NCBI GenBank assembly: GCA_964630235.1
Contig: CAZVUO010000001.1
Location: 603,201 to 635,200 of the forward strand
Origin: an uncultured bacterium
GTDB taxonomy: Bacteria > Oederibacteriota > JAAXVQ01 > JAUVAV01
Direction of reading: 5' to 3'
DNA: 32,000 nucleotides
The notes below the pieces were generated by a model. The model was given only the letters and a program-made list of their open reading frames with translations. It made no database searches and was not told the DNA's origin. A program made the translations under genes and the position numbers. Positions 1-32,000 of this stretch are shown here, one piece after another. How positions within the stretch are numbered: the first letter of the stretch is position 1; each line of letters starts with the position of its first letter.

Positions 1-28
1 CCGTACAACGCCCCGGATCAAGGGGCCC

Positions 29-721
29 TTGGATGTCAAACAATACCTCAACCGCCATATGCGGGGGCGAGACCTGTTCGACGAGGATTCCTGGCGCGTG
101 TTCCGTATCATGTCCGAATTCGTGGATGGGTTCGAACTTATGTCGAAGATCGGGCCGGCGGTGACCATTTTCGGCTCGGCTCGGGCGAAAACCGGAAGCC
201 GGGAATACCAGCTCGCCCGCGCCATCGCCGCCAAGCTCGCCAAGGCCGGGTTTGCCGTGATTACCGGCGGCGGGCCGGGGATCATGGAGGCGGCCAACCG
301 GGGCGCGTTCGAGGCCGGCGGCCTCTCCGTGGGGCTCAACATCGAACTGCCCGAGGAACAGCGCGTCAACCCCTACGTCAACCTGCCCCTGGGGTTCAGG
401 TATTTCTTTGTCCGCAAGGTTATGTTCATCAAATACGCTTCAGCCGCGGTGATCATGCCCGGCGGCATGGGCACCATGGACGAGTGTTTTGAGCTGATGA
501 CCCTCATCCAGACCGAAAAAGTACGGCCTTTCCCGGTGATCCTCGTGGGCGGCGACTACTGGCGCACTTTGCAGAAGTGGATGGAAAGCCAAATGATCAA
601 GCGAGGCATGCTGGCGGCCCGGGAGCTCAAGCTGTTCCGCATCCTGGACGATCCCGAGGCCATTGTCCGCGAGATTAAACGGCACCCTGGCTTGAAAGGC
701 AAGCGCAAGGAGAATTTCTGA
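29..721 (+). CDS. LOG family protein (TIGR00730-type, cytokinin riboside 5'-monophosphate phosphoribohydrolase-like)
   Basis: 230-aa ORF with FGSAR, GGGPGIMEA and PGGMGTMDE motifs typical of the LOG/YgdH family. The TTG start at 29 is uncertain; there is an in-frame ATG at 59. Confidence 0.85.
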   Translation: MDVKQYLNRHMRGRDLFDEDSWRVFRIMSEFVDGFELMSKIGPAVTIFGSARAKTGSREYQLARAIAAKLAKAGFAVITGGGPGIMEAANRGAFEAGGLSVGLNIELPEEQRVNPYVNLPLGFRYFFVRKVMFIKYASAAVIMPGGMGTMDECFELMTLIQTEKVRPFPVILVGGDYWRTLQKWMESQMIKRGMLAARELKLFRILDDPEAIVREIKRHPGLKGKRKENF

Positions 722-742
722 CGCCGGCAGGTTTGCGGCCAT

Positions 743-866
743 CCCCTCCGCAGGAGGGTGAATGCGGAATGATTGCTCCGGGGATGTCGCCAAGAGGAGG
801 TAACGAGGGGTGCAGTTGATACCCCGGGCCCTTCGGCCGGTGGGCTCCATGGTCGCGTGCCACGGA
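743..866 (+). repeat. Structured intergenic element, subfamily 1, copy A
   Basis: Core CCCCTCCGCAGGAGGGTGAATGCGGAAT..GCTCCGGGGATGTCGCCAAGAGG..CGAGGGGTG.AGTTG.TACCCCGG is shared almost verbatim with copies at 995 and 2248. Hairpin CCCTCC(744-749)/GGAGGG(753-758). Mini-ORF 762-803 (MRNDCSGDVAKRR, TAA stop). GC hairpin 824-840. Confidence 0.9.
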
Positions 867-932
867 AAGCCCCTAAAATACAGGATAAAACCGCAACTGC
901 CAGCCGCGGATCTGCCCGGCGCCAGTCTGACA

Positions 933-962
933 TTGACAGGGCCGCGCCGGTTTTGATAGGAT
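933..962 (+). promoter_or_regulatory. Putative sigma70-type promoter (TTGACA-N18-TAGGAT)
   Basis: Perfect -35 TTGACA at 933-938, an 18-nt spacer, and TAGGAT (4/6 match to TATAAT) at 957-962. It lies about 30 nt upstream of repeat copy B and the polyprenyl synthase gene. Pattern match only. Confidence 0.4.
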
Positions 963-994
963 GACTGCCTTATTTTGTCCTGCAACGCCACCAT

Positions 995-1127
995 CCCCTC
1001 CGCAGGAGGGTGAATGCGGAATCGCTGCTCCGGGGATGTCGCCAAGAAGGGGCAGCGAGGGTTGAAGTTGGTACCCCGGCCGTAGGTCCCTGTGGGAGCC
1101 CTTTGGCCAGGGGCTCGACCGCCTGGG
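995..1127 (+). repeat. Structured intergenic element, subfamily 1, copy B
   Basis: Same core as copies A and C. 9-bp stem CGCTGCTCC(1023-1031)/GGGGCAGCG(1049-1057). The mini-ORF starts at ATG 1014, but its stop codon position reads CAG, so it runs to TAG at 1083-1085 (23 aa). The 3' tail has diverged from A and C. Confidence 0.9.
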
Positions 1128-1165
1128 ATGCTGAGAAATCCGGTTTTATCCAAGCGAGGCTGAGC

Positions 1166-2125
1166 ATGGGTGCGCGAGGAGCGGTCCGGTTGTCTGCGCT
1201 GGCAAGGGTGGACCATCGGCTGCGGGGTTTTCTGCGCACGCCGGATCCGTGGCTGCGCCGGCTGCTGGGCATGGCCAGCCTGACCCGGGGCAAGCGCCTG
1301 CGGGCGCAGCTGACGCTCCTGGCCGCCAGGTTATGCGGCCGGGTGACTCCGGCGGCTTATCAGCTGGCCGCGGTGCTGGAACTGTTTCACGCCGCCACGC
1401 TTCTGCATGACGACGTGCTGGATGAGGCGAGCCGGCGCCGGCACCGGCGCACGCTCAACGACCACTTCGGCAACAGCGTGGCGGTACTGGCCGGCGACTA
1501 CCTGTTCACCCAGGTGATGCGGGTCGCGTTCGCCGAGCTGCCGCCGCGGGTCCAGACCGAACTGGCCCGCACCGCGCAGCAGGTTTGCCTGGGCGAGATC
1601 GCCGAACAGCGGTTCCGCGGCCGGGTGTCGCTGACCGCGCAGCAATACCAGCAGGTTATCGCGCAAAAGACCGCCAGCCTGTTCGCGGCCTGCGGCGCGG
1701 GCGGGGCCATGCTCGCGGACGCGACGCCCAGGCAGGTTGAGCGCTTGCGCTGTTTCGGGCTGAACGTGGGGCTGGCGTTTCAGATCCAGGATGACCTGCT
1801 GGACCTGACCAGCCGGCCTGGGCGTATCGGCAAACCCGTGGGCGCGGATTTCAAGGCCGGCTACCTGACCCTGCCTGTGATCCTGGGCTTGCGGCAGCTG
1901 CGTGTCCAGCGGCGCCAGGCGCTGCTGCGGGCCTTGCGCCAGGGCGAAGCCGGTTTATCCAAAGTGAGAAGCCTGCTGGCCGGCACCGAGGCCTTTGGCC
2001 GGACCGCGGCCGCGGCCCGGGATTTGGTCCAAACCGCGGAGCGCAGTCTGGACGGGTTTCCCGCCTCGCCGGCCAAGCGCCAGTTACTGGCTCTGGCCCG
2101 GCTGGCCGTGGAGCGCGACCGGTAA
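1166..2125 (+). CDS. Polyprenyl diphosphate synthase (trans-isoprenyl diphosphate synthase family)
   Basis: Two aspartate-rich motifs, LLHDDVLDE and FQIQDDLLDL, plus GKRLR near the N-terminus. The ORF track starts at GTG 1010, but that extension is repeat copy B. I place the start at in-frame ATG 1166. Chain-length specificity cannot be told from sequence. Confidence 0.85.
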   Translation: MGARGAVRLSALARVDHRLRGFLRTPDPWLRRLLGMASLTRGKRLRAQLTLLAARLCGRVTPAAYQLAAVLELFHAATLLHDDVLDEASRRRHRRTLNDHFGNSVAVLAGDYLFTQVMRVAFAELPPRVQTELARTAQQVCLGEIAEQRFRGRVSLTAQQYQQVIAQKTASLFAACGAGGAMLADATPRQVERLRCFGLNVGLAFQIQDDLLDLTSRPGRIGKPVGADFKAGYLTLPVILGLRQLRVQRRQALLRALRQGEAGLSKVRSLLAGTEAFGRTAAAARDLVQTAERSLDGFPASPAKRQLLALARLAVERDR

Positions 2126-2247
2126 CACCGTATCCGGGCATTGTTCTTTGATGTCATCGCGAGGAGCCCTGTTTTAGTCGGCGGGCGACGAAGCGATCTC
2201 GCGCTGGGTGCAGAACCCCTGATAAACGGGATGGCCACGCTCCCTTT

Positions 2248-2372
2248 CCCCTCCGCAGGAGAGTGAATGCGGAATCGCTGCTCCGGGGATGTCGCCAAGA
2301 GGGGGTAGCGAGGGGTGAAGTTGGTACCCCGGGCTTTGCCCGGGGGGGGCTCCCTGGTCGCTCGCAGTGACC
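2248..2372 (+). repeat. Structured intergenic element, subfamily 1, copy C
   Basis: Same core as A and B. Mini-ORF 2267-2308 (MRNRCSGDVAKRG, TAG stop). Hairpin CCCCGGG-CTTTG-CCCGGGG at 2327-2345. Tail GGGCTCCCTGGTCGC matches the tail of copy A. Ends about 50 nt upstream of the nuoA start. Confidence 0.9.
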
Positions 2373-2423
2373 GATACGAGGGATTATTTAGCCTAAAGGC
2401 CGCACAATAGAGGAGTCGTTCCC

Positions 2424-2786
2424 TTGACCACCCTCGGTCCTTACAGTACGATCGTGATCGCCCTGGTCATCGGCCTGGCGTGCCTGATCGCCGGCGCCTG
2501 GGCTTCCTGGTTTTTCCGGCCCATGAACCCCACGCCCGTGAAGCTGGAGCCGTACGAGTGCGGGGAACCCACCGTTGGTCCGGCCTGGGTGCGCTTCCGT
2601 CCCATGTTCTATTTGGTGGCCCTGGTGTTCGTCATTTTCGACGTGGAAGCCATCTTCTTGTTTCCCTGGGCCGTGGCGTTTGTCCACCTGGGCTGGCCGG
2701 CCCTGCTGGAGATGACGGTGTTCATCGCAATCCTTCTGCTGGGACTGGCCTATGCCTGGCGCAAAGGAGCTTTGCAGTGGCGGTAG
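2424..2786 (+). CDS. nuoA: NADH-quinone oxidoreductase subunit A
   Basis: 120 aa, three hydrophobic segments, and the EPYECGEP motif. TTG start lies 8 nt after GGAG (2412-2415). Confidence 0.9.
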
Positions 2787-3313
2787 TGGATAAGTGGGTC
2801 GGTTGGGTGGAGAAGTTCCCCGGAGGCGGCATCGCGCTCACCACCGCGGAATTCTTTATCAACTGGGGGCGCAAGAACTCCCTGTGGCCGCTCACCTTCG
2901 GCCTCTCCTGCTGCGCCATCGAGATGTTCTGCACCGGCGCGCCCCGCTTCGACTGGGCCCGTCTGGGCAACGAAGTGCTGCGGGCTTCGCCCCGGCAGGC
3001 GGACATGATGGTGGTGGCGGGAACGGTCTGCTGGAAAATGGCGCCGCGCCTCGTGCGGCTGTATGAACAGCTGGCCGAGCCCAAGTACGTGATCGCCATG
3101 GGCGCTTGCGCGGTCTCGGGCGGCCCGTTTACTTATGATTCCTACGGAACCGTGCGGGGGGTGGACCAGCTGATCCCCGTGGACGTCTATCTGCCCGGCT
3201 GTCCGCCGCGGCCCGAAGCCCTGCTGGACGCGGTTCTGGCCCTGGAGAAAAAAATTTCGCGCGAACGCCTGCCCGGCCGCAAACCTTTGGAGCAACCCGC
3301 AGATGCCCGATAG
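2777..3313 (+). CDS. nuoB: NADH-quinone oxidoreductase subunit B
   Basis: [19 protein letters not shown] and [11 protein letters not shown] (N2 cluster ligand motifs). GTG 2777 was chosen because AAAGGAG lies at 2764-2770; GTG 2786 is an alternative. The upstream part of track ORF 2480.. overlaps nuoA and is rejected. Confidence 0.9.
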
Positions 3314-3770
3314 TCTGGTTGTACAGCTGCAAGCCGCGTTTCCCGGCGCCCAGGTCAGCGAGCAGGGCGGGTTCGGCCCGCTCCTGCAGCTCGCCTCGGC
3401 CGACGCCCTGCCCGCGGCCTGCGCGACCCTTGCCAGCCAGCCTGAGTGCGGCTGGGATGTCATCGAGGATTACACGGCCCGCGACCTTGGAGGCGCCTTT
3501 GAACTGGTGCTGCACCTGGTCTCCGGGGCGGACATCCGGCGCCGGCTGACGGTGAAAGCGCCGGTTCCCCGGGACGCGGCCCAGGCGCCGAGCCTGGTGG
3601 GGCGCTTCGGCTGCGCCGAGTGGTACGAACGGGAGATTTTCGACCTCTTCGGCATCCGCTTCAGCGGCCACCCGGACCTGCGCCGGATCCTGCTGCCCGA
3701 AGACTGGAACGGCCACCCGCTGCGCAAAGACTATCAAGACGCGCGCCTGCTCAAGCGCGCGGGGAACTGA
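3303..3770 (+). CDS. nuoC: NADH-quinone oxidoreductase subunit C
   Basis: 155 aa with [36 protein letters not shown] (30-kDa subunit signature). The start overlaps the nuoB stop. Confidence 0.9.
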
Positions 3771-3771
3771 C

Positions 3772-4911
3772 ATGACCCCGCCGACCCCGCCGCTGCCCCT
3801 GGAACACGCCCCGGCCCTGGCCACCGAGACCCTCACCCTCAACATGGGCCCTCAGCATCCCAGCACCCACGGCGCCATGCGCCTGATCCTGAAGCTGGAC
3901 GGCGAACGCGTGGTGTCGGCCCAGCCGGATTTCGGGTACGTGCACCGCGGCATGGAAAAAATGGGCGAAGCCCTGACCTATTCCCAGTACATTTACCTGA
4001 CGGACCGTCTGGATTATCTCTCGGCCATGCTCAACGAGTGGTCGTACTGCCTGGCCTGCGAAGCCCTGGCCGGCATCCAGGTGCCGCGCCGGGCCGAATA
4101 CCTGCGCGTGATCGCGGGCGAACTCTGCCGGCTGAGCAGCCATCTGGTATGGTTGGGCAGCATGGGCATGGACCTGGGCGCGTTCACGCCGCTGACCTAC
4201 ACCTTCCGCGAGCGCGAGATGATCCTGGACCTGTTCGACTCACTCTGCGGCCAGCGCATGACCTTCAATTATTTCCGCATCGGCGGCGTGGTCCGGGACC
4301 TGCCGGCCGGGTTCGCGGACCAGGCCCGCGCCTTCCTGCGCTATTTCGAAAAACTGCCGGACATCTACGACCAATTGCTCTCGGACAACGCCATCTTCCT
4401 GGAACGCATGCGCGGCGTGGGGCGCCTGGACGCAGCCCTGGCCCGCTCCCACGCGGTCACCGGCCCCACCCTGCGCGGTTCGGGCGTGGCTCTGGACCTG
4501 CGGCGCAGCGAGCCGTATTCCGTTTACCCGGAATTCCAATTCGACGTGGTCACCCGGCCCGAGGGCGACGCGCTGGCCCGCTATCGCGTGCGCGTGGAGG
4601 AACTGCGCCAGAGCAGCCGCATCGTGGCCCAGGCCCTGGACGGCCTGCCCGCGGGCGACATCCTGGCGAAGGTCCCGCGGGTGTTCAAACCGCCCGTGGG
4701 CGAGGCCTACGCCCGCGTGGAATCCTCGCGCGGCATCCAGGGGTTTTATCTGGTTTCCGACGGCACGCCCAAACCCTCGCGCTGCCGCATCCGCGTGCCC
4801 AGTTTCGCCAATTTGTCCGTGCTGCCCCTGCTCCTGTCCGGCGTGAAGGTGGCCGACGTGGTGGCGATCCTCGGCAGCCTGGATTTCATCGTGCCGGAGA
4901 TTGACCGATGA
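3772..4911 (+). CDS. nuoD: NADH-quinone oxidoreductase subunit D
   Basis: 379 aa. LNMGPQHPSTHG near the N-terminus and C-terminal LGSLDFIVPEIDR, typical of the 49-kDa subunit. Confidence 0.92.
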   Translation: MTPPTPPLPLEHAPALATETLTLNMGPQHPSTHGAMRLILKLDGERVVSAQPDFGYVHRGMEKMGEALTYSQYIYLTDRLDYLSAMLNEWSYCLACEALAGIQVPRRAEYLRVIAGELCRLSSHLVWLGSMGMDLGAFTPLTYTFREREMILDLFDSLCGQRMTFNYFRIGGVVRDLPAGFADQARAFLRYFEKLPDIYDQLLSDNAIFLERMRGVGRLDAALARSHAVTGPTLRGSGVALDLRRSEPYSVYPEFQFDVVTRPEGDALARYRVRVEELRQSSRIVAQALDGLPAGDILAKVPRVFKPPVGEAYARVESSRGIQGFYLVSDGTPKPSRCRIRVPSFANLSVLPLLLSGVKVADVVAILGSLDFIVPEIDR

Positions 4912-5951
4912 GACTCCTGCCCGAAACCGCGGAATGGATCCGGATCAGCCGCGAGGGGCTCATGTCCCTCGCGTCCTCCCTGGGACTGGCTCCGGTGGTC
5001 GGCGAGGCCGCGGGCGCGGTCGTGCTCATGTTCGCGCTGTTCGGCCTGTGCGCCGTGGCGGTCATGGTTTTGGTGTACGGCGAGCGAAAAATCTCAGCTC
5101 ACATGCAGGCCCGGCTGGGTCCCATGCGCGTGGGCTGGCACGGCCTCCTGCAGCTCTTCGCCGACACCATCAAGCTCATCATCAAGGAGAGCGAGATCCC
5201 CCGCGCGGCGGAACGCGGCCTCTACCGCGCCGCGCCCTACGTGGTGTTCGTGGCCGGGTTCCTGGCCCTGGTCGCGCTGCCCTGGGACCGCGGGGTGGCG
5301 CCGGTCCAGCTCAACGTGGGCCTGCTGTACCTGCTCGCGGTAGGTACACCCGGGGTCCTGGGCATCCTGATCGCGGGCTGGAGCTCGGGCAACAAGTACT
5401 CCCTGCTGGGCGGCTTGCGATGCGCGGCGCAGATGATCAGTTTCGAAGTGCCGCTCGTGCTCTCGCTCCTGGGCGTGGTCATGCTGGCGCAGACCCTGGA
5501 CCTGCAGGGCCTGGTGGCCGGCCAGGCGCGCTGGCCTTACATTCTCCTGCAGCCGATCGGGTTCCTGGTGTTCCTGACCGCGGCCGTGGCCGAGACCAAC
5601 CGCAATCCTTTCGACATTCCGGAAGCGGAGTCCGAGCTGACCGCCGGCTTCCATACCGAATACGGCGGCATCCGCTTCGCGTATTTTTACCTGGCCGAGT
5701 ACGTGAACATGCTCGTGCTCTCCATGCTCGGGGCCACGCTGTTCCTCGGCGGCTGGCAGGGCCCGTGGCTGCCGGGCTGGTTCTGGATGCTGGCCAAGAC
5801 CGGCGCCATCCTGTTCCTGTTCTACTGGTTCCGCTGGACGTTTCCCCGGGTGCGTTCGGACCAACTCATGGACCTGAGCTGGAAGGTGCTGACGCCCCTG
5901 GCGTTCTTGAACATCCTGGTGACCGGCTTGGTGCTGGTCTTAATTAAATAA
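4908..5951 (+). CDS. nuoH: NADH-quinone oxidoreductase subunit H
   Basis: 347 aa polytopic membrane protein with YGERKISAHMQARLGP and EAESELTAGFHTEYGG motifs. ATGA overlap with the nuoD stop. Confidence 0.92.
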   Translation: MRLLPETAEWIRISREGLMSLASSLGLAPVVGEAAGAVVLMFALFGLCAVAVMVLVYGERKISAHMQARLGPMRVGWHGLLQLFADTIKLIIKESEIPRAAERGLYRAAPYVVFVAGFLALVALPWDRGVAPVQLNVGLLYLLAVGTPGVLGILIAGWSSGNKYSLLGGLRCAAQMISFEVPLVLSLLGVVMLAQTLDLQGLVAGQARWPYILLQPIGFLVFLTAAVAETNRNPFDIPEAESELTAGFHTEYGGIRFAYFYLAEYVNMLVLSMLGATLFLGGWQGPWLPGWFWMLAKTGAILFLFYWFRWTFPRVRSDQLMDLSWKVLTPLAFLNILVTGLVLVLIK

Positions 5952-5953
5952 TT

Positions 5954-5981
5954 GCGGGGGCGTCCGGCCGGACGCCCCCGC
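5954..5981. other. Perfect 28-nt palindrome (14-bp arms) in the nuoH-nuoI spacer
   Basis: GCGGGGGCGTCCGG|CCGGACGCCCCCGC. The right half is the exact reverse complement of the left. It starts 3 nt after the nuoH stop, and no U-tract follows. Confidence 0.6.
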
Positions 5982-5996
5982 GAATTGGAAAAGGAC

Positions 5997-6491
5997 ATGT
6001 CGCAATCGATCTTTTCCGAATCCTGGAACGCGGGCGCGAGCCTGGTCAAGGGCCTGTGGGTGACCCTGCGCCAGCTCTTCGCCAAGCCGTTCACCGTGCA
6101 GTACCCGGAGGAGCGCCTGACCTGGCCGGCGCGCAGCCGCGGCCGGCTGGTGCTGCCCCGGGACCCGGCGACCGGCAAGGACCGCTGCACGGCCTGCCTG
6201 CTGTGCCAGCGCACGTGCCCCAACGGTTCGATCGAGATCACGGTCGCGGCCAACGAGGCGGGGAAGCGGTACGCGGGAGATTTTCTGCATCACCTGGACC
6301 GCTGTTCCTTTTGCGGCCTGTGCACCGAGGTCTGCCCCTTCGACGCCCTGCGCATGTCGCACGAGCACGAGCTGGCGGTGTGGGACAAGGCGCGGCTGAA
6401 ACGGCATCTGCAGGCTGAACCCCTGATGTTCGGGGAAGCGTGGGACGGCGGGCTGCCGCAGCCCGCGGCCGGAAAGGCGAAAGACGCATGA
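5997..6491 (+). CDS. nuoI: NADH-quinone oxidoreductase subunit I
   Basis: Two 4Fe-4S ferredoxin motifs, CTACLLCQRTCP and CSFCGLCTEVCP. ATG 5997 follows GGAAAAGGA. The track start at 5952 would read through the palindrome. Confidence 0.9.
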   Translation: MSQSIFSESWNAGASLVKGLWVTLRQLFAKPFTVQYPEERLTWPARSRGRLVLPRDPATGKDRCTACLLCQRTCPNGSIEITVAANEAGKRYAGDFLHHLDRCSFCGLCTEVCPFDALRMSHEHELAVWDKARLKRHLQAEPLMFGEAWDGGLPQPAAGKAKDA

Positions 6492-6982
6492 CCGCGACGG
6501 CCGTGGGATTCTGCCTCTTGAGCGCCGTGGCCGTGATCGCGGCCATTGTCCTGGTGGCCAGCCGCAACGTGTGGCACGCGGTCCTGGCCCTGGCCGTGGT
6601 CAGCCTGGCCGTGGCCGGCCTGATGCTGACCGTGTCCGCGGAATTCCTCGCCTTCGTGCTGGTCCTGGTCTACGTGGGCGCGGTGGTGGTGCTGGCGGTC
6701 TTTGCGATCCTGCTCACCGGCCATTTCGGCCGGAGCGCGCTGCCCAGCAGCAACGAGCTGACCGTGCTGGGCGGGCTCACGACCCTGGCGCTGACCGCGC
6801 TGGTGGCCGGGGTGCTCCTGGCCCAGCCCGGCGCCTCGGCCTCGGCCAAAGGCCAGTTCACGGTGCGGCAGCTGGGCGAGCTCCTGCTCGGGCCGTTCGT
6901 CCTGCCCTTCGAACTGGTATCCGTGCTGCTGCTCGCGGCGCTGGTGGGCGCGATCGTCATCGCACGCGGGAAGGAGGATTGA
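6488..6982 (+). CDS. nuoJ: NADH-quinone oxidoreductase subunit J
   Basis: Hydrophobic 164-aa product (MTATAVGFCLLSAVAVIAAI...). ATG 6488 overlaps the nuoI stop. Assignment also rests on its position between nuoI and nuoK. Confidence 0.85.
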   Translation: MTATAVGFCLLSAVAVIAAIVLVASRNVWHAVLALAVVSLAVAGLMLTVSAEFLAFVLVLVYVGAVVVLAVFAILLTGHFGRSALPSSNELTVLGGLTTLALTALVAGVLLAQPGASASAKGQFTVRQLGELLLGPFVLPFELVSVLLLAALVGAIVIARGKED

Positions 6983-6984
6983 AC

Positions 6985-7293
6985 ATGCCCGCTCTCGGCC
7001 TGGAACATTACCTCCTGGTCTCCAGCCTGCTGTTCGGTCTGGGTCTGTTCGGCGCGGTTACGCGGCGGCATGCCGTGGCCCTGCTGCTCTCCGTGGAGCT
7101 GATCATGCTGGCCGTGGCCCTCAACTTCGCGGCCGCTTCCCATTACCTGGGCCACGCGGCCGGCCAGGTCTTCGCGGTCTTTGTCATTACCGTGGCCGCG
7201 GCCGAGGCCGCGGTCGGACTGGCCGTGGTGATCGCCATTTACCGCACGCAGCAGGACGCGGACCTCGACCGTCTGAACATCCTGCAGGGTTGA
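6985..7293 (+). CDS. nuoK: NADH-quinone oxidoreductase subunit K
   Basis: 102 aa with three TM segments. Contains MPALGLEHYLLVSSLLFGLGLFG and SVELIMLAV..ITVAAAEAAVGLA, typical of NuoK. The upstream part of track ORF 6571.. is an out-of-context extension. Confidence 0.9.
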   Translation: MPALGLEHYLLVSSLLFGLGLFGAVTRRHAVALLLSVELIMLAVALNFAAASHYLGHAAGQVFAVFVITVAAAEAAVGLAVVIAIYRTQQDADLDRLNILQG

Positions 7294-7316
7294 TCCTGAT
7301 ACGGGAGGCTTGACCG

Positions 7317-7577
7317 ATGAAAACGTTCACGGGCACGACCTGGAAATGGTTCGCGGGTTTGTTCATGGCCGGCGCGGGGTTGGTCTGTTTGGCCGCGGGG
7401 TGCTGCACGCCGCAGCGCTGGACCGAGGGGGATCCCCAGCAACCCACGCCCCTGCCCACGCCGATCGTTCTGGAGCGGATCGAGATCGGCATCGGGACCA
7501 CTGTAACTGCCGAAGCAGTGGCCACGACCGTGAACGCCGAAGGCTCAGGGAACACGACCGGCGCGGCAGGGCAATGA
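7317..7577 (+). CDS. Small predicted lipoprotein, function unknown
   Basis: 86-aa ORF. GGGAGG lies 7 nt upstream of the ATG. N-terminal hydrophobic segment followed by lipobox LAAG|C. The mature part is rich in Pro, Thr, Gly and Ala. I recognise no homology. Confidence 0.55.
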   Translation: MKTFTGTTWKWFAGLFMAGAGLVCLAAGCCTPQRWTEGDPQQPTPLPTPIVLERIEIGIGTTVTAEAVATTVNAEGSGNTTGAAGQ

Positions 7578-7632
7578 ACGGGAAGCCCAGCGTCTGGGGA
7601 GTCATCAGAGGGAACCGGATGGAGAAACGTAA

Positions 7633-9498
7633 ATGGTAGCATGGTTGGCAATGATCCCGGGCCTGCCGCTGGCCGCGGCCGCGGCCGTGGCCCTGGCCGG
7701 CAGCCGCATCCGCCGCTGGGCCGGCTGGGTGACCGCGAGCGCCGTGTTCTTGTCGCTGGTCATGGCCGCGCGGGTGCTGCTGGCCGTGCTCGCGCGGCCC
7801 GAGGCGCGGGAAATTTCTTTCCCCTGGCTGTCTATTGCGGGCGGGCTCAACCTCGAGGTTGGGTTCCTGGTGGACCCGCTGTCCGCGCTCATGCTGGTGC
7901 TGGTCACGCTGGTGTCGCTCATGATCCAGCTTTACTCCCTGGGCTACATGGCCGGGGACGCGGACCGAACCCGCTATTTTACCTACCTGTCCCTCTTCAC
8001 GTTTTCCATGCTGGGCCTGGTGCTGGCCAACAACCTGATCCTCATGTATATGTTCTGGGAACTGGTCGGTCTGTGCTCCTATCTCTTGATCGGGTTCTGG
8101 TATGAAAAACCGGCGGCCGCCAACGCGGGCAAGAAAGCCTTTGTCGTGACCCGTTTTGGCGACCTGGGGTTCCTGATCGGCATCCTGGTTATCGGCCACC
8201 TGCTCAACACCTTCAATATCCCGCTCCTGGGGCAGGCCGCGGCCCAGGGACAGCTCTCCGGGTTCTGGCCGCTCGCGGTGGCCCTTTTGCTGTTTGCCGG
8301 CGCGGTGGGAAAAAGCGCGCAATTCCCCCTGCATGTTTGGCTGCCGGACGCCATGGAAGGCCCAACGCCCGTGTCCGCCCTGATCCACGCGGCCACCATG
8401 GTGGCCGCCGGCGTGTTCATGGTCGCCCGCCTGTTCCCGGTGTTCGCGGCCTCGCCGGAGGCCCTGACCGTGATCGCGTACCTAGGCGGCGCGACGGCGT
8501 TCCTGGCCGCGACCATGGCTTGCGTGCAGACCGACATCAAGCGCATTCTGGCCTACTCCACGGTCTCCCAGCTGGGGTACATGTTCCTGGCCTTGGGCTG
8601 CGCGGGGTACTCGGCCGGAATCTTCCACCTGCTCACCCACGGCGCGTTCAAAGCCCTGCTCTTTCTCGCGGCCGGGTCCGTGATCCACGCTCTGCATACC
8701 AATTCCATCTGGGAGATGGGCGGGCTGTGGCGCGGCATGAAGATCACGGCGCTGGTCACCCTGGCCGGCGGCCTCGCGCTGGCCGGTGTGTTCCCGTTCT
8801 CCGGGTTCTTCAGCAAGGACGCGGTGCTGCTGGCCGCGGCCCACGCGGGCCGCGTGGACCTGCTGGCCGTGGGCCTCCTGACCGCCCTGCTCACCAGCTT
8901 CTACATCTTCCGGCTGTTCTTCACGGTCTTCGCGGGCAAGCCCTCGGCCGCCTCCGCACCCCATGAATCCCCGGCGGTCATGACCCTGCCCATGCTGCTT
9001 CTGGCGTTCATTTCTCTGGTCCTGGGATTCTGGAGCGAACCGCTCCAGCACTTTCTCGGCCAGTCGCTCGGCGCTCCGGCGCTCGCGGCCGGCCACGGCC
9101 GCCTGGTTCCCCTGCTGGCTTTTCTCGCCGCGGCCTTCGGCTTTGCCTGGGCGTACGTGGTTTATGGCCAGAAAGCCGTGTCCGCCGCCCTGCTGGCGCG
9201 GCGCTTCTCCTGGCTGCACACCTTGCTGGTGAACCAGTATTATATTGACGCCTTTTACCAGTTCCTGGTCCGCCGCCTGCTGTTCGCGGGCGCGGCCGCG
9301 CTCGCGTGGTTTGACCGCAACGTGGTGGACGGCGCGGTCAACGGCGTGGCCTGGCTGTGCCGGCAGGCCGGGCTCGTTCTCCGGCTGGCGCAGGTCGGCC
9401 GCCTGTCCGCTTATGTTTTGGCCCTGGTGCTGGGCCTGTTGATCATGATCGTGACCGTGCTCTTGAACCAATCCGCGGTGCTGGCGTGGCCGTGGTGA
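7633..9498 (+). CDS. nuoL: NADH-quinone oxidoreductase subunit L
   Basis: 621 aa antiporter-like subunit with WELVGLCSYLLIGFW, GKSAQFPLHVWLPDAMEGPTPVSALIHAATMV and a long C-terminal extension. The start could be ATG 7633 or 7651. Confidence 0.92.
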   Translation: MVAWLAMIPGLPLAAAAAVALAGSRIRRWAGWVTASAVFLSLVMAARVLLAVLARPEAREISFPWLSIAGGLNLEVGFLVDPLSALMLVLVTLVSLMIQLYSLGYMAGDADRTRYFTYLSLFTFSMLGLVLANNLILMYMFWELVGLCSYLLIGFWYEKPAAANAGKKAFVVTRFGDLGFLIGILVIGHLLNTFNIPLLGQAAAQGQLSGFWPLAVALLLFAGAVGKSAQFPLHVWLPDAMEGPTPVSALIHAATMVAAGVFMVARLFPVFAASPEALTVIAYLGGATAFLAATMACVQTDIKRILAYSTVSQLGYMFLALGCAGYSAGIFHLLTHGAFKALLFLAAGSVIHALHTNSIWEMGGLWRGMKITALVTLAGGLALAGVFPFSGFFSKDAVLLAAAHAGRVDLLAVGLLTALLTSFYIFRLFFTVFAGKPSAASAPHESPAVMTLPMLLLAFISLVLGFWSEPLQHFLGQSLGAPALAAGHGRLVPLLAFLAAAFGFAWAYVVYGQKAVSAALLARRFSWLHTLLVNQYYIDAFYQFLVRRLLFAGAAALAWFDRNVVDGAVNGVAWLCRQAGLVLRLAQVGRLSAYVLALVLGLLIMIVTVLLNQSAVLAWPW

Positions 9499-9505
9499 CC
9501 TGTTT

Positions 9506-9643
9506 CCCTGATCGCCGGAGATCCTGGGATCGCCCTGGAAGGAAGGTGGATGCCGGCGATCAGGGATGTCGCCTGCCGAAGCGCAGGGCGATGCAAGATC
9601 AGAAGTGGGACCGCGGGCTGCGCCCGCGGGGCTCCACCTGGGA
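9506..9643 (+). repeat. nuoL-nuoM spacer: 13-bp perfect inverted repeat plus a degenerate subfamily-1 element (copy G)
   Basis: CCCTGATCGCCGG (9506-9518) pairs with CCGGCGATCAGGG (9553-9565). From ~9537, AGGAAGGTGGATGCCGGCGATCAGGGATGTCGCC aligns to the core AGGAGGGTGAATGCGGAATCGCTGCTCCGGGGATGTCGCC. Hairpin CCGCGGG-CTGCG-CCCGCGG (9611-9629) and tail GGGGCTCCACCTGG match the copy C layout. Confidence 0.6.
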
Positions 9644-9652
9644 GTTGTCCGC

Positions 9653-11107
9653 ATGCTGTCGGTGATCCTCGCCGTACCCCTGGCCGCCGCGCTGGCCATC
9701 ATGTTCCTGCCGCGCGAGCGCGTGACCTGGCCCCGGTGGGTGGCCCTGGCCGGAACCTTCGCGGGCCTCGCGTGCACGCTGGCCGTGGCGGCGCGCTTCC
9801 AGCTCGTGCCCGGCTTCCAGTTCCTGGAACGGGCGCCGCTCCTGCCGGCCCTGGGGATCTCCTACAGCCTGGCCCTGGACGGCATGGGCCTGGCCATGAT
9901 CCTGCTGACCGCCATCATCATCTTCACGGGCGTGCTGGCCTCGTGGGACCACTTGGAGCGGCCGCAGGAATTTTTCGCCATGCTCCTGGTGCTGGTGACC
10001 GGCGTGTTCGGGGTCTTCATGGCGCGGGACCTGTTCCTGTTCTTCCTGTTTTACGAATTGGCCGTGCTGCCCATGTACCTGCTCATCGGCATCTGGGGCA
10101 CGGGCCGCAAGGAATACTCGGCCATGAAGCTGACCCTGTACCTCTTGGTGGGCAGCGCGCTCATGCTGGTGGGCCTGCTGGCGCTTTATTTCAGCGGCGA
10201 GGGCCGGAGCTTCTACCTGCCCGAGGTCGCGGCCAAGGTCTTTACTCCGGGCTTCCAAAAGCTCTTTTTCCCCATCCTGTTCCTGGGGTTCGGCACGCTC
10301 GCCGGGTTCTGGCCGTTCCACACCTGGTCGCCGGACGGGCACGCCTCGGCGCCCACGGCCGTGTCCATGCTGCATGCCGGCGTGCTCATGAAGCTGGGCG
10401 CGTTCGGTATTCTGCGCATCGGCGTGGAGCTTCTGCCGGTGGGCGCCCAGTTCTGGGCGCCGTATCTCATGCTCTTCACCTTGGTCAATATCGTGTACGG
10501 CGCCCTGGTGGCCATGGCCCAGACCGACCTGAAATACGTCGTGGCCTATTCGTCGGTCTCCCACATGGGCATCGTGCTCCTCGGTATCTGCACCCTGCAC
10601 CCGGTGGCCCTGAACGGCGCGATCCTCCAGATGTTCTCGCACGGCATCATGACCGGCCTGTTCTTCGCGCTGGTCGGCATGGTCTACGGTCGGACCCACA
10701 CCCGCGTGATTCCGGACATGGGCGGCTTGGCCAGGCAGCTGCCCTTTTTGGCGCTGGCCTTCACGGTGGGCGGCCTGGTGTCCCTGGGCTTGCCGGGCTT
10801 CTCCGGTTTCGTGGCCGAACTGCTGGTCTTCCTGGGCGCGTTCCGCGTCTATCCCGTGGCCGCGGCCATTGCCGTGACCGGCATTCTTTTCACCGCGATC
10901 TATATCCTGCGCGTGGTCCAGAAGATCTTTTTCGGACCGGTCCGCGAATCCTTCGCCGGCTTGACCGACGCCAACGCGGTGGAAAAAACCTGCCTGGCGA
11001 TCCTGATGCTGGTCATGCTGGCCGTGGGCGTGTATCCCGCGTCCCTGCTGCGGATCATCAACCTCACGGTTGAACCCCTGACCGCGATCCTAAGGAGTCT
11101 GCCGTGA
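9653..11107 (+). CDS. nuoM: NADH-quinone oxidoreductase subunit M
   Basis: Antiporter-like subunit with FFLFYELAVLPMYLLIGIWG, FHTWSPDGHASAPTAVSMLHAGVLMKLG and KYVVAYSSVSHMG. ATG 9653 (MLSVILAVPL..) follows GGGAG. The track start at 9566 lies inside the spacer element. Confidence 0.9.
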   Translation: MLSVILAVPLAAALAIMFLPRERVTWPRWVALAGTFAGLACTLAVAARFQLVPGFQFLERAPLLPALGISYSLALDGMGLAMILLTAIIIFTGVLASWDHLERPQEFFAMLLVLVTGVFGVFMARDLFLFFLFYELAVLPMYLLIGIWGTGRKEYSAMKLTLYLLVGSALMLVGLLALYFSGEGRSFYLPEVAAKVFTPGFQKLFFPILFLGFGTLAGFWPFHTWSPDGHASAPTAVSMLHAGVLMKLGAFGILRIGVELLPVGAQFWAPYLMLFTLVNIVYGALVAMAQTDLKYVVAYSSVSHMGIVLLGICTLHPVALNGAILQMFSHGIMTGLFFALVGMVYGRTHTRVIPDMGGLARQLPFLALAFTVGGLVSLGLPGFSGFVAELLVFLGAFRVYPVAAAIAVTGILFTAIYILRVVQKIFFGPVRESFAGLTDANAVEKTCLAILMLVMLAVGVYPASLLRIINLTVEPLTAILRSLP

Positions 11108-12528
11108 CCTCCTGGCTGTTCTTGGCGCCTGAATTCATTCTGCTCGCGTCGCTCGGCGCGGTCCTGCTCCTGGACCTGGTGCTGCCGCGGACCGCCGGCC
11201 GCCGGCTGCTGGCCGGCGTTTCCCTGGCCGGCGCCGGGCTCGCGCTTGCCGCGGCGCTTCTGGTTCCGGACGGGTCCTTCGGCGGGACCTTCGCGCTTGA
11301 CGGCCTGGCGCGTTTGATCAAGGTCCTGGTGCTGTCCGCGCTGGCGCTGGTCACGCTCAGCGCCTGGACCTGGGACCGGACCTGGGAGCGCCCCATGGGC
11401 GAGTTCTGGTTCCTGCTGCAGTCCGCTGCGCTCGGCATGATGGTGCTGGCCTCGGGGCAGGAGTTGATCACGCTCTATGTCGGCCTGGAACTGGCCACCC
11501 TGCCCATGGCGCTTCTGACCGCCTATTGCCCGGCGGACCGCAGATCCTCGGAGGGCGGGCTTAAATTCTTAATTCTGGCGGCCGTGGGGTCCGGCGTCCT
11601 GCTGTTCGGGCTCTCCCTGCTCTATGCGGTGGCCGGCGCCACGCGCCTGGCGGACCTGGCCCAGGCGCTCATGGGCCTCCATCACGAGCCCGTGGTGGTG
11701 ATCGGCCTGCTGTGCGTGCTGGTGGGCCTGGGATTCAAGGTCGCGCTCGTGCCGTTCCACCTCTGGGTGCCGGACGCGTACGAAGGCGCGCCCACGCCGG
11801 TGACGGCCTTCCTGTCCGTGGCCAGCAAGACCGCGGGGTTCGTCCTGGCCCTGCGCCTGCTGGCCGGCGCTTTCGCGCCCTTGAGCCGGGAGTGGAGCGG
11901 CGTACTGGCCGTGCTCGCGGCCGCCACCATGACCCTGGGGAATTTCGCCGCCATTCCGCAGACCAATTTAAAACGCCTGCTGGCGTACTCCTCGGTGGCG
12001 CAGGCCGGCTATCTGATCATGGGGCTGGTGGCCGGAGACGCGCTGGGTCTTTCGGCCTTGCTGTACTATCTGGCCGCTTATCTGCCGGCCAACCTCGCGG
12101 CCTTTGCGGTCGTGATCGCGATCGAGCAGGCCACGGGCTCGACCGACCTACCGGCCTACCATGGGCTGGCCTTGCGCTCGCCGCGGCTGAGCCTGATGCT
12201 CCTCCTGGCCCTGCTCTCCCTGGCCGGCATTCCGCCGCTCGCCGGCTTTACCGCCAAGTTCTACTTGTTCACCGCCGTGTTCGGCCAAGGGTACGCGTGG
12301 CTGGTGGTGCTCGCGGTCCTTAACTCGGCCCTGTCGCTCTACTACTATCTGCGCGTCATCCGGGCGGCCTACATCCAGCCTCCGGAGAGCGTGCCGGCGT
12401 CCCCCGTGGCCGTGTCCTGGCCGCTGGCCCTGGCCCTGGCCGCGACCCTGGTCGGCATTCTCTTGCTGGGCGTCTGGCCCGGTCCGCTGGCCGAGAGCGC
12501 CCGCCTGGCGGTTCAGCACATATTGTGA
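11104..12528 (+). CDS. nuoN: NADH-quinone oxidoreductase subunit N
   Basis: 474 aa antiporter-like subunit with FKVALVPFHLWVPDAYEGAPTPVTAFLS and KRLLAYSSVAQAGY. The GTG start overlaps the nuoM stop. Confidence 0.9.
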   Translation: MTSWLFLAPEFILLASLGAVLLLDLVLPRTAGRRLLAGVSLAGAGLALAAALLVPDGSFGGTFALDGLARLIKVLVLSALALVTLSAWTWDRTWERPMGEFWFLLQSAALGMMVLASGQELITLYVGLELATLPMALLTAYCPADRRSSEGGLKFLILAAVGSGVLLFGLSLLYAVAGATRLADLAQALMGLHHEPVVVIGLLCVLVGLGFKVALVPFHLWVPDAYEGAPTPVTAFLSVASKTAGFVLALRLLAGAFAPLSREWSGVLAVLAAATMTLGNFAAIPQTNLKRLLAYSSVAQAGYLIMGLVAGDALGLSALLYYLAAYLPANLAAFAVVIAIEQATGSTDLPAYHGLALRSPRLSLMLLLALLSLAGIPPLAGFTAKFYLFTAVFGQGYAWLVVLAVLNSALSLYYYLRVIRAAYIQPPESVPASPVAVSWPLALALAATLVGILLLGVWPGPLAESARLAVQHIL

Positions 12529-12541
12529 ACGCGCGGAAAGC

Positions 12542-12570
12542 TCCACAATTGCCTGCTGCTGGTGTATAAT
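12542..12570 (+). promoter_or_regulatory. Putative sigma70-type promoter (TCCACA-N17-TATAAT)
   Basis: Perfect TATAAT at 12565-12570, a 17-nt spacer, and TCCACA (4/6) at 12542-12547. It lies in the spacer after nuoN. Pattern match only. Confidence 0.45.
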
Positions 12571-12674
12571 TTAAACCGATCCCAACGGCATCGGGAGTTT
12601 TCCCGGCATGAACAGCAAACGTTTTTCCGTCCCCAGAACGCCTAGCCGGGCATTCGCGCCCTGCGCGCCGGAAC

Positions 12675-14282
12675 TTGCCTACTGCACGGACTGCCAGGAA
12701 AGCCGGCGGCAGCAGACCTGCCCGCGCCTGCGGGCGCTGCGAAAGGAAGGCCAGCGGCTTGGACCCCAGACCCGCCCCGCTCCCGCGACCGAAAACGAGC
12801 GTTAAAATCGAGTTTTCGCTCTGGGTCATCCTGCTGGTGCTGACCACGGCCGGCACCCTGACCTGGTTCATCCTGCGCCAGGAACGGGACGCCCTGGTGC
12901 AGGAAGTGACGCGTCGCGGCATGGCCCTGACCCAGTATCTGGCGACCCACAGCATTGATCCCTTTCTCACCAACGACAAGCTTACCCTGGCCACGCTGGT
13001 CACGGACGTGATGCAAAACGAAGACATGACCTATGCCCTGATCACGGACCGCGACGGCCGCGTGGTGGCCGCGGACCAATCCGGACTCGTCGGCCAGGCC
13101 TATCAACGGCCGCCCGGCGCGTATCCCCTGGACCGGCCCGGCGCGCGCATCCACACCTGGCACCACCCGCGGGCAGGCTGGGTGATGGACATCGGCATGC
13201 CCCTCATTCTCGAGGCCAAGGCGAAGATCGGCGAGATCCATCTGGGCATCTCCCACTCCACGATCCAGCAGGTCGTCTCGCGCGCCTGGCGCAACGCCGG
13301 CGTGCTGGTCGGCATTTTTTTGCTGGCCGGCCTGGCCGGGTCCGTGATCCTGGTGAACCTCATCCTCCGGCCCGTGTCCGCGCTCACGCGGGGCGCCCAG
13401 GCCATTGGCGCGGGCAACCTGGACTACCAAATCCCGCCCATGCGGCCCAACGAGCTGGGGCAGCTGGCCGAGACCTTCAACCGCATGACGCGGGAGCTCA
13501 AGGTCGCCACGGATCAGGCCCTGGAGCAGGAACGCCTGCGCCAGGAGTTGCAGGTGGCCCAGCAGATCCAGCAAAAACTCCTGCCCAAGCAGTTGCCGGA
13601 GATACCCGGCTATTCCTTTGGCGCGCTGTACCGCGCGGCCAAGGAAGTCGGGGGGGATTATTACGATGTCTTGCGGGTGGGAAAGGACCACCTGGGTCTG
13701 GCCGTGGCGGACGTGTGCGGGAAGGGCGTGCCGGCGGCCCTGCTCATGAGCGTGGCGCGCAGCATGCTCAGGACCGTCGCGCCCGGAGAGTCCTCGCCCC
13801 TCAAGGTGGCGCGGGAGCTCAACCGCCTGCTGGTCGCGGACTTAAGCCGCGGTTTGTTTATTACCTTGTTTTATGCGGTGATAAATGTTAAGAATAGGAC
13901 CATGACCTACACCTCGGCCGGGCATAACCCGGTCCTGGTGTGGCAGGCGCAGAGAAGCCGCTGCGTGCAACTGGAGTTGCGGCCGCCGTGCCTGCCCCTG
14001 GGCGTGGATGGCACGGGACTGTTCAACCGGCTGGCGCAGGAGCAGACCATCACCCTCAAACCGGGCGATGCGGTGATCCTGTACACCGACGGCTTGACCG
14101 AAGCCTGGAACGAGCAGCGCGAGGAATTTGGCATGGACCGCCTGATCGCGGCGGTGACCGCGGGCGCCGGCCAGGGCAGCGCGGCGGAACTGGTGGAGGG
14201 TATTGACCGCACGCTGGTCAGCTTCTGCGGCGACTTGCACCAAAACGACGATCTGGCCGTGGTGACGATGAAAGTCGCGTGA
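12675..14282 (+). CDS. Membrane-bound HAMP domain / PP2C (SpoIIE, RsbU-like) serine phosphatase
   Basis: Two TM segments flank a ~150-aa loop. HAMP-like segment (RPVSALTRGAQAIGAGNLDYQIP..LGQLAETFNRMTREL), then a PP2C/SpoIIE region (GGDYYDV, DVCGKGVPAALLMS, YTDGLTEA, NDDLAVV). The start is uncertain: TTG 12675 or TTG 12759. The first ~45 codons are Arg-rich and may not be translated. Confidence 0.85.
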   Translation: MPTARTARKAGGSRPARACGRCERKASGLDPRPAPLPRPKTSVKIEFSLWVILLVLTTAGTLTWFILRQERDALVQEVTRRGMALTQYLATHSIDPFLTNDKLTLATLVTDVMQNEDMTYALITDRDGRVVAADQSGLVGQAYQRPPGAYPLDRPGARIHTWHHPRAGWVMDIGMPLILEAKAKIGEIHLGISHSTIQQVVSRAWRNAGVLVGIFLLAGLAGSVILVNLILRPVSALTRGAQAIGAGNLDYQIPPMRPNELGQLAETFNRMTRELKVATDQALEQERLRQELQVAQQIQQKLLPKQLPEIPGYSFGALYRAAKEVGGDYYDVLRVGKDHLGLAVADVCGKGVPAALLMSVARSMLRTVAPGESSPLKVARELNRLLVADLSRGLFITLFYAVINVKNRTMTYTSAGHNPVLVWQAQRSRCVQLELRPPCLPLGVDGTGLFNRLAQEQTITLKPGDAVILYTDGLTEAWNEQREEFGMDRLIAAVTAGAGQGSAAELVEGIDRTLVSFCGDLHQNDDLAVVTMKVA

Positions 14283-14369
14283 CGCACGCAGCCCCCCTTC
14301 CCTGCAGCCTGGCGGCGGTCGGCCGAACAGTGGCGGAGGGGCAACATGACGCTACAGAAGGAGAGAAGT

Positions 14370-14735
14370 ATGCGCCGAGACGGATATATCAGCATTGAGG
14401 TCCGCAAGTCCGGGCTCCATGACGTGACCGTGGTGGATGTGACCGGGGTGATTGACACCGGCACCACCTTGATCCTGGACGAGCACCTCTCCGGGCTGCT
14501 GCGCGAGCAGAAGTACCGCCTGATCATCAACCTCGCGCAGGTGACGTACGTATCCTCGGCCGGCTGGGGCCTGTTCGTGAGCCTCCTGCCCAAAACCCGC
14601 GAGCATCAGGGCGACATCAAGTTGGTCGCCATGACGCCCGAAGTGCGCAACGTGTTCAATATGCTCGCCTTTTCCAACCTCATTGCCGCCTATCTGACCG
14701 AAGAAGAGGCGATCGCCGCGTTCAAACAGAAGTAA
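14370..14735 (+). CDS. STAS domain anti-sigma-factor antagonist (SpoIIAA/RsbV-like)
   Basis: 121 aa. ATG 14370 follows AAGGAGAG. Contains LAQVTYVSSAGWG (position of the phosphorylatable Ser). Size and context next to the PP2C phosphatase also fit. Confidence 0.8.
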   Translation: MRRDGYISIEVRKSGLHDVTVVDVTGVIDTGTTLILDEHLSGLLREQKYRLIINLAQVTYVSSAGWGLFVSLLPKTREHQGDIKLVAMTPEVRNVFNMLAFSNLIAAYLTEEEAIAAFKQK

Positions 14736-14741
14736 TTCCCC

Positions 14742-15719
14742 GTGCCGCGAACCCTGCTCTGTTTCATCGGCGTTGGTTTGCTGCTGACCGCCGGTTGCGC
14801 CCGTGAAGCGGGCGTGACCCTCGCCGGAAAACAGGAAGTGGTGTCCGTGGCCAAGCACCCCTTCCGCCTCAGCCCCAGCCTCAAGCCCGGTCGCGTGGTC
14901 GTCAGCTGTTTTGCCGCCCGGACCGTGCAGGAAATATCCCTGGCGCCCCTGGCCGTCACCTCGACCCTGGAGGTGCTCGCCGGCCCGCAGGATCTGGTGC
15001 GCGACCCTTACCAGAAAAAAATCTACTGCCTGCACACCCGGGAGAACGCCCTGGCGGTTCTGGGCGGCGAGCCGCTGCGGGTCCAGCGCCAGGTCAAGAC
15101 CGGGGGCATCACGCTCGCGGGCGCGGCCTTGAAACCCAATACCGGCCGTCTCTGGATCTGCGACGGCACCATGGGCGTGAGCGATTTCGGTTTTCCCTGC
15201 GCCTGCCTGCAGCGCCGGTTCCCCGTGGGGCGCTATCCGCAAGCCGTGCTGTTTACGCCCGACGGCGAGGAAGCCTGGGTAACCCTGAAAGGCGAGAACG
15301 CGGTGGTGGTCCTGGACACGGCCACGCAGAAAGAAAAACACCGCATCACCGTCGGCATCTATCCCGGCGCCCTGCTCCTGGTGGGCAATACCGTCTGCGT
15401 GGCCAATGCTGGCTCGAACGATGTGTCCTTGATCGACCGCGCCCAGTACCAGGAACGCGTGCGGGTCCGGGTGCCCAAGCAGCCGAAGGCCCTGGCCGCG
15501 CGGGGCAAAACCCTGTGGGTGGCGGGCGGCGGGTCCTTCCACCTGGCGGCCGTGGACGTGGTCCAGGGACGCCTCATCGGCCTCCTGCGCGCGGGTTTTT
15601 ATCCGGGAGATGTTTTGGCCCTGGCCGACGGATCCCTGGTGGTCACCGCGCCGGAGCGTAATCAAGTCGTTCACATCACGCCTGAAATGCCTTCCCAGGA
15701 AACCCCCGTTCAACCCTAA
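14742..15719 (+). CDS. Lipoprotein with YVTN-type beta-propeller repeats
   Basis: GTG start, signal peptide with lipobox LTAG|C. Repeated units resemble the YVTN beta-propeller repeat (YPQAVLFTPDGEEAWVTLKGENAVVVLDTAT, YPGALLLVGNTVCVANAGSNDVSLIDRA). Confidence 0.75.
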   Translation: MPRTLLCFIGVGLLLTAGCAREAGVTLAGKQEVVSVAKHPFRLSPSLKPGRVVVSCFAARTVQEISLAPLAVTSTLEVLAGPQDLVRDPYQKKIYCLHTRENALAVLGGEPLRVQRQVKTGGITLAGAALKPNTGRLWICDGTMGVSDFGFPCACLQRRFPVGRYPQAVLFTPDGEEAWVTLKGENAVVVLDTATQKEKHRITVGIYPGALLLVGNTVCVANAGSNDVSLIDRAQYQERVRVRVPKQPKALAARGKTLWVAGGGSFHLAAVDVVQGRLIGLLRAGFYPGDVLALADGSLVVTAPERNQVVHITPEMPSQETPVQP

Positions 15720-15761
15720 ATAATTCGCACGGATTTTCCGGCGCGGGCGGTCAGATAACCC

Positions 15762-18200
15762 ATGCGCCCGAACAATCCTCCTTCGTCTGCTGTCCCTCGG
15801 CGGGTAGGCGGAGGTGAAATTCCGGAGCAAAGATCCGGACACCTTCAGGCAAATCCCGGGGTGATATATTTTCAGCGTCCCCTGCTGCTGCTGGCCGGCG
15901 CGGGCTGGGCCGGCACCCTGCTCAGCGGACCCTGGCCGCGGCCGTGTGTCCTGGCGGGTTGGTGCGCCAGTCTGCTCATGGCGGCCTGGGCGGGGTGGCA
16001 GCGCCGGAACGCCTGGGCCGGCCTGGTTCTGACCGCGGCCGCAGGCCTGTGGTTCGCCGGCTGGGCGGCCCTGCACCTGCAGGCGCCTCTGCGCGACGTC
16101 TCTTGGCTGGGAAACCGCCGGGAGGTGGTGCTGGAAGGCCGTCTGGCCAGTCTGCCGGAAGCCGGTCTCTGGGGCCAGGCGTGGCGCGGACGCTTTCGCT
16201 GCCGCGCGGCGGTTTGGCGGGGAGAACGCTATCCAGTCACCGGTGAAGTCCAGCTTCACGCGCCCGGGCCGATGCCAGACTGGCTTCCGCGGGACCTGCT
16301 GGAGGTCCGCGGCAGTCTGGAGCTGACCGCCAGGCCGCTGAACCCCGGCGAGTTCGACTTCGCCGCCTATGCTGCCCGCCGGGGCGTGCGTTGCCAGTTG
16401 CGGGTCCAGCTGCCGGAGCATGCCAGGCGCTTGCGGCCGGCCAGCCCGCTCGCGGCTCCGGCTGTTATCGGCCGTTTGCGGCGCTGGTGTCTCGGGCAGT
16501 TGGAACGGCACGTGCGGTCCCCCGAGAACCGCTGGGTCCGGGGCATTGTCGTGGGCGACCGTTCAGGACTCTCGCCCGGGGATCAAGAACTGCTGGCGGC
16601 CGCCGGCCTGGCCCACATCCTGGCGGTCTCGGGCATGAACGTGGGTCTGATCTTTGGTCTGGTGTACGGTCTTTTGTCCGGCGCGCGCCTCCCGCGATGG
16701 ATTGCCATGACCGCGGCGCTGGCAGCCAGCTGGGCGTATACCCTGATGACCGGCGCTGAACCGCCCGTGGCGCGGGCAGCCTGGATGCTCTCGGTGGTGG
16801 CGCTGACCCAAGCGCTCAGCCGCGAACCGGACCCGCTCTCCGGACTGGCCCTGGCCGCGTTGCTCCTGCTGGCCGGATCGCCGCTGTCCGGTTCGGATGC
16901 CGGGTTTCAGCTCTCCTTTGCGGCCACGGCCGCGATCGTGCTGGCGTGGCCAAGAGTGCTGCGGTTGACCCGCGCGTGGTGGCGGCCAATAGCCTGGCTG
17001 GCAGGCATGGTGCTTCTCACCGGGGCCATTCTTCTGGCCACCGCGCCCTTGACCCTCTACCATTTTTACAACCTGACGCCCGGAGCCCTGTTCGCGAACC
17101 TGCCAGCCATTCCGCTCGCGAGTCTGATCCTGACCGCGGGCCTTTCGGCGATCGCGCTGGGCGGGTGGTGGCCCGCCGCCGGCTCAGCGGCCGGATGGGT
17201 GGCAGGCCTGGCGGCCGCGGGGCTGGAGCGCGTCGCGGCCTGGACCGCCCTGGTGCCAGGCCACCGCTGGTTTCTTTTTCCTCCGGAGGGCTGGTGGGTG
17301 GCGGGCTGTTTCATTCTCGCCAGCCTGGCTTGGGGCCGGAAGCCGGGATCTTCAGCCTGGCGGCTGGGCTTGGCCGCGTGGCTCCTCTGGTATCCTGTCT
17401 TTCAGCCCGAACGCCTGGAGCCGGAAGAAACGCGTCTGACGTTTTTCAGCCTGGCCGTGGGTGAGGCCACGTTGCTGCGCGCGGGAGACGGGTTCACCGG
17501 CCTGCTGGACACCGGGACCGAGCAGGAATTTTATTACCGGGTCAGGCCTGCCTTGGCCCGTCTGGGCGTCAACCGGCTGGATGCGCTGATTTTGAGCCAC
17601 CAAGACGCGGACCATGCCGGAGGCCTCAACGCGTGCCTGCGCAGTTTCTCGGTCCAGCGGTGGGTAGCCGCGGACCTCCCGGATGGGATGCATGGCCGCG
17701 GGCCTCGACTGGAGCACTGGCAGCGGGGCCACACCGAGACGTTGGGACGCCTGCACGCGGTGCACGCGCTCTGGCCGCCGGCCGGCGCGCGCGTTTCCGG
17801 CAACGAAACCAGCCTGGTTCTGGGCTGGGAAAGCCCCGGGGGCCGTATCTTGTTCACGGGCGACAGCCGGCAGGACGTCGAGGCGCAGTGGTGTTTGCCC
17901 CATCCTTACGCCGTGCTCAAAGCCGGGCACCACGGAGACCGCAAAGCCAGCTCCGCCGGCCTGCTCGCGCAGTGCCAGCCCGGACTGGCAGTGGTCATGC
18001 CCGGCACCCGCAATCCCTTCGGTTTTCCGGATCCCATGGCGCTGGAACGCCTGCGGCGGTCCGGCGCCGTGGTGCTTGACACCCGGCGCGGGGCCGTGGA
18101 AATGCGCCTGCGGCCGGACGCGCCCGTGCAGTGGTTCGCGTGGGAGGCGCCGGATTGCGGTCCAGGGAAAAATTTGATACAATCAAGCACTTCGCGATGA
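15762..18200 (+). CDS. comEC: DNA internalization-related competence protein ComEC/Rec2 (with metallo-beta-lactamase domain)
   Basis: 812 aa. Polytopic competence domain (GLAHILAVSGMNVGLI) and a C-terminal MBL domain (LILSHQDADHAGG, LKAGHHGD). The N-terminal start is uncertain. Confidence 0.85.
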   Translation: MRPNNPPSSAVPRRVGGGEIPEQRSGHLQANPGVIYFQRPLLLLAGAGWAGTLLSGPWPRPCVLAGWCASLLMAAWAGWQRRNAWAGLVLTAAAGLWFAGWAALHLQAPLRDVSWLGNRREVVLEGRLASLPEAGLWGQAWRGRFRCRAAVWRGERYPVTGEVQLHAPGPMPDWLPRDLLEVRGSLELTARPLNPGEFDFAAYAARRGVRCQLRVQLPEHARRLRPASPLAAPAVIGRLRRWCLGQLERHVRSPENRWVRGIVVGDRSGLSPGDQELLAAAGLAHILAVSGMNVGLIFGLVYGLLSGARLPRWIAMTAALAASWAYTLMTGAEPPVARAAWMLSVVALTQALSREPDPLSGLALAALLLLAGSPLSGSDAGFQLSFAATAAIVLAWPRVLRLTRAWWRPIAWLAGMVLLTGAILLATAPLTLYHFYNLTPGALFANLPAIPLASLILTAGLSAIALGGWWPAAGSAAGWVAGLAAAGLERVAAWTALVPGHRWFLFPPEGWWVAGCFILASLAWGRKPGSSAWRLGLAAWLLWYPVFQPERLEPEETRLTFFSLAVGEATLLRAGDGFTGLLDTGTEQEFYYRVRPALARLGVNRLDALILSHQDADHAGGLNACLRSFSVQRWVAADLPDGMHGRGPRLEHWQRGHTETLGRLHAVHALWPPAGARVSGNETSLVLGWESPGGRILFTGDSRQDVEAQWCLPHPYAVLKAGHHGDRKASSAGLLAQCQPGLAVVMPGTRNPFGFPDPMALERLRRSGAVVLDTRRGAVEMRLRPDAPVQWFAWEAPDCGPGKNLIQSSTSR

Positions 18201-18213
18201 ACCACGCAACCCG

Positions 18214-18567
18214 ATGCGCATTCTAAATCAAACCCGCGGCCGCTGCCTGGCCGACCAGGTCCAGCCCTGCCGGACATTTTGGCGGCGCTGGCGGGGAGGC
18301 CTGGGAAAATCCGGCCTGGCGCCGGGGCAAGGATGGTATCTCGCGCCCTGCCGCGCGGTCCACACCTTGGGGCTGCGCTATCCCATTGATGCCGTTTATC
18401 TGTCAGCCCAAGGGCGGGTGCTGCGCATCGTCCGCCTGGCTCCGTGGCGCCTGGGCCCCTGGGTGGGTGCGGCGCGGGGCGTGTTGGAGCTCCCCGCCGG
18501 GACCTGCACTCCGGAAACCTGCCAGAACAGCGATCAGCTGCAAACCTTACCTGAGATGGGATGGTGA
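18214..18567 (+). CDS. DUF192 (COG1430) domain protein
   Basis: 117 aa. The pattern F..R..GL...........C.AVHTLGLRYPIDAVYL...G.V.......PW resembles DUF192, recalled from memory. Confidence 0.65.
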   Translation: MRILNQTRGRCLADQVQPCRTFWRRWRGGLGKSGLAPGQGWYLAPCRAVHTLGLRYPIDAVYLSAQGRVLRIVRLAPWRLGPWVGAARGVLELPAGTCTPETCQNSDQLQTLPEMGW

Positions 18568-18574
18568 TTCCCGC

Positions 18575-19900
18575 ATGCAAACTTGCCCAAATCGAACGCT
18601 GAGATTCCGCGGTCAGCTCATCGCCCTGGCGGGACTGGGGCTGCTGGGGCTGGGCGCAGGCTGCGCCAGCACGGCCGTGGTCTCCACGCCCCAGCAGGCG
18701 GCAGACCGGCATCAGGCCCTGGGCGACCAATTCTACGAGCGGCAGCGCTTTTCCGAGGCGCTCAGGGAGTGGCGTCTGGCGCTGGCGCTCGATCCCGGCC
18801 GCCAGGAGGTGTCGAAGCGCATCGAGGCGGTCGGCAGCGGGCAGTCCTGGCAGCGCGAGGCTGCGGCGAACGCGGCCGCGGAGGAAACCTCCCGCCTGCG
18901 CCAGGAGCTCCTGGCGGCGGAAACCTACTACCAGGCCAACCAACTGAAGGAAGCGGAGGTCGCTTGGCGCCGCATCCTGGAATGGAACAGCGGACAGTCC
19001 GAAGCCGCGGCCGGACTGGAGCGGCTGGCGGCCGAAGCCTATGAAACGGATCCGCGCCGGTCCTTTGACCAGATGACCCGCGAACTCTACGAGCAGGGCA
19101 TGCGCGCCTACCGGAAACAGGCGTGGGAGCAGGCGGAGCTTAAACTGGCCGAGGCCGCGAAACTGAATCCCGACCAGCCCCAGGTGCAGCGTTACCTGGA
19201 ACAGGCCCGCGCGCAGCTGGCCCAGCGCAAGCAGACGGCAACGGCGGAGACCATCCGGCGGCAGGCGCTGGCCGCCGAAGCAGACGGGCAATGGGTCAGC
19301 GCGCACCGGTACTGGCAGGCCCTGGAGCAAAGCCAGGGCCAGACGCCCGAAGCCGCCGAAGGGCTGGCGCGGTGCAGGCCGCGCGTGGCCGCCTGGGCGC
19401 AAGGGCGGAATGCCGAAGGCGAGCGGTTGCTGGCGGCAGGCCGGTTCCCGGCGGCGCTGGCGCGCTTTCAGGAGGTTCTGGATCTGCTTCCGGAAGAATC
19501 CCGGGCCCGGCAAGGACGGGACGCAAGCCGACGGGCGCTCGCGCAGGCCAAAACCCAAAGCGCGTCCGAGGACGAAGGACGCCAGCATTTCAACGCGGGA
19601 GTGGCCTGTTACCGACAAGGGGATCTGACGGGGGCGGTCCGCGCATGGGAACTGGCGGTTGCGGCCGCGCCCGCGGACGCCGAGTATCAGGAATGGCTGG
19701 CCCGCGGCAGAAAGGAGCTGGCAGGGCGGGACACCCAAAACCGCCAGCGGGCCGAAGCCCGTTACGCCGACGGATTGGCGGCCTACCAGCGCGGGGAATT
19801 GGACGAAGCCCGGGCCGCCTGGAAAGAAGTCCTGGAGCTGGATCCGGGACATGAAAAAGCGCGGCTGAACGTGCAGAAAATCGAAAAGGAACTGAAGTAA
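18575..19900 (+). CDS. TPR-repeat lipoprotein
   Basis: ATG 18575, signal peptide with lipobox LGAG|C, and at least six TPR-like 34-aa units (e.g. LGDQFYERQRFSEALREWRLALALDPG, GVACYRQGDLTGAVRAWELAVAAAPAD, GLAAYQRGELDEARAAWKEVLELDPGH). Confidence 0.8.
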   Translation: MQTCPNRTLRFRGQLIALAGLGLLGLGAGCASTAVVSTPQQAADRHQALGDQFYERQRFSEALREWRLALALDPGRQEVSKRIEAVGSGQSWQREAAANAAAEETSRLRQELLAAETYYQANQLKEAEVAWRRILEWNSGQSEAAAGLERLAAEAYETDPRRSFDQMTRELYEQGMRAYRKQAWEQAELKLAEAAKLNPDQPQVQRYLEQARAQLAQRKQTATAETIRRQALAAEADGQWVSAHRYWQALEQSQGQTPEAAEGLARCRPRVAAWAQGRNAEGERLLAAGRFPAALARFQEVLDLLPEESRARQGRDASRRALAQAKTQSASEDEGRQHFNAGVACYRQGDLTGAVRAWELAVAAAPADAEYQEWLARGRKELAGRDTQNRQRAEARYADGLAAYQRGELDEARAAWKEVLELDPGHEKARLNVQKIEKELK

Positions 19901-19946
19901 CCGCCGTTCTAAACGCGCGTTTTTTACCAGAAGGGAAGCGCCAGAC

Positions 19947-22433
19947 ATGTTAAAACGCCAACCGCTCCCTGAACGCCAGGACGTCTTCGCGTTCCACTAC
20001 CCCCCTGCGGAAGTGAATTACGGAGGCAAAATACGCTTCCACCAGGTCGCCTTTCCCCCGGCCTGGGAGCGCCTGCTGTTCCAGCTGGTTGACCGGTTCG
20101 CCGATATTCTGCTTGAAAACCGGAACGCGCCCTCCCGGCTGGAGGTGGGCGACTGGCGGCAGGATCACAACCAGGTCGTGCCGGACGACAGCGCCCCCAA
20201 TGCGCCCCTGGCGTTCAACGGGTGGCAGGGGGAACTGATGGATATTTTTCTGGATCAGTGGTGCGATCTCGGCCGGCTGGATTTAGGCCGCTGCCGGCAA
20301 TGGGTGAACGAAGAGCTGGTCCGCGCGGGGATGGCTTACCGCAGGCTCCGGCTGAACGCCTTGGAGCAGGAGAAAGCCACCGGCATCGCGGGCTTGGGGT
20401 ATCTGGCGCTTCTCGGCGCGGCCAACCTGTGCGCTGAAATCATCTCCGACTATTTTGAGCAGCAGGTCGAACTCCTCGGAAAAATGGCGGTCACCGCCCG
20501 CCTGACCTTGGGGCGGTGCCTGGCGCTGTGCTGGCGGCAGGTGGAGTGGGACGGCGTGCTGGCCCAAACGCGCCAAACCTGCCTGGGGCACCCGGAACCC
20601 GAACCCGCGGTCCTGCGGCTGCTCAATCCTTTTATCTTGGCGTTCAACACGCTGGGCGACGCCGGCATGATCGAGGAAGAACTCGCCGGCCCCAATCCCT
20701 ATCAACTGTCCTACGTCTTGCGGTCCCAGCTGCAGCAGCTGGTCTTCAAAGCCGTCTCCCGCAGCCGGCGCTTTACCAGCAAGACCGGCGGCCGTTTTGC
20801 CGGCGAACCGACGGCCTGGCAGCAGTTGCTGGAAAGCGGTCCGGACCACCGGCGCCTTTTGCGCCTGCTCCGGCGCCACGCGGACCTGCGCGTTCGCCTG
20901 GTCACGGAGAACGTCCAGGCGCAGGCCCGCGAGGCCCTGCGCGGCTGGCTGCGCGCCCATCCGGAACAGACCGCATTCTATCCCTATGTCGTCAACGAGC
21001 GCCAGCAGGAAGAAACCGTCATCCGGCCCGCCGCGCGCCGCCGGCTCCAAAAAATACTGCGCCAGTCCAACGACTCCGCGGCCGAGGAGCCGCTGGCTTT
21101 GCTGCGCTGGGGCGCGGAAACGATCAAGCGCAGCCGGAAGCGATGGTTCGGGCGTCTGAACCGGATCGAGTTAGCCGCGGAACTGGCCACGGCCGCGCGG
21201 CGTTTCGGAGGCCTGCAAGGCCTCATTGACGACTTTAAACTGGTGCGCACGCGGTATGGGCGCGCCGTTGGGCAGGCGATACCCTGGCAGGGACTGCGGC
21301 TGTGGCGCAGCCAGGAGATCAAGCTCGTCGCCGAGGCGCGGCCCGGCGGGAAGCGGATCGTGTTGGTGGATCTGCACGAGAAGCGGTTGCAGGAGATCGA
21401 GAACCAGTTTTACGACGGGAATCTGTTCTACCTGAGGTCTCCGGGGGAGATTTATCCCAGCACCAGCCGGCGGGGCGACCGTGTTTTTTTTATGTTTGCC
21501 GACCTGCGGAATTCCACGGAGACCACCATGCGGCTGACCAAGGATACCGCCTCTTTTCTAACGCCCTATCTCGCGACGGTCAACCAAATGGCGTTGAACT
21601 ACCACGGAGAAAGGATCTATTTCGCGGGTGACGGCTATTCGGCTTACTACCGGCACGCGCTGGACGGCGTGCGCGCGGCCTATATGATCTCGGGCCAGTT
21701 CTCCAAACTGAGGCGCCAGGCCTCCGAGGAGCATGCGCGGGAAGCCCGGGAGATCTACCAGGCCGCTTCGGCAACCGGGGTCAACCTGCTGGATGCGGAT
21801 AAAGTACGAGAAACCCTGAAGCGCCGCGCGCCGAGCGAGATGCCGGGAAAGGTCAGAGAGCTGTTCGACGAATTATCCCGCCTGGAAGGGCGCGCCATCA
21901 GCGAGGACGACCTGAAAAAAGCCCTGTCCAGGGTCGCGTCGGCCATGGTCATGCCAAGAGTGGACATTGGGATCGCCATTACGGCCGGCGAGCTCTATTT
22001 CGCCCTGGTTGGCCAGGACGCGGACGAAGCTGGAGAAAAAATCAAGATCGTGATCTCCCCGCATTTATCCCAGGCAGCCCGGCTCTCAGGGTCCTCGGAG
22101 GAGGTCAAGAATTATATCGAAACGCATTATCCACAGCCTTTCCCCTATTATGCCTATGCCTGGGAGAAAAAATTATTCAATCGGGGGATCGTTATAACGG
22201 AAAAGGTATTAGAGGCGATTAAAAGCGAAACATCCATTCAATCACTCGTTGCCACTGAGGATCAATTTCGGCAGGAAAAATTACTTGCCTATAATGACAG
22301 TATTTTAAACAAGAGAATAATTATTCGTCAGATCAACGAGACGGTTATGCTTAAGGGGATTTCCGAACCATGTAAAATTTACGAAGTTGCCACCAGCGGC
22401 TCCCTTCTGGACAAACACCACGGGAATTTATAG
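19947..22433 (+). CDS. Large cytosolic protein: unknown ~510-aa N-terminal region plus a divergent class III nucleotidyl cyclase-like C-terminal domain
   Basis: 828 aa. C-terminal region: VFFMFADLRNSTE (first metal Asp, D519), ERIYFAGDGYSAYY (GD, D562), RVDIGIAITAGELYFALVG, ISPHLSQAARLSG (Arg kept), RGIVITEKVLEAI and MLKGISEPCKIYEV. This is the order of class III cyclase motifs, with a ~70-aa insertion after the GD strand. I recognise nothing in the N-terminal region. Confidence 0.7.
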   Translation: MLKRQPLPERQDVFAFHYPPAEVNYGGKIRFHQVAFPPAWERLLFQLVDRFADILLENRNAPSRLEVGDWRQDHNQVVPDDSAPNAPLAFNGWQGELMDIFLDQWCDLGRLDLGRCRQWVNEELVRAGMAYRRLRLNALEQEKATGIAGLGYLALLGAANLCAEIISDYFEQQVELLGKMAVTARLTLGRCLALCWRQVEWDGVLAQTRQTCLGHPEPEPAVLRLLNPFILAFNTLGDAGMIEEELAGPNPYQLSYVLRSQLQQLVFKAVSRSRRFTSKTGGRFAGEPTAWQQLLESGPDHRRLLRLLRRHADLRVRLVTENVQAQAREALRGWLRAHPEQTAFYPYVVNERQQEETVIRPAARRRLQKILRQSNDSAAEEPLALLRWGAETIKRSRKRWFGRLNRIELAAELATAARRFGGLQGLIDDFKLVRTRYGRAVGQAIPWQGLRLWRSQEIKLVAEARPGGKRIVLVDLHEKRLQEIENQFYDGNLFYLRSPGEIYPSTSRRGDRVFFMFADLRNSTETTMRLTKDTASFLTPYLATVNQMALNYHGERIYFAGDGYSAYYRHALDGVRAAYMISGQFSKLRRQASEEHAREAREIYQAASATGVNLLDADKVRETLKRRAPSEMPGKVRELFDELSRLEGRAISEDDLKKALSRVASAMVMPRVDIGIAITAGELYFALVGQDADEAGEKIKIVISPHLSQAARLSGSSEEVKNYIETHYPQPFPYYAYAWEKKLFNRGIVITEKVLEAIKSETSIQSLVATEDQFRQEKLLAYNDSILNKRIIIRQINETVMLKGISEPCKIYEVATSGSLLDKHHGNL

Positions 22434-22563
22434 CTCATCATTTCAATAATATCCCATATAGAATATTAATTAATCGAATTTCACTCTATCTGGGGTGGGA
22501 ATTCGGCGAAATATCACCAGTGATAACCGGTTCATAAGTATAATAAAAAGAAACAGAATTAAA

Positions 22564-22644
22564 ATGTCTTCTGATAAATCTAAAAATTACTCTTCAATCG
22601 TGAAAAATGACCTTTTTGGGGTCTTGGAAGTGGATCAGGGGTAA
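22564..22644 (+). CDS. Possible 26-codon small ORF (MSSDKSKNYSSIVKNDLFGVLEVDQG)
   Basis: Only an ATG-to-TAA frame in the AT-rich gap. TATAAT sits at ~22537-22542 upstream. There is no clear Shine-Dalgarno and no recognisable homology. Very tentative. Confidence 0.12.
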   Translation: MSSDKSKNYSSIVKNDLFGVLEVDQG

Positions 22645-22758
22645 AAAATATTAAATATTATTTTAAATTATACTGGTCAGAAATTCAATTTAAGATTAAA
22701 TAGAAATAATATGAAAAACCTAATTAATATTGGGTTAAAATAAAACGAATTAATTAAT

Positions 22759-22902
22759 CCCTCCGCATGAATCCCCGGGCTTAAGCTCCGAAGGGACCTT
22801 CGGCCGGGGAGATGATTTGCGGGATTTTATTGCGGAGGGAGGGAGCCCCGGCCCATGGTCCCCCTTGCGGGGAACTTTAGTCCGGGGGACCACTCCACTC
22901 CT
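22759..22902 (+). repeat. Structured intergenic element, subfamily 2, copy D (candidate ncRNA)
   Basis: 9-bp closing stem CCCTCCGCA (22759-22767)/TGCGGAGGG (22831-22839). Inner stems TCCCCGG/CCGGGGA and CCGAAG-GGAC-CTTCGG. 8-bp hairpin GGTCCCCC (22857-22864)/GGGGGACC (22884-22891). Tail CACTCCACTCC. Confidence 0.8.
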
Positions 22903-23195
22903 GATCTCCATAATTTTCAGAAAGGTCTAAGCTTTCCTGACAGCTGCATAAAATATATTTTTTAACAGCCTGTACGGACCCTCAATATCAGAAAAGGCTT
23001 GCAGTTCCAGCACCTGACAGTTCCCCCTCGAAAATACACTTATTTTTCAAGGAAAGATCCAGAGCTGGGCGTAAGACTATTGTGATCAGCCTGCTAATTG
23101 AACCAGTAAAAGCAGGGGGATCACATCATCAACCTGAATGAATAACCCTCTGTGGATCGTGGAGACTGTTTATCTTGAATATGGGAACTTACGAT

Positions 23196-23293
23196 CCCTC
23201 TGTACGAATCCTCGGGCTTCAGGCCAGGGAGAGAATTGCGGGATCGGTTTGTGGAGGGGTGCCTGGCATTCAAGTCCAGGGACCACTCTACTC
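23196..23293 (+). repeat. Structured intergenic element, subfamily 2, copy E (shorter)
   Basis: Aligns with D: ATCCCTCTGTACGAATCCTCGGGCTT...GAATTGCGGGAT..TGTGGAGGG...GTCCAGGGACCACTCTACTC. The closing stem CCCTCTGTA (23196-23204)/TGTGGAGGG (23250-23258) is kept by three G-U pairs on the + strand only. Confidence 0.8.
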
Positions 23294-23594
23294 AAGCCGG
23301 AACAACGGTGATGAGCTAATTGAGATAATCACCTTAACCCCCTCCTGGGCAGGGCATTCCTACTGGAAGCGAGTTCGCCGTTCTTTAGGTCCAGCCCCAA
23401 AAGGAGATAGGGAGCGGCGTCAAGTTCCGGCAGGTCCAAAAACCCCGCTTTACTCAAGCAGCCTCGATCGCGCCAGGACAGGAGCCGGGCATAAAAATAA
23501 TTTTCTTCAGCCGTATCGGTTCCGGAACAACGGCAGGGGGGTTGCGTCGCGATTTCTCGATCGGAGGAAATCGCACTCGTTTCAGCGCCGTTTA

Positions 23595-23627
23595 TTGACG
23601 CGACTTGCAGGGGGATGTTAATATAAT
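23595..23627 (+). promoter_or_regulatory. Putative sigma70-type promoter (TTGACG-N18-TAATAT, overlapping TATAAT)
   Basis: TTGACG at 23595-23600, TAATAT at 23619-23624, and TATAAT at 23622-23627. It lies ~30 nt upstream of the GTG start of the OmpA-family gene. Pattern match only. Confidence 0.5.
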
Positions 23628-23656
23628 GCACAACTCGCTTTCCTCGGAGCCTGAGC

Positions 23657-25066
23657 GTGCGCAACCTTGCCATTGTCCTGCTGCTATTGTTCCTTCCCAT
23701 TTCGGCATCCGCGATTTCCGGAAAAGGGACCACGGCAGCCACCTTCCTGAAGATCAGCGTGGGCCCGCGGGCAGTCGCGATGGGAGAGGCGTTCGCCGGT
23801 CTGGCCGACGACGCGACCGCCACCTATTGGAATCCCGCCGGGTTAGCCCAGCTGTCCGCACCCGAAGTGACGGCCATGCATGCTTTCTGGCTGGAGGATA
23901 TCTTTTTTGACCATATCGCCGTGGCCGCGCCCTGGCTTGGCGGCGTCCTGGGAGGTTCTTTGGTCTACCTCAATGCCGGCGAATTGGTGCGCGCGGATGC
24001 CGGCGATACGCCGGACGATCCCAGCCGCGGATCTTTCTCCGCCGCGAACACGGGATTTACCGCGGGATATGGCCTGCGCTTGTCCGACAGCATGCTGTTG
24101 GGAGCGAACGTGCTGCTTTTTTCCGAAAGTATAGACGCCCAGAATAACCTGGGATGGGCGCTGGATGTGGGGTTCCTGTACTTCCTGCCCTGGCCGGGCT
24201 GGAGCCTCGGGGGCGTGGTTCAGCACTTGGGACCGGCGACCAGCCTGCGCGAGGAATATTACCGCCTCCCGATCAATTTCAAGCTCGGAATGGCTTTTCG
24301 GCCGTGGCCAGAGGTCGCCCTGACGCTGGATTACAACCAGCTCCTGGAGCAGCACGGCAGGATCGGATTGGGCGCGGAATATGTCTTTGCCAATACCCTC
24401 GCGCTTCGCGCCGGGTATGCGTATCAGGAAAAGATAGACCCTTCGGAACTCTACGCCAATATCGGCAGCCAGGCCGCCGCTGGCATGACCGCCGGACTGG
24501 GCTTGCTTTTCCAGCCCCTGCGTTTGGATTATGCCTTCGTCCCGTACGGGTTTTTTGGCACCACGCACCGCATCGCGCTCACCTATCAATTTCAAACCGC
24601 CCTGCCGGCCCCCGCCCCGACCGCGGAACCGACATTGGCGCCGACGCCCGCGCCGACCGAGGTGGCGACGCGACCGACGCTGGAGGAAAGAATCCGCGAT
24701 ATCGCCCGGCGCATAGAAGTCGGGCAATTGGTGGACATCCAATTCCAGAGCGGCGCCGCCCTGTTAACCCCGGAATCCCTGCGGACCCTGGACGAAATCG
24801 CGGCCGAAGTGTCGGCATTCCCCTATTTGCGCATCCGCATCGAAGGGCATACGGACTCCCAAGGCGCCGCGCCAAACAATCTCCGTCTGTCCCAGCGCCG
24901 GGTTGAGGCCGTGCGGGCCTATTTGGTGGAGCACCACGGCCTGAAGGCGGAGCAATTCATCCCCGTGGGATATGGGGAGAGCCGTCCCATTGCGGACAAC
25001 GGAACCGCGGCAGGGCGCCAGCGCAACCGCCGCGTTGAATTCAATGTGATCGAGAACCAGCCATAA
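23657..25066 (+). CDS. Outer membrane protein: PorV/UPF0164-like beta-barrel N-domain plus C-terminal OmpA-like peptidoglycan-binding domain
   Basis: Signal peptide ending ISASA. N-terminal motif TAATFLKISVGPRAVAMGEAFAGLADDATATYWNPAGLA. Pro/Thr/Ala linker. OmpA domain (IEGHTDSQGAAPNNLRLSQRRVEAVRAYL, NRRVEF). GTG start 8 nt after GGAG. Confidence 0.85.
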   Translation: MRNLAIVLLLLFLPISASAISGKGTTAATFLKISVGPRAVAMGEAFAGLADDATATYWNPAGLAQLSAPEVTAMHAFWLEDIFFDHIAVAAPWLGGVLGGSLVYLNAGELVRADAGDTPDDPSRGSFSAANTGFTAGYGLRLSDSMLLGANVLLFSESIDAQNNLGWALDVGFLYFLPWPGWSLGGVVQHLGPATSLREEYYRLPINFKLGMAFRPWPEVALTLDYNQLLEQHGRIGLGAEYVFANTLALRAGYAYQEKIDPSELYANIGSQAAAGMTAGLGLLFQPLRLDYAFVPYGFFGTTHRIALTYQFQTALPAPAPTAEPTLAPTPAPTEVATRPTLEERIRDIARRIEVGQLVDIQFQSGAALLTPESLRTLDEIAAEVSAFPYLRIRIEGHTDSQGAAPNNLRLSQRRVEAVRAYLVEHHGLKAEQFIPVGYGESRPIADNGTAAGRQRNRRVEFNVIENQP

Positions 25067-26052
25067 TGCGGAGGAAAAGCGTGAAGGGGATCAAGCACAT
25101 CGGTGTTTTGACTTCTGGCGGGGACGCTCCGGGCATGAACGCCGCGATTCGCGCCGTCGTCCGGGCCGCCGCGGACCGCAAATGGCGCGTCACGGGTGTC
25201 TTGCGGGGATACCGGGGGCTGATCGACGGCGAGACCCAGCCGATGAACTCGCGTAGCGTGGGAGGCATCATCAACCGCGGGGGCACGATCCTGCGAACGG
25301 TCCGCTGCCCGGAATTCAAGCAGGCCGCCTACCGCGCCCGCGCTTATCAGCATATTCGCGCCTGGGGGCTTGGGGGATTGGTGGTCATCGGCGGCAACGG
25401 CAGCGCGGCCGCGGCCAACGAAATAAACCGCGAAACCGGGCTTCCGGTCGCGGTGGTTCCCGCTTCGATTGACAATGACGTGTTCGGCACCGACGACACC
25501 GTGGGATTCGACTCGGCCGTGAACACGGCGGTGTCCGCGATTGACCAAATCCGGGATACCGCCACCTCGCACGAGAGAGTATTCCTCATTGAAGTCATGG
25601 GCCGGCACAACGGCTTTATCGCGGTGGAAGTCGGCCTGGCGTGCGGGGCGGAAGCGGTGCTGGTGCCCGAGATTCCTTTCCGTTTGGATGAGATTAGCCG
25701 GTTGCTCGTCAACGGCAAGAAGCGGGGCAAGCTTTCCTCCATTCTGGTCATGGCGGAAGGGGCGGGGGACTCGCGAAAGATCACCGAACGCATCAGCGCT
25801 CAAACCGGATTGCGCGTCCGCCTCTCCATCTTGGGCTACATCCAGCGCGGCGGCAGTCCCAGCGCCCGCAGCCGTCTCTTGGCCGCGCGCTTAGGCCATG
25901 CGGCGGTCGCCCAGCTCGCCCACGGGCAGCACGCCCATCTGTCCGCGATCCAAGACGGGCGATTGACGGCCGTGCCCTTGAAGGTGGTGGCCAAACGTAC
26001 CAAACATATCGAACGCGCGCTCTACCGCCTGACCAACCAACTGGCCCAGTGA
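25066..26052 (+). CDS. pfkA: ATP-dependent 6-phosphofructokinase
   Basis: IGVLTSGGDAPGMNAAIRAVVR, SIDNDV, MGRHNG and GYIQRGGSPS. The canonical GGDGS loop reads GGNGS here (AAC at 25396-25398). The start overlaps the upstream stop. Confidence 0.9.
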   Translation: MRRKSVKGIKHIGVLTSGGDAPGMNAAIRAVVRAAADRKWRVTGVLRGYRGLIDGETQPMNSRSVGGIINRGGTILRTVRCPEFKQAAYRARAYQHIRAWGLGGLVVIGGNGSAAAANEINRETGLPVAVVPASIDNDVFGTDDTVGFDSAVNTAVSAIDQIRDTATSHERVFLIEVMGRHNGFIAVEVGLACGAEAVLVPEIPFRLDEISRLLVNGKKRGKLSSILVMAEGAGDSRKITERISAQTGLRVRLSILGYIQRGGSPSARSRLLAARLGHAAVAQLAHGQHAHLSAIQDGRLTAVPLKVVAKRTKHIERALYRLTNQLAQ

Positions 26053-26055
26053 CAG

Positions 26056-26904
26056 ATGGCCGCCATTATCTCGGCTTCCCGCCGGACGGATTTGGCGCGG
26101 ATGTTTCCGTCCCTGCTCGCGCAATGGCTGTACCAAGGGTGGGTCGAGGTTAAAAACCCCTTTAACGGACAAAGCCGAAAAGTATCTCTCGAACCCGCCC
26201 ACGTCCACACGCTGGTTCTCTGGTCAAAGGACTATTCGCGGCTGCTGGCGAATGAAGCCCACTTACTTGACAGGCTCCTCGGGTTTCAGCAGCTGTATTT
26301 TAATTTTACGGTTACAGGATTAGGCGGAACCCGGTGGGAACCGGGTATCTTGCCCGCCGAAAAAACCGATTGGCAATGGAAAGAACTTGTGCAGGCCGCA
26401 GGAGACAGCCTGCGTGTCACATGGCGCTTCGATCCGATTGTTTATTGGCGGGAAGGCTCTGAAATGAAAAGCAATTTGAAGCACTTTCCCCAAATAGCTC
26501 ATGCGGCTGAAAAAGCAGGCATAAAAACCGCGGTTATTTCGCTTTGTCATTGGTATGCGAAAGCAAAAAAACGAGCGCTTCGAAGCGGATTATTGCCTGA
26601 AGAGCCGCCTAATTTGGAAATAGAGAGAGATATTTCCTGGCTGCTGGACCAAAGCCGCAGATATAATATTGAAGTGCAAGCCTGTTCTTGTCCAGCGCTC
26701 CATGCCTACGGAATAAAACCCGCCAGATGCATTAATGGCGCGCTGCTCAGTGAGATCCATCCTAACCATGAAAAGGCCGAATTAAAAAAGGATACTGGCC
26801 AGAGGAAAGACTGCGGCTGCACGAAATCCATTGATATTGGCTCATACCAGCTGAATTGCTCGGAAGGATGCGTATATTGTTATGCCAACCCGAAAATCAA
26901 TTAA
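26056..26904 (+). CDS. DUF1848 domain protein
   Basis: 282 aa. IISASRRTDLARMF...NPFN at the N-terminus, WRFDPIV, and a C-terminal Cys cluster CGCTKSIDIGSY..C..GCVYCYAN, as I recall for DUF1848. Confidence 0.7.
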   Translation: MAAIISASRRTDLARMFPSLLAQWLYQGWVEVKNPFNGQSRKVSLEPAHVHTLVLWSKDYSRLLANEAHLLDRLLGFQQLYFNFTVTGLGGTRWEPGILPAEKTDWQWKELVQAAGDSLRVTWRFDPIVYWREGSEMKSNLKHFPQIAHAAEKAGIKTAVISLCHWYAKAKKRALRSGLLPEEPPNLEIERDISWLLDQSRRYNIEVQACSCPALHAYGIKPARCINGALLSEIHPNHEKAELKKDTGQRKDCGCTKSIDIGSYQLNCSEGCVYCYANPKIN

Positions 26905-27922
26905 ATTGAGTAAATCATTCAAACCCCTTATTGCCCTGACCATGGGAGATCCCTCAGGCATAGGACCAGAGATAATTATTAAATGCATTATTGATAAAAC
27001 AATCGCATCAAAGATTCGCCCTTTAATTATAGGAAATTTAGACACGTTCAAAAGGGTGAAACACTTTATTAAAATAAAAAATAAAATCACTATCCAGGAC
27101 AAGGATTCAGCTCAAAAGGCAACTAAACTCACTTTTAGGGATATTGGTTTTATTCAAAGCGATATAGGCAAAGGTATTACACAACCAGGGAGGACAAATA
27201 AAACAGCAGGTAAGATGTCTTTTGAAGCTGTGAAGCTCGGGATTGAGCTTGCCCTGGATAAAAAAGTGGATGCCATGGTCACAGGACCTATCTGCAAAGA
27301 GTCCTGGAGGGACGCTGGGATACATTTCCCTGGACACACTGAGTTGATTGCTAAAATGTCCAAAAATAAAAGATATTCTATGATGTTCATTAGCAGATTA
27401 TTTAGGATAATATTAGTGACCATACATGAACCCATAAGCAAGGTTCCAAGGCTGATAAATATTAATAAAATTATAGATACATGTATAACAGGAAACAGCG
27501 CATTAAAAAAATATTTCAAAATACAAAAACCTAAGTTAGCTTGCGCGGCTTTGAATCCGCATGCAGGGGAGAATGGTATTTTCGGCAAAGAGGAGCAGAA
27601 GGTGATTATTCCCGCAATTAAAAGGCTTAATAAAAAAGGAATTTCTGTTTCCGGACCTTTCTCGCCAGACGTTCTTTTTACAGACCAGATGTTAAAAGAA
27701 TATGATCTCTTTGTCTGCATGTATCATGATCAGGGTCTGATACCATTTAAAATGAAGGCTTTTCATGAAGGGGTCAATGTTACCGCTGGTTTGCAGATAA
27801 TTAGAACCTCTCCTGACCATGGCACCGCGTTTTCCATCGCTGGAAAAGATATCGCGAATCCCCGATCCATGCGTGCTGCAATCTTACTGGCCTGCGACAT
27901 GGTCCTTCATTCAAAACAATGA
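26882..27922 (+). CDS. pdxA: 4-hydroxythreonine-4-phosphate dehydrogenase
   Basis: LTMGDPSGIGPEII, FPGHTEL, NPHAGENG and SPDHGTAFSIAGK..ANP. ATG 26882 overlaps DUF1848 by 23 nt; TTG 26906 is an alternative start. Strikingly AT-rich: 43/120 G+C by hand count at 26941-27060. Confidence 0.9.
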   Translation: MPTRKSIKLSKSFKPLIALTMGDPSGIGPEIIIKCIIDKTIASKIRPLIIGNLDTFKRVKHFIKIKNKITIQDKDSAQKATKLTFRDIGFIQSDIGKGITQPGRTNKTAGKMSFEAVKLGIELALDKKVDAMVTGPICKESWRDAGIHFPGHTELIAKMSKNKRYSMMFISRLFRIILVTIHEPISKVPRLININKIIDTCITGNSALKKYFKIQKPKLACAALNPHAGENGIFGKEEQKVIIPAIKRLNKKGISVSGPFSPDVLFTDQMLKEYDLFVCMYHDQGLIPFKMKAFHEGVNVTAGLQIIRTSPDHGTAFSIAGKDIANPRSMRAAILLACDMVLHSKQ

Positions 27923-28749
27923 AAAAACCAATATATGGGCAGCACTTTTTAAAGCACATCCATTATGCTTTAAAAGCAGTTGAAGAAGCAGGCGTTACAG
28001 CAGAAGACGCGATTATTGAGGTCGGCCCAGGAAAAGGGGTTTTAACCAAATATCTTCTCGCCAAAGCGGGTTTTGTGCAGGCCCTTGAAATAGATCCGAG
28101 ATTCATCAATAAACTGAAGGAGAAATTTGCCGGCTCAGTAAATTTCGAGGTGAGGCATGCGGACGCAAGATATGTGGAATGGGATGAAATAATAGACGGG
28201 CTTAGTTCCAGGGGTTATTCGAGTGTAAAACTGGTAGCTAACCTTCCCTATTATATGGCCACGCAGATGGTTCTCCACGTTCTAGGGGCCAGAAAAACCT
28301 GCAATCTTTTAGTCGTGATGGTCCAGGACGAGGTAGCGAGGCGGATGTGCGCCGGGCCAGGTGGCAAGGAGTATTCGTCCCTTAGCGTCGCGGTGCAGTA
28401 TTATAGTCAACCGTATTATGTCTGCAAGGTTCCGGCCAATGCCTTCGCGCCTCCTCCGCGCATCTCTTCGGCGATTGTTCGTTTGGAGAAACGGGCCACC
28501 CCTGCGGTTGCAGTGGACAGCGCAGACATGTTTTTATATTTGGTAAGGCTCATCTTCACGCATCGGCGCAAAACCCTGCGCAATTGCCTGCAAGGGCTCC
28601 TCCATGCGCCGCCGCAGGACAGGTGGGAGCAAGCGCTGTCAGCGGCGCGCATTGACCCGCAGCGACGGCCGGAAACAGTTTCGCTGGAAGAGTTCGCCGC
28701 CATCTACCAGTGCGTGGGCCGCTGGTCCAGTGAAACGACGCCGGCCTAG
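27919..28749 (+). CDS. rsmA: 16S rRNA (adenine1518/1519-N6)-dimethyltransferase
   Basis: YGQHFL, EVGPGKGVLT, ANLPYYMAT and FAPPPRISSAIV. ATGA overlap with the pdxA stop. pdxA-rsmA linkage is also seen in E. coli. Confidence 0.9.
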   Translation: MKKPIYGQHFLKHIHYALKAVEEAGVTAEDAIIEVGPGKGVLTKYLLAKAGFVQALEIDPRFINKLKEKFAGSVNFEVRHADARYVEWDEIIDGLSSRGYSSVKLVANLPYYMATQMVLHVLGARKTCNLLVVMVQDEVARRMCAGPGGKEYSSLSVAVQYYSQPYYVCKVPANAFAPPPRISSAIVRLEKRATPAVAVDSADMFLYLVRLIFTHRRKTLRNCLQGLLHAPPQDRWEQALSAARIDPQRRPETVSLEEFAAIYQCVGRWSSETTPA

Positions 28750-29046
28750 AAACGGCCGCGCGAAGGGTTGGATAGGCTGTAATTCCGCTCAACCATTGAT
28801 CCCCCCCGCGCGATATTCCTACTGAAGATCCTTCAGGACGCGCAAACCCAGGGATGAACGTGCGAATCGCATCCGGTCGGAGTTTAGTCCGACGCAACCG
28901 ACACTATAACTATTTGTCATAATAATTACACAATGGTAACAGTGGCGTGATCGCTTTGTTATTAAAGCTTTTACGAGAAGCTTAGATTTGATTAAAGTGC
29001 CGCGCCACGGCTCGCGAGGATGGGAAGATTATAATCATAAATATAA

Positions 29047-29175
29047 TTCCGCGGATAGGCAGCATGAATCCCAAGAGAAACCAAAGTGTGGGAGAACCCG
29101 GATCTGCAGCAGCTGTGAAATAGTACCCCGGTTCCAGTGTCTGAACCGGACAGGGTGCGGATAAATACCGGTCTC
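29047..29175 (+). repeat. Diverged subfamily-1-like structured element, copy F, in the pepA leader
   Basis: The 5' part TCCGCGGATAGG..CATGAATCCC resembles TCCGCAGGAGAG..TGAATGCGG. The 3' part GCAGCAGCTGTGAAATAGTACCCCGG resembles GTAGCGAGGGGTGAAGTTGGTACCCCGG at nearly the same spacing (67 vs 69 nt from TGAAT). A 7-bp hairpin CCGGTTC (29128-29134)/GAACCGG (29143-29149) follows. Two TATAAT hexamers (29030-29035, 29042-29047) sit immediately upstream. Confidence 0.55.
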
Positions 29176-29339
29176 ATGCGCCGCGCCGCGCAACCAGGGC
29201 CAGCTTCGGGGTCGTCGGGAATGCCTGGTGCGGGAAAATTTCCAGGTGCGCGCGGTTTACTTTTATTCCTTGCTCTCGTATTTTTCTCGTCGTAAACTGT
29301 GAATTAAAATAGCCGTATTTTTTGAGGGAGGTTGGGACG

Positions 29340-30836
29340 ATGACCAAAATTTACCGCCCGCAGGAGCGGCGGGGGATCAAGAACCTGATCCTGGGTATTA
29401 CCGAGGACCGCAACGTTACGAGTGTCTGGGCTTCCCAAATACCGGAAATCCAGCGCGTGATCAACGTGGGCGATGTGACCGGAAAGGCCAATGAAATAAA
29501 CATTATTTATCCCTCGGCCGGAACGGTGCAGCGGCTGATCTTGTGCGGCTTGGGGAAATCCCGCGAAATTGATTTGGAACAGGTGCGCCGGTCCGCGGGT
29601 CTGGCCATGCAGCGCGCGGCCCGCTTGAAAACCGGGGAAGCGGTCCTGGATGTCGCGAGCTTTTGCGCGAAGCGGCTGGAACCGGCAGAGGCAGCCAAGG
29701 AGCTGGTGATCGCCGGCCGCCTGGCAACCTACCGGTTCGATGAACTGAAGCGGGAAAAAGATGAAGCGCATCCGAGACGGCGGCTGGCCATCGCGCTGTG
29801 CGCGGACAGGACCCCAGGCCTGGAGCGGGCGGTCCGGGAGGGGGATGAAATCGCGGCGTCGGTCAATTATGCGCGGACACTTGCCAACCGGCCAGGAAAT
29901 ATCGTGTATCCGGAAACGCTGGCCCAGGAAGCGCTGCGATTGGCCCGGAGATCCAGGCGGCTTCGGGTTAAAGTCCTGCGCCAGGCGGAGTTGCGGCGGC
30001 AGGGCTTTGGAGCGCTGTTGGCCGTGGGTGCGGGCAGTATCCGTCCGCCGGTGCTGATCGAGATCCGCTATACCGGCGCGGGCGCCAAGCGCGCACCGGT
30101 GGTGGTGGTGGGCAAAGGCATCACATTCGATTCGGGCGGGATTTCCATCAAACCGTCCGCGAAGATGGAAGAGATGCGCTTTGACATGAGTGGCGCGGCC
30201 ACTGTGCTGGGCATTATGAAAACCGCTGATGCGTTAAAACTCCCGGTCAATTTGATCGGCGTCATCCCGGCCGCGGAAAACATGCCCTCCGGGTCCGCCA
30301 CCCGGCCGGGAGATGTGGTGAAAAGTCTGTCCGGCATGACGATCGAGGTTATCAATACCGATGCCGAGGGAAGACTGGTTTTAGCAGATGCTCTGACTTA
30401 TAGCCTCAAGTATAAGCCGTCCTGCATCCTTGATTTTGCAACGTTAACAGGGGCGGTAGTGGTGGCACTGGGAAACGTGGCGACTGGTTTGCTGACGAAT
30501 TGCGAACCCCTGGCTAGGGAAATTATTGAAGCGGGCCAGCATTCCGGGGAGAAAACCTGGCAATTGCCCCTGTGGGATGAATACCGGGATCTAATGAAAA
30601 GCGAAGTGGCGGATATCGGGAATATTTCAAGTAAATCGGGAGCCGGCACGATTCAGGGCGCTGTGTTTCTGGAAAAATTCGTGGACGACACACCCTGGGT
30701 CCATCTTGATATTGCAGGAACCGCCTATGGAGATAAATCCCCATTGGCGCCCAAGGGAGCTACAGGAGTTGGCATAAGACTGGTGGCGGAGTGGATAATC
30801 AAGCACAAATCAAGATTTATTAAGTATCCGGCTTAA
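29340..30836 (+). CDS. pepA: Leucyl aminopeptidase (M17 family)
   Basis: VGKGITFDSGGISIKP, NTDAEGRLVLADAL and DIAGTA motifs. ATG 29340 lies 9 nt after GGAGG. Confidence 0.9.
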   Translation: MTKIYRPQERRGIKNLILGITEDRNVTSVWASQIPEIQRVINVGDVTGKANEINIIYPSAGTVQRLILCGLGKSREIDLEQVRRSAGLAMQRAARLKTGEAVLDVASFCAKRLEPAEAAKELVIAGRLATYRFDELKREKDEAHPRRRLAIALCADRTPGLERAVREGDEIAASVNYARTLANRPGNIVYPETLAQEALRLARRSRRLRVKVLRQAELRRQGFGALLAVGAGSIRPPVLIEIRYTGAGAKRAPVVVVGKGITFDSGGISIKPSAKMEEMRFDMSGAATVLGIMKTADALKLPVNLIGVIPAAENMPSGSATRPGDVVKSLSGMTIEVINTDAEGRLVLADALTYSLKYKPSCILDFATLTGAVVVALGNVATGLLTNCEPLAREIIEAGQHSGEKTWQLPLWDEYRDLMKSEVADIGNISSKSGAGTIQGAVFLEKFVDDTPWVHLDIAGTAYGDKSPLAPKGATGVGIRLVAEWIIKHKSRFIKYPA

Positions 30837-30875
30837 TCATATAATACTGATTATGCGGGGAGGGGAGAATCATTC

Positions 30876-31424
30876 ATGATCTTGCCGGATCATATGATCA
30901 GAAAATTGGCGCGGGAGAAGGGCATGATCGAACCGTGCGCAGAGCCGACTTCCGGAGGAGTGGTTTCCTTTGGCATTTCTTCGTTCGGGTACGATATGCG
31001 CGTCAGCGATCAATTCAAGATCCACCGCGTGCGGGCCGGGCAGGCGGTGGACCCCAAGCAGGCCCGCCCCGAGGATTTCGAATCGTTCCAGGGGGCAGTG
31101 CTGGAATTGCCTCCCCACACCTATGGGCTGGGACATTCAGTGGAATATTTCCGCATACCCAGGGATGTGATCGCGCTTTGCACGGGCAAGTCAACCTACG
31201 CGCGGTGCGGGGTGCTGGTGAACATTACGCCGCTCGAGCCGGAATGGGAAGGGCACGTGACCATGCAGATTTTCAACACCACCGCGGCGCCCGTGAAAAT
31301 TTACGCGCAGGAGGGGATCGCGCAGGTGGTCTTCCTGCAGAGCGCGCTGCTGCCGGATGTTTCCTATGCGGACAAAGGGGGAAAGTACCAGGGGAGCAAA
31401 GGGATTACCCTGGCGAAGATATAA
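30876..31424 (+). CDS. dcd: dCTP deaminase
   Basis: 182 aa. MILPDHMIRKL..GMIEP, SSFGYDMRVS, GKSTYARCGV.VNITPLEPEWEG and TMQIFNT fit the dCTP deaminase/dUTPase superfamily. Confidence 0.85.
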   Translation: MILPDHMIRKLAREKGMIEPCAEPTSGGVVSFGISSFGYDMRVSDQFKIHRVRAGQAVDPKQARPEDFESFQGAVLELPPHTYGLGHSVEYFRIPRDVIALCTGKSTYARCGVLVNITPLEPEWEGHVTMQIFNTTAAPVKIYAQEGIAQVVFLQSALLPDVSYADKGGKYQGSKGITLAKI

Positions 31425-31451
31425 CGCCCCGCCGTTCCCTCGGAGAAAGCC

Positions 31452-32000
31452 ATGCACGCAGAGTCCGCGTATCCACTCAAGGTTAGGCTGGTGCCGCTCC
31501 ACACGATGCCGATGGCGCCGATTTGGACGCGTCTGGGTTATCGCGCGCAACACGCCGACCGGTCCGAGATCGTGCCGAAGTACCAGCCCGTGATTGACCG
31601 TTTCCTGAGGGAAACGCAAGTGCGCCTGTTCTCGCGAGAGGAACGCTTTACCAGCACAGAGGAAGCGGCGGTGATTGGCGATCACCGTTTCCGCAGCCGG
31701 CTGGTCCAGGACCGCTGCGCCGGCGCCGAGCGGGTTTATCTGCTGGGCGCCGCGGTCAGGCAGGAAGACATTCAGCGTTGGCAGTCTTTACAGGAACAGA
31801 ACCAGCTGGAGGAGGCCGTGGTGCTGGACGCCGTGCTCTCGGAGAAGGTGGATTATGCCCTCGACTTTCTGGAGCAGGAACTCAACCAGGAGCTGCGGCG
31901 CACCAGCCGGGTTTTGGGCCCGCGACTTTCTTGCGGCTATGGCGATTTCGCCCTTGAAAACCAAGGGTATTTTTATCAAGCCCTGGAATTTTCGCGGTAT
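31452..32000 (+). CDS. Methionine synthase activation-domain (Met_synt_B12)-like protein, 3'-truncated by the window end
   Basis: Open frame from ATG 31452 to the window edge (183 codons, no stop; not in the ORF track for that reason). LSCGYGDFALENQ resembles the PGYP/PGYGDW AdoMet-site motif of MetH activation-domain proteins. Recall-based. Confidence 0.45.
   Translation, partial: MHAESAYPLKVRLVPLHTMPMAPIWTRLGYRAQHADRSEIVPKYQPVIDRFLRETQVRLFSREERFTSTEEAAVIGDHRFRSRLVQDRCAGAERVYLLGAAVRQEDIQRWQSLQEQNQLEEAVVLDAVLSEKVDYALDFLEQELNQELRRTSRVLGPRLSCGYGDFALENQGYFYQALEFSRY

What the first reader, a model, noticed from the sequence alone, without database searches (positions are those of the whole stretch)
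743..2372. Three near-identical ~125-nt structured elements bracket the polyprenyl synthase gene and precede nuoA, each with an anti-SD/SD hairpin and a mini-ORF
Copies A (743-866), B (995-1127) and C (2248-2372) share an almost identical core, all on the + strand. Seen directly: (i) Hairpin CCCTCC-GCA-GGAGGG buries an AGGAGG. (ii) A mutually exclusive 6-bp pairing TCCGCA/TGCGGA (e.g. 2252-2257 with 2268-2273) would free the AGGAGG in its loop but cover the ATG 4 nt downstream. (iii) That ATG opens a 13-codon frame MRN(R/D)CSGDVAK(R/K)(R/G), which ends at the same position in A (TAA) and C (TAG). The position reads CAG in B, extending it to 23 aa. (iv) A 9-bp stem CGCTGCTCC/GGGGCAGCG in B keeps pairing in C through a G-U; one pair becomes U-A in A. 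(v) A terminal GC hairpin follows ..GTACCCCGG, and its sequence differs between copies. B sits ~30 nt downstream of a TTGACA-N18-TAGGAT promoter-like site and ~40 nt upstream of the synthase ATG. C ends ~50 nt before nuoA. The switch-like architecture in leaders of two quinone-linked functions (quinone tail synthesis, NADH:quinone oxidoreductase) suggests a cis-regulatory RNA or uORF device. A REP/BIME-like dispersed repeat is the main alternative. I cannot match it from memory to any Rfam family, ribozyme or IS end.
Basis: partly seen in the sequence, partly recalled or inferred. Interest (0 to 1): 0.72.

Follow-up and report, generated by a model that had tools for sequence, protein, structure and literature searches.

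The report
Structured repeat family invading a nuo operon
The three look-alike ~125-nt elements are real, but they are recent copies of a small, previously undescribed family of folded, same-strand insertions that come and go at gene junctions of the Complex I (nuo) operon in an uncultured bacterial phylum, not a conserved riboswitch or leader-peptide switch.

Summary
Copies A, B and C exist as described: their 87-nt cores are 87-94% identical, all on the + strand. A fourth, diverged copy (D, 9505-9638) lies between nuoL and nuoM.

The organism belongs to candidate division FCPU426. Orthologous loci in its nearest relatives (81-85% protein identity) keep the promoter and ribosome-binding sites but lack A, B, C and D. 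Related copies sit at other junctions in other genomes: nuoB/nuoC, inside the synthase 5' end, and nuoL/nuoM of a 45%-identity relative.

The SD/anti-SD hairpin, the alternative pairing and the 13-codon ORF are private to A-C. The shared core is a helix (P1) abutting AUGUCGCC and a GC hairpin (P4) abutting GCUCCA. Both helices change sequence but keep pairing. Rfam has no match.

Best reading: a strand-specific, evolutionarily mobile structured element that is co-transcribed with the operon. A multi-site cis-regulatory RNA is not excluded. Genome-wide copy number could not be tested.

The parts
740..850 (+). Copy A. P1 5' strand CATCCCC at 740-746. A-C-specific hairpin TCCGCA/TGCGGA at 747-752 and 763-768. 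GGGGATGTCGCC at 780-791. Imperfect P4 hairpin at about 823-843. Tail GCTCCAT at 844-850. It begins 19 nt after the stop of the LOG-family gene (721) and lies upstream of the promoter.
   Evidence: The insert is absent in L019, L020 and L018.
933..962 (+). Sigma-70-like promoter TTGACA-N18-TAGGAT (with TG) of the synthase-nuo unit. It is native sequence, not part of the repeat.
   Evidence: It is conserved in L018, L019 and L020 and in L024.
992..1137 (+). Copy B, in the 5' leader of the polyprenyl synthase gene. CATCCCC at 992-998. GGGGATGTCGCC at 1032-1043. Long P4 hairpin at 1074-1113. Tail GCTCGAC at 1113-1119. Then a 3' extension containing a second GGGATG fragment (about 1127-1132).
   Evidence: L019 and L020 go straight from the promoter to ..ATCCG(G)TTTT..GAGGCTGAGCATG without it. 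L018 has a diverged copy (G) at the same place.
2228..2245 (+). GGGATGGCCACGCTCCCT. This is a possible remnant (an ATG-motif-like piece plus a tail-like piece) of an older copy, directly upstream of C.
   Evidence: Read. Not tested further.
2245..2355 (+). Copy C, between the synthase stop (2125) and the nuoA start (2424). CCCC at 2248-2251. GGGGATGTCGCC at 2285-2296. P4 hairpin CCCCGGGC-TTT-GCCCGGGG at 2327-2345. Tail GCTCCCT at 2349-2355. A further small hairpin follows at 2356-2372.
   Evidence: The synthase-nuoA gap is 29-35 nt in L020 and L018, 0 in the P0002 contig, and holds unrelated sequence in L019.
9505..9638 (+). Copy D (diverged), between the nuoL stop (9498) and the nuoM ATG (9653). 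P1 is TCCCTGATCGCCGG (9505-9518) paired with CCGGCGATCAGGGA (9553-9566). ATGTCGCC at 9566-9573. P3 is 9569-9576 with 9583-9591. P4 is CCGCGGGC-TGC-GCCCGCGG at 9611-9629. Tail GCTCCACC at 9631-9638.
   Evidence: folding z-score -3.8. The site is empty in L021 (22-nt gap) and in L018 (20-nt gap).
1166..2125 (+). Polyprenyl synthase gene (PF00348), bracketed by copies B and C.
2424..12528 (+). nuoA-nuoN (Complex I) operon, downstream of C and containing D.

Best explanation
**What it is.** A, B and C are the three youngest copies of a small family of 70-200-nt structured elements, all on the sense strand. The elements have been inserted, relocated and lost at gene junctions of the LOG / polyprenyl synthase / nuoA-N transcription unit in candidate division FCPU426.

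**Shown.**
- Each copy has an empty orthologous site in close relatives.
- Related copies occupy different junctions in different genomes.
- All copies lie on the transcribed strand and avoid the native ribosome-binding sites.
- The shared core has this order:
  - helix P1, whose 3' strand abuts AUGUCGCC;
  - an optional middle domain closed by UCGC/GCGA;
  - GC hairpin P4, whose 3' strand abuts the tail GCUCCA(C/U).
- P1 and P4 change sequence between copies but keep pairing.

**Inferred.**
- The element is a non-autonomous mobile sequence, copied by a strand-specific, single-strand-based route. It has no terminal inverted repeats and no fixed target duplication.
- It is co-transcribed with the operon.
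- It persists because it folds into a compact RNA module that is neutral, or mildly useful as an intercistronic stabilising or processing hairpin in the way REP elements are.

**Not a family feature.** The SD/anti-SD hairpin, the alternative pairing and the 13-codon ORF are accidents of the A-C subfamily. They are not the working parts.
For: **Empty sites**
- L019 (synthase 81% identical) and L020 (83%) keep the promoter and the ..GAGGCTGAGCATG ribosome-binding region but lack A and B.
- The synthase-nuoA spacer is 298 nt in the window. It is 29-35 nt in L020 and L018, and 0 in the 89%-identical contig.
- The nuoL-nuoM spacer is 154 nt in the window. It is 22 nt in L021 and 20 nt in L018.

**Copies at other junctions**
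- E lies between nuoB and nuoC of GCA_040756875.1. That site is empty in the window and in L019.
- F lies inside the first codons of the synthase gene in L020. It puts the original ATG out of frame.
- H lies in the nuoL-nuoM spacer of a relative with a 45%-identical synthase.

**Specificity of the core**
- A two-motif search over about 160 kb of FCPU426 nuo loci finds only A-F and H, all on the + strand, apart from two minus-strand hits in coding sequence that I take to be chance.

**Covariation**
- On a hand-extracted alignment, 87% of cells pair.
- 10 of 17 pairs change on both sides.
- 0 of 500 shuffles reach the observed values.
- Slid controls pair at only 35-48%.
- The P4 hairpins of D and F differ by two compensatory swaps.

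**Absent features**
- No inverted-repeat pair (30 nt or longer) coincides with element ends.
- There is no intrinsic-terminator U-tract after A-D.
- There is no Rfam match.
Against: - Genome-wide copy number and orientation could not be measured. All fetched loci are nuo loci, and the assembly breaks inside B and C can be explained by A-C alone.
- All seven members lie in about 61 kb of the synthase-nuo unit. None lies in about 81 kb of flanking sequence. That pattern fits an operon-specific function at least as well as a selfish element.
- No transposase, reverse transcriptase or recombinase is present in the window.
- The leader position (B) is also occupied by a diverged copy in L018. In L024 it holds a related hairpin followed by T9. 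This suggests vertical persistence there.
- The P1/P4 alignment was made by hand. Unsupervised RNAalifold did not recover those helices.
Confidence: 0.5

Rival explanations
1. **Multi-site cis-regulatory RNA.** The element is a binding module for one trans-acting factor, either a protein or a small molecule. It is placed in the leader and in several intercistronic spacers so that the synthase and nuo genes are controlled together. This would resemble the three PyrR attenuators of the Bacillus subtilis pyr operon.
For: - All members are on the sense strand, in one operon, across genomes.
- Single-stranded motifs (AUGUCGCC, GCUCCA, GUGAAUGCG-like) are conserved and flanked by co-varying helices.
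- These motifs survive in an AT-richer relative with only 45% synthase identity.
- The leader site is occupied in the window, in L018 and, in part, in L024. In L024 the hairpin is followed by T9 directly before the ATG, which looks like an attenuator.
Against: - Copies are missing from orthologous sites in the closest relatives.
- One copy sits inside a coding region.
- One copy lies upstream of the promoter.
- The distance from the element to the next start codon ranges from 0 to about 320 nt.
- There is no U-tract after the hairpins in the window.
- No candidate binding protein was identified.
Confidence: 0.25
2. **Ordinary genome-wide dispersed repeat** (REP/BIME, MITE or IS200/IS605-derived PATE). 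Many copies would be scattered through intergenic DNA and mobilised by a transposase encoded elsewhere. The clustering seen here would be a sampling effect.
For: - The copies are near-identical.
- Empty sites exist in relatives.
- Assemblies of at least six sequencing runs break inside B and C.
- A Y1 (IS200-like) transposase gene and REP-like palindromes are present in relative L029.
- There are no terminal inverted repeats or target duplications. This fits single-strand transposition.
Against: - 7 of 7 copies share one orientation.
- The hairpin sequences differ between copies, so a transposase could not recognise them by sequence.
- A five-frame peptide search for ORF calls that run through the element found nothing in 5.8 billion proteins.
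- A 20-mer scan of 185,579 species genomes and 241 million metagenome records found only chance hits and one 38-nt fragment.
- The L029 palindromes are a different sequence family.
Confidence: 0.15
3. **The first reader's model.** An SD-sequestering switch, in which CCCTCC/GGAGGG competes with TCCGCA/TGCGGA, gates translation of a 13-codon upstream ORF. That ORF in turn controls the downstream quinone-linked genes.
For: The hairpins and the ORF exist in A-C as described.
Against: - None of these features is present in D, E, F or H.
- The ATG frame differs or is absent in those copies.
- B lacks the stop codon.
- The only substitution in this region of C breaks hairpin (i).
- Folding energies of A-C are not unusual, with z-scores of -0.4 to -1.6.
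- A is not in a leader.
- The elements are absent from the nearest relatives.
Confidence: 0.05

Closest known systems
REP/BIME elements in enterobacterial operons (from my own knowledge)
   Same: - They are intergenic and lie within or after operons.
- They are co-transcribed.
- They form hairpins.
- They are present or absent between close relatives.
- They can protect upstream mRNA from 3' exonucleases.
   Different: - REPs are 20-40-nt simple imperfect palindromes with a conserved GTAG.
- They occur in both orientations, often as inverted pairs, and in hundreds of copies.
- They are tied to a RAYT gene.
- The elements here are 70-200 nt with several helices and conserved single-stranded motifs.
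- The elements here have a single orientation and have been seen in only one operon so far.
IS200/IS605-derived non-autonomous elements (PATEs) (from my own knowledge)
   Same: - There are no terminal inverted repeats.
- There is no fixed target duplication.
- Insertion is strand-specific.
- There are hairpins near both ends, and the 3' hairpin is followed by a tail of about 8-10 nt.
   Different: - In PATEs the end hairpins are conserved in sequence, because TnpA recognises them. Here the hairpins vary freely and the flanking single-stranded motifs are conserved instead.
- No tnpA or tnpB gene is linked to the elements here.
- No clear target tetranucleotide could be defined.
PyrR-dependent attenuators of the Bacillus subtilis pyr operon (from my own knowledge)
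   Same: - There are several homologous structured sites on the sense strand.
- They lie in the leader and in intercistronic spacers of a single operon.
- A conserved motif is presented by variable stems.
   Different: - PyrR sites are conserved at orthologous positions, and each precedes a terminator with a U-tract.
- The copies here are gained and lost between close relatives.
- They lack U-tracts in the window.
- One copy interrupts a coding region.
Integron attC sites (from my own knowledge)
   Same: - They are strand-specific folded sites between co-oriented genes.
- Their ends are conserved and their paired centre is variable.
   Different: - The elements here have no R'/R'' core sites (GTTRRRY).
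- No integrase was seen.
- The nuo genes are not cassettes.

Membership tests
Any Rfam 15 family (riboswitch, ribozyme, leader, sRNA) | A covariance-model match at or near the gathering score. | tested here: not met
   - The whole window at gathering thresholds gave 0 hits.
- E-value searches of 600-2500, 9450-9700 and L029 18030-18290 gave only weak hits far below gathering scores, such as miRNA models.
Conserved cis-regulatory leader (riboswitch-like) | Presence at the orthologous position in related genomes. | tested here: not met
   - A, C and D are absent from every close relative examined.
- B is absent from L019 and L020. A diverged copy is present in L018, and a partial 3' module in L024.
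uORF / leader-peptide device | A conserved reading frame and stop position across family members. | tested here: not met
   - The frame is kept only in A and C.
- B reads through the stop.
- D, E, F and H have no equivalent ORF or use a different frame.
Intrinsic terminator / attenuator | A GC hairpin followed by a U-run. | tested here: not met
   - No terminator-like site overlaps A-D.
- Only the related leader hairpin in L024 has T9.
DDE-type MITE | Terminal inverted repeats and a fixed-length target-site duplication. | tested here: not met
   - No inverted-repeat pair (30 nt or longer) coincides with element ends.
- Junction microhomologies are 2-7 nt and differ from copy to copy.
REP/BIME (RAYT-mobilised) | A short palindromic unit, both orientations or inverted pairs, many copies, and a linked RAYT gene. 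| tested here: not met
   - The unit is 70-200 nt and multi-helix.
- 7 of 7 copies share one strand.
- There is no Y1 transposase in the window.
- Genome-wide copy number is not testable here.
IS200/IS605-derived PATE | Conserved subterminal hairpins recognised by TnpA, and insertion 3' of a fixed tetra- or pentanucleotide. | tested here: inconclusive
   - The hairpins are present, but their sequences differ between copies.
- The 5' flanks end in CAT, TTT or TTG, with no fixed target.
- A Y1_Tnp gene was seen only in L029, next to a different palindrome family.
tRNA / tmRNA-like element | Cloverleaf or tmRNA features detectable by ARAGORN. | tested here: not met
   - ARAGORN finds no gene in the window.
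- The GCUCCACC tail only resembles a tRNA-Ala or tmRNA 3' end.
Group I / group II intron | Canonical splice boundaries: a 3'-terminal G for group I; 5' GUGYG and 3' AY for group II. | tested here: not met
   The boundaries of F, fixed by the coding sequence, allow only ..CCA..CAC or ..ACC as the 3' end and CCCC.. as the 5' end. The elements are as short as about 70 nt.

The most novel reading that the evidence does not exclude
The AUGUCGCC/GCUCCA element may be a new class of operon-resident regulatory RNA. In this reading a folded module binds one common factor or metabolite, possibly redox- or quinone-related. Duplication has spread it to several junctions of the polyprenyl synthase and Complex I operon, so one signal tunes quinone-tail synthesis and NADH:quinone oxidoreductase subunit stoichiometry at several points. 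It would be conserved across candidate phylum FCPU426 and able to relocate.
Probability: 0.2. Interest if true: 0.8.

Novelty: new variant of a known kind. Interest (0 to 1): 0.5.

Why it matters
- **As a mobile element.** It would be an undescribed small-repeat family, in a phylum known only from metagenomes, that is both strand-specific and structure-constrained. It would also be a caution: three near-identical "leaders" can be insertions rather than regulators.
- **As a functional RNA.** It would be the first cis-acting RNA tied to a Complex I and quinone-tail operon, and a rare case of a regulatory module that multiplies within its own operon.
- **Practical use.** The conserved core gives a concrete search model for the available FCPU426 genomes: helix P1 ending at AUGUCGCC, then hairpin P4 ending at GCUCCA.

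Tried and rejected
- **20-mer scans of public collections.** These covered 185,579 species genomes, 241 million metagenome records and IMG/VR.
  - They returned only chance matches.
  - One 38-nt fragment lies beside an N-gap inside a formate-THF ligase gene of a gammaproteobacterial MAG. This is probably a scaffolding chimera.
- **Two-motif scan of IMG/VR.** It gave four chance hits, none with the helices.
- **Five-frame peptide query.** This looked for spurious ORF calls running through other copies and found nothing.
- **Unsupervised MAFFT plus RNAalifold on A, C, D and E.** The consensus was weak and different from mine: -10.6 kcal/mol with a covariation term of +2.9.
- **Single-sequence folding of A-C.** The energies are no better than those of shuffled sequences, with z-scores of -0.4 to -1.6.
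- **Structural resemblances considered and dropped:**
  - T-box resemblance (UGGUACC): no Rfam hit.
  - tRNA-Ala or tmRNA-like tail: ARAGORN is negative.
  - Self-splicing intron: the boundaries and the size are wrong.
  - Integron attC: no core sites.
- **The ATG inside AUGUCGCC as a start codon.** It is in frame with nuoM in D, but out of frame in E and F.
- **A tail-to-loop pseudoknot.** The candidate partners differ in place and sequence between copies.
- **CsrA-like GGA sites.** This is speculation only.
- **A link between the elements and units X1/X2 at 22757-23300.** They share only a 10-mer, and nhmmer finds no match.
- **Covariance model.** A relaxed motif-plus-hairpin scan of all fetched loci added no members.
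Full report
**Observation**

The three copies are real.
- The repeat finder reports one 115-nt direct family at 742-856, 994-1108 and 2247-2361.
- A 20-mer from the core occurs exactly three times on the + strand, against 0 expected.
- The 87-nt cores are 87-94% identical.

- Hairpin (i), pairing (ii), the 13-codon frames and the variable terminal GC hairpin are as described.
- The single substitution in C (G2262A) breaks hairpin (i) but lies in the loop of pairing (ii).
- Stem (iv) is degraded in A, where 6 of 9 positions pair.
- Single-sequence folding energies of A-C are not exceptional, with z-scores of -0.4 to -1.6.
- The promoter-like site at 933-962 is confirmed.

**Organism and context**

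- The polyprenyl synthase (1166-2125) has its closest named homologue in "candidate division FCPU426 bacterium", at 73% identity. The SpoIIE-type phosphatase downstream of nuoN gives the same assignment.
- The gene order is FolD, LOG-family gene, synthase, nuoA-N, phosphatase. It is kept in every relative fetched.
- Rfam 15 has no match to any copy.
- No transposase or reverse transcriptase is encoded in the window.

**The copies are insertions**

- L019 and L020 have synthases 81% and 83% identical to the window's.
  - The promoter (..CATTGACAGG..TTTGATAGGATGRCTSCC) is conserved there.
  - So is the ribosome-binding region (..GAGGCTGAGCATG).
  - A and B are missing.
- The synthase-nuoA spacer is 298 nt in the window. 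Elsewhere it is:
  - 29 nt in L020;
  - 35 nt in L018;
  - 0 in the 89%-identical contig;
  - filled by an unrelated hairpin in L019.
- Public assemblies of the same organism from several sequencing runs break inside B and C. That shows repeats longer than the assembler's word size. A-C alone can explain it.

**The family is larger**

| Copy | Location | Key features |
|---|---|---|
| D | window 9505-9638, the 154-nt nuoL-nuoM spacer | shares GGGATGTCGCC, GGTGGATGC, and a GC hairpin followed by GGGGCTCCACC; folding z-score -3.8; site empty in L021 (22-nt gap) and L018 (20-nt gap) |
| E | between nuoB and nuoC of GCA_040756875.1 | begins CATCCCC, has GGGGATGTCGCC, ends GGGGGCTCC directly before the nuoC ATG; the window and L019 have the usual overlapping stop and start there |
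| F | inside the first codons of the synthase gene in L020 | carries CGGGATGCCGC and the 3' module ..GGCGCCCGGGGCTGCGCCCCGGGGGCTCCACC; puts the original ATG out of frame |
| H | nuoL-nuoM spacer of L029, a relative with 45% synthase identity and lower GC | a minimal version: CCTGCC-loop-GGCAGG, ATGTCGC, ACCGA..UCGGU, GCTCCACC |
| G | same leader position as B, in L018 | diverged copy |

- The 54%-identity relative L024 has, at the leader position, a related hairpin (..GGAGGGTACCCCGCGGGC..) followed by T9 and the ATG.
- A two-motif search was run over about 160 kb of these loci. On the + strand it returns only A-F and H. It also gives two minus-strand hits in coding sequence, which I take to be chance.
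- A relaxed motif-plus-hairpin scan adds nothing.

**What is conserved**

The shared core is:
- helix P1, whose 3' strand directly precedes or overlaps AUGUCGCC;
- an optional middle domain closed by UCGC/GCGA;
- hairpin P4, whose 3' strand directly precedes GCUCCA(C/U);
- in most copies, a GUGAAUGCG-like motif inside the P1 insert.

P1 and P4 differ in sequence between copies yet pair.
- P1 reads CCCC/GGGG in A-C and E, CCCUGAUCGCCGG/CCGGCGAUCAGGG in D, CCCGC/GCGGG in F and CCUGCC/GGCAGG in H.
- The P4 hairpins of D and F differ by two compensatory swaps.
- On a hand-extracted alignment, 87% of cells pair.
- 10 of 17 pairs change on both sides.
- No shuffle of 500 reaches the observed values.
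- Slid controls pair at 35-48%.

Caveat: I chose the strands by their pairing, and unsupervised RNAalifold on full-length copies did not recover them. The adjacency of each helix to a conserved motif is the non-circular part of this evidence.

**Mechanism**

- There are no terminal inverted repeats.
- There is no fixed target duplication. The junctions show 2-7-nt microhomologies that differ per copy.
- All seven members lie on the transcribed strand.
- None destroys a native ribosome-binding site.
- No U-tract follows the hairpins in the window.

I therefore favour a non-autonomous, strand-specific mobile element that is co-transcribed and folds into a compact module. It would be comparable in effect to REP hairpins. 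The enzyme that copies it is unknown. A Y1 transposase gene is present in L029, but it sits among a different palindrome family.

**Why a function is not excluded**

- All seven members lie within the roughly 61 kb of synthase-nuo sequence sampled. None lies in about 81 kb of flanking DNA from the same loci.
- The motifs survive large sequence divergence.
- The leader site seems to be kept in several lineages.
- A multi-site regulatory RNA, like the PyrR attenuators, fits these points.
- It fits poorly with four others:
  - the gain and loss between close relatives;
  - the copy inside a coding region;
  - the copy upstream of the promoter;
  - the variable distance to the next start codon.

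**Limits**

- As a result, the copy number and orientation elsewhere in these genomes remain unknown.
- That scan is the decisive missing test.

Noticed in passing
window 22434-23656: An AT-rich non-coding island of about 1.2 kb in a GC-rich genome. It holds two related GC-rich structured units on the + strand: X1 at about 22757-22915 and X2 at about 23192-23300. The outer stem CCCTCCGCA/TGCGGAGGG in X1 becomes CCCTCTGTA/TGTGGAGGG in X2, which are G-U-compatible changes. There is no Rfam match. Apart from a 64-nt match at its 3' edge in L021, the island (and X1/X2 themselves) is not found in relatives L021 and L023. A 20.5-kb public contig of the same organism ends inside X1, so X1 may also be repeated.
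   Followed up: partly
L024 9895-10003 (GCA_030619365.1); identical in L025: In a relative with 54% synthase identity, the same TTGACA-N18-TAGGAT promoter is followed by a short leader. The leader ends in CCCGCGGGCAAGACCGCGGG plus T9, immediately before the synthase ATG. This looks like a transcription attenuator for the synthase-nuo operon.
   Followed up: partly
L029 1-581, 9640-9730, 10930-11260 and 18075-18110: This distant relative encodes a Y1 (IS200-like, PF01797) transposase with a DnaA_C-like tail. It carries REP-like palindromes (CAGCCTGCCCGGCGTA, in both orientations) in the LOG-synthase and nuoL-nuoM spacers. It also has two long inverted repeats, with arms of about 30 bp, in the synthase-nuoA spacer. 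The same three junctions act as insertion-permissive sites in several lineages.
   Followed up: partly
L019 1166-1290: At the position of copy C, the 81% relative has an unrelated 125-nt spacer. It forms a very stable hairpin (CTCCCCCTACCCCCTCTTTCGCAAAGAGGGGGAGAAGGGGGAG), with a folding z-score of -5.4.
   Followed up: no
L002 6416-6462 (uncultured Gammaproteobacteria MAG CAYUUX010000006.1): A 38-nt stretch that matches the element core at 36 of 38 positions (GGTGAATGCGGGATCCCTGCTCCGGGGATGTCGCCAAG). It sits next to a run of 10 N, inside an AT-rich formate-tetrahydrofolate ligase gene. It is probably a scaffolding chimera from a co-assembly that also contained an FCPU426 organism.
   Followed up: partly
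window 2126-2246 and 1118-1137: The extra spacer upstream of C, and the tail-end extension of B, contain fragments that resemble family motifs. These are GATGTCATCGCGAGGAGCCC, GGGATGGCCACGCTCCCT and CGCCTGGGATGCTG. They suggest older, decayed or nested copies.
   Followed up: no
P0002 contig (JGI sample 3300075153; gene table only): The closest relative, with an 89%-identical synthase, has a 98-nt nuoB-nuoC gap. It also has a 69-aa minus-strand ORF call covering a leader of at least 206 nt. Both could hide further copies. The DNA was not retrievable.
   Followed up: no
window 7317-7577: A small ORF of 86 aa with no Pfam match lies between nuoK and nuoL. A counterpart of 68 aa lies at the same place in L018, so it may be an extra small subunit.
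   Followed up: no

Follow-up and report, generated by a model that had tools for sequence, protein, structure and literature searches.

Two related, hairpin-rich sequences, copies D and E, share one intergenic spacer of the stretch of DNA analyzed here, a window of 32,000 nucleotides from the 2.96-Mb, 8-contig genome of a bacterium of candidate division FCPU426. We find that both are copies of a mobile repeat with exactly defined ends. They are probably insertions of a non-autonomous IS200/IS605 "peel and paste" element, a MITE- or PATE-like unit made of a left and a right end only; PATE is the name for transposase-less IS200/IS605 derivatives. A preliminary description of the locus had read the same copies as a structured RNA made from one strand. 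One strand does fold better than the other across the family, but D and E are members of a dispersed mobile repeat and do not constitute a discrete RNA gene.

Two copies of one element in a single spacer

The 1.2-kb spacer housing D and E extends from the end of the upstream gene at 22433 to the start of the downstream gene at 23657, genes being called with a simple codon-usage model trained on the window's own genome. No gene is called between these positions, in keeping with the original remark that neither copy overlaps a credible open reading frame, although a mechanical frame of 148 aa with a TTG start (23175-23621) does overlap E.

Copy D (22758-22898, + strand, 141 nt) is a full-length, young member of subfamily 2 in which both optional loop modules are present; its limits were set from the family alignment together with empty and filled palindrome sites. 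The target tetranucleotide TTAA (22754-22757, + strand; family consensus TCAA) is retained in the left flank, with insertion and putative cleavage directly 3' of it, and the flanks read ...TTAATTAA on the left and TCCTGATC... on the right. All features within D are given on the + strand. The closing stem P1 joins the 5' arm CCCTCCGCA (22759-22767) to the 3' arm TGCGGAGGG (22831-22839), the latter placed by helix counts and RNAalifold. The left guide tetranucleotide GAAT (22769-22772) abuts the 5' side of the left subterminal hairpin (CCCCGGGC...GCCGGGG, 22773-22809), which is defined by folds and helix counts. Similarly, the right guide tetranucleotide GGAG (22842-22845) abuts the 5' side of the right subterminal hairpin (CCCCGG...CCGGGG, 22846-22887), defined by folds, helix counts and RNAalifold. 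Each of these hairpins carries an optional nested hairpin in its loop. The right cleavage tetranucleotide CCAC (22895-22898) forms the final 4 bases of D, and the T that follows belongs to the flank.

Copy E (23195-23291, + strand, 97 nt) is a degenerate copy of the minimal form. Alignment confirms that D and E are related from end to end apart from two internal blocks missing in E, and these blocks are the optional modules nested in the end-hairpin loops, which are missing in other copies too. A CACTC(C/T)ACTC tail, described as shared by both copies, is present, but its last letters fall to the flank in the alignment and at the empty sites. E is preceded by the flank ACGA and retains the guide GAAT (23206-23209), while its end has decayed to CTAC. 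E has an nhmmer E-value of 9e-6, and because it matches the minimal copies C1:30924 and C3:2472 at only ~75% identity, we regard it as an old insertion.

The motif CCATGGTC, which had been taken to link the two copies to subfamily 1, is no family feature and lies in D within an optional module; in its subfamily-1 counterpart, CCAT is the element end and GGTC the local flank. Between D and E, and outside the element, 22951-23052 belongs to a third, unrelated and weaker repeat family; the genome has 4 weak copies of it and the sister species 3.

The family folds on one strand

From left to right, the minimal element (E type) consists of T, the linker CCCTCCGCA, N, GAAT and a 20-nt hairpin, CCCCGGGC-TTCA-GCCCGGGG. 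It continues with a spacer containing TGCGGGATT, the linker's partner TGCGGAGGG, A, GGGAG, a second 20-nt hairpin, CCCCGG-ACTTTAGT-CCGGGG, and then GACCACT and CCAC. Long forms such as D have additional hairpins nested within both loops. Over 35 copies all helices are 90-96% paired, whereas sliding the partners against each other brings pairing down to 62% or less. Pairing reaches 95-96% in the subterminal hairpin helices, left and right, and 95.8% in the closing stem, where one pair is compensated (C-G to A-U); the left hairpin variants CCCCGGTC/GACCGGGG and CCCAGG/CCTGGG are compensated as well. RNAalifold, proposed at the outset as a check and run on 35 family members, recovered the closing stem and the right hairpin unaided.

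One-strand folding of the family is real: of the copies folded as RNA, 30 of 37 in subfamily 2 and 46 of 47 in subfamily 1 have a top strand more stable than its complement. D itself is equally stable on either strand (-74.2 kcal/mol for the + strand vs -76.1 for the complement), while in E the + strand is favored by 10 kcal/mol (-38.5 vs -28.4). The 9-bp closing stem is, as first described, entirely Watson-Crick in D, and in E (CCCTCTGTA/TGTGGAGGG) it contains three G-U pairs, + strand wobbles that all stem from C-to-T changes on that strand. The further claim that the stems are preserved only by such wobbles fails on E itself, since two mismatches, C.A and G.G, interrupt its left hairpin, and in the right one a C-G pair has been replaced by U-A, a compensated change.

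These features bear on the reading in which D and E belong to a family of transcribed, structured + strand RNAs, acting as sRNAs or as cis-acting mRNA elements, with selection keeping the fold and not mobility. We consider this quite unlikely. It is compatible with the family-wide preference for the top strand, with a few compensated pairs, and with the predominance of G-U-type over A-C-type cells (19 vs 7 across closing stem and right hairpin), a count of cells that are not independent events, as the copies share descent. GGAGG/CCUCC motifs could, in addition, mask ribosome-binding sites. Covariation is weak, however. It comprises 3 pairs and 7 cells changed on both sides, with a score of 0.072 against 0.065 in shuffles that is equaled or exceeded in 6 of 500 of them, and the family helices are paired in 95.0% of cells against 94.0% in shuffles. 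Stem-breaking changes are also as common as wobbles: read by hand from the family alignment, the closing stem has 13 mismatches (5 A-C and 8 others) vs 12 G-U pairs. The random stem-breaking that had been named as speaking against a selected RNA fold is, to this extent, partly seen in the further copies.

Searches for known RNAs and expression signals likewise argue against an RNA gene. In Rfam, suggested earlier as a place to look, nothing matched at gathering score in the window or at permissive thresholds, the best permissive E-value near D and E being 2.1. The spacer has no more promoter- and terminator-like sites than shuffled sequence does, with none in D or E and no U tract. An intrinsic terminator was considered separately and rejected, as the element has no U tract.

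The G-U signature cannot by itself tell RNA from single-stranded DNA, because IS200/IS605 elements fold and cut the top DNA strand only. Single-stranded top-strand DNA, as the putative intermediate of such an element, accounts for the fold asymmetry at least as well as RNA does. It has the further advantage over RNA of explaining why the flank is conserved, why insertion is exact, why guides and cuts match and why copies are biased in orientation (all described below), the first three of which a selected RNA leaves unexplained.

We also weighed whether the G-U pairs of E merely reflect a leading-strand bias toward C-to-T mutation and thus carry no information on folding, which we judge very unlikely. 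At this locus the lagging-strand template is the + strand, and on it all three closing-stem changes in E are indeed C-to-T. Counted along the full length of E, however, the changes are nearly balanced (7 C-to-T vs 5 G-to-A); in subfamily 2, C-to-T exceeds G-to-A in leading-oriented (61 vs 43) and lagging-oriented (22 vs 10) copies alike, and subfamily 1 has the opposite excess. Substitution counts do not, then, support the idea that wobbles are in excess because replication favors C-to-T changes.

Recent spread within one genus

D has nine other copies in the genome at 94-99% identity over ~141 nt, far beyond chance. Subfamily 2 as a whole amounts to 36 nhmmer matches or 30 matches to a covariance model built from 35 copies, and subfamily 1 to ~69 copies. 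The same covariance model finds 25 subfamily-2 copies in the sister species, the sole other species of the genus, and one marginal match only (E = 6e-4), probably due to chance, in 97 further genomes of the phylum. A search of metagenome contigs with a left-end pattern and of genome contigs with a core 21-mer returned the sister species only, plus two chance matches in unrelated sequence.

Under the codon-usage gene model, 33 of the 36 subfamily-2 copies are intergenic. They occur in every gene context and are untied to the orientation of their neighbors (same/same 14, opposite/same 9, opposite/opposite 7, same/opposite 6), which again argues against a transcribed regulatory element.

The preliminary description had asked whether homologous elements occupy the same locus in related genomes. 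They do not in the sister species, whose orthologous spacer is AT-rich and contains neither D nor E, and this absence of a conserved locus is a further point against a selected RNA. Orthologous genes of the two species are ~71% identical. We therefore take D to be a recent insertion, because near-identical copies of it exist in this genome while orthologs are only ~71% identical and the sister-species spacer is without D. The joined flanks of D were searched in metagenome contigs as a probe for an empty allele, with no match.

Insertion is exact and duplicates no target

In alignments that include flanking sequence the element boundaries are sharp and the left flank is conserved. Terminal inverted repeats are absent, as the ends TCCCTCCGCA... 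and ...GACCACTCCAC are not inverted copies of each other. Target-site duplication is absent as well: the genome contains a 28-bp palindrome, GTAGGGGCGTTCAATTGAACGCCCCTAC, and its filled and empty versions differ by exactly the element. Empty sites, GTAGGGGCGTTCAA^TTGAACGCCCCTAC, are found at C1:1115278, C2:227169 and C4:258637, and four filled palindromes, three of them here and the fourth in the sister species, have the element exactly between their two 14-mers, without gain or loss of a single base. The insertion point corresponds to the hairpin loop of the palindrome, i.e., to single-stranded DNA.

The left flank of subfamily 2, over 40 copies, reads T in 37, C in 25 or T in 13, A in 32 and A in 39, and the next base is T in 40 of 40. 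The second position would accept C or T because the G of the guide pairs with either. In subfamily 1 the general left flank is C(C/A)AT and the terminal four bases are CCAT; one of its copies lies within a copy of subfamily 2, directly after CCAT. The end of a subfamily-1 element thus presents its own target, and head-to-tail tandems are therefore predicted, of which one is seen at C1:989750-989977. A target duplication as the origin of the CCAT on both sides of subfamily-1 copies was rejected, since copies with the flanks CAAT, CGAT and TCAT still end in CCAT.

Guide tetranucleotides predict target and right end

Subterminal hairpins are the binding sites of the IS608 transposase, and four bases 5' of each hairpin pair to set the cuts (PMC3201880, PMC3597680, PMC5934647). 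The left guide AAAG acts with the target TTAC and the right guide GAAT with the terminal TCAA (PMC5934647, PMC3597680), including the pairings of A+16 with T-3 and of A+17 with T-4 (PMC3201880, PMC3597680, PMC5934647). From PMC5934647 we applied the rule g1:c2, g2:c1 and g4:c4, where g4:c4 is our own reading of the published pairs.

All four ends of the two subfamilies conform to this rule. On the left of subfamily 2, the guide GAAT, found in 30 of the 31 hairpin-bearing copies, predicts TCAA, and the observed flank is T(C/T)AA; guide and flank fit by Watson-Crick or wobble pairing in 24 of 31 copies. On its right, GGAG predicts CCAC, which is observed in 36 of 37 copies. For subfamily 1, the right guide GGTA predicts CCAT, with a full fit in 29 of 38 copies, and the left guide of the long form, GGCA, predicts CC.T next to an observed flank of CCAT. 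Where the two subfamilies use different letters, guide and cleavage site both differ, and a subfamily-1 variant has the guide TGCA beside the flank CAGT. Short variants without the left hairpin still adjoin TCAA and do not fit the guide rule, and about half of the subfamily-1 copies are without the left hairpin on which the rule relies.

Both subfamily-2 ends independently give the boundary TCAA^T...CCAC^T, which is one of the two that the empty sites permit. We estimate that four ends would match by chance at the three specified pairs with a probability of ~6e-8, or ~1e-5 if a few alternative registers are allowed. One such register, with the target CAAT, the end CACT and the guide TGAA, fits this genome and was rejected: in the sister species the guide becomes AGAA or GGAA with the targets unchanged, and the right end fails. 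The cut is 15 nt away from the hairpin on the left and 11 nt on the right. IS608 is similar, with 19 nt separating the left cut from the hairpin 3' of it and 10 nt separating the foot of the right hairpin from the cleavage site on its 3' side (PMC3201880).

The folding strand lies mostly on the lagging-strand template

GC skew and gene-strand bias switch at C1:480 kb (~485 kb), and dnaA at C1:485475 fixes the origin. [quoted passage not shown] Most copies are co-oriented with leading-strand genes, so that many would be transcribed in sense, which could be brought forward for an RNA. Among copies between neighboring genes that point in opposite directions, however, the two orientations occur 25 vs 5 times, and with opposed neighbors such a bias could not be imposed by co-transcription. 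The same bias for the lagging-strand template is known from IS608, ISDra2 and relatives (PMC5027513).

Together, these features suggest the following mechanism for a single-strand element of this type. A Y1 HUH transposase would bind both ~20-nt CCCCGG/CCGGGG hairpins on the single-stranded top strand at the replication fork, where the guides 5' of the hairpins would pair with the flanking TCAA on the left and the terminal CCAC on the right and so fix the cut sites. The top strand would then depart as a single-stranded circle and re-enter single-stranded DNA just 3' of another TCAA, leaving no duplicated target bases. D would represent a recent full-length copy and E an old minimal copy gathering substitutions, so that the three G-U pairs of E would be C-to-T changes in the stem of a decaying copy.

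An orphan family and its candidate enzymes

A cognate IS200-type TnpA (Y1, ~150 aa) with these ends is present in neither of the two complete genomes. The TnpB zinc-ribbon/TNB domain has no above-cut-off match in this genome, and no association of the kind formed by omega-RNA or right-end RNA with TnpB or IscB was found. No autonomous relative with these ends appears in the genome or in the public genome and metagenome collections searched, and the genome contains no separated pairs of left and right ends of the kind an autonomous parent would have. In a putative autonomous copy the open reading frame would sit between TGCGGAGGG and GGGAGCCCCGG. The contig ends hold repeat-protein genes and rRNA instead of an insertion sequence. 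We regard the family as an orphan, because it has spread and yet no cognate transposase was found; it may be moved in trans by a resident Y1 protein or by an unbinned element, or its enzyme may have been lost recently.

The genome has only two Y1 HUH genes, C2:89369-90370 and C2:98357-99355, each encoding 334 aa with a C-terminal extension, and the sister species likewise has two TIRYT-like Y1 genes as its only Y1 HUH genes. Y1 genes bracketed by inverted repeats are termed TIRYT and assigned to Y1 subclass 2.1 (PMC6006769, citing Di Nocera et al.). It is unlikely, in our view, that D and E owe their mobility to an enzyme different from a classical IS200-type TnpA, be it a TIRYT-class Y1 protein acting in trans or an unrelated recombinase or rolling-circle enzyme. 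The exclusive presence of TIRYT-like genes in both species would suit such an enzyme, as would their N-terminal domains, which score 71-72 bits against the REP-associated tyrosine transposase (RAYT) model (cut-off 80 bits), and three subfamily-1 copies that lie within 13 kb around the TIRYT genes. A single IS91-like Y2 gene (C4:19727-21019) is a further candidate. The inverted repeats that bracket both Y1 genes (GGGGACGGAGTTA), however, differ from the ends of the element. TIRYT-type genes are moreover widespread in genomes in which the element was not found: they are present in 30 of 41 genomes of the phylum and therefore do not co-vary with the element, which is found in one genus. The flanks of the IS91-like gene have no similarity to the element, and the genome has no IS110 transposase and no reverse transcriptase.

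Relation to known systems and significance

The preferred reading, a non-autonomous IS200/IS605 element, places D and E beside IS608, ISDra2 and their transposase-less derivatives. Like these, the family has no inverted ends, duplicates no target, inserts 3' of a fixed tetranucleotide and has ~20-nt subterminal hairpins at both ends (PMC3201880, PMC5934647). Its 4-base guides follow the IS608 rule, and the left pair of subfamily 2, GAAT/TCAA, is the right-end pair of IS608 (PMC5934647). Cut-to-hairpin distances are similar, and the active strand lies on the lagging-strand template (PMC3201880, PMC5027513). Unlike in these systems, neither genome has a tnpA or tnpB of that family, the left linker forms a 9-bp stem with sequence that follows the left hairpin, hairpins are optionally nested in the loops, and the element is restricted to one FCPU426 genus.

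Correia, ERIC and RUP exemplify the classical MITEs, which are small, structured, non-coding repeats found in many copies between genes and which have terminal inverted repeats and target-site duplications. D and E share the former set of properties, but they have neither terminal inverted repeats nor a target-site duplication.

REP/BIME sequences (REPINs) are thought to be mobilized in trans by a chromosomal Y1 HUH protein, RAYT, through a guide 5' of the hairpin (PMC6006769). They resemble D and E in being high-copy, intergenic, hairpin-forming repeats. D and E, by contrast, are bipartite, 97-141 nt long and have a defined target, whereas REPs are 21-65-nt GTAG palindromes or inverted doublets; D and E contain no GTAG, and the Y1 genes here are not flanked by the element, so that there is no REPtron arrangement. 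GTAG-type palindromes are also present in this genome. The two TIRYT elements (C2:89357-90460 and C2:98342-99463, each with its 334-aa gene) share with D and E the genome and, under the proposed mechanism, would share the enzyme superfamily. They differ in having GGGG(A/T)(C/G)A(C/G)-type inverted repeats and ends dissimilar to those of D and E.

For this locus, the analysis removes a false lead, in that D and E do not constitute a new regulatory RNA locus. For annotation, ~100 intergenic structures in this genome need to be masked as mobile repeats before riboswitch or sRNA searches. Beyond the locus, the IS608 rule predicts target and right end from sequence alone in two subfamilies with different letters, in an uncultured candidate phylum. 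The recent spread of the family with no visible cognate transposase in two complete genomes raises the question of which enzyme moves it. One answer, to which we assign a slim chance, is that the two Y1 proteins of the TIRYT class (subclass 2.1) maintain and move both subfamilies in trans and that the host may also use the folded top-strand transcript; masking of GGAGG sites and mRNA stabilization are examples of such use. If movement by these proteins were confirmed, an enzyme class with no REP-like partner known so far would gain its first candidate hairpin-plus-guide substrates.

The spacer around D and E

The spacer that holds the two subfamily-2 copies, D (22758-22898) and E (23195-23291), was AT-rich before D and E arrived. 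Its first part, at 22434-22757 following the cyclase-like gene, is about 32% G+C, and the counterpart spacer of the sister species of the same genus is likewise AT-rich and gives no sequence alignment with this stretch.

Between D and E lies a copy of a third, weaker repeat family (window 22951-23052), of which the window's own genome has four further copies, at approximately 71-74% identity, and the sister species has three. An ORF of 148 codons with a TTG start (window 23175-23621) overlaps E and the spacer beyond it, and the codon-usage model makes no gene call for it. A promoter-like site, in which TTGACG is separated by 18 nt from TG-TAATAT (window 23595-23624), closely precedes the gene whose start is at 23657.

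Transposase genes elsewhere in the genome

Two TIRYT-type units, weighed as possible movers of the family of D and E, are located at C2:89357-90460 and C2:98342-99463 (C1 to C8 being the contigs of the window's own genome). In each unit, a Y1 HUH gene encoding 334 aa is bracketed by inverted GGGGACGGAGTTA repeats, a motif with 11 occurrences in this genome, and the encoded proteins carry a C-terminal extension that is helix-turn-helix-like. Relatives are found in 30 out of 41 genomes from the phylum, where they are often multicopy. A single IS91-like (Y2_Tnp) gene (C4:19727-21019) lies in a lower-GC island and adjoins a reverse-strand ABC-ATPase-like ORF; comparison of its flanks with D and E reveals no relationship.

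Genome layout and assembly breaks

The dnaA gene (C1:485475-485954) sits exactly where both GC skew and gene strand switch (C1:480-486 kb), and approximately 77% of the genes called in this genome are on the leading strand. Five contig ends (C1, C2, C4, C5 and C8) consist of long, imperfect tandem coding repeats of Pro/Thr type that cross-match one another, and 16S rRNA is present at the ends of C6 and C7. The assembly breaks therefore stem from repeat proteins and rRNA, not from insertion sequences.

Tandem copies and palindromes

Two subfamily-1 copies form a head-to-tail pair at C1:989750-989977: the first ends in CCAT, and the second begins directly behind it. The genome also carries two palindromes: GTAGGGGCGTTCAATTGAACGCCCCTAC, a perfect, REP-like palindrome of 28 bp found at C1:1115278, C2:227169 and C4:258637, among other sites, with approximately 12 occurrences of its half-site, and GTAGGGGCGGCCCTGCGTGGCCGCCC, which is of GTAG type. 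Subfamily 2 inserts preferentially in the loop of the GTAGGGGCGTTCAATTGAACGCCCCTAC palindrome.
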